From contig NC_068985.1 in the NCBI RefSeq assembly GCF_001194135.2, positions 123,471,976 to 123,535,975 on the forward strand: DNA of 64,000 nt, written 5' to 3'. Both the position numbers and the translations under genes were made by a program. The notes below the pieces were generated by a model. It did not search any database. It saw only the letters and a program-made list of their open reading frames with translations, and was not told where the DNA came from. Positions 1 to 64,000 of the stretch are shown piece after piece; the stretch's first letter is position 1; every line of letters starts with the position of its first letter. Source of the stretch: Octopus bimaculoides (taxonomy: Eukaryota).

Positions 1-1190
1 AATAACTGCACTTATGTGTGTGTCTTTAATGGTGAGTCCATGTGACTTTTTAGCAATTTCCTGTTATATCCACTATAATGATGAATCATTGATTATAAAG
101 CTTGTATGAATGGAATGATGCAAATTCCTATTTAGTAACATTTCTTATATATTTTCCCTACATTTAAAAAAAAAAAATCCTTTCAACATTCATACATTTT
201 AGCTTAATCATTGATTGTGTATGTTGCTGTTACTGCTGCTACTATCCCAATAAAAGTGTGATGTTGCAGTTGAAGTTAAAGTAGTAGAATGGCTCAAAGT
301 AGAATGGCTCAAACTTCTGAAAATTTGGCCTTGATGACTGTGCATCAGCCAAGTAATTTGCATCTTGTTTGAAATCTGCTGTTCCATGTTGAAAATGCTG
401 CTCTGTTGTAATGTGGTGTTACTCCAAGCTCCTGGCACACCAACTAGACTGCATGATATGGTTTTTATTTTATGTCAGCGGGCACTTATGTTGCACATCC
501 TTTCAGATGTGGTGAATGTCAACCTCTGTATGTGCATGCAGTTCAGAAACTGATAGCCATACATGTGATGACACTGGTGCTAAGCTGCATTAGCTCAAGT
601 CAGCAGTCTTTCTCTTAGATAAACATATTTTGTGTGGAGAAAGGAGATTTGCATGCTTGAGCAACTGCTAATCTTCCACAAAAAAAATCATGCCCTTGCC
701 TCTACACACATTTGTAGATATATGGACAGCCTTGATTAGTGGAGGCTCCTATAAATACAATGTACAAACAATTCTTTTGATTAAGTAACTGGAACTTGAA
801 TTTCTGAGAACCATACAAGAACATTCAATCATTTATTTCTATTCTAATGAGCTTTAATTAATACTGATGTAAATGATTGTTTCTCTTTTTTTTTTTTTTC
901 TGATGCAAGAACACGAGGGTACAGTCTGATACCTTTAATTCCAGTATGTTACTTGCTGATATCTTGCAAACAGATGAAAAGCCTTAGTCAGCCTTCATAG
1001 GATTTGAACTCAGAATTTCCAAGCACCAAATGGGAAGCTGTAAAACCTGCAATCAGCTCATTAAAGCATATACTTTCAAATATTTGAAATATATAATCTA
1101 TTTTTTTATGCCCATATTTGGGTATAAAAATATGAAGAAAATAGTTTTTTATGTGAAAAAATGGATAAACTGAAAACTAAAATTAGAAGG

Positions 1191-1360
1191 AGGTAAAAAG
1201 AGAAAATAGAAAGCTTCTGACAGTGTGGAAAGTTTTATAAGACCTTTATATTTCAGGTGCAAAAGCCCATCTTCAGAAGGAAAACAGTCTGGGAAATGTC
1301 CATTTATGCAGGTTAAATTTTCTGCATTGTCAGAAGCTTTCTGTTTTCTCTATTTTTACC
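1191..1360. repeat. ~40-bp imperfect inverted repeat enclosing a hammerhead-like motif
   Basis: GGTAAAAAGAGAAAATAGAAAGCTTCTGACAGTGTGGAAA versus the reverse complement of 1318-1360, GGTAAAAATAGAGAAAACAGAAAGCTTCTGACAATGCAGAAA. Confidence 0.75.
1243..1280 (-). ncRNA. Minimal type-I hammerhead ribozyme-like motif (stem II degenerate)
   Basis: Minus strand reads CCTT-CTGAAGA-T-GGGCTTTTGCACCT-GAAA-TA-T-A-AAGG: stem I CCTT/AAGG, both core boxes and a palindromic ATAT. Confidence 0.5.
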
Positions 1361-3399
1361 ATTACAATGCTTCAAGCAAATTACAATGCTCTTAAAATTA
1401 GAAATTTGAAATGATTATTTTTAAGCATTCTAATTAATATTGATATGTGAACTTAAAAAGAATGAATATATAAGCAAAAGAATATTTGTGGTGATATACA
1501 AAGAAATATTTTTTTAGTGTTGTATCGTTATTTTATTTATTTATTTATAAATACAGATTTATTTATATAATTATTGTAAAGACTTTTAAGATTAAGCAAG
1601 TAACGCATGTTTATATATTTTAAACTAAATATGGGTGCATACAAAAATGTCATATAATAGAGGATCCGAAGGGAGTCATATAAACATTGAAATTACACAT
1701 TTTTGATTTGCTTTCACATGTATCATTTGCATTTATTCAACAATGATTAGTTTAAAATGTAAGATAAATAACTACCAAGAAAGAAACAATAAATGAAGCA
1801 AAATTTCATTTAAAAATGTACCTACTAAACATTTGTGAAAATTTACTAGTAAGGTTGGGTAAAAGCAACCATAATATTTCTGTCCTCCTGTCATTGCTTG
1901 TACTGGTGCATCTTTTGCTTAGAATAATGATGAGTGAGTATTCCTGGTTTGATATATGTTAAACTACTTGTGGCTTTTTTGCCAATTGTCTATCTTCCAA
2001 GTTTTTCCTGTATTCTGGTCCTATTTCTATCCAGTCAGTATATTGTTTTCTATTTCATTTTACATTCTCCATCTCATTTGCTTGGTCTAGAAAGTGATGG
2101 TTTGCACATCAAACTATTGAGAATTTGAAATTTTTGTCATGTTATTCTTTTGTTGCATTTTACATGCTTTATGTTAGGTTCACCTTGTTTTCTTTGCTTG
2201 CACGTTCTTTTTTTTTTTTTTTGCTGGTAATTTTCCATTCCTCTCTAGCTTGCTTAATGTCTCCATTGTCACAAGATGATAAGGTGTTGCTGTTTGTAGG
2301 AAAGGGGAAGGTTTCTACTTTTTGGTTACTGAGACTGAAGAGATTAGTTTTCCAGCCCCTTACAGTGTTGGACTCAATGCTACTGGCTGCTGTTATTACT
2401 GCTGTTGATCACTCTTCTCCCCCATCACACTCTCTCTGACACTATTGGTTATGGCCTAGGGAGGGCCCTTTGGCCACTTGGCACTGAGGGCAGGGTGATC
2501 TGCCAATTTTAGAGTTTTTACTACAAGGACTCTGTAAACAATAGCATTTTCTGAAACTTGGTGTCATTATTTCTGCTATTTTCCTTTTCTGTTTTGCTGT
2601 CCCTATAGGTAGAAAGCCCTCAAGTGGTTTTTACCACAACTTGTGTTAGCAACTCAGCTTCTTGCTCTGCACTTCTAGTTTCATCAGCCTTCTCTTTGCA
2701 CTTATAAATGAAAGCAGTTCTGGAATGGCTGTGGTAGTCAGGGCCTATAAAAACTTAAATGATCATTGAGACTCCATGAGACTGTGTCATTCTTTATGAT
2801 CTCAGCACCCTACTACATCACAAATGTACCTAGAATCATTACCAACATCCTTGATCCTGTCTTACCTGTTTCATTCCCCCAAATACTGTGGCACATGTGT
2901 ACTTGTAGGTGTGTATTGAACCTGCCTGTCTTGTTTGCTTGCTTAATCCCCATTCCTGTAAACTATACTTATAGACCAACTGGGGAAATGTTCTTCCACA
3001 TATTGTTCATTGCTACATGCAATTGTTGCTTCATTTCAAAGGAAGTCTCCAAGTTCCTAGCAAGACAAATATACATGATTTCTTTTTCTTTCCTTTTATT
3101 TAATAATGTGGTCAGGAAGAATAACACCCTCCTTGGTTACTCAGCTTTGCCATTCTGCTCTTCCCTGTGATAACTTACTCATTTTTCTTTGTGACTGGCA
3201 ACCCTGGAAAATGCTTGTGAGTGCATGTTGTTATTTTTGCTAATAAAATTATTTCTTTTTTATTTCATTTTGTCAGTATTTTTCCTCTTATGTCAGCAAT
3301 TTTTTGGAGAGGGCGTTTAGTTGATACCATGAGTCCAGAAAGGATGAAATTAAATTTAACCTCAATGGGACTTGAACTCAAAATGTAAAGAGTCTAAAC

Positions 3400-3627
3400 C
3401 AGGGGTCCATATAACATTTTCTTGTTAAAATTTTTGTGCAATAAATTATTTATACTTCTACAATACACAAAATATTAAAATTTTTTTAATATAATTCCTT
3501 ATAATATTTGATTATAAAAATAGAGTAGGATTTTTTTTTTATACACATCAGATGTTTATTAGGGTACCACAGAAGAGAATAGGAATCAGAGGGGGTTCGT
3601 AGACGAAAAAAAGGTTAAAAACCACTG
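3400..3627. mobile_element. hAT (Charlie-like) MITE with 8-bp TSD
   Basis: Ends CAGGGGT...ACCACTG, with a perfect GTCTAAAC duplication at 3392-3399 and 3628-3635. It interrupts an old minus-strand SINE. Confidence 0.75.
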
Positions 3628-4310
3628 GTCTAAACAAATACTGCAATGTTGTGATAATTCTGTGAGTATACCACCTTGAAAATAATCATTTCTAATTTAG
3701 GCAGAAAACCAGCAATTTTTAGAGGAAGGGGTGTTAGTTAATTATATTGAATCCAGTTTTTGACAAGTCGATATTTTATAGATGAAAAGCAAAGATAACC
3801 ACAATACTATGTGAACTCAGAACATAAAGTGCCAGAAGATTGCAAGATATTTTTTCTGATGTTTTAATGATTCAGCCAATGTACCACTCTAAATATGGTT
3901 TCTAATTTAGGTACAAGGCTAGCAATTTTGAGAGAATGGAGTTAGTCATTATCCAGCAGCCTTGAATTTTGACTGGTACTTTATTTTGTTGAGCACAAAA
4001 GTTGACCTCAGTGAGATCTGAGCTTGGAACATAGAGAGCATGAAAAAATATTTCGAAGCCTGAAAAAATACTTTATGACAGTGTTGTTTCTATCAGCTTT
4101 CTACTGTGAGGATGATTTAATAATAATGAGGACAGTGGTGGTGGCAGTGGCAGTGGTATTGGTAGTGGTAGCAGCTGCAGCAAAGAAGCAGTAGAAGAAG
4201 AATTGAGAGGAAATGACTTAGTTTTTGACAAATTGGATATTGCTAAGAGTCAGAAGAAGGAAAACAGAAAATCATAAGAAGAAAACAAAAACTCATGTTT
4301 TAATTACATC

Positions 4311-4380
4311 AATACACCTACACAAACATACATACATTTAGAAATACACCTACACAAACATACATACATTTAGAAATACA
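4311..4380. repeat. 32-bp perfect tandem duplication
   Basis: AATACACCTACACAAACATACATACATTTAGA occurs twice, plus a partial third copy. Confidence 0.9.
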
Positions 4381-7300
4381 CATACATAGACAGACACATG
4401 CATACATCCCTACACACCCTCCCATGCATACACATGCTTAAATGGAATGCCAAACAACCTCAGAATGAAGTGTGTTGTTGATTGATATGATTAGAGGAAG
4501 TTAATGAGTCTTTTTGGTGAGAAACAATTGTAAAACTCTACTATTCACTATGTATTATTAGTATCAATTGCAGGTTTTCTTCAAATACAGTTGTAAAAAG
4601 ACTAATTATAAAAAACTAGATCAACTGTTGACATGGTGTTTATTTTTTTTGTTTTGATTTCAAATTTTATTTACTTTATTTGTAAGTTTATAGATTTCTT
4701 TATCTCCCATCCCACACCCTTTTTGCTTGGTTTATTTTCTATGATTAACATTGGTGATGACATGTTTTATAAGCAGACTTAAACTGAAGTAGTTTTTTTC
4801 CTTCTCTGAGTTTGTCAGTTAATTGGCTCCTTTGTTAATCTAATAATTATTACCCAATTTCCATCCTGGCAATCCCTTATTTAGTGTCTGTATGGAAAAA
4901 TGGAATGGTGCTGCAAATTAAGATACATTTCTATGTCTTAATTAGTGAAGCAAGTTTTCATTTATAAATATATTATATTTCACTTAAATGTTCAAGTCGT
5001 AGTCATGCATTTTTTTAAGCTTTAATATTTAAAACAAAAAAATTGTTTGCATAAATGATAAGCTTCTGAGTTAAGGTAGCAATACATTGAACGTTGGTAG
5101 TTTAAGAATAACAAAATTAAGCAAGCAATATGGTGAAGTTAAACAATTTGAGGATAGCAGAGTTGGAATAGAAGATCAGTGAATTTCGTAGATGAGGTAG
5201 CATTGTTGGAGGAACAATATGATGAACTCAGCAAGTTTAAAAGCAAAAGAGTCGAGGTAGTAAATTGATGAACTTATTGCTTTTTAGTCAGTGTTTCAAT
5301 TTTATTCTCTCAGATGTTTTCAGCCACTTATTATGTTCCTCCCTCCAATGTGATTGTTCTTCATCTTGTACTAGTGTTGGTTGATGCCTGTAAGAAAGAT
5401 GTGGGTATTGAAAAAGTCCAAGGAGTTGAAGTTTTGAGGAAAATATATTGATTGCTTTGTTTAACAGTGAAAAGAATTAATGATGACAGAAGTCTGTTGA
5501 GGTTAATGCAGAGCTTGTCAGTTGAATGGAGCAAAAACTGTTATATTTGTGGTGGAAGACACAAAAGGAGGATAATACATGCCAAAATGCCAATAGTTAT
5601 TGGTGAACAAAGGTTTTAGTGTCATTCAGCTGGATTTCTGTCTGCTATTTATAATGTTCTGTGTATGTAGCAGCTGTTATGTTCCTCATATATGAACCAT
5701 AATCCAGTGTGGGACATGTTCGTGCTTTGTAATTACCAAGTGCTCAGAATTGAAGTAGTTTCAAACTCGGAAGAGAAGGCTTAGTCTTCAATCTTCAAAA
5801 TTTGGCTTTGGTATCGTACAATTTTATGTTTCAATCCTTTGTAAATTTACTTTTTTTAAGGGCATAGTCAATGAATGAGAGATGTCACCCATTGACTTTA
5901 TGTGAGGTCTCTGAGACTGCCGGTATAGGGATGAAGCCATGATACATGAATTATGTCTTGTTTACATTTTATTTTGGAATTCTCTCAATCATTGTTTACT
6001 TTGTGTCTGCACATGCATGTGCAAGCCTGAGTAAGATATTGTTAGGGAAGACCAGCAGTTGCATGCAAGTTTCTTTGTCTGTACCACTAATGTTTATTGA
6101 AATAAACATTAGTGGTACAGGAAACAATAGAGAAAGGCTACAGACTTGGGTTGATACAATTTGGCACCAGTGTTATTGCAGATGTTGTTGATAGAACTCT
6201 AAGATTGAGAGCAGATACCACAAAGGCGTCTTGCCCTACCTGTCAACACTTCAGTCAATCCACCTCCCAGCATTGATGCTTCATTATCAACCATAAAAGG
6301 ACGAAAGGTAAAGTTGGCCTTGGTAGGATTTAAACTGAAAGCACTGAGAATCAGGACAAGTATTTTCTCCATCACTCTAACAACTCTGTCAGCTTACCAA
6401 TGGTATTACGAGAACACTGTTTGTATGGACCTTGTGGAGGAAATCTTAGCTGGCTGGAACACAATTACGAGCAATAAAATGTGGAGTATACAACAGAAAA
6501 CAAAATATAAAGTATTTTAGATATTCACTGGACTTCCATCTCTTAATCATCTTGACTTTTATCCTGAAGTAGGGTAAGAAAATAGTCCATCAACTGAACA
6601 ACTCTTCCTCGTTTTAAAGTCACTTTATCATCATCTCTTTCTAAGTCGTTTAGCAATAGAGGAATACTAAAGCTTGCATATTTTGGTAGTAATTACTTCA
6701 GACCTACACATATGACTCTCAAACAATTTAAACTTAATACTGGATGAGTGAAGTGATCATTATCATTTGTAATGAATCAACACCAATTAATTAATATTCT
6801 GCTCTATGAATTAGCCATTAAAGGTCTCAAAATATTCAAAGTTTTCATATTTGTCATCTGTTAAGTTAAAAATATCATTACAGACTATATCTAAATATGA
6901 AGGTTAACATTTTATACATGGCTCATCAGCATCATCATCTAATAACTCCAAGTCTCGGATGAAGTTTTGATCAGTTTCCTTGGTCATATTTTGTGATAAT
7001 GTAATGTTTGTGCTGTTCGCTTTCTGTCTGAGCGATGCATTTATAACAATCAAACTATTATATAAATTTTTATAGAAGTCCATTTATTGTAAACAATGTT
7101 CTGTAACTTACTTGAATATTACATGTAGGTTATAGGATCTAGCTTGCTCAAGATGAACTTATACAAAAATTGACTTTGTAGTTTGACTATCATATTATGC
7201 TATACACACAGTTAGTGAGTGAAAAACAAAACTTACATCACCATACAAAAGCACTGCACCCAAAGTGGTTTCCTCTTGACATTTCCTGGTCCATAAGAGG

Positions 7301-9475
7301 TTTATGAGATTGACACTGAACTAAAAGCAAAAATCACACATTACACATTACTTAATGCCTTGTTACTTATAGTGATAAACTGTGCTGCCCCATGATGTAT
7401 ATTTATAGACAGTTAAACTTAGCCATTGATTTATGTGCAATACTACAAATGAGATGCAGATATGCTGGTGTCTTATTGATTTAGCTAGCTGCTGTTTTCC
7501 TTAGTAATGTCCCGGGAGCTTAACTTGTCTGGTTGTTGTTGACATTATTCTCTGTGTGTGTGAGAGAGACAGAGAGAGAGAGAGAGTGTGTGTACGCATG
7601 CAAAATTTCAAATATATTTAATAAATTTGCCACTTTTTGATATCTATGTTTCAAATATGCAGTGAATATATCTTTGTGTCAAGCTTGCTCATTGCGTCCA
7701 TTTTTAACAACAAGATCTTTCTCCAGTGATGTGCAGAAGTTGTGAGGCAAAACTAGGATTCATTGAGCTGAACAACCAAATGTTCCAAGGGTCAGCATTT
7801 AGTGACTTCATTATGCATCTTTTCCACCTAAACATTTACAACATTCAATCGTATTACACATCTAGGAGACATTGCGTCAGTGTCTTCCGGACACTAATGA
7901 TTTTCACATACCAGTCACTCTGAATACATTCATTCTCAGTTTTGAGTTCATACTTTTGATCCTCCACTTTCTCATATTCAACTTATTTCTTTCTCTGACT
8001 AATGCAGATCCTTCACATTCTCTGCTTAAACAGTTTCACTATCATACATCCGTCACTCTCTTCTAATACATGACTCTACTACCATGGGTACAGTTCTTGG
8101 TAGGAAGGACTGGACTGTCTGGATGGGGAGACACAGTAAGAGTGGTGGGAAGGAAAGTTTACTGGTTGGATAGGTGATTCTTAAAGAAGATATGGAGTTA
8201 GTTTGAAACAGAGGTAGCTGCAGGCAATGAAATGAAACAGAATATTTGTGAATTAATGATTAAATTGAAAGCAGGTAACATCAGTTAACCTCTTAAAAAT
8301 GAGAGCTAAATCTCCCTCAAATCTCACTCTGTATATCATCTATACAGAGAATGACACACTGGATAATGAAATGCTAGATATGTCTGGAAAAGAGATGGGA
8401 TAGCTATGCTGAAATGCATTTAATTTTGTCTGCTGGATTAGGGACTGAGCCAAGGCTAAACAATGACAATAGCTACATGTTTAAAACCTGCCAATATCCT
8501 CCAAATGTTTCACCAACCATCAACAAGTGCTACTGGTAATATTTAAGTCTTATACAATTTATTGGGTGGTCTGTTACTAAACTGGCTGCTCTACAAAACT
8601 TGCCTCAAAGCTTGAAGAAGGTAGCTAGACACCCAGCAGGACAAAAACAGCTATCTAGAAATAGTGCAGAGATGTAGAAATTCCTGATTAATGTCTGGTG
8701 TGTTGTAAGACTACTGAGAAGAAGTAGCTTTTGTTAAATCATATCTCAAGAAGATGGCACTACTGTCTCCACATCTCACAGGCCATATAAACAGGTAGGT
8801 TGTCTGGACACAGCAACCTTGGAAGGCAGCCAGCCTAGCAGGAAGACAATTCCTAAATATAAACCTCACTGTCTGTTGAGTACCTGTAAAGGTTTAGGGA
8901 ATAAATCAGATCTGAAGAGAACTCAAGCCCACCAACCCTTTTCATCTCAAAGAGAGTTTGAAGTGGCAATGAATGAAAGCAGATTGGTGGTTGTATCTGA
9001 GGCTCCTGATTGTCAGTAACAAGGATGACAATATTTATTCTTGTAAATGGATTCAATTTGGTTAACTGAACCTCTAGTCTTTATTTTATCATTGATTGTA
9101 TATGAGAAGCAAACATGGCTGTGGGGTTAAGATTACATTGTAACTACATGATTTCAGGTTCGATCCTTCTCCACAGCAGCTCAGACTTGTGCTTTCTAGC
9201 TGTGGATGCAGCTATGACTGTGTGGTTAAGAAGTTTGCTTCATAACAATGTAGTTTTTGGTCCAGTTGCATTGCATGGTACCTTGGCTTTGTTTTCTCCC
9301 ATAGTCACAGATCTACCAAAGCCATGGGTGCTGGCAGTTATGAAGTTTACCTTGCATTGCTGTGGTTTCAGGTTTAATCCTACTGTGTGGTACCTTCAGC
9401 TTGCATTTCCTTCCTTAATCTCAAATTGACTAAAGTCTTTTGAATGGGATTCAGTATGCAGAAACTGTGCGGAAG

Positions 9476-9709
9476 AAGGCGGTGAGCTGGCAGAAACATT
9501 GGTGCACCGGGCGAAATGCTTAGCGGTATTTCTTCTGCCGTTACGTTCTGAGTTCAAATTCCGCCGAGGTCGACTGTGACTTTCATCCTTTCGGAGTCGA
9601 TAAATTAAGTACCAGTTAGGCACTGGGGTTGATGTAATCGACTTAGTCCCTTTGTCTGTCCTTGTTTGTCCCCCTTTATGTTTAGCCCCTTGTGGGCAAT
9701 AAAGAAACG
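9476..9709 (+). mobile_element. tRNA-derived SINE, family A (young copy)
   Basis: A-box-like AGCTGGCAGAA and B-box-like GAGTTCAAATTCC. Flanked by AGAAACTGTG(C/T)GGAAG at 9460-9475 and 9710-9725. Near-identical copies occur at 35809 and 44065. Confidence 0.85.
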
Positions 9710-11057
9710 AGAAACTGTGTGGAAGCCCTTCAGAGGGACCGTTCCCTTACTTGGGTGGTAGATTTAATGTTTCCTGGTTTAATACCACATCCTGGTCTTT
9801 AGGTCTTTTGTGGAATTTAAACATTGAGATTAGGTGTCTGGACAGAGGATAACGTCCTCCTTCCAATCTTAGAAGTCCTGGAATGAGGTCATGTGAATTA
9901 CCTTCCTCTGACTAAACAATAAAAAAAAAGAAAAACAAAAAAAAAACAAAAGAAAACCCTTTATATTCCAGCCTATAAAATGACTTATGAAGTTAACAAA
10001 AATTTGCTCAAATGTAGAGGCATCTTTAGTATTGAATATAAAAACTGTATCTTGGTGGTAATCTGTATTCTAGATTAGGTCAGTAAATTTGTTTTTACTT
10101 GAAATAAAATTAGTTCCATTATAATTAACTGCAAAATTAAGATAAAAATATTAACTGTACTTATATTATTAACTGTAATAATATATCAAATGTAACTGAC
10201 TAGTTATATCTATATACTAGCAAACGCAGCTGTCCTTTGGACGGTTTAAGTTGCTTTGGTGGTATATTTTTCACCAAATATTTGAACTTCCAAGAAGGTT
10301 TATGAGTAGCACAGCAACCTATGTTTCCGATTAACCTAGGAATGGAAAATCTAATTGAAGGCTGGTTATTGTGGAGGTGTTGCACTTTAAGGAGCATACA
10401 ACATATAAGTTTACAAGTGATGTAAAGTAGAGCTGCTGAAGTGTTTTGGGAGTAGATTACAGATTATGACTACAAAATATAGTTGTTTTACACGAAAGGG
10501 AAATTTCTTGTCAGAAACAGCCACATAAATGGTGTAATGAAATTGAAGGAAGACATTAAAACTTCCCCTCTGCGAGTTTATTTTTTTCAACATCAAAGGG
10601 AGCTATTTTTTGGAGAGATAAGCTAACAAATGCCCCTTTATTCTTTCTTCCCACATAGCCTGTGCATAAACTAACAGCAAATGCTGCATAAAGTTAAATT
10701 GGTATGGAGCTTTCTGAAAGATGCGTATAGATTTCGCTAGTGGAAGCAAAACTCTTATTTAAAGGTTGATTCTTTGGAACAAATCATATGTGATTGTTTA
10801 AATAAAGGCTAGAATGACAATGCTAAAGCGCATTTGAAACAATGGACAACATTTGAAATATCATAATGAATGGGTACATAAGCATCCTTAAAGTGAAACA
10901 ACGCATTGGTAGGTAAACAAATAGAAGAGAGTGAAGGGAACATCATCTTTCAAGTAACTCAGAATAGGTAAAGGTAAGCTTGCCAAAGTTTAATGCAGTT
11001 TAAATATGGAGATTAAGATTGTTTGGTATTGGATATTCATCGTGTATAATGATCCTG

Positions 11058-11760
11058 GTCAATCTAATCACCATGGCAGGTGGATAGTTGAAATAAATAA
11101 ATAGACAAAATCTTTCCACTTTTATAAAAAGATTAAAAAAGTATGGAAGACCCTACATACAAAAAAACTATGTCCATTCAGGTCCATTTACACAGGAGCT
11201 CTGGGTAAAATACTTAGTGCATGACCATCCTTGGGACATAAGTAATGTGTGTGTAAAGTTTGGTGAAAATCGGTTGGAAATTGTGGAAATGTATGTGTTC
11301 AGCGTTCCTAGTCAGTTTAATCACTATGGCAGGTGGACAGTCGAAATAAATAAATAGACAAAATCCTTCCATAGTTCTATATTTAAGAGATGAGGAATTA
11401 TGTACATTATTTACATTCAATGGATTTTTGTCCTCATCTTGTTTGTTGTTAACACAACGTTTTGGCTGATATAACCTCCAGCCTTCTTCAGGTGTTTTGG
11501 GGAAATTTCGAACCTGGGTTCTCATTCCTAAGGTATTTTTCGATGTTATTATTGTTCAGGTCATTGAACAAAAAATTAATGTAAAAAATCCTTCCACTTT
11601 TGTAAAAAAGTATGGAAGACCCTATATACAAAAAGCTATGTCCACTTACACAGGAGCTCTGGACAGAATGTTATAGTGCATGACCATCTTTGGGACATAA
11701 GTAATGTGTGTGTAAAGTTTGGTGAAAATTGGTTGAGAATTGCGGAAATGTATGCATTAG
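11058..11760. repeat. Tandem ~253-bp repeat units; the second unit is split by a 213-bp insertion
   Basis: Units start at 11058 and 11311, and the second resumes at 11585. The AAGTTTGGTGAAAATCGGTT motif and the TATATATACTAGAT end near 11800 recall non-autonomous Helitron-like repeats (weak, recalled). Confidence 0.7.
11451..11497 (-). ncRNA. Minimal hammerhead-like motif, copy 1 (G12 mutated to A)
   Basis: Minus strand reads AAACAC-CTGAAGA-A-GGCTG-GAGGTTATAT-CAGCC-AAAA-CG-T-T-GTGTT. Confidence 0.6.
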
Positions 11761-13089
11761 TCATTATACCCACACATACTGTGATTTATATATACTAGAT
11801 ATTAGACAGAGTTTGTGTATATGTGTGTGTGTGCATGTTTCTTATGGATTCAAAAACTGAGTTGCAAATTTTGACATATGAGGTATCAAAAGATTCAATA
11901 ATCTTTCGGCTACCAAATAAAGTATGTTTCTTTGCACAACTTTTTTTACTACAAAAATAGCCTCGGAAACGAGGTTGGGTCACACAATTTTGATGTCTTT
12001 AGCTAAGGGAGGCAAACCTGCCTGAACAGTTTTTATGTTTTAGATAGAGCATAATGAAAAAATATTTAAAATACATGAAATTTTACCAGGGAATGAAACT
12101 TCGAAGATATACTATCAACTTTATTAGTATTAGTTAGTAGATAATCTTTTAATGTGAAGTATGTTTGTCTGTGTTTTGTTTAACCCAAACATGCTGGCGT
12201 GGGTTGGATGGTTTGACCAGAGCTGGCAAGCTGTGGAGTTGCACCAGATTCCAGTCTCATTTGGCATGGTTTCTACAGCTGGGTGCCCTTCCTAATGCCA
12301 GCCATTTTATAGAGTGTGCTGAGTTCTTTTATGTGGCACTGCTTGGACACTTTTACACGGCACTGCACAAGCACTTTTATGTGGCACCACACAGGCCCTT
12401 TTGTGTGGTGCCACACGGGCACTTTTATATGGGTAAACTCTCTCATTGAAGATGATGTATGAGTGTTCAGCTTTCGTCGAATAACCTGCACAAATGATTT
12501 GTTTATAGTAATTAAATGTTTGTGCTGCACATTAGCTCACTCTTTCTATCAAATCGGTGCATGGTGTACCATGTCAGGTGCCAAAGTGATTGCAGATCAG
12601 TGTGAGATGAAGTGCTTTGCTCAAGAACAATGCACAACCAGGTCTAGGAATTGAAATCATGATTGCTAGATTGTGAGTGCAACACCCTAACCACTAAGCC
12701 ATGCACCCTCATATACACACACATATATATAGATATAACTGTGGTCATTATGCTCAACTAAACCTCAGAAGGCAGTGTCCTAGTATGACTAGAAGCTGCA
12801 AAAGAGAAAAAAATAAAAGAATACAGTGTTATCTAGACAACTGAACTTAACCTCTACTTTAGCAAAGTATCTTAGTAGTCTACATTCAGGAGTTCAATTT
12901 TTCTTAATATCAAAGAATTGGGCATAACAACATGCATATGATATTGAGGAATATCTTAAGAAATCTAATAGTAGAAATAGAAAACAAAAATAATGATTCT
13001 ACTAAATGAAAAATGCAATCTCCAATTTGAAATATTTTTCCATTCTTTCCTCCTTTTTTTCTAATATATTTGTTTCATTTTGTCCCCAG

Positions 13090-13167
13090 CTTCTCCGGAA
13101 TTAAAAGTCTTTTTTGGTACTGCTAAAAGTGAAGGTATACGGTTTATGAAGTTAAGTATTGAAAATG
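13090..13167 (+). CDS. TWF: Twinfilin, first coding exon visible in the window (equivalent to exon 2), 78 nt, phase 1-1
   Basis: CCCCAG acceptor and G|GTAAGT donor. Translates (A)SPELKVFFGTAKSEGIRFMKLSIEN, resembling the twinfilin N-terminus ([27 protein letters not shown], recalled). Phase 1 at the start implies an upstream ATG exon that I could not find. Confidence 0.9.
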
Positions 13168-13954
13168 GTAAGTTGACCACTATAGCATTTTCAGTGTTCC
13201 TCTTGAAATGTTAAAATTTTTGAATTGATATTTTTCTTTTTCATGTTTTTTTTCTTCTGGAAAATGAAGTTATTTTAGTACTGTCTCATTTCGATATCTG
13301 TCTGTCTGTTGACACATGTATGTGAGTGTATGTATATAGGCACACACACACACCATATATATACACATACATGTATACATGTACATACACATTCATTTGT
13401 TTTTTAGTTTGCTTTAGCCATCACTGCCACAGCCATACTGGACACTACCTTGCTCGCATGTTTGTATATACATGTATGTATGCATGTATAAGCATTATGG
13501 ATGTGTATGGATGTATGTATCTACATGTATATGCATATGCATGCTTGTGTATGTTAGTGTATGAATGCATATTTGTGTAAGTATATATAACTGTTGACAA
13601 TATTCTTATTACTATGTATCAGTAATGATAGCATCAGTGCTTTCTATATCTGTGGGTCAGTACAATATATACCAGTAATGCACTTGGTTATAGGGTAAAA
13701 TGTATAGTTTCAGGAAGGTGGTGATAGTCTTCTTGCTTTTACAACAATTAGGATATAGGAAAGGTTAAATTGCCATGAAGAGGAATGTAAAATCTAGCAT
13801 ACAGGGCTTTTACTCTTCGTCTTTGTGTGTGTGGATAAGAGAGAGAGAGAGAGAGAGAGAGAGTGTGTATCTTTTAGATTCCAAAAGAATTTTATTTAAA
13901 TACTTTGGATAAAAATAAATGTGGGTAAATATTATTAAAAAAACGTGCATAATA

Positions 13955-14363
13955 GGCACAGGAGTGGCTGTGTGGTAAGTAGCTTGCTTACCAACCACAT
14001 GGTTCCGGGTTCATTCCCACTGCGTGGCACCCTGGGTAAGTGTCTTCTACTATAGCCTCGGGCCGACCAAAGCTTTGTGAGTGGATTTGGTAGACGGAAA
14101 CTGAAAGAAGCCTGTCGTATATATGTATATATATATATATGTATGTGTGTTTGTGTGTCTGTGTTTGTCCCCCCAACATCGCTTGACAACCGATGGTGGT
14201 GTGTTTAGGTCCCCGCAACTTAGCGGTTTCGCAAAAGAGACCGATAGAATAAGTACTAGGCATCCAAAGAATAAGTCCTGGGGGTCGATTTGCTCGACTA
14301 AAGGCGGCGCTCCAGCATGGCCGCAGTCAAATGACTGAAACAAGTAAAAGAGTAAAAAGAGTA
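13955..14363 (+). mobile_element. tRNA-derived SINE, family B, with CORE-like segment and internal microsatellite
   Basis: tRNA-like head with GGTTCATTCCC, a GTGGCACCCTGGGTAAGTGTCTTCT CORE-like block, a central (AT/GT)n and an AAGTAAAAGAGTA tail. Further copies lie at 25813, 43125, 50691 and 52804. Confidence 0.85.
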
Positions 14364-14500
14364 TATTGTTGAAGCAGATGATTTTGTCTTGGATTGTCTA
14401 TCCAGCTGTGTTCTGCTTGTAAATTAAGAATTGTATTTGTTTACATCATTTGTGTAGAGGATGTCAAACGAGTGAATTAATATGACTCTGAGTTAGGTTC

Positions 14501-14735
14501 TTAACCGTTTAACCCAGCCACAACCGATCCAAATGTTCTACATTGTTTTATGTTCAGACTGACTAGATCCAGCCTTTCACATCATCCTACAATGTCATTC
14601 CGAAAGTAAATGATCACATCATTGAAATCTCGAAGCTATGAGATAATAATACATGATTAATTCAGAGCAATGTGAATAAATAAACATTACATTTGGCAGA
14701 GTAATCTGAATGTTAGCAAAAGAACTATGGGTTAG
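14501..14735. mobile_element. piggyBac-type MITE (family E), inverted relative to the copy at 15095
   Basis: The body matches 15095-15322 and 26766-26992 in reverse orientation; termini are degraded. Confidence 0.6.
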
Positions 14736-14780
14736 CAAAGAAACTATGATGTGAAAAATTTTAAGAAGAATCCAGGAACA

Positions 14781-14942
14781 CATCATCATCATCATCATCA
14801 TCATCGTTTAACGTCCGCTTTCCATGCTAGCATGGGTTGGACAACTTGACTGGGGACTGGTGAAACCGGATGGCAACACCAGGCTCCAATCTAAATTTGG
14901 CAGAGTTTCTACAGCTGGATGCCCTTCCTAACGCCAACCACA
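14781..14942 (-). mobile_element. RTE-LINE-associated 3' segment (family D) with (GAT)n tail
   Basis: (CAT)n then CGTTTAACGTCCGCTTTCCATGCTAGCATGGGTTGGAC and CTACAGCTGGATGCCCTTCCTAACGCCAACCA; many related copies occur in the window. Confidence 0.75.
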
Positions 14943-15094
14943 ACACCTGCTGCATAAAATATAAATAGTAAAGTGGATGCTAAGACACTTGATGCTGTGA
15001 GCTAAAAATTTTTAATTACAATTACACCCATACTAACTAGGAAAAAAAATCATTTAGTTTGAAATCCTGACCATATAGTCAGTAGTCAAGCACT

Positions 15095-15322
15095 TTAACT
15101 CTTTAGCATTCAGATTAGTCTGTGAAATTTAATGCTTTTCCATTCACATTATTTTGAATTAACCATGCATTATCTTTTTGTGTTGAGATTTCAATGATAT
15201 GCTTGTTTATTTTTTGTATGACATTGTAGGGTAGGTTTGAGAGGCTGAATATAGCCAGTCTGTACATAAAACAGGTGCAATATTTGAGCCAAATATAGCT
15301 TGTTTAAATGCTATTGGGTTAA
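15095..15322. mobile_element. piggyBac-type MITE (family E)
   Basis: Starts TTAA-CTCTTTAGCATT and ends AATGCTATTGGG-TTAA, i.e. TTAA-bounded terminal inverted repeats. Confidence 0.65.
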
Positions 15323-15767
15323 GCTTCATACCTGCTGTATTTGCATTTATTCTTTGTAATTTTGTATAGAATATTCATTTTTCTCTAAGAGTGCTTTTAA
15401 CCTATTTTTATCTTTATTCTTTTGATTTAAATAAATCATTATCAAAAGAAATTATCATTTAAAAAAAATCAGTTTTCAAAAAGTCATTATTAAAAATAGA
15501 TGATTTAAGTTCTCATTATTTACAAAAATTATTATTAAAATTATTATTTAAAAGACCATTTTTAATTTTGAAAAAAACAATCATTATATTAAAAAATATT
15601 TTATTTTAAAAATGGTATTATTTAAAAAAATCATTAGTATTAAAAAATTCATTATTATTGAAAAATTAAACCATTCTTTTTAATAATCAATATCATTTTA
15701 AAAAATTATTAAAAAGATCTTCCAATTTTATTTCTTTTCATGTTTTTTTTTTCATTCTCTATTGCAG

Positions 15768-15818
15768 AAGTGCTAGCTTTAGAGAAACATTTGTTGCCAA
15801 AGGGTGACTGGAAAAGTG
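15768..15818 (+). CDS. TWF: Twinfilin coding exon 3a, 51 nt, ending at a U12-type AT donor
   Basis: TTGCAG acceptor. Translates (E)VLALEKHLLPKGDWKS(D), in frame with the previous exon, and is followed directly by ATATCCTTAT. Confidence 0.88.
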
Positions 15819-16054
15819 ATATCCTTATCTGCATTTATATAATGGTATATATATTGAATTCATGATGGACCTTGTAGTATTTTTTAGTCAGGTATTTTGA
15901 TGTGAGAAGTATTGTAATATCTCAAGAAATGTAACTGTGTGCAAGTGTATGTAATTGTCTTCCTGTCTGTCAGTACTTTGGTGATTGAGTGTGTTTGTCT
16001 GTGTGTCACACACACAGACATGGTGTATGTATCTACCATTTGTCCGATATGCAC

Positions 16055-16088
<34 letters not shown>

Positions 16089-16731
16089 CTGTGTATCTGT
16101 GTATTTGTATGTCTATAATCATATTTGTTTGCAAGTATGTGTGTGCGCATGTATGATGTACCATAGATAGAAATTTAATAAGAGACTGACAAAAAAAAAA
16201 AAATGCTATTCTTTATGGGGTTAGTTTATTCACAGATTAAAAACTTCAGTATCGCCAGCTGTATCTAAATACTAACTTTCACATGAAATAAGAAGTAACT
16301 AATGCTATGTTATATGTAACTCTTTCTCTATGCGTGTGTGAGCCTGGTGCAGCCATCTGGTTTGCCAGTCCTCAGTCAAATCGTTCAACCCNNNNNNNNN
16401 NNNNNNNNNNNNNNNNNNNNNNNNNNNNNNNNNNNNNNNNNNNNNNNNNNNNNNNNNNNNNNNNNNNNNNNNNNNNNNNNNNNNNNNNNNNNNNNNNNNN
16501 NNNNNNNNNNNNNNNNNNNNNNNNNNNNNNNNNNNNNNNNNNNNNNNNNNNNNNNNNNNNNNNNNNNNNNNNNNNNNNNNNNNNNNNNNNNNNNNNNNNN
16601 NNNNNNNNNNNNNNNNNNNNNNNNNNNNNNNNNNNNNNNNNNNNNNNNNNNNNNNNNNNNNNNNNNNNNNNNNNNNNNNNNNNNNNNNNNNNNNNNNNTT
16701 TTTAAAAATATTTCTGCTGCTTTTAAATAAA

Positions 16732-16771
<40 letters not shown>

Positions 16772-19004
16772 TACACATACACATCTGCAAAATCATCATT
16801 TAACATCCACTTTTCTATGCTTACATGGGTCAATCAGAATTTGTTGAAACAAATTTTCTGTGCCCAGATACCTTTTCTGTTACTAATGCCCAACGTTTTT
16901 GAATCAAGTTAATATTTTCTCACAGCAAGACATGTTTTCCACAGAAAACTGGAAACAACCTCGCTCACATGATGTTGATGCTCATTTACAACCATCATGT
17001 GATGTCTTGACAAATGTTCTCTCTATCACACATACACACATTTATTATTTTTATACAAGAATGCTATTGACAGTGACTTTGAAATTTCAGCTAGCTAAGT
17101 CATTGCTGGACTGCTGTTTGATGATGGTCTAGCTGGCTGAAACTTTGAGGTCACTGTTGACGATATTCTGGTATAAGAATAATGCATTTGTACTCTATAA
17201 ATCTACAGATTAATCCAGTCTTCCTTAAAAACCATATCTGGGTATGGGGTATATTAGTTTTTTTAGAAACAGGTGAAGGTTGGTGATAGGAAAGGCATTT
17301 AGCTGTTGAAAATCTGCCTTGCAAATTCCATCTGACCTAAGGAAGCATGGAAAAGTGGATGTTACATGACGATGATGTGTGTGTATTTATCTATGTAGTT
17401 TTCTACATCTGAAATTGTTTATACGAAAGAGCAACAGGTGGTGTTAGTTTCTCCTGTCAATAAATTATATGGTTACTTTGTGCTTTTGAATCCATGTTGA
17501 ATTAGAGACCTCTAACTTAGAAAACAGGTGAGGGATTGCATTAAAAAGTCATCCAGCTGTAAAACCGTTTCAAATAACATTCCTCTGTCAGATGCAAGTA
17601 TGAAAAATGGATTCAAAATAAACGAATGAACATATCTAGGATTCTATTATCCAGTCTGACCCTTCCTTATTGAAGATGGTAGAGTGTGGTTTGAGGGAAG
17701 ATTTGACTGATATTTCCTACAAGTTGAGGAGTCGTGTAGTGACCTCCCTTATCACTCTGACAAGAATGTTATTTAGTGTGGTGACAATACTGTGAAGGAA
17801 ACTTTTCTTGAGCTTGGACTTATGGGTGCAGATATCTCTTTAATAGCTCCTGACAGATGAACCAGTGAAGGTGACTTGACATGCTAGAAATGGCAGCCAA
17901 ATCTTCCTCGTGTCACATTGTATTGTCCAAAAAACAAAAAAAAAGCAAAAAAAAACAAAACAGACACTTGAGGTAATGTAGTTTGAGATAAAACCATGGT
18001 TGAGACCAGAATACTTTTGATCATTGGTCTGGTCAAACAAGATTCATTGAGGTTGTGGGGCTAAACAGCAGCTTCCTAAGGTGATGTCAATTATTCCCCT
18101 TCGAATATGCCTTTAGATAAATCTCTCCAATTGTTTGGAATATGAATGGTATCCTTAAATTTCTGTTTCATTTAATTTATCCTGTCGTTATTATTATTTT
18201 CATTCTTAGCAAAACCTATTAAGCAACACTAATAATAAATCAAAGAACATAAAAATAAACAAGCTTTTGATGGTTTTATAGATATTTCAAAATTATGATT
18301 CTATGATGCTAGGTGTTTCCATTATTTTGTCCAACCCTTGTATACATGAACAAGGCAGTGTCTTTAGTGTCGGTGCCATGATAAATGCACCCTGTATACA
18401 CCGTAGTCATTGGTAAATAAGCAGAGAAGGTGTCGTTTTGTGAGATCCTTTTATTCCTGTGTTGCTAAGGACTACTCAACCTCTCTGAAATTGGTACCAT
18501 GAGAAAATGTATCCAGTATACTTTGTAATACAGTTGGTGATTGGAATTGCATCCAGCCATAGAAACTAACCAAAATAGCATGTGTGAGCACACCGGTCAA
18601 TGGGAATGATGGTTCTCAAAAAGAAATGACTTGGTCTGTGATGATCGGTCCAGTATATACTAGCGTGGAAAGTGATGATATTATACCATCATGACAATTC
18701 TGGGTAATTAATGATTCCTTGAGATTATCTCCCTTTTTTGTTCAGAGTTTGTTGCAGTTGCCACTAGATGTTTGTTTTATCTTTGCTTGAAGTGAAGATA
18801 ATTTCTTCCGTCTTTGTAGCCCAGATTCATGCCACTCACTTCTCTCAGCTCATTTTCATTGTCTGTCTGTCTGTCTGTCTGTCTTTCTCCCCACTCTCTC
18901 TGTATGTGCATGTGTTCATGAATCAATACTTCCTGGTTATGGATCTATGATTTTGTGAGACTAACAGATGCCACAGATATATATATCCTTAACAGATCTT
19001 TCAC
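15819..19004 (+). other. U12-type (minor spliceosome) AT-AC intron, 3186 nt including a gap
   Basis: 5' end ATATCCTTAT; TCCTTAAC at 18986-18993; 3' end TTTCAC. Splicing gives WKSDYDKMVL, colinear with twinfilin WDKDYDSFVL (recalled). Confidence 0.9.
16392..16698. other. Assembly gap (others at 52167-52305, 54543-55170, 59044-59204, 59652-60069 and 63752-63981)
   Basis: Runs of N, nearly all abutting microsatellites or young repeats. Confidence 1.
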
Positions 19005-19132
19005 ATTATGATAAAATGGTCCTTACCTATTTGGATGATAAGAAACCTTGTTACATACTATATCGCTTGGATACAAAAAATAACCTTGGATATGAATGGC
19101 TCTTTATTGCTTGGTCTCCTGACTTTTCACCG
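19005..19132 (+). CDS. TWF: Twinfilin coding exon 3b, 128 nt
   Basis: Translates (D)[42 protein letters not shown], the ADF-H motif region; donor CCG|GTAAGT. Confidence 0.95.
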
Positions 19133-20104
19133 GTAAGTATTATCATTTTCAGTTTAAATATTTTACTGAATTCTTTGTTTCTGTTCAGGGTTTGAATTTC
19201 TCTCAGGTCAACTTTAGCATTCCATACGTTCAGTGATAATAAAATGTCTACAAGTAATAAAGAAGGGTTGATTCAAAAATTTGTTTCTCATCCTTACCAA
19301 ATTCGTAGTCTTTTGTCAAGGTGATGTGTTGGTAGAATCATTAGATCATCAAAGAGAGTACCTATGATTTTTATGTTCTGTGTTCAAATCCTGCCAAGGT
19401 CAACTTTTGCCCCGACCAGGATTAGTAAAATAACTACTCATCTAGTAGTGAGGTCGATATTATTGACTGTTCTCTCTCTGCAAAATTTCTGGCTTTGTGT
19501 TTATGTAAGAAGTTATTATTTGGCAGAATTGTCAGAACACCAAACAATATGTCTTGAAGTATTTATTCCAGCTTTTTAATGTTCTGAATTCAAATCTCAC
19601 TGAACTCAACTTTGTTTTTCATGCTTCTGGAGTTGATAAACAAAACCCCAGTACTGGGGTTGCTGCAATATAACCCCATTCCTAAACTGCTGGCCTTGTG
19701 CCTAAATTAGAAACCATCGTCATCATTATGTTAATGGTTGGATAGAATTATTAAAGACAAGAATCACAAGTAGATTATTGCTAACAGTTTTCATCAGTAG
19801 CAGACATTGCCTAATTAACAAATGCTGACAAATGATCTTGCTGTGCTGAGTTCAAATCTTTCAATGAGACTGTAGCATAAGAAATACTCTTATAATTACA
19901 GGCTTATATAACCATTTCTATCACTACAGTTCTAAAATGGATCCATTGTGTATAAGTAATTTTGGCCCCCTTTCTCGAAGACAAATAAATATTACTTTAT
20001 GGTTTTCCCATAAACATTTCATAAATGTTTACTGTTGAGATTTCTATTCTTTTTTCATTTTTTCTTTTTTTCATTTTTGTTTTGATGACTTTCCTCTCAT
20101 TTAG

Positions 20105-20200
20105 GTGCGCGAGAAAATGGTATATGCTGCTACACGGGCAACCTTGAAGTCTGAGTTTGGCGGAGGTGTAATAAAGGAGGAATTATTTGGTACAGTTGAA
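20105..20200 (+). CDS. TWF: Twinfilin coding exon 4, 96 nt
   Basis: TTTAG acceptor and GTAAGT donor. [32 protein letters not shown] contains the twinfilin [18 protein letters not shown] signature. Confidence 0.97.
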
Positions 20201-20670
20201 GTAAGTTACAATTTTCTATGGAAATAAAATCCACCACCATTATTATCGTAGTCTCTCTTTGCTATCTTTTCTCTTTCAACTTTAGTCAGGTGGAAGAAGC
20301 TGTCCCATAACTGTTGTACATTCTCTACAGCTGTTATTTTGGTGTTGTTCATTTTCAACTTTAACTGCTACAAGTCAATAAAGGTTGCCAGGTTGAGCTA
20401 AAAGTAATGGGTTATGCTATTTTTCAGGGTTACATGCTACTATTTGTTAATAGTAGCATGGTCATGTTTCACCACCTCATCCCATGTCTTCCTGGGTCTC
20501 CCTCTTCCCTGGGTTCCTTCCACTGTTAGGGAGTGACACTTCTTCATACAGCTCTCCTCATCCATATGCAGCACATGACCATGCCTCTATGGCAAGACAC
20601 CTGTTTCTGTCTCTTTCATCATCTAACACAAGATCACCACCTCCAATGCCTCCTCTCCTCTCAAAATTCC

Positions 20671-20968
20671 CTGTCTTGCAAGTTACTTGGCGACCCTGCT
20701 GGTACTGGTGCCACGTAAAAAGCATCCAGTCCCCACTGAAGTGGTTGGCATTTGAAAGGGCATCCAGCTATGAGAACCATGCCAAAACTGACCCCACCTG
20801 GTCTACTCTGTGAGGTGGTTGATGTTAGGAAGGGCACCCAGCCGTAAAAACCATGCCAAAACACACACGAGTATGGTACAGTCTTCTACCTGGCTGGCTC
20901 TTGTCAAACTGTCCAACCCATGCCAGCATGGAAGGCGGACATTAAACAATGATGATGATGATGATGAT
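20671..20968 (+). mobile_element. Family D repeat with an internally duplicated module and (GAT)n tail
   Basis: The GTGGTTGGCA/GATG-T-TAGGAAGGGCA(T/C)CCAGC...AACCATGCCAAAA module appears twice; ends CTGTCCAACCCATGCCAGCATGGAAGGCGGACATTAAAC(GAT)n. Confidence 0.75.
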
Positions 20969-21737
20969 ATATTTATATATATATATAGTTATTTTAGGTT
21001 ACTTTCTAATGTCCATTATTTTCTGAAAGTGTCATGCTACTACTTTTTATGAAATTCAGAGGCAGAGTGAAGATACTGCATGTCTGGGTTAGCAGTTAGA
21101 ATATGCTGATAGAGTGAGATCATGCCAATCAGTTTGATGACTTTCTTTTGGATAGTCTTGGATTTTCGTATGTGCAGTAGCTGCATTGTTTCAGATGTGG
21201 GTATAGTAGAGCCAGGTTAGTCTTTGGGATGCAGTTTTTTTTCTTGTAGATGTAAGATTACCAAGGGAGATCATTAGTGATGCTAAGACTTAGTATTTAA
21301 TATGATTTTAGGGGCTCTAGTTCTACATCACTTTTATAATAATCTTTCTCTTCTAACCCATTGTTGTTACAATCTCTCTCTCCAACCTCACTATTATCAC
21401 AGTCTCTCTCCCACTATTGTCTTAATCTCCTACCCTTTGATGTCACTGTCTCTTCCCATATCTTAGTTGTTACTGTCTATCTCCCATCCAACTGTTGTCA
21501 GTGTTTCCCCCTAACCATATCTTTCTGTCACCTCACTATTGTTGATTTCTCCTCACCATTGTCAACAGTCTCTTCAGCCTCACTTATCAAACTCCTCCAG
21601 CTTTGGTGTTTCCACAGTTTATTTCACCACTCCTTAATAAAGCAAATTCTGTGAAATTTAAGTCTTATCTTAGACACACTAACATAATATTATAATATTT
21701 CTCTTCCTCTCTTCTCATTTTGTTATGTGTGTGTGTG

Positions 21738-21788
<51 letters not shown>
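21738..21788. repeat. (AG)n microsatellite
   Basis: Directly visible. Confidence 0.95.
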
Positions 21789-21790
<2 letters not shown>

Positions 21791-21940
21791 TTGTCACCGC
21801 TTGTATTTAAGTAAATGATGAAGGAATTAAAGTTAAAGGAGTGATGAAGAGGAGGCTAGAGTAATAAGTTCAAATGTCATCATTAACATCCCAACCTGGG
21901 ATCAAATACTTATCAACTTTACATACTTTAATATTTTTAG

Positions 21941-22045
21941 GATGATATTTCTTTGAATGGCTTTCTGAAACATATAGAATTCCAAAAGGCACCTGCTCCA
22001 TTAACGTTTGCTGAGGAAGAGCTAGAAATTATTAAGAAAACTGAA
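21941..22045 (+). CDS. TWF: Twinfilin coding exon 5, 105 nt
   Basis: TTTTAG acceptor and GTAAGT donor. DDISLNGFLKHIEFQKAPAPLTFAEEELEIIKKTE contains the PAPLTxAEEEL linker motif. Confidence 0.96.
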
Positions 22046-23782
22046 GTAAGTATTTTTGATCTTCAGCATTGTCAGGCAGTTTGTTTCTTACTGTTTCTTT
22101 TCATATCTTAGGCTTGTTCATATTTTCAGTGTTGGTTTTTTTTCCTTTAAACTTTTTAAAATTATTTTTCTTACTTTACATTTATTTATTTTTTTTTCTT
22201 GCTAGAATGGATGGAAATTTTCTTTTGTTACATGCTGCTTAAAGATGTGTGGCCTAAGAGTTAGGGTGTTGCACTCATGATCTGGCGATTGTGGGTTCAT
22301 TTCCTGGATTGGGTGGTGTGTTGTGTTCCTGAGCAAAACACTTCATTTCACACTGCTCTAGTTTAGTGTGGGAACCAGCATATCAGAGAAGAGACCCAGC
22401 ATTTCCTCTGTGTTTTGTAAAGAGCAGCTAAAAGAGGTTGAGGAAGGGCTTGCATTTTGACCTCATAAAATCCTTATCAACAATGACTACCCAATTATTG
22501 GAGGGTTATCACCTGAATAGTGCAAAGGTGTAGGGAATTGCCAACAAATGATGGATGCAGTGATGCACTTTTGCAATGATGCTCTGTTGCTGTAATGCAC
22601 TGTTGCAGTGCATGAACCCATACTACTACCGTTACATGCTGCTTGTGTTTGCAGGAGATGTGCAATGAGTTTACATTGTGTGTATAGTGATTATGTTTTT
22701 TTTACTGCTGGAGACAAGTTAAGTGCGACAACTTTGGTGCATGCCAGTGCATTGCTGGTGAATGAAGTTTGAATATGAAAAGTTAGGGAGGAATGAAGTG
22801 AGATCATCTGTAGAGGAGTGGATGTTGTAGGTGGTGGGGAAAAGGTCATTGATGTAACAGCAGAATGATTGCACATTGGCTGAGGCCTTTAATGCTTGGC
22901 TGTTTTCTCTCAGGTATATAATATCTCTCTCAACAGGTATATAATATCAAGTTGATATTACATACCTGTTTTTCTTCACACTACATTGACTTTCAACGTT
23001 AGCTATTCAAATGAGATTTCTATGCAATAACTCACCTATTAGAAATAGTAGCCAAATCTCTCTCAAAGTTCACCCCTCTGGCTAAAATAACATTGGATGT
23101 TGTAGTTTTATCTGTACTATACCTAAAACAATAGGAAGGTTACAGCTGGAATAACAACATTACATATTAGGTATTAAATCTTCATCATTGTTGTTGTTTT
23201 AATGAAGCAGATTTTCTGTCCGGATGTTCTTGACACCAAACCCTTACTTGCTTTTCAAGTTATGTATTTTATTTTTTTCATTCCACTGACCATCATGTGT
23301 CTGATACACTTTGGGAAGATTTGTTCACTGAAGATAGTAAACGATGTCATCGTCTTTCACTTAGATGATGTTAATGATGACATGCTGAATCGAAATTTAT
23401 GCTCTCTCTCTCTCTCTCACACACACATACACAAGGTTGATCAAATGGATATACCCTGATGGAGCTGCACCAAGGTTGCATTTTCAACAGTGAGTAGTCG
23501 CTGCAGCAGAAACACGTGCAGGTCATTATAATATGCTGTATATAACTATACAATACATTTTGTGGATGTAGAAGCCTCCATACTCTTTATTACTATTAAT
23601 ATTGATATATACTCCAGAAAATTTTTACCATCTTGCGAAGAGTACACAGAATTACCCATTGGAAGAATTCACAGAGCGATTAACAGCTAACTGTAATCAT
23701 AGTCATTAGATACTAATCGTTGTGGTTAGCTATTGACTGGAACTTAACTGAGAGCTAATATGGTATCTACCCAGATATTATA

Positions 23783-23785
<3 letters not shown>

Positions 23786-23868
<83 letters not shown>
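23786..23868. repeat. Compound (CT)n(AT)n microsatellite
   Basis: Directly visible. Confidence 0.95.
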
Positions 23869-23876
<8 letters not shown>

Positions 23877-25345
23877 GCATACACACATGTTTGAATGTAT
23901 ATGTGATAGGCGTCCTCATATTTTCTGTTTATCAATTTTACTCACAAAGCATTTGTTGGCTCAAGGATACAATTGATGATGTTTGTCCAAGATGCTGGAC
24001 AGTGAGATTCAACTTGAAACCCTGTAATTGCAAAGCAAGCTCAACTACACAACTGCCTTAACCTAAGCATTAGTTATGTCATATCAAATCTCAGTTTCAT
24101 TTGATATGTAACAAGGTTATTTTTATAAACCTGGGGATATTGTTGATTAAATTGACCCCAGTGTATTACTGTTACTTGATTTGTTGAACATGGAGAAACT
24201 ATAGGCAAAGTCAAGTCTAGTATGTAGTATGGTATTGCTGATGAGATATGATCCAAGGATATGTTGTTACTTAGCCTTTGAGCAGACCTGTGATGATCAA
24301 AATTCAAATTGTGATCATTCCTTATTTTACTCAGGTACAATACTCTCAGGAACACTACCCAATCCATCTTGTTTTAAGACTGTAGGGTGTGAAAAGCAGG
24401 TGATTTGGCTACTAGTTCTAGTAAATCGAGTGACATATATTAGGCAAACCCTCTCAAATGTAAGGACATACAGATAGGCAAAATAACATAAGTGTTATTT
24501 TCAGGCTGGCTGAACTCTTGCTTTTGAGTTATTTCCCTTAGCTCATATTTCTTTTTAATTATGCATATATTATTGAGGTTGACGTCTCGCTAAACGTGTC
24601 AGCAACCCCTACAATAATATATAACAATTTCTAACTTTGGCACGAGATCTTGGAACTAAGAAGAAGTGTGTTTGATTTAATCAGCCCTGGTACATGACTG
24701 ATATTTCTTTTTTATTGATCTTGTTAGCATGAAGAGCAGGCTTGGTTGTGTAGTTAAGAAGTTTGCTTTGCAACTATGTGGTTTTGAATTTGATTCCATT
24801 GCATGGTATCTCAGACGAGTTTCTGAGGTAGGTAGACATTTCTGGAAACTCAGTGGATGAAGAACTGCTCTTGCTTTTGGTTTGGTGGACATAATCCACC
24901 TAACTGGCTTCCCAGGACTTGATGTTTCTTGCTGAATCCACTCAGTTGCAAGCATTCAGTGAAAGTCTTCGGTCTGAAGTTGTGTAAAAGAAAAAAAAAA
25001 TAACCTCTGTTGATTCTTGTAGGGGTTTGAACTCTGAACATGGAGGAATAAAACTAAATATTATACGGCATTTAATCTGGTATTGTGCTTATACCGTGAA
25101 TAGAGTGTTGACTATACCGGTTATTGTTTAATCTCAGTGATGCTCTGAATAAGAAGTCTTATGATGAAGTATATTTAGAACTACCTACATTGTTCATCAT
25201 GTTTTTTCACTTTTTTAGGATTTTAGGGTGGGATTTCCAAAAGATTTGGTTGCTATTACTAGCATGTTGAATTACCATATAGAATCAGTGTTGCATGCAG
25301 GTAAATTCATACATATTATATATGTCTGTTTTCTTTTGTTGTTAG

Positions 25346-25471
25346 GTGAATACTGATGTGAATATTGATACCAAGAATCAAACTATGCAAGGTCTAGCAT
25401 TCCCTATAACAAATGATTGTGTTGCAGCTTTGGAGCGCCTGAGGAATGGTTTAATAACTTATGTCCAGCTT
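25346..25471 (+). CDS. TWF: Twinfilin coding exon 6, 126 nt
   Basis: GTTAG acceptor and GTAAGT donor. Translates VNTDVNIDTKNQTMQGLAFPITNDCVAALERLRNGLITYVQL. Confidence 0.96.
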
Positions 25472-25812
25472 GTAAGTATTTCATTTACCATTATTATCAA
25501 CACCATGCACATATGTGTATGTGTGTATATGTATATATAATTATTAAAAAAAAAAACAAAGAAAAAAACACAAGGAAAAAACAACAATGCAAGGACATGG
25601 TACATGCAAAGTATTAAAAGATGCTCAGGGAAGGAAAGAAAGGGTGTTTTACGTTTTGAGCAAAGCTCTTCTTCAGGAACAGGAGACAGAGGAAAGTCCA
25701 AGAGAAAAGGAAGACAGAGGAAAAACATCACCAATAATCCACATGTAGTTACATTTTCGTGTGTGTATATATATATATATATATGTGTGTGTGTATTCTT
25801 TTATTCTTTTAT

Positions 25813-26163
25813 ACTTTTACTTGTTTCAGTCATTTGACTGTGGCCATGCTGGAGCACCGCCTATTTTTTTTAGTTGAAGAAATTGACCCTTGAACTTATT
25901 CTTTGTTAGCCTAGTACTTATTCTATCAGTTTTTTTTGTTGAACCACTAAGTTATGGAGATATAAACACACCAGTATTGGTTGTCAAGCAATGGATGGGG
26001 GACGAACACACACACACACACACATATATGATGGGCTTCTTTCATTTTCCTTTGATCAGCCTGCGGCTATAGTAGAAGACACCCAAAGTGCCATGCAGTG
26101 AGACTGAACCTGGAACGATGTGGTTGAAAAGCAAGCTCCTTACCACACATCCACGCCTGCACC

Positions 26164-26164
<1 letters not shown>
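25813..26164 (-). mobile_element. SINE family B, minus strand
   Basis: Reverse complement of the 13955-14363 element, e.g. TACTTTTACTTGTTTCAGTCATTTGACTGTGGCCATGCTGGAGCACCGCC. Confidence 0.85.
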
Positions 26165-26196
<32 letters not shown>

Positions 26197-26197
26197 A

Positions 26198-26239
<42 letters not shown>

Positions 26240-26350
26240 TGAGAATGTGTGTCTGTCTGTCTGTATGTGAGCATCACTAAAACTTGAGAACTACCCAACC
26301 GATACATTATTTACAATTGACGGATATTTGTCCTCATCTTGTTTGTTGTT

Positions 26351-26397
26351 AACACAACATTTCAGCTGATATACCCTCCAGCCTTCATCAGGTGTTT
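26351..26397 (-). ncRNA. Minimal hammerhead-like motif, copy 2 (core boxes intact)
   Basis: Minus strand reads AAACAC-CTGATGA-A-GGCTG-GAGGGTATAT-CAGCT-GAAA-TG-T-T-GTGTT. Confidence 0.65.
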
Positions 26398-26487
26398 TGG
26401 GAAAATTTTGAACCTGTGTTCTCATTCCTAAGGTATTTTTCGATGTTGTTGTTATTATTGATTGTTGTTTTTGTTTCTTATCTTCAG

Positions 26488-26638
26488 AGTATTGATATTG
26501 AAAGAGAAAGAATTTGCTTAGAAACTGAAGCCGACATTGACGTCAGTTCATTACCAATGAAAGTGCCTGATAACCATGCCCGGTATCATTTCTTTATATT
26601 CAAACATACCCATGAAGGAGATTATTTAGAGAACATTG
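26488..26638 (+). CDS. TWF: Twinfilin coding exon 7, 151 nt
   Basis: TTCAG acceptor and G|GTTTGT donor. Translates SIDIERERICLETEADIDVSSLPMKVPDNHARYHFFIFKHTHEGDYLENI(V). Confidence 0.95.
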
Positions 26639-26765
26639 GTTTGTATGCCTTTCTTTTTCTTTTTTTGTTCTTTCTTTGTATGAGTGCAACTGTGTCTGTA
26701 TGATGTTTGTATAAACACACATACACACACACACACATATGCAACCCCATATCAATACAACTAAA

Positions 26766-26992
26766 TTAGCCCTTTAACCCTCAATTTATTTTGTCAAATG
26801 TAATGCTTATTTATTTGCGTTCTTTTGAATTGATCAGGCATTATCTTGTAACTTCAAGATTCAATGATGTGATTGTTTATGTTTAGAACAACATTGTAGC
26901 ATTAGTGTGAGAGGTTTGATATGGCTACTTTGAACATAAAACGGACATAATATTTGGGCCAGATAAGGCTGGTTTAAATGCTAAAGGGTTAA
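26766..26992. mobile_element. piggyBac-type MITE (family E)
   Basis: Ends AATGCTAAAGGGTTAA; body similar to 15095-15322. Confidence 0.6.
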
Positions 26993-27385
26993 AGCATGCA
27001 TGTAGCTGAAACCCTGGAAGCTGTGGTTTTCATCCAAGGAAAGTCTCTTTACAGGAAATTTTGTTCAAAAACACAATAAACTTCAGAACTAGGTGAAACA
27101 AAAATCACCTGTGATGTGATTGCAAGAGCGACAGACACATTTTTTCTCATTATTGTGCTTTATTAATGTCATGTGGGCATGTCACTTCTGCAATAACATT
27201 GAATCAGCTAGAATGATGTATATACAGATAGTGTATAAACTATACACTGGCTTGTAATGGCACTGCACTTGCAGAAATTCATATTATGCAATGAAAGCAG
27301 TTCTATAGTAAAAACTAAAATATTTAATGTATGTGTGTATTTGAAACACTAGAAGCTGTGGTTTTCATCTGGGGAAAAATCCCTT

Positions 27386-27416
<31 letters not shown>

Positions 27417-27432
27417 TAACAACAACAACAAC

Positions 27433-27648
27433 AATCCTCTCTACTGGAAATGCAAGGCCTCAAATTTGGGGGAAGGGATTAAATCAATTACATCGACCCC
27501 AGTGTGTAACTGTTACTATTTAATTGACCCTGGGAGGATGAAAGGCAAAGTCGACCTTGGTGGAATTTGAACTCAGAACATAGCAATGGCTGAAATGCCG
27601 CTAGGCATTTCACCTGGCATGCTAATGATTCTGCAAGCTCACTGCCTT
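27433..27648 (-). mobile_element. SINE family A, older subfamily, embedded in (AAT/AAC)n
   Basis: Reverse complement of the family A head and central block (GGATGAAAGGCAAAGTCGACC...GAATTTGAACTCAGAAC). Confidence 0.75.
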
Positions 27649-28154
27649 AATAATAATAATAATAATGTACCACAAAGTTTTTTTTGTCAGTGAATAAGTC
27701 ATGATTTCAAAGTGACAAAAATAATTTGACACAAATTAAATTTAAATGTTGAAGTGAAACTAACGGTTTTTGTGTATTCTTAAATGGCTTACAAACATCT
27801 TCCATGCTGCACTTGCTTTTGTTTCAGCACACAGTCTCAGATCAAGTCACTTGCTATGCAAGTACATCTCTGTAATAACGATAACAATATTGTGTATCAT
27901 GCTCAGGTGCACTACAACTCATCAAGGGTGCATGTATAATACATAGAATTATGTACAAAAGTCAGGAAAGTGAACAGTGTATGAGTCATACATATGTGCA
28001 TGCATATGGAGGTGGGATATCAGGTGTAGCGTTGGCAAATTTCAGGAAGCATGGAGGGTTTAAAGGATGCAATGTTTCAGCAGCTGATCCATGCCCAGGA
28101 AAGCAAGGCGTTCAGTGTATGGTAGATGCCTGATGGTGGGTATTCACTTGGTTG

Positions 28155-31100
28155 CATCATCATCACCATTTAACATCTGTTTTCCATGCTGGCTTGGGTT
28201 GGACAGTTTGACTGGAGCTGGTAAGGCTGGGAGCCACACCAGGCTCCATTGTCTGTTTTGGTATGGCTTCTATGGCTAGAAGCCCTTCTAACATTAACCA
28301 CTTTACAGAGTGTACTGGTTGCTTTTTACATGGCACCTGCACCAGTTTCTTTTTACATGGTACTAGCACCAACTGGATTACTAAGTAACTTGCAAAACAG
28401 CCTCCTGCCTCTGCTGGGAGTAAGGAGTAGTCGTGAGATTTGTGCTTTGTGATAGTTGATGAGAGATTAGAGGTGTAGATGGACAAGGATAGGTGTCTTG
28501 CTGTAGAGAAATACATGGATACCCCAGTTGGAAAAGAACGGATAGTGAGTTAGAGAGTAAGATAAAGAGAATAGGTTAGTTAGAGAGTAAAATAAAGAGG
28601 GATAGTGAGAGATGGTGGTGAAGATGTGTTGAGACAGGTGATAGTGGCAAATGATAGAGTAAATATAGGAGAGGATCAGGGCTGGGGGTGGGGTGCTGTT
28701 GATATGCGAGGGCATTGGGAGTGAGAACAGATAAGCAAAGGTGTTAATAACACAAGAGAGAGAAGGCACAGAAAGGAGGTGATTGGCGAAGACAGTATGC
28801 AGGGAAAGATAATGGCGAATGGAAATGTTTCAGGTGTGGGAAGGAGGGTAACTGGAGAAAGCAGGGGGATGTAGTATGTGCTGTTTCTGCTCTCAGGTGA
28901 TAGAGAAGTGATGAGCGTTCGGGGATGAAATGAGGTGAGAAATTATTGACAGAGCAGAAATGATGCAAGTATGTGTGGGGCAGAGCTCTCACAGACAAAC
29001 ATTACCAGGGTGGTTTTTAGGATATCAATTTTGCTGTGGTAGCCTTGAGTATAGCAAGGTGCTAGGTATCTCGATTGTTTCTCATCTTTGTGAGTTTGTA
29101 AGGCTTGGTGTCTTGATCAACCTGCAATACTTTGTCTCATATCTTCCTTGGTCTCCCTCTTCCACAAGTTCCCTTTACTTTTAAGTGATTGGCACTTTAT
29201 ACAACTGTCCACATTCATAAGCATCATATGACCAAACCAGCGTAGTCTTCTCTCTTGCACATTGAATCTAATTCCTCTTTTGCTAACTCACAATATACTA
29301 GTTCTCTGTCACACATGTACACTGACATTGCACCTCCAAGGGAGCATACTAGCTTCATTCTTTTCTAGTCTTCACATGTCTGCATTCAGAGCCCACATCT
29401 CACTACCATATAGCATTGCAGTTTGTATACATTTGGTTGCTGACAGAAGTAAAAGTTCTCTCAATTTTCTCCATCCTAGTCTTATTCAAGCAATTACACT
29501 TTCCATACATCCTCCTCCACTGCTAATTAGGTTCCCTAGGACCTAATTAGCAGAAATTATCCACAATCTCTCTGGGGCATTTGAGAAAAAATCAATTTCC
29601 TGTGTATCTGTACACTTTATTGCTCTTGTGCATCTTCCACATACAAGCACTTCTTTCTTGGTTAACCTTCTTATTATTCCACTATACCTCTTGTGTGTCC
29701 ATAGTTTGCACTGAGTACACCATATGAAATTCCTGCATACACTCTTCCTACATATCAAACTGGGTCATTTACCTGAAGTGGGTAAGGTTCTGTCTGTTTT
29801 CTTGTTAACTAGAACCTTGGTCTTTGCCAAGTTAACCTCAATGCCTTTTGACTCCAGGTTTTGCTTCCATGTCTGGAATTTCTTTTCTAGTTCCATTGTA
29901 GAATCTGCTATGAAAGCAAGATCATCAGCATAGAGCAGTTCCCAGGGGCAGCTGGTCTTGAACAGACGTGGAGGACAATGATGAAAAGGAAGGGACTCTG
30001 AGAACCAAACCCTAATTTCATCACTTTACTCCTGTTTAACTCTCACCTTACTGTCATTTTACTAACAGACCCTCTGAACATGGCCTGTACATCTTTCACA
30101 GGCCACTTGTCTACCCCTAGCTTCCTCAGAGCCCACCATATCACTCAATGGAGTACTCTGTCAAAGGCTTTCTCCAAGTTAAGAAAAGCCAAGTCCAATG
30201 GTTTATTCTTTGTTAAATACTTCTGAAGTTGTCTGACTTTGAGGATAACATCAGTAGTGCTTCTCCTTGGCACAAATTCAAACTGCATTTCAATTAATCT
30301 GATTCTGTTCCTAATTGATTGGGCTATAACTCTTTTCATAACTTTGATGACCTGGTCCAGCTATTTGATGTCTCTGTAATTACTTCTATCTCAGACATCT
30401 CCCTTACCCTTGTAGCAGCTGACGATAATGCTGCTACAAGTTATTTCCTGAATAACTTTATTAACTATACAGGTAACCAGATTGTATCATACTCCATCAG
30501 ATATTTTAAGCATCTCAGTGCTGACTCCCAATAAACCAGGGGCTTCCCCTGTCTTCATATTACCTTATCTGTCATACTGCTGTCAACTTGAATAGCTGTT
30601 ACCCCTGTCAGGTTCCCATAGGCAAGACTCCCTTTCTCCCATTCACTCTCCACATTTAATTGCCTTTCATAGTAGTACTTCCATACCTCTTTCTTTTCAA
30701 GATCACTAAGTGCAAGCATACCATCATCCATCCATACACACTTCTTTCCTACAACGTCTCTATTCTCTCTGACACACTGTCTAACAATCTGGAACTCCTC
30801 TAGCCTCTGATTTTCACTCTGTAAGGCATTTGCAAATCTCTTCCGTTCTGCGTCTGTCCTTGCTAGATTAACCCTAACTTCCCTCATGGCTACTTGCTAT
30901 AGCTCTTTGCTGTCTCCATTTCTCCAATCTTTCCAAGCCTGCCTCTTTGTTTTTATGACCTTATCTATTTCACTGTTCCACCACCTTATCACTCTTTGCC
31001 TCAGCCATAAATTTGGTCTGTAGCCTTCAGAAAGTTGTCTTGTAAGAATTTCCAGTTGTCCTCTATGTTATATGTCACAACCTCCTCTGCTTTCTTATCA

Positions 31101-31195
31101 AATGCTTTAATCAGAATGTCTCTAAATCTCTGACTCTTTGATGGATCTTTGAGGTTTCATAATTCCCTTTTCCAAACTGGTTTGCATCTCTGTTT
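28155..31195 (-). mobile_element. 5'-truncated, decayed RTE-clade LINE (RT with YADD; no endonuclease seen)
   Basis: Minus frames give QFEFVPRRSTTD...LAFLNLEKAFDRV (30145-30339), ELLYADDLAFI (YADD at 29921-29932), CTQCKLWTHKR...VCGRC, MLYGSEMWAL and ERRLRWFGH. There are many stops and frameshifts; a family D 3' segment with (GAT)n lies at 28155. Confidence 0.9.
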
Positions 31196-31476
31196 CCATA
31201 TACACACTCTCTCTCTCATGTACATGCACACACATATGATGTGTGTGCATCTGCCTAATCATCTGCCTAATCACTTACAAGGAATTGGTTAGCTCTCAGG
31301 CATAGTGGAAGACAGCCTACAGTACTACACAGTAAGAACAAGTCCTAAACTAAGCAGTTATCAAGTGAACCACACAACCATTCCTGTGCTTTTTGCCTTT
31401 CATTTTGTTTTTTTAAAAAAGGTACATAGACAAAATAATATATGTTTTTTGTGTTATTTTCTTGTTTTCTTTGCAG

Positions 31477-31598
31477 TATTCATATATTCTACTCCTGGTT
31501 ATAGTATTCCAGTGAAAGAAAGAATGCTTTATTCAAGCTGTAAATCTTGTTTTCTCAGTTATGTTGAACAGAATATGGGAATGGAAATTGTCAAGAAG
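31477..31598 (+). CDS. TWF: Twinfilin coding exon 8, 122 nt
   Basis: TTGCAG acceptor and AAG|GTGAGT donor. Translates (V)FIYSTPGYSIPVKERMLYSSCKSCFLSYVEQNMGMEIVKK. Confidence 0.96.
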
Positions 31599-33188
31599 GT
31601 GAGTTTGGTGTATTGTTCTTACCTATAACTCTTTTGGTTCTGCTCATTTGGACTATTGTTATATTGGGGCACTACCTTGAAGAAATTTTAGTCCAGTGTT
31701 TTCTCAAAGTGAATGATACTGTTCCTAGGCAGAGGTCAGGATTTTATATGGATAGTGGGGATAAAGGGTTGGAAGGCATAGGTGAGTCTCTTTTTTTTGT
31801 CCTCTATTTAAAAGCTAAGTTTGTAAAAAAAATTTGATTCTAATGTTATGCAAAACTGCTTCTTAGCCACAGACACAATAACACTAATATAAAGACAAAT
31901 GATGACATCAACAATAACAGACAATTGAAATGTGAGTTAATAAATAAACAAAGCCTAACATATACTACATTATGAACAATATATATATCTATATATGTGC
32001 GTGCGTGCGCGCGTGCACACACACACACACACACACACAAATAACATATCCATTCTTAATACATTCTGGTAGATTCGAAGATTGTCTGATCCTGTTGTTT
32101 TTTTCTTTTCTGCCATCAAAGAATGCATCCTCCCTAAGTTGATGAGTGTTTGTGACACTTGCATTTCACTGGTTCATCACTGTTAAGGGACTTCAAGACA
32201 CTGCAGTGGTTCAACCTCTTTGTGTCTTCTCTATCAAAGCTACCCCATGGCCTGACTGATGAATCTTACAAGAGCATGAACTCTTGTGTATAGAAATTAC
32301 ATGGTGAATACAATCACCTAAAGAGAGGAGGCATTCTCTGGTGGCAAAAAATAACACCCATCTAATATTCATATTCTAATCTGCCAGAACATATTAAGAA
32401 TGAATAGATGTGTTATTGTTTGGATTCTTGTTGTTCTGCATGCATCCTTTGAATTATTACCTGTTTGGCAGACTTTCACATGCATCAGCAAATAGCTCAC
32501 TTGCTGATTACTATAAACAAAAGCTCATAGGGTGGCTTTAACTGTGGAGACACATGAGGTCAACACACTATAATGTCTCAAAGTCCTCTTACACTGGTGA
32601 ACCAGTAAATCGTGTGTGATGAACACACATTGCCTAAAGAGAGGAGGCCATCTCTAGGCATGAAAAAATACTTCATTCTGACAGACACATTTTAATCTGC
32701 CAGAACATATTAAGAATGAACAGATACCTTATTGTTTGACTTTCACTGCTCTATATACACCCCGTGTGTATATAAACCTTAATGCTAATTTACTATACCC
32801 AGTTCATTCTTCTCAGTATATCTCTGGAAAATCCTCTCCTCACCTTGTAACTATTGAAAACAGAACAGTAAATGCATTGATCTTATAGGCCTTGGGCACA
32901 TTCCCTCCCTTCAGATCAAACTAATATATTTTTAAAATATTGGCCAACTAGATAAGATACTGAACTAGCTACATAAAAGGTCGTAGATTTTCACCTACTA
33001 TTTATCTTTTTGGGCCAAGCACTTAATCCAGCTTTCTGCAGTTAATCTATGAAGGAATGTAAAACTGATATAGACTAATAGCTCACCACAGAATAGAGGT
33101 TCATTTTTATGGCATATTTAAATCCAGAGTTAAGCATTGGTGCCCTGTTGAAGATTATGGAGTCTTTATTTATCTTTATTTTTGATGA

Positions 33189-34446
33189 TACAAAGTGGTA
33201 TAAAAAAACTTCCTGGATTAGTTCTGTAACATGCCAACAGATGGCAGCACACATTGGCATGTGCAGTGAGAGCTAGCAGTGACCTTCATGATGTAGTATG
33301 CCAAGTGACATTATTGTGTTTACTTTTCAAGTTGAGAAATTTTGTGTTTTTGTGATCATGTGTATGTTGTAGTCTGTAATTTTGTCATGGACAGGGAGTT
33401 TGATCAAAGAGCGAACATGAAATTTTGCATTAGATTTTGAAAGTCTGCAACAGAGACATTAAGCATGCTTCAGCAAGCTTACAGTGACGAAGCAATGGTT
33501 CATATGCAGTGTTTCAAGTGGCATAGGCACTTCAAAAGAGGAAGAATGTGCCTGGAATACCTGCCATGAGCATCACCTCTGGAAATGTGGAGAAAATTCA
33601 TCAGTTTGTGCATGAGGATCGTCGGAGAGCAATCAACAACATTACTGATATCCTTGGTCTGTCTTATGGGTCTGTGCAGGCAATCCTAATGTCTGAATTA
33701 AAAATGCAACACATTTCTGCCAAGTTTGTCCCCCACCTGCTGACCACTGAATTGAAAGAACATCACATTGAAGTCTGTCGGAGTGCCACTGGTGACCCAT
33801 CTTTCACGTCAAAGACCATCACCGGTGACAAGACTTGGGTCTAAGGGTATGACCCTGAGATGAAGCAGCAGTTGTCACAATGGAAGAGCTCTTTATCTCC
33901 ATGACTGAAGATGGTATGACAGAGCTGCAGAGTATGCACATCACTTTTTCGACATCTGCAGTATTGAGAATTCACTCTGCTGGGCCAGACTGTCAATTGA
34001 GAGTTCTCCTGCGACGTTTTGAAGTATTTGAGGGAGGACATTTGGCGAAAGCAACTGGAACTGTGGAGTGTGAAGAATTGGATTCTTCATGATGACAATG
34101 TACCCTGTCACCAAGCTCTCCTCACTTATGAATTTCTTACCAAAAACAACATGGTATCACTTCTGCACCCACTCTGCCGATTTCCATCTCTTTCTCAAGA
34201 TAAAAATGCAGTTCAAAGATTACTGTTTTAACACCATTGTTGAGATCCAGAGCGAATTGCAGAAGCTCCTAAACTCACTTATGGGAAACGACTTACAGGC
34301 TTGATTCCAAAAGTGGCAGGAATGCTGGGACTGGTGTATTGCTGCACAAGGTGACTATTTCAAAGGAGATGATGTTTAAAATTAGGCAAATAAGTTGTTT
34401 TTTATTAAACATACCTAGTCTGGGAACTTTATGATGCTACCTCATA
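33189..34446 (+). mobile_element. Full-length decayed mariner transposon (~1.26 kb) in the last twinfilin intron
   Basis: TA at both ends with imperfect ~30-bp TIRs. Transposase remnant from ATG 33387: DQRANMKFC, AKFVPHLL, TGDKTWV*GYDPE, WILHDDN and ADFHLF. Contains stops and frameshifts, and the YSPDLAP motif is deleted. Confidence 0.9.
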
Positions 34447-35167
34447 CTAAGAATGTCTTAGTATTATCAATCTTTGTGTCTTTCCCAAGAAAAATCATTA
34501 ATTTTCAGGCTTTGGTGTGGAGATCCACGATCATCTATCCCTGTAAAACAGGTATGGCACATGAAGAGAGGGATATAAATTTAAACATTTTTATTATTAT
34601 ATATAGATGATGCATGTTGAGTAGAATATTTGTTTTAAGTTTCTCTTTTCTCTGTATAGTACTAATGATGTTAAACGATATTGAATTCATATAAAACTGA
34701 TGCAATAATGACAGTAAAACAATCCATAAGTTTCTGCATTATTTCTTGGTTGTAGGGTTCCTGCTGTTAAATGCGTCTTTGTTGTAGCTAATTATGTCTA
34801 GTTTTTAACAAGCTGTGTTATTTATGACTGCCTGATATTATTGCTTTAAATATCAAGGTATTAAAACGTTACATGGTTGCCAGATCTGCTGGAAATGGTA
34901 GCCAAATTTGCTCTTCTGTGTTAAAGCATTAAAAAAAAAAGAGGGAAGGAAACAAACATGGATCACAAACACTGGTTATTTTTTACAAGACCAGAAGATG
35001 CTTGAGCTCCCTAGTCACTACCAATGTTTTACAAAGCTCAGGTGAGACTCTCAATGGAGTACTACACCTACATCTAGGACATTACTATTGCAACACTTGC
35101 GCACATCTTAGACTGCATTTCTTCAAAACTCAGTCAAATGATTTGCATGAAATCATTGAACACACTC

Positions 35168-36114
35168 CAATGTCTTTCTTCATTTTTTTTATTGAAAAAA
35201 GAAATTTCTATTTATAATTATTGAACATTTGATAATCCTTTTTTTCAATATAATTATTGAACATTTGATAAATTTTGTTTGATTGACAAGAGTTATGTTG
35301 TATGATTGATGTAAAAGATGAGGTTTGAAATTTCATTAAAAAAAAACACAATTTGTAACTGATTTTTATATATATAAATTTGAAATAAATGTTTTAGTAT
35401 TTTTTTTTTTGGTTGTGGTGGTGAGGATGGGTGGTATAAAATGATATTTAAGAAATGTCTTTTTTTAAAAAATTTTGTATTACATTTTATAGTTGATTGG
35501 AGAATTATAATTTAAAAAAGCAAATCAACAAAATTCCAAAATATGGTTGATATATATTTACCCTGTGAAATATTTCCAAATATTTAATCTTTCATTATTT
35601 TATAAGTGGTGAAGATTGATTTATTTAGTCTACAAACTATTTCTAAATTCCTATTTAATCCTATATACTAAGTGAAAAGTCCTTTTGTTGCCGTCGTCTT
35701 TGTCTATTTCACTACTTGGGTTTTGGTGTGCTCTGGTCAGTTGGTGACTCCTTGACCCTGTATGAATTTCTATTTCGTAACATATACATATACACAGATG
35801 ATGTGTTGGAGCTGGCAGAATCGTTAGCACGCCGGGCGAAATGCCTAGCGGTATTTCGTCTGCCGTTACGTTCTGAGTTCAAATTCCGCCGAGGTCGACT
35901 TTGCCTTTCATCCTTTTGAGGTCGATAAATTAAGTACCAGTTACGCACTGGGGTCGATGTAATCAACTTAATCCCTTTGTGTGTCCTTGTTTGTCACCTC
36001 TATGTTTAGCCCCTTGTGGGCAATAAAGAAATAAGTTGTTGCCTATTATAGTAAATATTTCCAGAAACTGGGATAAAATGCAGTCTCAAAGCTGATTGGC
36101 TGAATTTGAACTCA
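35168..36114 (+). repeat. Intronic copy of a ~720-bp segment of the twinfilin 3'UTR, interrupted by a SINE
   Basis: Colinear and near-identical to 36732-37449 apart from the SINE at 35809-36033. Confidence 0.95.
35809..36033 (+). mobile_element. SINE family A, slightly 5'-truncated, no TSD
   Basis: Near-identical to the 9476 and 44065 copies; the empty site is visible near 37350-37370. Confidence 0.9.
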
Positions 36115-36299
36115 CACACACACACACACACTGGGACTTAAATGTTCTAAATTATATAAATAGTCCTACATATATACAGAAAAATGGGATACTCACTGCT
36201 TGAACATAAGCTTGCTTGATCAGGGCTGATCAGGAGCTAAGCAACTTTTGTTTTTACTTTATTTTATGTTTTAAAGTACTTTTTTTTTTTTTCTTCTAG

Positions 36300-36464
36300 A
36301 TTGAAATTTCTGAGGGTGCTGAATTAACTGATGAGTTCTTGCAGGATGAACTTCATCCAAAGAAAAATATTGCTCGGCAAGCATTTGCTAAACCAAAAGG
36401 CCCTTCAAATCGAGGACCAAAGCGAATGATCAGACCCACTTCAGATTCATCTGCAGTTAACTGA
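36300..36464 (+). CDS. TWF: Twinfilin last coding exon, 165 nt including TGA
   Basis: Poly-T tract then TCTAG acceptor. IEISEGAELTDEFLQDELHPKKNIARQAFAKPKGPSNRGPKRMIRPTSDSSAVN* contains the capping-protein-binding tail motif FAKPKGP. Confidence 0.96.
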   Translation: MEISEGAELTDEFLQDELHPKKNIARQAFAKPKGPSNRGPKRMIRPTSDSSAVN

Positions 36465-36731
36465 GTCGGTTGATGAAGTAACCATTGAACCTCATATTGG
36501 TAACGAAGTGCTATTCAAAGGAAAAAAATAAAAAAATAAATATAAAAGTAAAAAAACAAAAACAGCAAGAATCATAACTAAGAGAATAATTAATTGACAA
36601 AATCTTGTATATTCTCTTTCTCCTCTTCCCAGCTCATAAGGCATTTTTAATTAACATACCATATTCTTTATGCCCTTTTCTCTGTCTTTCCTCCATAAAA
36701 TGGAGTTAGTAAAATATATTTTTTGTATTTT

Positions 36732-37449
36732 CAATGTTTTTCTTCCTTTTTTTTATTGGAAAAAGAAATTTCTATTTATAATTATGGAACATTTGATAAT
36801 CCTTGATTCAATATAATTATTGAACATTTGATAAATTTTGTTTGATTGACAAGAGGTATGTTGTGTATGATTGATGTAAAAGGTGGAGGTTTGAAATTTC
36901 ATTAAAAAAAAACACAATTTGTAACTGATTTTTATATATAAATTTGAAATAAATGTTTTAGTATTTTTTTTTTTTTAGTTGTGGTGGTGAGGATGGGTGG
37001 TATAAAATGATATTTAAGAAATGTCTTTTTTAAAAAAATTTTGTATTACATTTATAGTTGATTTGAGAATTATAATTTAAAAAAGCAAATCAACAAAATT
37101 CCAAAATATGGTTGATATATATTTACCCTGTGAAATATTTCCAAATATTTAATCTTTCATTATTTTATAAGTGGTGAAGATTGATTTATTTAGTCTACAG
37201 AATATTTCTAAATTCCTATTTAATCCTATATACTAAGTGAAAAGTCCTTTTGTTGCCGTCGTCTTTGTCTACTTCACTACTTGGGTTTTGGCGTGCTCTG
37301 GTCAGTTGGTGACTTTGACCCTATATGAATTTCTATTATACATATACACAGATGATCTGTTGGAACAGTTGTTGTCTATTATAGTAAATATTTCCAGAAA
37401 CAGTGGGATAAAATGCAGTCTCGAAGCTGATTGGCTGAATTTGAACTCA
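36732..37449 (+). repeat. 3'UTR copy of the duplicated ~720-bp segment
   Basis: Colinear with 35168-36114. Confidence 0.95.
36948..36953 (+). promoter_or_regulatory. Candidate polyadenylation signal in the twinfilin 3'UTR
   Basis: AATAAA followed by a T-rich then GT-rich tract. Other AATAAA hexamers exist in the UTR, so which one is used is unknown. Confidence 0.4.
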
Positions 37450-38485
37450 ATCATTTATCAATGAAATTTGTTACAGATCAGTGCATTGCCATCTGTATCA
37501 CTCTTACAGAGCTGATAATGATATCACAACGAATTATATTGAACTAATAATAATAATAATAATAATGGTTTCAAATTATGGCATAAGACCAGTAATTTTA
37601 GGGATTGAGGCTTAGTTGCATGATTGCATATTTTATGTTTTAAGTTTGCACGTTTTTGAAATAACTAAGGATTGAAGTTAAAATTTCTTATTTATTTGAG
37701 TGGATAAATAAAGTTTGTTGACTAGTCATCATTAGACATGTTCAAGCAACATCTTGCAAGACTCAAACCAATTCCAGAAATCTTTCATTATTTGATAAGC
37801 AGTAAATGAAATGTGTTGATGGCTGAGACAAAAGGATGATAGACTAAAGTGCAGGACATACTGTACTTAGTTTCATCTTTCACAGTTCCAAGTTCAAATT
37901 ACAATAAAGTAAACTCTGAATTTTCATTTTTCTCCCTTCAAGTCAACAAAACAGCACTGATAATATACAGGAATTAACTATACTTTGCTTCTTTCAATAT
38001 TTGGACTTATGCCAAATAAATCATTTGATAAGTAGTAGATCTTGTTATTTTATATATGATTTTTTCCATTTTTGCTCTTTAGTCTCTCAAATTGTCTTCT
38101 ATGTATATAAAGTATACCGACAATAAAGAAAAAAACAAGAGAAACACTTTTAATGAGAATATGTTACGGTAGTCAGACACTTTCTAAATTGTTTTTTTTA
38201 TTATTGATTTTGTATTGATCTATATTTCATGGTTGAAAGTGGGTGTCAGAGAAAATAAGTATTTTTGGATGACAGAATTGGTGAAGTGCTGGACAAGATA
38301 TGTTGCATTATTTAATTACATTAATTTATATTCTAATTTTAAGTCTTACTGGATTTGATTTTGTACTTTATTCTTCCAGGATTGATGAAATAATTACAAA
38401 GCAAAAATGTGGGTGGGTCAGTTCAATCAATTCTACTCTCCTCAAAAAATCTGTGATCCTCTGCCAGTGTACAGAACCATTATTT

Positions 38486-38535
<50 letters not shown>

Positions 38536-38969
38536 TAGTTTTATTTTTATAGCGTGCTTTCACTTCACTACCAAGCACAGCTCTGTGTGCCTTGGGTATG
38601 TGCTGTGTTTTGCGTAGGATGTGTGCAGTGCCCAGTAGTGCAGTTTTCTGTATGTTATATATATTTGTAAGTCCTGGTGTTTTTGTTATGTATTTGTCTG
38701 AATGTTTTGTTTTGTATTTGTCTGAATATTCCTACTATGATAGGAATTGTTTCTGTTTTTAGATTCCACATTCGAATTACCTCTGTTTCCAGGTCTTTGT
38801 ATTTTGAAAGTTTCTCCATTTCTTTTAGAGAAATGTTGTCATCTGCTGGTATTGATACATCAATTAGAAAGCATTTTTTTTCTTTTATTACTATTACTAT
38901 TATTATTATTATTATTATTATTATTATGGAAATGATAATAATGGTTTAAGTAATTAAAAATGGAAAAAG

Positions 38970-41860
38970 TTGCAGGGGAATGGCAGAATCTTAAGAACAT
39001 TGAACAAAATGCTCGCAGTATTTGTTTCACTCTTTGTGTTCTGAGTTCAATTCCTGCTGAAGTCAAATTTGCTACTCACCCTTCTCAGATCAATGAAATA
39101 AGTACCATCAAGTAAATTTAATTGACTAACCCCTACCTCTTAAATTTATGGCTGTGTCCCTGCCTATGTTAGAAATTATTATTACTATGAAAAATGATAG
39201 GACTGATTACATTTAACATTTTTTATTTTGTTCTCTTCCACTAAATTTTAAGTTCAAACCCTCTTGGGTCATGTTACCAGGTTAAACACATTGACCCTAT
39301 CCATCCCCAACAATTATGTGGTTTTGTGCTAATGTAATAAATCATTATTATAAAAAGCTTGAATTTGTAGAGTTGCTAAAGTGTGAAACAAAAACCCTTG
39401 CTGTATTTCTTGCAGCTCTTTTTGCTCTGAGTTCAAATCTTGCTGAGGTTAACTTTGCCGTTCATTCCCCATGTGATTAATAAAATAAAGTACCAGTCTA
39501 GTACAGGGTCAATTTAATCAATTAAGTCCCTGCTATCAAATAGCAGGCTTTCTGCTTAAATTTTAAATTATTAAAAAGAGTGGTGGATTAGCAAAATTGT
39601 TAAGAGTGTTGGACAAAATGCCTTGTATATATTCAAACTCTGCATTTTGTTTACATTTTGGATTCAAATCTTACTCAAGTTAGCTTTGTTTTCCATTCCT
39701 CCAAGGATGACAAATTAAATACCAGTTAAGTACCGAAGTTGACATAATCCACTAACCCTCTACCCTAAGTTTCTGTTCTTGTACCTATGTTAGAAACATT
39801 ATTAGAGGCAGCTAATGGCTGAATTGACAGATCAAGATTCCTTGCTGTATTTAGTTATGTCCCTTTACATTCCCATCAAGTTAACTGACCCTTTTATCCA
39901 ACCAGGGTTTATGAAATAATTTACCTTTCAAATATGGAGTGTCAGTATAACAACAAATTTGTATCTTTGTGCCTATAGTCTCATACTGTATGACATTAGA
40001 TTTAAATGTTGTAGAGTATCTAATTTTGTTTCTTCAGATTCCAGTGGGAGAAAAGCAAAGTGCAAAGCCCACCCTAGAAGATTTGAAATTTATAATTTAG
40101 AGAGATAAAAGTAAATAATGCCATCTAACATAGGCTCAAGGCCACAAAATTTATGGGAAGGAGGAAGATTTGAATCACTTATGTGACTGGTACTTTATTT
40201 TAACAATTCTATAAGAAGAAAAAACAGCAAATTATTCCCTGGTTGATGAAATTAAAAAGTACAAGGTATTTAATTAAATGTTTTTCAGTAAATTAACATG
40301 ACATTTTAAGGTACAAAATGTTGAAGGGGAAATATTTTGAAAAATGTATTTAAGACTGGACTTGTGTAATCATTGAAATAAATGATAGTTGTAGAATGCA
40401 ACTAGTTGGATAGAGTGCAAACTTCACTTGAAGGTGGAGACTATTCAAATTCAGTTGAGATGAAATTGTGTAATTTTTTTAGCAAATTTTTAAAAATAAA
40501 ATAAAATAATGTATTTGTATTTGGTTTTTCATATAAGCAAATGTCAGACTAAAATTTGAACAATTTTTAAAAATTAAATAATATATTGAACTAATGAAAC
40601 AATGAAGCAGCTTTATAAAATGTCTTTCTCTTCATATTTATTATTGATATTATTACTAGGGCAACATTTTATCACTTTTTATCACTAGTCAGTTAAGGGG
40701 CCTTTTCTTAAATAAGATCTGGTCTTAGATGCCTGTATGTGGAGCAGTAGCACTGTCCCAAATGTGAAAGTAAATATAGTTCGTTATGAGCCTCACCTGA
40801 GCTTTGTAAAGTGTCAGTAATTATTTGGTGTTAATATATTGCCTGGCTTTATAGAAACATGAGACCTGTCTTTAGGATATGGTCTGAGCTATGTTAAGGA
40901 TGTACACAAAGGACCTGGTCAGATCCTTTGTAATAGTGAGGCCCAACATTTGAAATGATTATGAAAGCTCTAGTTGTGTACTGATTAAGTGGAGACTGGT
41001 GCAACGATAGTTTCTTGATATAAGTTGTTTGTGTTTTTACTGTTGAAAGAGACAAGATTGATGCATAAGGATGTTCGTCGTCATCATCATTATTATTATT
41101 ATTTAAGGTATCAAGCTGGCAGAGTCATTAGCTCATCAGATAAACTGCTCAGCAGCATTTCTGCTAGTTCTTTACATTCTGAGGTCAAGGTCAGTTTTGC
41201 CTTTCATCCCTCTAGAATCAATAAAATAAAGTACTAGTCAAGTTCTGGGGGTGAATCTAGTTGACTTCCCTTTCTCTCAAAATTGCTGACCTTCTGCCAA
41301 AAATTTACCTTTCATTCTTTTGGTGGTCAATAAAATAAGTACCAGTTGAACACTGGGGTTCATGTAATCAGCTACCCCATTCCCACAGAATTTTAGGCCT
41401 TGTACCTATAGTAGAAAGAATTTTTAGGTGGTGGATTGGCAGAATTATAAATAAATGACAGAAATGCCTTGCAGTATTTGTCTTGATACTGTTGAATTCA
41501 AATTCTGAATAAGGTCAACTTTATCTTTCATCCTTTCAGTGTTGATAAAATAAAATGCCAGTTTAAGATAGAAGTTGATATGAGAGACTCTCTTCCAAAA
41601 TTGTTGGCCTTGTGTTAAAATTAGGAACAAATATGATGTCTTTGTTAAAGGTTTTGAATTAGCAGAATCATTGGTGCTTTGGAAAAAATACCTTTCAATG
41701 TTTATTCTTGCTCTTTACATTCTGAACTCAAGTCTCACTAAGGTGGCTTTGCCATACATCCTTTTGGGGTTCAATAAAATAAAGTACTAGTTAAATATTG
41801 ACTAATACCTGTTCCCTCAGAAATTACTGGCCTTTTATCTAAATTAGAAACCATTATAGT
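38970..41860 (+). mobile_element. Cluster of about nine decayed family A SINEs, mostly head-to-tail
   Basis: Repeated TGGCAGAAT...TTCTGAGTTCAAAT...TTTCATCC...AATAAAATAAGTACCAG...TTAGAAA(C/T)ATTATT motifs near 38970, 39190, 39360, 39580, 39805, 41110, 41300, 41425 and 41655. Boundaries are approximate. Confidence 0.7.
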
Positions 41861-42257
41861 GATTATTCCATTGGTTGCCTTATTAATCCACAAATAAAAT
41901 GTGTGTGTTATATATACATGTGTGTGTGTATATATATATATATATATTACAGAAATGATTGAGATGGAATATATAAGAAACTTTATTGACCGCAAAAATC
42001 ATTTTGACACCTCCTGCATTATTTCCTCATGGATGGGAAACTATATGATTAATTTTGGTGCATCCCATGGTGCAGAAGCATCACTTCTCTCGTTTCCATT
42101 ATACTCAACACATGCTGAAGAATTCCTGAGATAGATGCAACGATGAGTGTGCAATTACCATGGATAGCATCAGGTAGCCATAGGCCGTGGTTGTGCTTTA
42201 TTGGCATACAACTAGGGACACACCCAACATGTAAATTTTTAATTTAAAATCTTAACT

Positions 42258-42302
<45 letters not shown>

Positions 42303-43124
42303 GTGAGATGTGTCTACTTTTGAGATGTCTGTGCATTTATATGTAAGAATATGTATAGCAAGAACTTATATTTATTTGTTTATTTTTATTTTTTAATTTG
42401 GAGTTTACCAATAGAAATCCATTTTAGTATTTAAGTTTTCTCCATCACCTCTCTCTGTCCATATGCTCATACAAACATGAGAGATACCCATATATCTGTG
42501 TTTGTATGTGTGTATCCTTGTTTAAACATCAAATGGTGGTTGTAAATGAGCAATATTGTCCTACAAGCAATACTCCTTGTTTCCAGTCTTCATTGCAAAA
42601 AATATCTGCCATAGGAAAATAATACCTATTTAATAATAGGAAAACAGGTAAGAGTTGGTAACAGGAAGAGATCCAGTTGTAGAAAAATATGTGTAATTCC
42701 ATCTGACCCATGCAAACGTGAATGTTGAATGATAATGATGTGCTGGCATGGCTTTCAGGTGCAGGCATGTATGTTTGGTTGAGAAAATTGTTTCCCTACC
42801 ACACAATTTAGGGTTTAATCTGATCGCATGGTACCTTGGGTGAGTGTCTTCTACTACAGCTCTAGGTTGACCAAGGCCTCATGAGTAAATGTGGTAGATG
42901 GAATCTAAAAGAAACTAGTCGTATGTGTGTGTGCGTGCACACCTGTGTTTGTCTCTTTGTGTTGATATGTGGTAGTTGTAAATGAGCATCACTGTCATAC
43001 AAGTGGTGTCTTGTTTTCAATCTCTCTCATCATGAGATGATATTACCTTACTGAGAAATAGGTGAGAGTTGGACACAAGAAGGGCATCTGGCTATAGAAA
43101 TTCTGTTTGTATATGTGTATGTGT

Positions 43125-43527
43125 GTGTATGGTTAAGAAACTCACTTTGCAACCCTGTGGTGCAGTACCTTGGGCAAGTATCTTCTACTATATAGCTCCA
43201 AGCTGACCAATGCCTTGCAAGTGAATTTGGTAGGCTGAAACTGTGTGGAAGCTCATCACACATACGCATACATACACATACACACGCATGCCTATGCATA
43301 TAAATGTGAGTGTTTTTGTATTTGTTTTTGTCACACTCTACTACTGCTTGACAACTGTCGGTTAGTTTATGTCCCTATAACATCGTGGGTCAGCAAAAGT
43401 GTTTGATAGAAGTACTAGACTTAAAAAGAAACACAAGTAGTGGGTCCAATTTGCTTAATAAAATCTCATCAAGGCAGTGTCCCAGTGTGACTGCAGTTCA
43501 ATGACCAAAACATGTAAAAGATCAAAG
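43125..43527 (+). mobile_element. SINE family B, decayed
   Basis: CORE-like CCTTGGGCAAGTATCTTCTACTATAG, central microsatellite and the family B tail. Confidence 0.7.
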
Positions 43528-44018
43528 TTATACATACATATGTACGTATATTTGAAGATGTGGTTGTGAAATATTCTTTAAATGTTTGGGTCACCACTTG
43601 TATGAAGATGAGACTGCAAAATAAACAAATGCTGCCATTACCACAAACAACAAAACATTGAAGAAGTTTGAATGTTATTTTTCTTTGTGTAATTACAGCA
43701 GCAGTCACAGAATGGTTAACTGGTGCTGGTGTTGCTGTTGACATTCATCTTTGTTTAGCTGCTGTCAGTTTGAGTCAGCAACAGTCTACTTCCATCTACT
43801 GTCTGGACTCTGGTGTCTCTCAGTGCCCTCCTTCAAATAGCTGTGGTATGCTGAATTTATAGTGCTGGATAGGCTCAGAGAAAAAGGAGCATAAAGATGG
43901 AATTGTAGCTGGAACCAGTTCTAGACAGTCATGATTAGTCACAATTTTTTTATCATATGAGTAATATTCTAATGAATTGTGACATCAAGTGTAATGATCT
44001 GACTGTTGAATATTCCCA

Positions 44019-44052
<34 letters not shown>

Positions 44053-44064
44053 ACATGCACACAT

Positions 44065-44295
44065 GAGGGCGAGCTGGCAGAAACGTTAGCACGCCGGGCG
44101 AAATGCATAGCCGTATTTCGTCTGCCGCTACGTTCTGAGTTCAAATTCCGCCGCGGTCGACTTTGCCTTTCATCCTTTCGGGGTTGATTAAATAAGTACC
44201 AGTTACGTACTGGGGTCGATATAATCGACTTAATCCGTTTGTCTGTCCTTATTTGTCCCCACTGTGTGTAGCCCCTTGTGGGTAGTAAAGAAATA
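44065..44295 (+). mobile_element. SINE family A with 8-bp TSD
   Basis: GCACACAT at 44057-44064 and 44296-44303; CpG-rich and near consensus. Confidence 0.9.
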
Positions 44296-45295
44296 GCACA
44301 CATATACACAAGGTCCTGCTCACATACACACCTACACATAGTACTCATGTCCTCAAACTTTATCTTTTCCAATCTACTTCATTGGATCAAATACAAAGAC
44401 TTAAACATGGCTGCAACCACGACTAGAGATAAGGTTGCCTGGAGAGGTTTTTTCTCTCAATGCCAAGATGCTAAACAAACTTTGGATCAACAATAATAAT
44501 GATGTGTTGTTAATGATCAGAAGGTTGATAAAATAAACACTTTTGACATAAGAAATACATCTGGGCTGTATTTCTTATTTCTATTATTTTGCTTCATTTT
44601 TTTTTTGTTATTGATCTATAGTTTCATGAAGTCTCATATATGTAAATGTTTTTAGTTATATTTTTTCAGAGTTAAAGCAATTTATAAAAATAAAACAAGT
44701 TGATAGCTTTACCTGGCATTTTGATATTTCAGGATTAGGATCCATTCCTCTGAAAATCATTGGAGATTAGTTGTTATTTGTTAACCTTTTCTTCAAAGAT
44801 TTCCTGAGGAAGAAGTTCTAACCATGCAATATTGAAATATCAGGGAAAGCTATCAGCCTGTTTTATTTTTATAAATTGCTTGTTTTGGCTTTAGTAAAAC
44901 AATTAAAAGCTTTTATTTTATTATTTTATTATTTTTTTTTGTCTCAATCAGAGCAGCAGCTGCAGTGATTTTGAGGCTGTTGGAATAAAAGGAATATATT
45001 ATCCTCTGTGCAAAGATCTGGCCTGGCTGCTTACAATAGAATTAACTCTTCTAAAGCAGTCAAGGACCAGGCAATGCTGTTGTTAAACTGGGTGGTACAT
45101 TAAATCTAGCTCCCAAGAACAAACCATGTCATTAATAGGCTTCCATACAATTTCTAACTACTAATTTTTTTTCCTCAAAACCTGAGGCTATGGAAGAATG
45201 CCCAAGGTAGTGTGGAGTGGGATTGAATTCAAAACTACATACATTTTGTGGAGCAAATTTCTAAACTGCACAAAATATGTGTATACACACCTACA

Positions 45296-45341
<46 letters not shown>

Positions 45342-45580
45342 AAAGAAGAAAAGAAAATAGAGATTATGAAGTTACTAAAAGTTAATAAAGAAGTGAATAT
45401 GACCAATTTGTTGTTAATAATAAACAATTATTATCTTCATAAACTCCATTTTCTTTTCATTTAAATGGATATAAACTATATTCTTTATATATATACCTAT
45501 TGATTTAAAGGAATTTCATTCCACCAAAATACTTTGTCGTAGTCGCCGTTGCCACCACCACCAACGGTGGTGGCGACGGC

Positions 45581-46110
45581 TTTTAATATCCGATTTCGAT
45601 GCTGGTATGGGTTGGACGGTTTGACTGAGGACTGGTGAGCCAAATGGCTGCACCAGGCTCCAATCTGATCTGGCAGAGTTTCTACAGCTGGATGCCCTTC
45701 CTAACGCCAACCACTCTGAGAGTGTAGTGGGTGCTTTTACGTTCCACTGGCACGAGGGCCAGTCAGGTGGTACTGGCAACAGCCATGCTCAAATGGTGTT
45801 TTTTATGTGCCACCTGCACAGGAGCCAGTCCAGTGGCACTGGCAACGACCTCACTTGAATGATGTTTTTCATGTACCACCGGCACAAGTCCCAGTAAGGC
45901 GATGCTGATAATGATCACGCTTGAATGGTGCTTTTTATGTGACACCAGCATGGGATCCAGCCAGCGGCCTTGGCAACGATCACGCTCGGATGTACTTGTA
46001 ATGTTTCACTAGCATGGATGCCAGTCAGAAGGTGTTGTCATCGACCATGTCAGTGAATTTGATCTCGATTTCACTTGCCTGAACAGGTCTTCGCAAGCAG
46101 AGTTTAGTGT
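45581..46110 (-). mobile_element. Family D / RTE 3' region with ~66-bp internal tandem repeats
   Basis: Family D module at 45600-45735, followed by four to five ~66-bp units. The minus strand near 46070 reads LLAKTCSGK*, resembling an RTE ORF end (inference). Confidence 0.7.
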
Positions 46111-47722
46111 CCAATGAAACACACGCATACATAATGTTATGTTTGTGTGTGATTAGATAGATAGATAGATAGATATGGGTGTGATAAATGAAAAAAAACC
46201 AAGTACTCAATGCATAAAGTAGAGAAGATAACTTTTGTGGTGTGAGAAGTAGAGGGGACAGAGGATCAGTGATTGTGGCATACTGGATATTGAAAGCTTG
46301 CTCAACAAACATTTCTTTTAATGTCATGTAGAAAACAATAGTGTTTTTAGTAGATATTTCATCCCAAGCATGTAAGCAATACATTAGATTTAGGATTTTA
46401 TTTTTTATTGCTATTGGATTAGAAACTTTTCAGAACTGAAGTATTTTCTGGCTCAGAGGAAAATTTTATGAACTAATTATCATGGAAAAATAAATTTTAA
46501 TATCTAATTTCATTGATCTACTTATGATCTGTTATTTTCTTGTTTCTTTTTGTTTTTAATAAATTCAATTTAAATGTTATCTATCACTAGATCAAAGTTC
46601 CATCTAATTGCTCCTTTACTAAATAATAAGAACAAAAAATTTGAGATTGATAAAATAATGTAAAAGAGTTTAAAGTACTTTTCCTGTGGTTTATAGTACA
46701 TGTTGAGTATGAATGTATAGAATTTATGTTCGATCTGCTAGCTCTGATTATATTCTGTAGAGATTTTTGCTGAAATTGGTTGCTTAATTGGCCAAGTTGT
46801 TTTAGTAATTTAATTATACTACTTCCAGCATATTCTCCCAGTAGAGTGGAAATGTGCTAAAATAATATGAATTTATAATAATGGTATTCCTTCAAACATT
46901 ACAAGCAACAGCTTTCTGAAACTCTTAAGTACTGTTTTTAGTGAAGTGATAATTTCTGTTCATGTGTTTAAGCTTGTGTGAAAATAATTCGTAGACAAAC
47001 AATGGAATATTTGGAAAATCACATAATCCATAATAGATTAGCCTATTCTATAATAAATAATGTATTATTATATAATAAATTAGTTTCCTTTCTTTTAAAC
47101 AAATGCATATGCTGATATACAAATAACCTTAAAAAAACTGTTTTACAGCCATTTTCCATTCTGGCGTGAAAAGAAATGTTCTCCTTCCTCTGAAGTTGGA
47201 CATATGCTCACTGCTGGGACAGAATAAATATTTTTATAACTCTGCTCTCTTTACTACAAACCATTCATCTATAAACTAGCAAAGAAACCTGATGGTTTGT
47301 CAGCCAAATAACCACCTGGATACAAATTTATGTGTCTAGTCATTCAGCACATTAATTTCAAAGCCATTGTCTTCTTAATTTTATGGGGTTTTTCTTTCTA
47401 AGATGTTTGTCAATGATAAACACAGTTACCATCTTAACCTCACCACCCATGAAAACTGTGATGAATTTCAGCCCCTAACACAGATAACTGATTTCTTTCG
47501 TCTTTGGTGCACATTGGCAGCAAAGCATTGACGTTTACTCAGTAACACAAGAAAGAAAACTGGAATGACCAAGATCAAACCTTGGTTAGATAACCACAAG
47601 AGTACCACCTTTTAGCATGTGAGCACTGAAGGCTGTGAAGCCAACCTAAAGGAGGTTCTGGTGAAAGTGCAGATAAGTTTTGACTTCCCCTTGTTTGTAT
47701 ATAACTTATATATATATATATA

Positions 47723-47769
<47 letters not shown>

Positions 47770-49235
47770 ACCTGTTACTGTATAGATAATTTTCAAATGG
47801 TAAAATTAATCAATTCTTACAGGAGCTTGAATCAGCTACAGTTGTGGTTCTAACATGAGCGCACTCATGGCCAGTGAACCTATTAAACATGTGAAACTTG
47901 GTTTGTCATATAGCATTCCAGCATTGCCACCTAGATCAGGTATTGACAAAACTGAATATGTATGAAGCTGAAGTTTAAAAATCAAATCAGTCAGCTACAA
48001 AGAATTATTACATAGGTATGGTTGAAGGTAAATATAGTAGAGATGATTCAAAACAGAATTGCTAGGTAGCTGAGCAGACATCATAATCAAACCACAGTAG
48101 TTTTATGCGATCAATCTATTAAGTAACCAATCAATGTCAATCCATTGCATGATTTGATTTTCTAGAACTTTACTTTCTCTTTGTGCCCTATATAAAGATG
48201 GGTTTTGGTGGTAATTGCAGAATGTTGAGACAGCTACACAATGTCTTCATTGTCATCACCACATTCAGCCAATTAAGATGGATGGGAGATAATAGACGAG
48301 AATTCTCAATGTCATGAATATAGTGCAATTATTTTCCAGTTGTGATGGGCCAGCCACAGATTGCTATATCAGTTAACTTGTCCTAAATCCCAAGCAGTAT
48401 GTCTTTCCCAGCATGTAATTATTTCTGTTGGTATTTGTAAAAGACCCACACAGAAAACACTGAGCAGTAGCAAAATCTTCTGATAATTGTTTGTGAGAGT
48501 TGTTAGTTACTACTTTACACAGTCCAAGAAATACATTTTCATTTACCAGCAACAACAGTAGCTACCCATCCTCCATGATTACCATTATAACACAACAATA
48601 CAAACAAAGATTTTGTAGCCATAGCATATCTTTCAGATGCATGAGGTGAGGAATTCTGTGGAATTAGGGCAGTAGAATGCTGGTTACAGCATGAAATAGA
48701 GGGCCCTAGAATCATACATCAAAATATCAGAAAGAAGAAGTTTTATACAACTGAAAGGGCACATTTAAAAAAAAAATTAAAGCATGGGAATTGTCTGAAC
48801 ACTATAAATGATTTCATTTTAGAAAATGCCATAATTTTAGAAAAACACGTGTAGTTGCTACAGATGCTGGGATGTCATTTCTCACAGAATAACTAACACT
48901 AACATTCTGTTTGCTCTACCACATGGAGCATATGATGAAAGAATAGCTGTCTCTGATTAACTGAAGTATCCACATGACCTGAACAAACCAATGGGCACAG
49001 AAATATTCTCATTTAGAAGTCATTTTAAAATTTCTTCATATTCTCTCTGCTCTGATTCTGTACATCTGGGGATGTGTACATGTTCTGCACCTACAAAACA
49101 TGATGCAATATGAAACTGAGTTAAACTATTGTTAAATGCTTGACACTTCAAATAGATTACTTTAACTATTCATATATATATATATAAATTTGTTTATAAA
49201 ACACAGCTATGTCCTAAAGCAATCATATATATACA

Positions 49236-49286
<51 letters not shown>

Positions 49287-50201
49287 ATATATATATATAT
49301 GAATATGTTAATATCTAGATATATTATCTTTTATATCTTTTACATCTTCTAATCTATGTATATTTACAAAAGAAATAAAAAAAATATTTATACAAACACA
49401 ATAAGTCAGAAAAAATATATGAGAGCTAAGTGAGAAGGAAACTCAGTTCTTTCATTTTCTATTTTCCTATGATCTGTGTGTTCATGTATTATGCTTTTAT
49501 CTGATATAAATCAATGTACACAATACTGATATACATATATTATAGAGTGAGAATGACAGATAAAAAAGAAAAAGGAAAAAAAATTGTATTTGTAGATGTC
49601 AGAATTTTAAGAATAATATAGTAGACATGAGGGAATTATAAGAAATATTATGTTTAAAGAAAAGCATTTTAAAAGAAATTTTACTTCCACTGTAAGTGAC
49701 AAAAGACATTTAGTGACAGCTTTCCAAAGATGATTATTGAATTGTCAAGCCGAGTCTGTATTAATCCAATTAAATTCAATAGAACTTTGTATTGTTTAGA
49801 GCAGTGTTTCTTAACTTTTTCTATATTTCCCCCTCCTCACCATCCTAATTTGCCTTCACAAGTGATAATAAAAATTATTCCTGTATACAAAACAATACAT
49901 TACATAACATTAACCACTATTTATTAAATGAATATTAGCTTCCTTAAAAATCAACATTAAGGAAAATAATCAAGAAAAGTAATGCAAATAATGATAAAAA
50001 AAAATTTTTCAGCCTAAAATAATTTTCCCACAAGAATCCTCCAATTTCTCATTGAAATCCTGAAATCTGGAATTTCCTCGAAATTGAGAATTGCGAATTT
50101 AAAGGAAATATAAAGTGTATTATTAAGTACTCATTTTTTTGAAAGCAGTATAATGTAGTTCCTCCGCCTCCTCCTCCTCCTCCTCCTCCTCCTCCTCCTC
50201 C

Positions 50202-50236
<35 letters not shown>

Positions 50237-50690
50237 TTCTCTTAATGGCAGTCTTCTGTGTTGGCATGGGTTGGGGGGTTCTACAGGATCCAATGGCTAT
50301 GAGGACTGCATCATGCTCCAATGTCTGCTTTGACATGGTTTCTGTGACCAGTTGCCCTTTCTAATACCAACCATTTTAAAGAGTGTACTGTGTTCTCTTT
50401 TTTCTTTTTTGTGTGACAACAACACTAGTGAAGTTGTTAAGTAGTCATGAGACTAAAATCCTCATCAACTGAATGGGGCTGCGGTAGAGACGAAGGCAGC
50501 GTAATGTTAGATGATGAAAGATTGGAGATTGGGCAGGAAATAGAGGTGAATGTCTGTGTCATGTACGTGTGTGTGTGTGTGTGTGTGTGTATTTATGTAT
50601 GCTTGTTGCAATAAGTCTCACATCAACCTCATGGATTACATCTCAACCTGCTCAAAGTGTTATTCACTGAAAATACATGAAAATTATGAA

Positions 50691-50827
50691 CTTGCTTACA
50701 AACCACATGGTTCTGGGTTCAGTCCCACTGCGTGGCACCTTGGGCAAGTGTCTTCCACTATTGCCTCGGGCCGACCAAAATCTTGTGAGTGGATTTTGTA
50801 GACAGAAACTGAAAGAAGCCCGTCGTA

Positions 50828-50874
<47 letters not shown>

Positions 50875-51095
50875 ATGTGTGTTTGTGTGTCTGTGTTTGT
50901 CCCCCCCACCATCACTTGACAACCGATGCTGGTGTGTTTACCTCCCTGTAACTTAGCGGTTCGGCAAAAAGAGACCGATAGAATAAGTACTAGGCTTACA
51001 AAGAATAAGTCCTGGGGTCGATTTGCTCGACTAAAGGCGGTGATCCAGCATTGCCGCAGTCAAATGACTGAAACAAGTAAAAGAGTAAAAGAGTA
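50691..51095 (+). mobile_element. SINE family B, near consensus
   Basis: Colinear and near-identical to 13985-14363. Confidence 0.9.
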
Positions 51096-52102
51096 ATTAC
51101 AAATTAATTAGGGCTTTGACATAAATCTATTGTAAAGACATAAAATGGTAAGAACCAATTTTTGGTATGCCATATCCAAGAAACGTGTCTTATTCATATC
51201 TTCAGACAGTATCAAAAAGATTATGTCCCTTCTGGCTTGCATATACTTGGCAACTGATTACATGGCATTAAATATACAAAAACCAACTAAAACAAAGAGT
51301 AGGTTTATACCCAGTTGAGTTGTACTATCTTTTGAGGCAATGACTACCTCAAAAATATGTTCAACTTTAATTACATTCTTGGGAGCATTATCTATGTGGT
51401 AATAACACTCACATGAACTCTACAGAGAACAGCACAGCTTATGAAATTGAAAGTACAGAGAGATTGATTATAGATAATCATAAATTACTTAGGATTAGAT
51501 AAATCTAAAGTAAAGAAATAAAATGGACAGAACTAATCTTTTACCATGTAAAGGAAATATGCATAATCTTACCTCACATTTCTCCTCCATCACAAACATG
51601 CTTCTCTGATTCTTCATGTCTTTAGGCAAAAAATCCTTTGTGGCCAGCATAAATACAACAATAAAGGGTAGTATAAAACATTTGTTAAATAGCAACTGAA
51701 GATTGTGTTCACCTCTTCTAGTATTAGTAGTTGTAGTAGTTTAGCTCAGGTCATCCTTGACTGAGCAAATCTATGATCAAAAGAATGGACTAAAGAGAAC
51801 ACATGGAATGGAGAGTTGCTGAAGAGGTCACAGGATGTGACACAATAGATTTCAGACAAAGGACACTAAAATAAAGAAGCATCAGTTGTGGTGTGCAAGA
51901 GAGACGATTGTGTTGGTATGGTCATGTGGCGAGAATGGATGATGGTGGTGGTGGTGGTGGTGGTGTACTCCTGTAAATACTGAGCCCAGCAAAAATAATA
52001 GAATGCTTTAGACTCAAATGTCTTTGATCATATTGTTATATTCAGGGATTGTAATTGTTTTTTTATTTTATTTTTTGCCAAATAACCACGCAGACTATAT
52101 AC

Positions 52103-52480
52103 TGCCGCTGCTGCCGCCGTCGTCGCTGCCGATGCCGTCGCTGCCGCCGCCGTCGCTGTCGCCGCCNNNNNNNNNNNNNNNNNNNNNNNNNNNNNNNNNN
52201 NNNNNNNNNNNNNNNNNNNNNNNNNNNNNNNNNNNNNNNNNNNNNNNNNNNNNNNNNNNNNNNNNNNNNNNNNNNNNNNNNNNNNNNNNNNNNNNNNNNN
52301 NNNNNCGCTACCGCCATCGCTGCCGCCGTCGCTGCCGCCGCCGCCGACGCCACTGCCGCCGCCGTCGCTGCCGGCGTCGCTGCTGCTGCTGCCGCTCCTG
52401 CAGCAGCTGCCACCGCCTCCGTCTCCACCACCGCTGCCGTCATCATCATCATCGTCACCACCACCATCATCATCATTGTT
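52103..52480. repeat. GC-rich cryptic trinucleotide array (GCC/GCT/GTC grading into CAC/CAT), spanning a gap
   Basis: Directly visible; continuous with the (CAT)n tail of a minus-strand family D element at ~52480-52610. Confidence 0.9.
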
Positions 52481-53107
52481 TAACATCTACTATTCCATGC
52501 TCATATGAGTTGAGTGGGATTTTCTATTTCTGAATGATGCTCTTCCTGTCACCAACGCTTATCTGTTTCCATCTAAGCTAATATTTCCCCATGACTAGAC
52601 ATGTTTCAGAAAATTGGAGAGAAAGGACACTGCTCACAACTATTGTGCAGTATCATGATAAGGAGACAGTAACATGCACATACAAACATGCTTACATATA
52701 CATAAATGCATATACATATACATAAATATACACATGCACACACACACATACACACATATAAACAGACAGACAGACGGACAGACAAATAAATAGATACACT
52801 TATTTTAGTTTCCATCTACCAAATCCACTCACAAGGCTTTTGTTGGCCCTGAGCCAAGATACTTTGTAAAGGTGCCATGCAGTGGGATTGAACCTGAAAA
52901 CATGTGGTTGTGCAGTAAACTTCTTACCACACAGCCATTCCTGTAACTATCCAATATCTAAAGGGTACTTTTCTTGCATGATGACTGACCACGTACACAC
53001 TTCCTTGCAACTAATTGTAGGATCAACAACTTGTATGAATCCTTGGGCATGAGCTTGGGCTTGGGCTTGAAATATTACTTGCCACTCATACATACTGACA
53101 CACAAAA

Positions 53108-53161
<54 letters not shown>

Positions 53162-54072
53162 TCATGTAGTTGTTCTACAAATACTTAATTATCTGAATGT
53201 GAAAACCACAAAAATCCTATCACAGACTGCAGCCCATTAATGTATAAATCCAGTTGAAAAAAACCCAAAAAAACCCTGCAATTCTTTTGTTTAGCAATAA
53301 TTGATTATGTATAAATTTCAAATCTCAACAAATAAATGAAGTTTGCACACTTTTATTTTCTTAAACACCACTCCTAAACCTATTAAGAAACTTATTCATT
53401 CTAACTTCATCTTAATAGATATCTCTGCAAAATTTGCACACGAACTCTTTGAATGCAGATAAGTGATAACTCTTTGCTTGAATGGGCTGCAGACATTCAT
53501 TTATAAATATGTGAGTCATTAATAGACTGTACAATGAAATTAGCTGAGTGGACTGTGCTGCACCCAGCTGAAATCTAAATATCAGTCCTGCAAGAAAGCT
53601 TCTACATTGCCATTTGATGTGTTAAAAGCAAGTCAGTGATGGAGCCTCTACATCAGGCATGGATAACCTTTGTCAAGAAGCAGGCCACATAAGACAAAAC
53701 TCATCATCAAATGAGCTACACCACTAAAATAATTGTGGAAATTTCTTGTTAGGCATACCATTCAGAAAGTCCCATGGGCTACAGTTTGTCCACAAGTGCT
53801 CCATATGGTTGCTCAGCTTCCTGGAAATAACAACCAGATCTCTCTCAAATCACACGTTAAGGAAGGACATATTGGATACTGCAGTCATCACTGGAATGCT
53901 TTTGATCAAAAGCAACTTGGATCTTAATAACAACAATCTAAATAAGGTTATATAATGATGATGATGATGATGATGACGAGATGCATAAATTGATACATAT
54001 ACATTATATATATGTAGTATAGACATAACACATATACGTATACATATGCATGTATGTGTGTATTTGTGTGTA

Positions 54073-54119
<47 letters not shown>

Positions 54120-54288
54120 ATATATATATATATATATATATGTACTTTCCGTATTCCCGAGCGTCATACTAATATATACTTTTGTTATTTACACCACCTG
54201 TCCTCATCTGTTGTTATTATTTGTATATTCTCCCATATATATATATGTATATATATATATATATGTGTATATGCTTGCATGTATGTAT

Positions 54289-54542
54289 GGACTCTCACTC
54301 AGAGTAAAAGGCAGACTGTATGACGCATGCGTACGAACAACCATGCTACATGGCAGTGAAACATGGGCTGTAACTGCTGAGGACATACGTAAGCTCGCAA
54401 GGAATGAAGCCAGTATGCGCCGTTGGATGTGTAATGTCAATGTGAATACCTGTCAGAGTGTAAGTATCTTGAGGGAAAAGCTGAACATTAGAAGCATCAG
54501 TTGTGGCGTGCAAGAGAGACGATTGCGCTGGTATGGACATGT
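54289..54542 (+). mobile_element. RTE LINE ORF fragment (post-RT region), stop-free, running into a gap
   Basis: Translates GLSLRVKGRLYDACVRTTMLHGSETWAVTAEDIRKLARNEASMRRWMCNV...GVQERRLRWYGH. Confidence 0.9.
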
Positions 54543-55171
54543 NNNNNNNNNNNNNNNNNNNNNNNNNNNNNNNNNNNNNNNNNNNNNNNNNNNNNNNNNN
54601 NNNNNNNNNNNNNNNNNNNNNNNNNNNNNNNNNNNNNNNNNNNNNNNNNNNNNNNNNNNNNNNNNNNNNNNNNNNNNNNNNNNNNNNNNNNNNNNNNNNN
54701 NNNNNNNNNNNNNNNNNNNNNNNNNNNNNNNNNNNNNNNNNNNNNNNNNNNNNNNNNNNNNNNNNNNNNNNNNNNNNNNNNNNNNNNNNNNNNNNNNNNN
54801 NNNNNNNNNNNNNNNNNNNNNNNNNNNNNNNNNNNNNNNNNNNNNNNNNNNNNNNNNNNNNNNNNNNNNNNNNNNNNNNNNNNNNNNNNNNNNNNNNNNN
54901 NNNNNNNNNNNNNNNNNNNNNNNNNNNNNNNNNNNNNNNNNNNNNNNNNNNNNNNNNNNNNNNNNNNNNNNNNNNNNNNNNNNNNNNNNNNNNNNNNNNN
55001 NNNNNNNNNNNNNNNNNNNNNNNNNNNNNNNNNNNNNNNNNNNNNNNNNNNNNNNNNNNNNNNNNNNNNNNNNNNNNNNNNNNNNNNNNNNNNNNNNNNN
55101 NNNNNNNNNNNNNNNNNNNNNNNNNNNNNNNNNNNNNNNNNNNNNNNNNNNNNNNNNNNNNNNNNNNNNNN

Positions 55172-55238
<67 letters not shown>

Positions 55239-58200
55239 TACATATATACATTATATACTTATGCATTATGTGTATGCATGTGCACTGAATATATGCATTG
55301 ATTTCAGAAGATAAATGACTTATTAAAAATAGTCTATATTTTTGTACTAAATGAATGAATGAATGAACAAAGTCTTCTGTGGACAGACAACACACTCTTC
55401 TTTTCCACCTGAGAAAGAAATACAATAGATGAATTTTTTCCATTGAATATCCAATTGTACTTACAGATGGATGGTTAATTGTAGCATAGAGAAAGGAAGA
55501 TGGAAATTTCCATAATTAATTGATTTTTAAATATGAAAATGTAAAAATCCTTGAACACTGGGTGAGTTGTCTAGTATAAATCTGTGAAGAATCTTGCAGA
55601 GCAATAATAATTGAAGCTCTTGAAAACTGAGTCCATTAATGCATGAATTCTCTTTTACTTCATGTCTAGCTTGCTTATTTATGTCGTTCCTAATCTTTTT
55701 CAGTTTTCTTCTCAGATGATATTCATTTTTATCAATGGTGATATTGAATTAGATCTACCTACCTATCTGTTTATCTTCTTCCATGCATATCTCTCTTTAG
55801 CCTTTATATTGAACATTTTGAGCTATTAAGGTAAATGTTACACAGCCTCTTGAATAATTTTCCAAGAATCTACACATTTTGAGTTATACCAATATTCAGA
55901 TAACTTGTATCATAGCCAAACATTACAATGATTTTTCTCATTCCTTTGTAGCCTAATCTTTATCAAATCTTTTAAATGAAAACTTTTATTGTAAGCCAAC
56001 ATAGCATAGTGCCAAAAACTATTTTCCGATGCAAAGAATGCCTTAACAGAATTATATTTCTTATCTCTTGCTCCAAACTACTTCAATATACAATGCAGCA
56101 CATTTCTATAGACCAGTTTTCCATTAGATATATCACTTAAGAATCACTGTTTTAGCATATAATCATACTTCAAGGAATTCAAAGTGAAGTGATACAGAAA
56201 ATGATAAACAATGATTGGAACACATAGTTGGAAATTTGAAGATAATTGTATAATTGCAGCCCATTGGAACAAACTTGATGGAAATATTAGAAATATGTCT
56301 TGTATTAATATATTTAAGATTAATTCTTTGAGAATATTTATTAAATATCTTTTTAAAATGAAACCCAGTTAAGATCTTAAAGAAGAATTCAGGATTAAGA
56401 GACCATGGTAACTGTAATACACAAGTAACCTTTTCTCATTGAAGAAAATGAAGAGAACAGAGAACATTTCTTTCCTCATTATATAATAGTTTCTCTCATT
56501 CATAAAGAATCTACTTAGAATACAAGAGTTTCAAAAGTCAGATGGAATATCATTCTCACCATCCTCTTCTTCATCATTGAACATGCTTGTTCCATGCTGG
56601 CATGGGCTGGACAGTTTGACAAGCGCTGGCAAATTAGAAAACTGTATAAAGTTCTACTGTATGCCTTGGTATGGTTTCTACGGCTGGATGCTCTTCTTAA
56701 TGCCAGCCATTTTACAGGATGTAACCACTAAACAAAACAATTATGGACATAAAAAGAGGAAATATCATAAAAAATGCTATTTCTGGTGATTAGCAGAGTA
56801 CAAATATTTGTAATTCTTAAAAAATTAAAGATGAGAATCCAAAAAGAAAAATATTGGAGATGCTGTATGAATGAAATAAGTTATGTGAAACTGAGCAGGC
56901 TAAATGGGTGTCATATTTTTAGCGTATGCCATTTTTTTCATTGTAACCTCTGATTTTATCAATGAAAGAATTAGAAACTAGATATATAGGTGCAGGCATA
57001 GCTGTGTGGAAATAAAGGTGCAAGTGTGAATGTGTGGCAAGAAGTTTACTTGCCAACTACATGGTTCTAGACTCAGTCTCTACATGGCACCTTAGGTAAG
57101 TGTCTTCTACTATAGCCTTGGGCTGACCAAATTCTTATGTCAGCTTTCTAACAAAAAATAAAAATTGTCAAATAATGGCACAAAATGAGCAGCTGTCAAA
57201 GTTTACCGTATACCTTACTACAAATTTCATACTTGATGACCTAATACCAAATTGGTAATGACCATCCTTGAAAAGGAGTGGGCTTCATCAATTTAAAAAA
57301 TATTCCATAGCTATGTTGTATGTTTTGATACACTTGATTCCATCCAGAATTGAATGACTAAAGACCAATATTTTCAAGTGTCATCTAACTTATCTTTTTC
57401 CAAGATTCCATGTAGATATATAATAAACCAAAATACTCCACATACTTTCACCTGTCATTTATCATATCTAGTTGTGAGTTCAAATATACTATAAACATTC
57501 TACTGTCTTACAGTTTGTTTCCCATTGATCAACTTTACTTAGCTGTAAGAAATAGTTACCAACCTTAGGGTAAAAATAAATGACAGATTAGCATTGTAAC
57601 CTTCTGCTTAACTCTGCAGAAACCAAATTTGAGCACCCAACTGTATTCATATACATCAGCAGTTTCTATGCATTTACCATCACAGACCATTATGGCAAAC
57701 AAATAAATTTTAATGAGTCCTTTTTTAATAAAAAATACTTTAATTAAATAAAAATAGGGCATGCATGATGCTTGATACTTTTCTTGGGAAAACGTAAGTA
57801 TAGTATATTCCTGAACATTGATTCCAGAAGTCTTATTTAAAATAGTCTATAATTTTGTATCAAATGAATAATTGAATGATACAACTGCTTTAGTTAGGAA
57901 AAAAAATGTGAACCACTGATCCATTAGTGCAAAGTTTTTATAGAAATTCAAAGAGGATGAGGAACTTTCTAAGATCCAGTATTTTATTGTGCTATCAGGA
58001 GTTGGCAAAAGATTCTTTAAATAGTCATATTTTGCAAAGATATAGATGCAGATATTTTACAGCTGGCATTCAATAAGTCTAACTGCGACATCATGATCTG
58101 ACAACAGTATCTGTTTCTAGCTGGGTTGATGAAATAAATCCGCAGCACTGTGGTACAATAAATAAGAACTCTGACATCATGTAAATTAGACTGAAATTTT

Positions 58201-58903
58201 GGGATTGTAATATCAGCTAAAGGAGATTTTACAGATTTGTTTCCAATTTTCTATAATTGTATGATTGAAACTTGTAAAATTGGATGTTTATATATCTGAA
58301 AAATATGGAGCAACTAAATACTTGTTTTTCCTCATATAAAAAAAGGGAAATAGGTTGATAGAATTATTAGACATTCAGTCAAGACATTTTTATGTTGTCT
58401 ATTCAAATTCTGTTGAAATTTTTTTTGCTTTCCATCCTTCAGGGTTTGATTAAATAAGGTACCAATCAGGTACTGGAGTTAATTTAATCCACTATACCTT
58501 TTTCTAAATTTATAGCATTGTATCAGTCAACCATGAAATAGGTGTGAAACTTGTATATCAAGTAAGCTGTCATTCAAGCTTACATACATCATCTAGGAAT
58601 CAAGCATATGTGTATATATAAAAGTTACAGTGTCTCGGGTCAAAGAGAAAACCAACTGAAACATCGTGTTCGTAAAGATATAAAAGATTACATATCCTTT
58701 TATATACAACTTGTTTTTGTTTATTTGAAAAAAAATTATCTGCAATGCTGTTATACCTAAGGAATTTATTTTCCTGGGAACAGTTTCTGCTAAGTTAATA
58801 TGTAAAACAAAAAGACAAAATAAGTTTATAAGGCACTGACAGAGTTGGTGACTTTTAAAAATGGTATGCAGGAGTATTAAGAGGAATTTTATACATACAT
58901 ACA

Positions 58904-58939
<36 letters not shown>

Positions 58940-59204
58940 GATAAGAAAATAAATGGAGTAACAACGATTAGAAGTTGATCATTGGTATTAATTATAGTTT
59001 AATTGTAGTTAAAAAAACATTTACAGCTGTTTCAGTTTGTTATNNNNNNNNNNNNNNNNNNNNNNNNNNNNNNNNNNNNNNNNNNNNNNNNNNNNNNNNN
59101 NNNNNNNNNNNNNNNNNNNNNNNNNNNNNNNNNNNNNNNNNNNNNNNNNNNNNNNNNNNNNNNNNNNNNNNNNNNNNNNNNNNNNNNNNNNNNNNNNNNN
59201 NNNN

Positions 59205-59246
<42 letters not shown>

Positions 59247-59471
59247 GGGTTAGCTTTGGTCAAGAATATCTATGATATATATATATTCTAAGTAGAGTAG
59301 GCTCAGCAATATTATATTAGAAGAGGAGACAGACTAGAAGAAACTTTTGCTGGACCAGGATTTATGGTTTTACAATGCTGTTCGCAAATTGTGTTGAAGA
59401 AGGTTCAGCTGCTGCATTCTGGTAGTTTGTGAGATTATGTAAAGTCTACAGTGTTGTATGTTGTCTATTTG

Positions 59472-60404
59472 ACTGAGGACTGGTGAAACCGGATGGCAAC
59501 ACCAGGCTCCAGTCTGATTTGGCAGAGTTTCTACAGCTGGATGCCCTTCCTAACGCCAACCACTCAGAGAGTGTAGTGGGTGCTTTTACGTGTCACCCGC
59601 ACGAAAACGGCCACGCTCGAAATGGTGTCTTTTATGTGCCACCCGCACAAGNNNNNNNNNNNNNNNNNNNNNNNNNNNNNNNNNNNNNNNNNNNNNNNNN
59701 NNNNNNNNNNNNNNNNNNNNNNNNNNNNNNNNNNNNNNNNNNNNNNNNNNNNNNNNNNNNNNNNNNNNNNNNNNNNNNNNNNNNNNNNNNNNNNNNNNNN
59801 NNNNNNNNNNNNNNNNNNNNNNNNNNNNNNNNNNNNNNNNNNNNNNNNNNNNNNNNNNNNNNNNNNNNNNNNNNNNNNNNNNNNNNNNNNNNNNNNNNNN
59901 NNNNNNNNNNNNNNNNNNNNNNNNNNNNNNNNNNNNNNNNNNNNNNNNNNNNNNNNNNNNNNNNNNNNNNNNNNNNNNNNNNNNNNNNNNNNNNNNNNNN
60001 NNNNNNNNNNNNNNNNNNNNNNNNNNNNNNNNNNNNNNNNNNNNNNNNNNNNNNNNNNNNNNNNNNNNNCGTACGCATGCGTCATACAGTCTGCCTTTTA
60101 CTCTGAGTGAGAGTCCCTTTGTCGCCAGCAGGGGTAAGAGCTCTCTAAACTTTGCCCAGGCTATTCTTATTCTAGCAGCTACACTTTCAGCGCACCCACC
60201 CCCACTACTAACTTGGTCGCCCAGATAGCGGAAGCTATCGACTACCTCTAGTTTTTCACCCTGGAATGAGATAGAAGTTGTTTCCTGTTTGTTTGCAGTC
60301 TTTATTGCACCTGAACATCTGCCACAAACAAAAACTAACTTGCTAGTTAACCTGCCTTTGATGTTGCTGCACCTCTTATGTGTCCATAGCTTGCACCGGG
60401 TACA
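59472..60404 (-). mobile_element. RTE LINE fragment spanning a gap: ORF piece 60070-60404 plus family D segment 59472-59651
   Basis: Stop-free minus frame CTRCKLWTHKRCSNIKGRLTSKLVFVCGRCSGAI...VVDSFRYLGDQVSSGGGCAESVAARIRIAWAKFRELLPLLATKGLSLRVKGRLYDACVR. Continuity across the gap is assumed. Confidence 0.85.
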
Positions 60405-60456
60405 AGCAAAATAGCAAAATAAGTATCAGAATGAGTAAATTCGAACGGGTAAAATT

Positions 60457-60493
<37 letters not shown>

Positions 60494-60786
60494 ATAGCAT
60501 TAGAGGAATTATGTAGTTAAGAAGTATTAACAAGAAGTAGTACGTGTTATCACATGATGGAGAATCATTTCTGTTTGAAGGATTTCTTTTTTAATACTGC
60601 AGAATTAAGTACAATGTAAGGCAACATTCATAAAGATTTAGGAAATAATTTTACAAAAAAAGACTTGTCTCTAAATAATTTTTGGTATTTTACTGAAGGT
60701 GGCATAACTTGCCACTACTATAACAGTTATGCTCTACTTTTTGTTTTTCTATCATCAATCTTTAAGTTTTTGCTTATTTGTTTGTT

Positions 60787-60789
<3 letters not shown>

Positions 60790-60837
<48 letters not shown>

Positions 60838-60886
60838 GTCTCTGTCTCTGTCTCTGTCTCTCTCTGTCTCTCTCTCTGTCTCTCTG

Positions 60887-60920
<34 letters not shown>
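60790..60920. repeat. Complex (CT)n/(CTGTCT)n microsatellite
   Basis: Directly visible. Confidence 0.95.
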
Positions 60921-60926
<6 letters not shown>

Positions 60927-61324
60927 TCCATTTGCTTTCTTCATATTTACCTCTTCCTCTCACAAACCATTCTCAGCTCCTTTCTGAAATTGATTATTTG
61001 GTTCAGAATTCCAGTTTCTATCTCAGTCCATTTAGCATCATTTGGCACAGAGAAAAATTTATGTCTGGTCTGATTATAAGCTAAAGTTTCATCTGAAAAA
61101 ATCATGTCCAGTTTCTTTTCTGTTTCCAAATCATCTATCTATATATTAATATATACATAAAGATTTATGAGTCTAATGGTCACTAATTAACTGACTTTTA
61201 CTTAATTTATATATACATAGATGCTAATGTTCACAGTATAGCCATGAAAACAGCAGAAAGATTGAGTATTTTACCATTATATGATGGAAAATGTTGTCAG
61301 CAGACAACTATAGATGTTCTTATA

Positions 61325-61406
<82 letters not shown>

Positions 61407-61678
61407 CGCATGTATATAGTTTTGAGAGCTGGATATAATGAATAGTGGACAAGAGGTAGATGGATGACCAATGATGATGGGAGAGAATGTAAGATGACTT
61501 GGTGGTTCAATGGGTGGTGGCAATGTAAAATGTATATGGTGAGGACAATATTAAGGATATGGAATGATTATCAAGTGAAATCATTCCAAGTAGGAGGAAA
61601 GATTAATAGCATGAAGAAAAAATTGTAGCTAGAAAGATGTGGTGTTGTGGAGGAAATTTAACAAAGTGCCCAGCTGTG

Positions 61679-61772
<94 letters not shown>

Positions 61773-61994
61773 ACAAATAAAAGGGTAAAGGATTATTAAT
61801 TTATTAATAAATTAATAATTTTTACCAAGCACTTCGGTATGTAAACACCGTTATCGGTAAAGAACTTATTTAAAAGTTCTTATAAATTTATAAACATAAA
61901 TAAGGGATCAGCAACAGTTGCTTCACCGCATACCGAAGTTCAGAAATAGCAGCTAAAGTGCTAAAACTCCAACAGATGTATATATATATACACA

Positions 61995-62086
<92 letters not shown>

Positions 62087-62181
62087 TATATATACTTTTA
62101 ATATATGGATAAAATATTTTTCTAAAGAAAAATTTTATCAGTGGCCAGCATATCAAAATAACTTTGAAGGTGAAAATATAA

Positions 62182-62507
62182 ATAATTATAAATAAGGGTA
62201 AAAGAAAAAATTTCTATGCCGATATGCTGAAAAATAGACTTTAAAATTGCTTAACCACATACAAAATTTTTCACTATAAATACACAGCATGCTGAAACAG
62301 GGAAAGCAAGCTATCAGAAAATTTTAAAAATTCATTATTCCCAACCAGAAAGGTCAGGAATAACGAATTTGATCAGGAATAATGAATTTTGAAAAATTTC
62401 TGATAGCTTGCTTTCTTTGTTTCAGCAGACTGTGTATTTATAGAGAAAAATATTGTATGTGGTTAGATGATATTGGCATAGGAAATTTTTTCTTTTGCCC
62501 TTGTTTA

Positions 62508-62514
<7 letters not shown>
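62182..62514. repeat. Long foldback (inverted repeat): arms 62182-62341 and 62376-62514
   Basis: Arms are reverse complements with scattered mismatches and one ~20-bp indel; the spacer is 34 bp. Confidence 0.85.
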
Positions 62515-62539
<25 letters not shown>

Positions 62540-63091
62540 GGTAAATGATAGGATTGCTTCAATATCTCAGGGGTAGTCTGAAGTATCCAAGCAACCAGGG
62601 GATATTTAAATCCCTCTTCACCAAAACTTAGGGTTACTCCTCTTTACTAACACTGCCAGTGCTAAAAGTTAAAGACACATGCCTCGATTCTGAAAACAAC
62701 CACATGTGGAATGCGTCTGATTAAGATTGGAACTACGAGCTTAAATAGCACCCACCCTACTTCCCCTTCCAGAAAGACTAACACAACTTCAACTAAAATG
62801 TAAGACTAGCTTTACCTAATGCTATTCATATACTACCATATGCATTAATATATCCACTAATTGTTTCTCCTGCATCTCTCACACCATGAACTCTAACATA
62901 CTCTTCAACATTCTGAAGAGATCTGCCAAACCATTTGGCACATCAAAACGTACGTAAATGACTCATTATATAATCTCCACATAATTAAATCAAGGGCTAA
63001 CTAGCTGAGTTGACTTGCTTCTTATTGTGTTTGTTTCTCCATTCTCCACATAACTCTATATGTATATATATATACACACACACATACACAG

Positions 63092-63122
<31 letters not shown>

Positions 63123-64000
63123 TTTGAAATCATGATACCAGGTTAATTGGCATTCCTTCTTGCAGTTTTGCAGAGGTATGACGCAATCATTATGCACTTA
63201 GTTTTTTTCCAAGCATGCCTGTGAAAATCAAGTGTTAATTTTTGCAGCTTCAGAGCATTTTCGACTCCTATTTTTAGCAAAGCTGGTGCTTCATAACGCC
63301 CTTGTTATATATAATTTTTATTTCATGTGAAGAGATCTTCACAATTATTCAAGCATGCCTCATGGAAGTGATGGTACCCATCTACATTTTCAAGGAGATT
63401 ACACAATTTTGCATGAGACTAAACAGTTCATGGGAGGTAACTTATAAGAATCTCATAATTTTTATCCCCCTTGCACCAGTCTTGGATTTTCACAAGAACA
63501 TGCATTCACCAAAGATTAATTAAATCCTTAATTATCTTATTTAAGAACACTTTGCATTTAAATTTGCATTTAATGGAGCTGCTTGAAACGGTCGTACTGC
63601 ATCATCTCTTGATATCCTGTTGCTTATTTTGATTTTATTCACCTTACTTTGAGTTGTACGGATAAAACTGCATTGATTTGATGCTCCAACTGAAGTACCT
63701 AATTCAACTGAATCTAAATTATTTCTGGTATATATATATATATATATATATNNNNNNNNNNNNNNNNNNNNNNNNNNNNNNNNNNNNNNNNNNNNNNNNN
63801 NNNNNNNNNNNNNNNNNNNNNNNNNNNNNNNNNNNNNNNNNNNNNNNNNNNNNNNNNNNNNNNNNNNNNNNNNNNNNNNNNNNNNNNNNNNNNNNNNNNN
63901 NNNNNNNNNNNNNNNNNNNNNNNNNNNNNNNNNNNNNNNNNNNNNNNNNNNNNNNNNNNNNNNNNNNNNNNNNNNNNNNNNTGTAGAAAACAAATCCTAA

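What the first reader, a model, noticed from the sequence alone, without database searches (positions are those of the whole stretch)
15819..19004. AT-AC minor-spliceosome (U12) intron in twinfilin
Seen: the exon ends ...AAAAGTG|ATATCCTTAT; a perfect TCCTTAAC branch sequence has its A 12 nt from the 3' end; the intron ends TTTCAC|ATTATGAT. Joining gives W-K-S-D-Y-D-K with no indel against twinfilin. Established: these are the U11/U12 consensus signals, AT-AC introns are rare, and minor introns can be rate-limiting for expression. The two flanking exons sum to 179 nt. I recall vertebrate twinfilin exon 3 as 179 nt and the other internal exons as 78, 96, 105, 126, 151 and 122 nt, matching this gene; this was not checked. 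Inference: the intron is either an ancient U12 intron lost in vertebrates or a rare lineage-specific gain, and either would be informative.
Basis: partly seen in the sequence, partly recalled or inferred. Interest (0 to 1): 0.8.

Follow-up and report, generated by a model that had tools for sequence, protein, structure and literature searches.

The report
Conserved AT-AC minor intron in twinfilin
The octopus twinfilin gene really does contain a textbook AT-AC intron of the rare minor-spliceosome (U12) type; it is shared with squid-like cephalopods, an oyster and an annelid, replaced by an ordinary intron in a tick and a horseshoe crab, and absent from mammals, so it is a well-behaved old minor intron rather than a surprise.

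Summary
The window is Octopus bimaculoides (GCA_001194135.2, CM046605.1). Twinfilin exon 3a (15768-15818) is followed by ATATCCTTAT. The intron ends ATCCTTAAC-N10-AC at 19004, with the branch A 12 nt from the end. Joining 15818 to 19005 gives W-K-S-D-Y-D-K, with no indel in a 16-species alignment. The model equals RefSeq XP_014775634.1, so the junction is already in the public CDS.

An intronless cDNA contig from a related octopod carries GGAAAAGTG|ATTATGATAAA. The N gap lies inside the intron. Its flanks are colinear with the gap-free O. sinensis intron, so only the intron length is uncertain.

At the same phase-1 position:
- O. sinensis, Argonauta, Sepia, Crassostrea virginica and the annelid Lamellibrachia have AT-AC introns with U12 signals (133-5974 nt).
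- A tick and a horseshoe crab have U2-type GT-AG introns.
- Mammalian TWF1 (exon 3 = 179 nt) and TWF2 have none.

This rules out a cephalopod-specific gain. The intron dates at least to the lophotrochozoan ancestor, and the position at least to the protostome ancestor. Loss in the vertebrate lineage is likely but untested in basal deuterostomes or cnidarians.

The rival GT/AG pair is in frame (+2 aa). It is what the O. vulgaris GenBank model uses, but it is weak and not conserved.

This is a new member of a known kind, of modest interest.

The parts
13090..13167 (+). twinfilin exon 2 (78 nt), GT-AG flanks
15768..15818 (+). twinfilin exon 3a (51 nt), which ends ...TGG AAA AGT G in phase 1
15819..19004 (+). 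AT-AC U12-type intron. The length of 3186 nt includes an estimated 307-N gap.
15819..15828 (+). U12-type 5' splice site ATATCCTTAT, a perfect match to /ATATCCTT
   Evidence: identical in O. sinensis, and ATATCCTTT in Argonauta, Sepia, C. virginica and Lamellibrachia
16392..16698 (.). Assembly gap (N), wholly intronic. The flanks are colinear with the gap-free O. sinensis intron. About 560 nt of window around it (16320-16884) corresponds to only 51 nt in O. sinensis.
18985..18993 (+). U12 branch-point sequence ATCCTTAAC. The branch A at 18992 lies 12 nt from the intron's last base.
19003..19004 (+). 3' terminal AC of the intron
19005..19132 (+). twinfilin exon 3b (128 nt), which starts AT TAT GAT AAA
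15816..15817 (+). Cryptic or alternative U2-type donor GT (AAA|gtgata). With the AG at 18994-18995 it is in frame (+6 nt).
18994..18995 (+). Cryptic or alternative U2-type acceptor AG, immediately after the branch-site motif. It has the poorest pyrimidine tract of the gene (10 of 20).
20105..20200 (+). exon 4 (96 nt)
21941..22045 (+). exon 5 (105 nt)
25346..25471 (+). exon 6 (126 nt)
26488..26638 (+). exon 7 (151 nt)
31477..31598 (+). exon 8 (122 nt)
36300..36464 (+). coding part of the last exon, through the stop codon

Best explanation
Window 15819-19004 is a U12-dependent (minor-spliceosome) intron of the AT-AC subtype. It splits what is a single 179-nt exon 3 in mammals, in the twinfilin gene of Octopus bimaculoides.

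Mechanism, inferred from established knowledge of the minor spliceosome:
- The U11 snRNA, and later U6atac, pairs with ATATCCTT at the 5' end.
- The U12 snRNA pairs with TCCTTAAC, bulging the branch A 12 nt upstream of the terminal AC.
- Splicing joins 15818 to 19005 in phase 1, inside the Asp codon (G|AT) of the conserved W-x-x-D-Y-D motif of the first ADF-H domain.

Evolution:
- The intron is old. It is kept as AT-AC in cephalopods, a bivalve and an annelid.
- The same position holds a U2-type GT-AG intron in chelicerates, most simply through minor-to-major conversion.
- Mammalian TWF1 and TWF2 have no intron there, most simply through loss.

Shown: the signals, their exact placement, the protein produced, a cDNA junction in a related octopod, and the cross-phylum conservation. 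Inferred: actual dependence on U11/U12, the direction of the chelicerate change, and loss rather than never-presence in the vertebrate lineage.
For: - Signals and coordinates are as stated.
- The joined exons give GDWKSDYDK. The nine-exon model is contained identically in RefSeq XP_014775634.1, twinfilin-1 of O. bimaculoides.
- W49 and Y53 are invariant, D52 is at least 90% conserved, and there is no indel between them in 16 twinfilins from molluscs, an annelid, a brachiopod, a bryozoan, a nemertean, arthropods and vertebrates.
- A 1543-nt contig from sequencing run SRR3401912 lacks all eight introns that fall within the window's exons. It reads AAAGGGTGACTGGAAAAGTG|ATTATGATAAAATGG across the junction.
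- At the same position (CDS nt 154, phase 1), the annotated proteins of five other species require AT-AC introns:
  - O. sinensis: ATATCCTTAT...ATCCTTAAC...AC, 3086 nt;
  - Argonauta hians: ATATCCTTT...TTCCTTAAC, 292 nt;
  - Sepia pharaonis: ATATCCTTT...TTCCTTAAC, 5974 nt;
  - Crassostrea virginica: ATATCCTTT...TTTCTTAAC, 133 nt;
  - Lamellibrachia satsuma: ATATCCTTT...GTCCTTGAC, 588 nt.
- The tick Ornithodoros (G|gtaaga...ttgcag|AC) and the horseshoe crab Tachypleus (G|gtaaaa...tgacag|AT) have U2-type introns at exactly that position.
- Condylura TWF1 and Pongo TWF2 read through the position without an intron.
- All seven other introns of the gene in the window are GT-AG, five of them with a gtaagt donor.
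- The literature reports molluscs as relatively rich in minor introns, includes Octopus sinensis in its survey, and treats conversion as essentially minor-to-major only (PMC10639083).
Against: - No transcript from O. bimaculoides itself was examined. The RefSeq model is a prediction whose evidence I could not see.
- An in-frame GT-AG alternative exists in Octopus species and is used in the O. vulgaris GenBank protein CAI9723658.1.
- U11/U12 dependence was not, and cannot be, tested here. intronIC was not run.
- No cnidarian, sponge, echinoderm, hemichordate, cephalochordate or non-mammalian vertebrate locus was examined, so 'lost in the vertebrate lineage' rests on parsimony plus the general rarity of minor-intron gain.
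Confidence: 0.92

Rival explanations
1. The intron is mainly removed by the major spliceosome. It would use the nested GT at 15816 and AG at 18994-18995, giving a twinfilin with two extra residues (W-K-N-L-S-H-Y-D-K). The AT-AC signals would then be incidental.
For: The pair is in frame and free of stops. The O. vulgaris GenBank protein CAI9723658.1 (350 aa) has exactly this insertion.
Against: - The insertion falls between the invariant W49 and Y53 and replaces the conserved D52. None of 16 aligned orthologues has an indel there.
- The cDNA contig L002 and the RefSeq models of O. bimaculoides and O. sinensis use the AT-AC junction.
- The donor AAA|gtgata contrasts with gtaagt in 5 of the 7 other introns. 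The acceptor has the poorest pyrimidine tract of the gene, 10 of 20 against 14-19.
- No in-frame, stop-free GT/GC-AG alternative exists in Argonauta, Sepia, C. virginica or Lamellibrachia.
- Pipelines that allow only canonical splice sites shift AT-AC junctions in this way (my own knowledge).
Confidence: 0.04
2. The intron is a recent gain, specific to the octopus or cephalopod lineage.
For: Mammalian TWF1 and TWF2 lack it.
Against: AT-AC introns with U12 signals lie at the identical codon position and phase in a bivalve and an annelid. U2-type introns lie at that position in two chelicerates.
Confidence: 0.01
3. The intron is a minor intron gained on the protostome stem. Deuterostomes would then never have had it, so nothing was 'lost in vertebrates'.
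For: The only deuterostomes examined are two mammals, and both paralogues lack it. No outgroup (cnidarian or sponge) was examined.
Against: Minor-intron gain is regarded as very rare in animals, and most minor introns are ancient (PMC10639083). All eight other intron positions are shared between octopus and mammal, so this gene's structure is otherwise ancestral to bilaterians.
Confidence: 0.2
4. The split exon is an assembly artefact. The N gap would hide coding sequence or a misjoin, so the two exon halves would not really be one intron apart.
For: There is a 307-N gap of estimated size inside the interval. About 560 nt of window around it has only 51 nt of counterpart in O. sinensis.
Against: Both flanks are colinear, in the same orientation, with the gap-free O. 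sinensis intron, which has the same ends. cDNA joins 3a directly to 3b. The protein has no missing residues.
Confidence: 0.01

Closest known systems
Canonical AT-AC U12-type introns of animals, for example the classic introns of human NOP2/P120, SCN4A and CDK5 (named from my own knowledge)
   Same: - The 5' end is ATATCCTT.
- The branch site is TCCTTAAC, 10-13 nt from the 3' end.
- The intron ends in AC and has no strong pyrimidine tract.
- It is a single such intron among otherwise GT-AG introns, and it is not in phase 0.
   Different: The host gene is different. Searches for twinfilin with U12, and for 'minor intron' with TWF1, found no report of a minor intron in twinfilin. The mammalian TWF1 and TWF2 examined have no intron at this position.
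Minor-to-major (U12-to-U2) intron conversion and minor-intron loss, as surveyed by Larue and Roy 2023 (PMC10639083)
   Same: One orthologous position shows all three states: U12 AT-AC in molluscs and an annelid, U2 GT-AG in chelicerates, and absence in mammals.
   Different: The direction of change is inferred, not shown. That paper notes that ixodid ticks and the horseshoe crab Limulus are relatively rich in minor introns, so a U2-type intron here in an argasid tick and in Tachypleus is mildly unexpected.
U2-type AT-AC introns (a rare class spliced by the major spliceosome; named from my own knowledge)
   Same: The terminal dinucleotides are AT and AC.
   Different: Those introns have U1-compatible 5' ends (ATAAGT-like) and no TCCTTAAC branch site. 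This intron has the full U12 signals.

Membership tests
U12-type (minor-spliceosome) intron, AT-AC subtype | 5' splice site matching /[AG]TATCCTT directly at the exon edge | tested here: met
   ATATCCTTAT at 15819-15828. It is conserved as ATATCCTT in five orthologous introns.
U12-type (minor-spliceosome) intron, AT-AC subtype | Branch-point sequence TCCTTAAC (TTCCTTRAY) lying about 10-15 nt from the 3' splice site | tested here: met
   ATCCTTAAC at 18985-18993, with the branch A 12 nt from the last intron base. In the orthologues where my pattern found the motif, the equivalent spacing is 10-12 nt. The oyster variant TTTCTTAAC was seen by eye.
U12-type (minor-spliceosome) intron, AT-AC subtype | Terminal dinucleotides AT...AC | tested here: met
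   AT at 15819-15820 and AC at 19003-19004.
U12-type (minor-spliceosome) intron, AT-AC subtype | The mRNA is actually joined at these sites | tested here: met
   The octopod cDNA contig L002 has the exact junction. The RefSeq proteins of O. bimaculoides and O. sinensis require it. Caveat: no transcript of O. bimaculoides itself was read.
U12-type (minor-spliceosome) intron, AT-AC subtype | Removal depends on the U11, U12, U4atac and U6atac snRNPs | not testable with these tools
   This needs knockdown or inhibition experiments.
U12-type (minor-spliceosome) intron, AT-AC subtype | The host organism has a working minor spliceosome | not tested
   No snRNA gene lies in the window; Rfam gave 0 matches. 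The literature reports molluscs as relatively rich in minor introns and includes Octopus sinensis (PMC10639083).
U12-type (minor-spliceosome) intron, AT-AC subtype | A high classifier score (intronIC or equivalent position-matrix scoring) | not tested
   intronIC is not available here. Only consensus matching was done.
Twinfilin (host gene) | Two ADF-H (cofilin-like) domains plus a conserved C-terminal tail, and orthology to named twinfilins | tested here: met
   Pfam Cofilin_ADF matches in two stretches, E = 2.3e-40. The model is identical to XP_014775634.1 over 339 aa and 54-59% identical to non-cephalopod twinfilins.
U2-type AT-AC intron | A U1-compatible 5' end (ATAAGT-like) and no U12 branch consensus | tested here: not met
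   The 5' end is ATATCCTT and a perfect TCCTTAAC is present.

The most novel reading that the evidence does not exclude
The twinfilin intron at CDS nt 154 is a minor intron ancestral to bilaterians or older. On this reading it was deleted before the vertebrate TWF1/TWF2 duplication and converted to U2-type in chelicerates. In Octopus the nested in-frame GT-AG pair would be a genuine second splicing route, so the two spliceosomes compete on one intron and yield a +2-residue isoform of the first ADF-H domain when minor splicing is limiting.
Probability: 0.08. Interest if true: 0.45.

Novelty: new member of a known kind. Interest (0 to 1): 0.25.

Why it matters
It adds one clean, three-state example (kept as U12, converted to U2, absent) to the record of how minor introns evolve. 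It does so in a gene whose eight other intron positions are the same in octopus and mammal.

In practice it flags an annotation hazard. The O. vulgaris GenBank twinfilin carries a 2-residue insertion that looks like a canonical-site workaround for this AT-AC intron.

It does not change any general view of minor splicing. The junction is already implicit in RefSeq, and it is probably listed in the public minor-intron catalogue built from such annotations.

Tried and rejected
- Exon 1 (MSHQTGIT) was searched for in the window and is not there. It lies about 9.4 kb upstream of the window start, beyond another gap.
- Lingula twinfilin could not be looked up because it is not on record.
- A short-peptide search for proteins carrying the alternative WKNLSHYDK junction returned one unrelated fragment. 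It did not even recover the known octopus proteins, so it says nothing either way.
- The metagenome scan gave mostly intronless transcript contigs and a few genomic contigs of unknown animals. Two of these (L063, L077) show an AG-ending intron at the same position, but with no taxon attached they add little.
- Rfam found no RNA family in the window.
- The supplement of PMC10639083 held here does not list individual introns.
- The motif counts alone were rejected as evidence, because both motifs occur at about chance frequency in this AT-rich window.
Full report
**What is in the sequence.** The + strand reads ...GACTGGAAAAGTG|ATATCCTTATCTGC... with the break after 15818. Further on it reads ...ATATATATCCTTAACAGATCTTTCAC|ATTATGATAAAATGG... 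with the break after 19004. TCCTTAAC occupies 18986-18993. Its second A (18992) is 12 nt from the last intron base. Exon 3a (15768-15818) is 51 nt and is preceded by ...tctattgcag. Exon 3b (19005-19132) is 128 nt and is followed by gtaagt. Together they are 179 nt and read ...[32 protein letters not shown]....

**Gene model and origin.** A tblastn with a recalled human TWF1 sequence, followed by inspection of the splice sites, gives these exons:

| Exon | Coordinates | Length (nt) |
|---|---|---|
| 2 | 13090-13167 | 78 |
| 3a | 15768-15818 | 51 |
| 3b | 19005-19132 | 128 |
| 4 | 20105-20200 | 96 |
| 5 | 21941-22045 | 105 |
| 6 | 25346-25471 | 126 |
| 7 | 26488-26638 | 151 |
| 8 | 31477-31598 | 122 |
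| 9 (coding part) | 36300-36464 | 165 |

All other introns are GT-AG. The 339-residue translation has two Cofilin_ADF stretches. It is contained without a mismatch in XP_014775634.1, twinfilin-1 of Octopus bimaculoides. The window is a piece of GCA_001194135.2, chromosome CM046605.1. Window base 1 falls directly after an assembly gap, and exon 1 lies about 9.4 kb upstream of the window. So the AT-AC junction is already part of the public RefSeq coding sequence, although nothing labels it as a minor intron.

**The assembly gap.** The gap at 16392-16698 lies inside the intron. Window 15700-16320 aligns to O. sinensis 25936-26606, and window 16884-17895 aligns to 26657-27612. Both are in the same order and orientation, at about 85-87% identity. 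The O. sinensis intron has no N and is 3086 nt long. The roughly 560 nt of window around the gap has only 51 nt of counterpart in O. sinensis. It is therefore a lineage-specific insertion or deletion of unread content. Because the whole interval is spliced out, continuity of frame across the gap is not an issue. Only the intron length (3186 nt) is an estimate.

**Is it more than chance?** The motifs alone are not. ATATCCTT occurs 6 times in the window against 3.9 expected. TCCTTAAC-N6-13-AC occurs twice against 0.9 expected. The weight comes from placement and conservation. Both motifs lie exactly at the two positions where homology requires the exons to be joined.

**Evidence for the junction.**
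- In an alignment of 16 twinfilins, W49 and Y53 are invariant, D52 is nearly invariant, and there is no indel between them. The sequences come from molluscs, an annelid, a brachiopod, a bryozoan, a nemertean, arthropods and vertebrates.
- A 1543-nt contig assembled from run SRR3401912 encodes a twinfilin about 89% identical to the window's protein. Its exon 2 to exon 9 sequences are contiguous, so it is a cDNA. Across the junction it reads AAAGGGTGACTGGAAAAGTG|ATTATGATAAAATGG.
- Decapodiform transcript-derived proteins, seen on many contigs, read NWQNDYDK. This matches the AT-AC join in the Sepia pharaonis genome.

**The rival junction.** The GT at 15816 and the AG at 18994-18995 are in frame. 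The O. vulgaris GenBank protein CAI9723658.1 (350 aa) carries exactly this insertion. I regard it as a canonical-sites-only annotation artefact rather than the main isoform, for four reasons:
- It puts two residues between invariant positions and removes the conserved Asp.
- The donor is AAA|gtgata, whereas five of the seven other donors in the gene are gtaagt.
- The acceptor has the poorest pyrimidine tract of the gene, 10 of 20 against 14-19.
- No in-frame, stop-free GT/GC-AG alternative exists in Argonauta, Sepia, Crassostrea or Lamellibrachia.

Low-level use in Octopus cannot be excluded without reads.

**Across species.** At CDS nucleotide 154, phase 1 (the G|AT of the Asp codon), the states are as follows:

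| Species | Intron at CDS nt 154 | 5' end | Branch region | Length (nt) |
|---|---|---|---|---|
| O. bimaculoides (window) | AT-AC | ATATCCTTAT | ATCCTTAAC | 3186 (estimate) |
| O. sinensis | AT-AC | ATATCCTTAT | ATCCTTAAC | 3086 |
| Argonauta hians | AT-AC | ATATCCTTT | TTCCTTAAC | 292 |
| Sepia pharaonis | AT-AC | ATATCCTTT | TTCCTTAAC | 5974 |
| Crassostrea virginica | AT-AC | ATATCCTTT | TTTCTTAAC | 133 |
| Lamellibrachia satsuma (annelid) | AT-AC | ATATCCTTT | GTCCTTGAC | 588 |
| Ornithodoros turicata (tick) | U2-type GT-AG | G\|gtaaga | ttgcag\|AC acceptor | 384 |
| Tachypleus tridentatus (horseshoe crab) | U2-type GT-AG | G\|gtaaaa | tgacag\|AT acceptor | 1455 |
| Condylura cristata TWF1 | none (exon 3 = 179 nt) | - | - | - |
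| Pongo abelii TWF2 | none (RWDRDYD contiguous) | - | - | - |

In Condylura TWF1 the remaining junctions fall at CDS nt 103, 282, 378, 483, 609, 760 and 882.

**Interpretation.** The intron is a regular AT-AC minor intron. Its signals have been held constant while its length varied 45-fold and the rest of its sequence diverged beyond recognition. That is the signature of functional splice signals. A cephalopod-specific gain is excluded. The U12-type intron was present at least in the common ancestor of molluscs and annelids.

The same position is occupied in chelicerates, and conversion is taken to run from minor to major (PMC10639083). The simplest history is therefore a U12-type intron in the protostome ancestor that was converted in the chelicerate line. 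Absence from both mammalian paralogues fits a single loss before their duplication. This step is inferred, because no basal deuterostome or non-bilaterian was available. I give a gain on the protostome stem about 0.2.

Whether the intron limits twinfilin expression in octopus is untested speculation.

**Comparison with what is known.** The signals match the classical AT-AC U12 class. They do not match the rare U2-type AT-AC class. Literature searches found no paper linking twinfilin to U12 or minor introns. A pan-eukaryotic catalogue built from RefSeq and other annotations explicitly includes Octopus sinensis and reports molluscs as relatively rich in minor introns. This intron is therefore very probably already listed there automatically. 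I class it as a new member of a known kind and score its interest at 0.25.

**Limits.**
- No O. bimaculoides transcript was read.
- No intronIC score was computed.
- snRNP dependence is untestable here.
- The taxon sample for the deep history is thin.
- One protein search was uninformative.

Noticed in passing
window 15816-15817 and 18994-18995; protein P0121 (O. vulgaris CAI9723658.1): The O. vulgaris GenBank twinfilin is 350 aa and reads GDWKNLSHYDK. That is the in-frame GT-AG workaround for this AT-AC intron. It is probably a mis-annotation that adds two residues and removes a conserved Asp.
   Followed up: partly
window 18983-18990: A second exact ATATCCTT (the 5' splice-site motif) overlaps the branch-site motif at the 3' end of the same intron, as atATATCCTTAAC. 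It is probably a coincidence of the shared TCCTT core.
   Followed up: no
window 16320-16884: About 257 nt of read sequence plus the 307-N gap correspond to only 51 nt in the O. sinensis intron. The left edge (16359-16391) is unique in the window. The right edge is an (AT)n run. This looks like an unresolved lineage-specific insertion.
   Followed up: partly
window 29768-30025 (- strand), inside twinfilin intron 7: An open frame with a reverse-transcriptase motif (...LLYADDLAFIADS...). The Pfam RVT_1 score is 27.3 bits, just under the 29.6 cut-off. It is a decayed retrotransposon fragment.
   Followed up: partly
window 33527-34301 (+ strand), inside twinfilin intron 8: Several short open frames look to me like a decayed mariner/Tc1-type transposase (for example ...LHDDNVPCHQALLT...). 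Pfam gave no match.
   Followed up: partly
window 9399-9746 (-), 35715-35993 (-), 44022-44378 (-): Open frames share the peptide ...RPRRNLNSERNGRRNTA.HFARR..., which suggests copies of one interspersed repeat.
   Followed up: no
window 26639-26646: The donor of intron 7 is TTG|gtttgtat, unlike the gtaagt or gtgagt of the other introns. Argonauta has gttagt at the same junction.
   Followed up: no
L063 about 2826 and L077 about 5490 (metagenome contigs, unknown animals): Both have an AG-ending, U2-looking acceptor (ttttcattcag|AC TAT GAT and gaattttag|AT TAT GAC) at the same phase-1 position. This adds further lineages in which the position is occupied by a non-AT-AC intron.
   Followed up: partly
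L051, L053, L055, L056, L068 (metagenome contigs): These twinfilin loci, which look arthropod-like or otherwise invertebrate, lack the intron at nt 154. They have an intron after ...YILYR|LD..., a position not used in octopus or mammals.
   Followed up: no
protein P0128 (ENA fragment, 66 aa): An open-frame read-through into exon 3b reads ...LTLIH|YDIHV.... This would fit a ...TTAAC...AC|AT 3' end in yet another organism. Its DNA could not be fetched.
   Followed up: no
window 1 and L008 9151-10417: The window begins immediately after a 1267-N gap of the chromosome record. Twinfilin exon 1 lies upstream of that gap, outside the window.
   Followed up: yes
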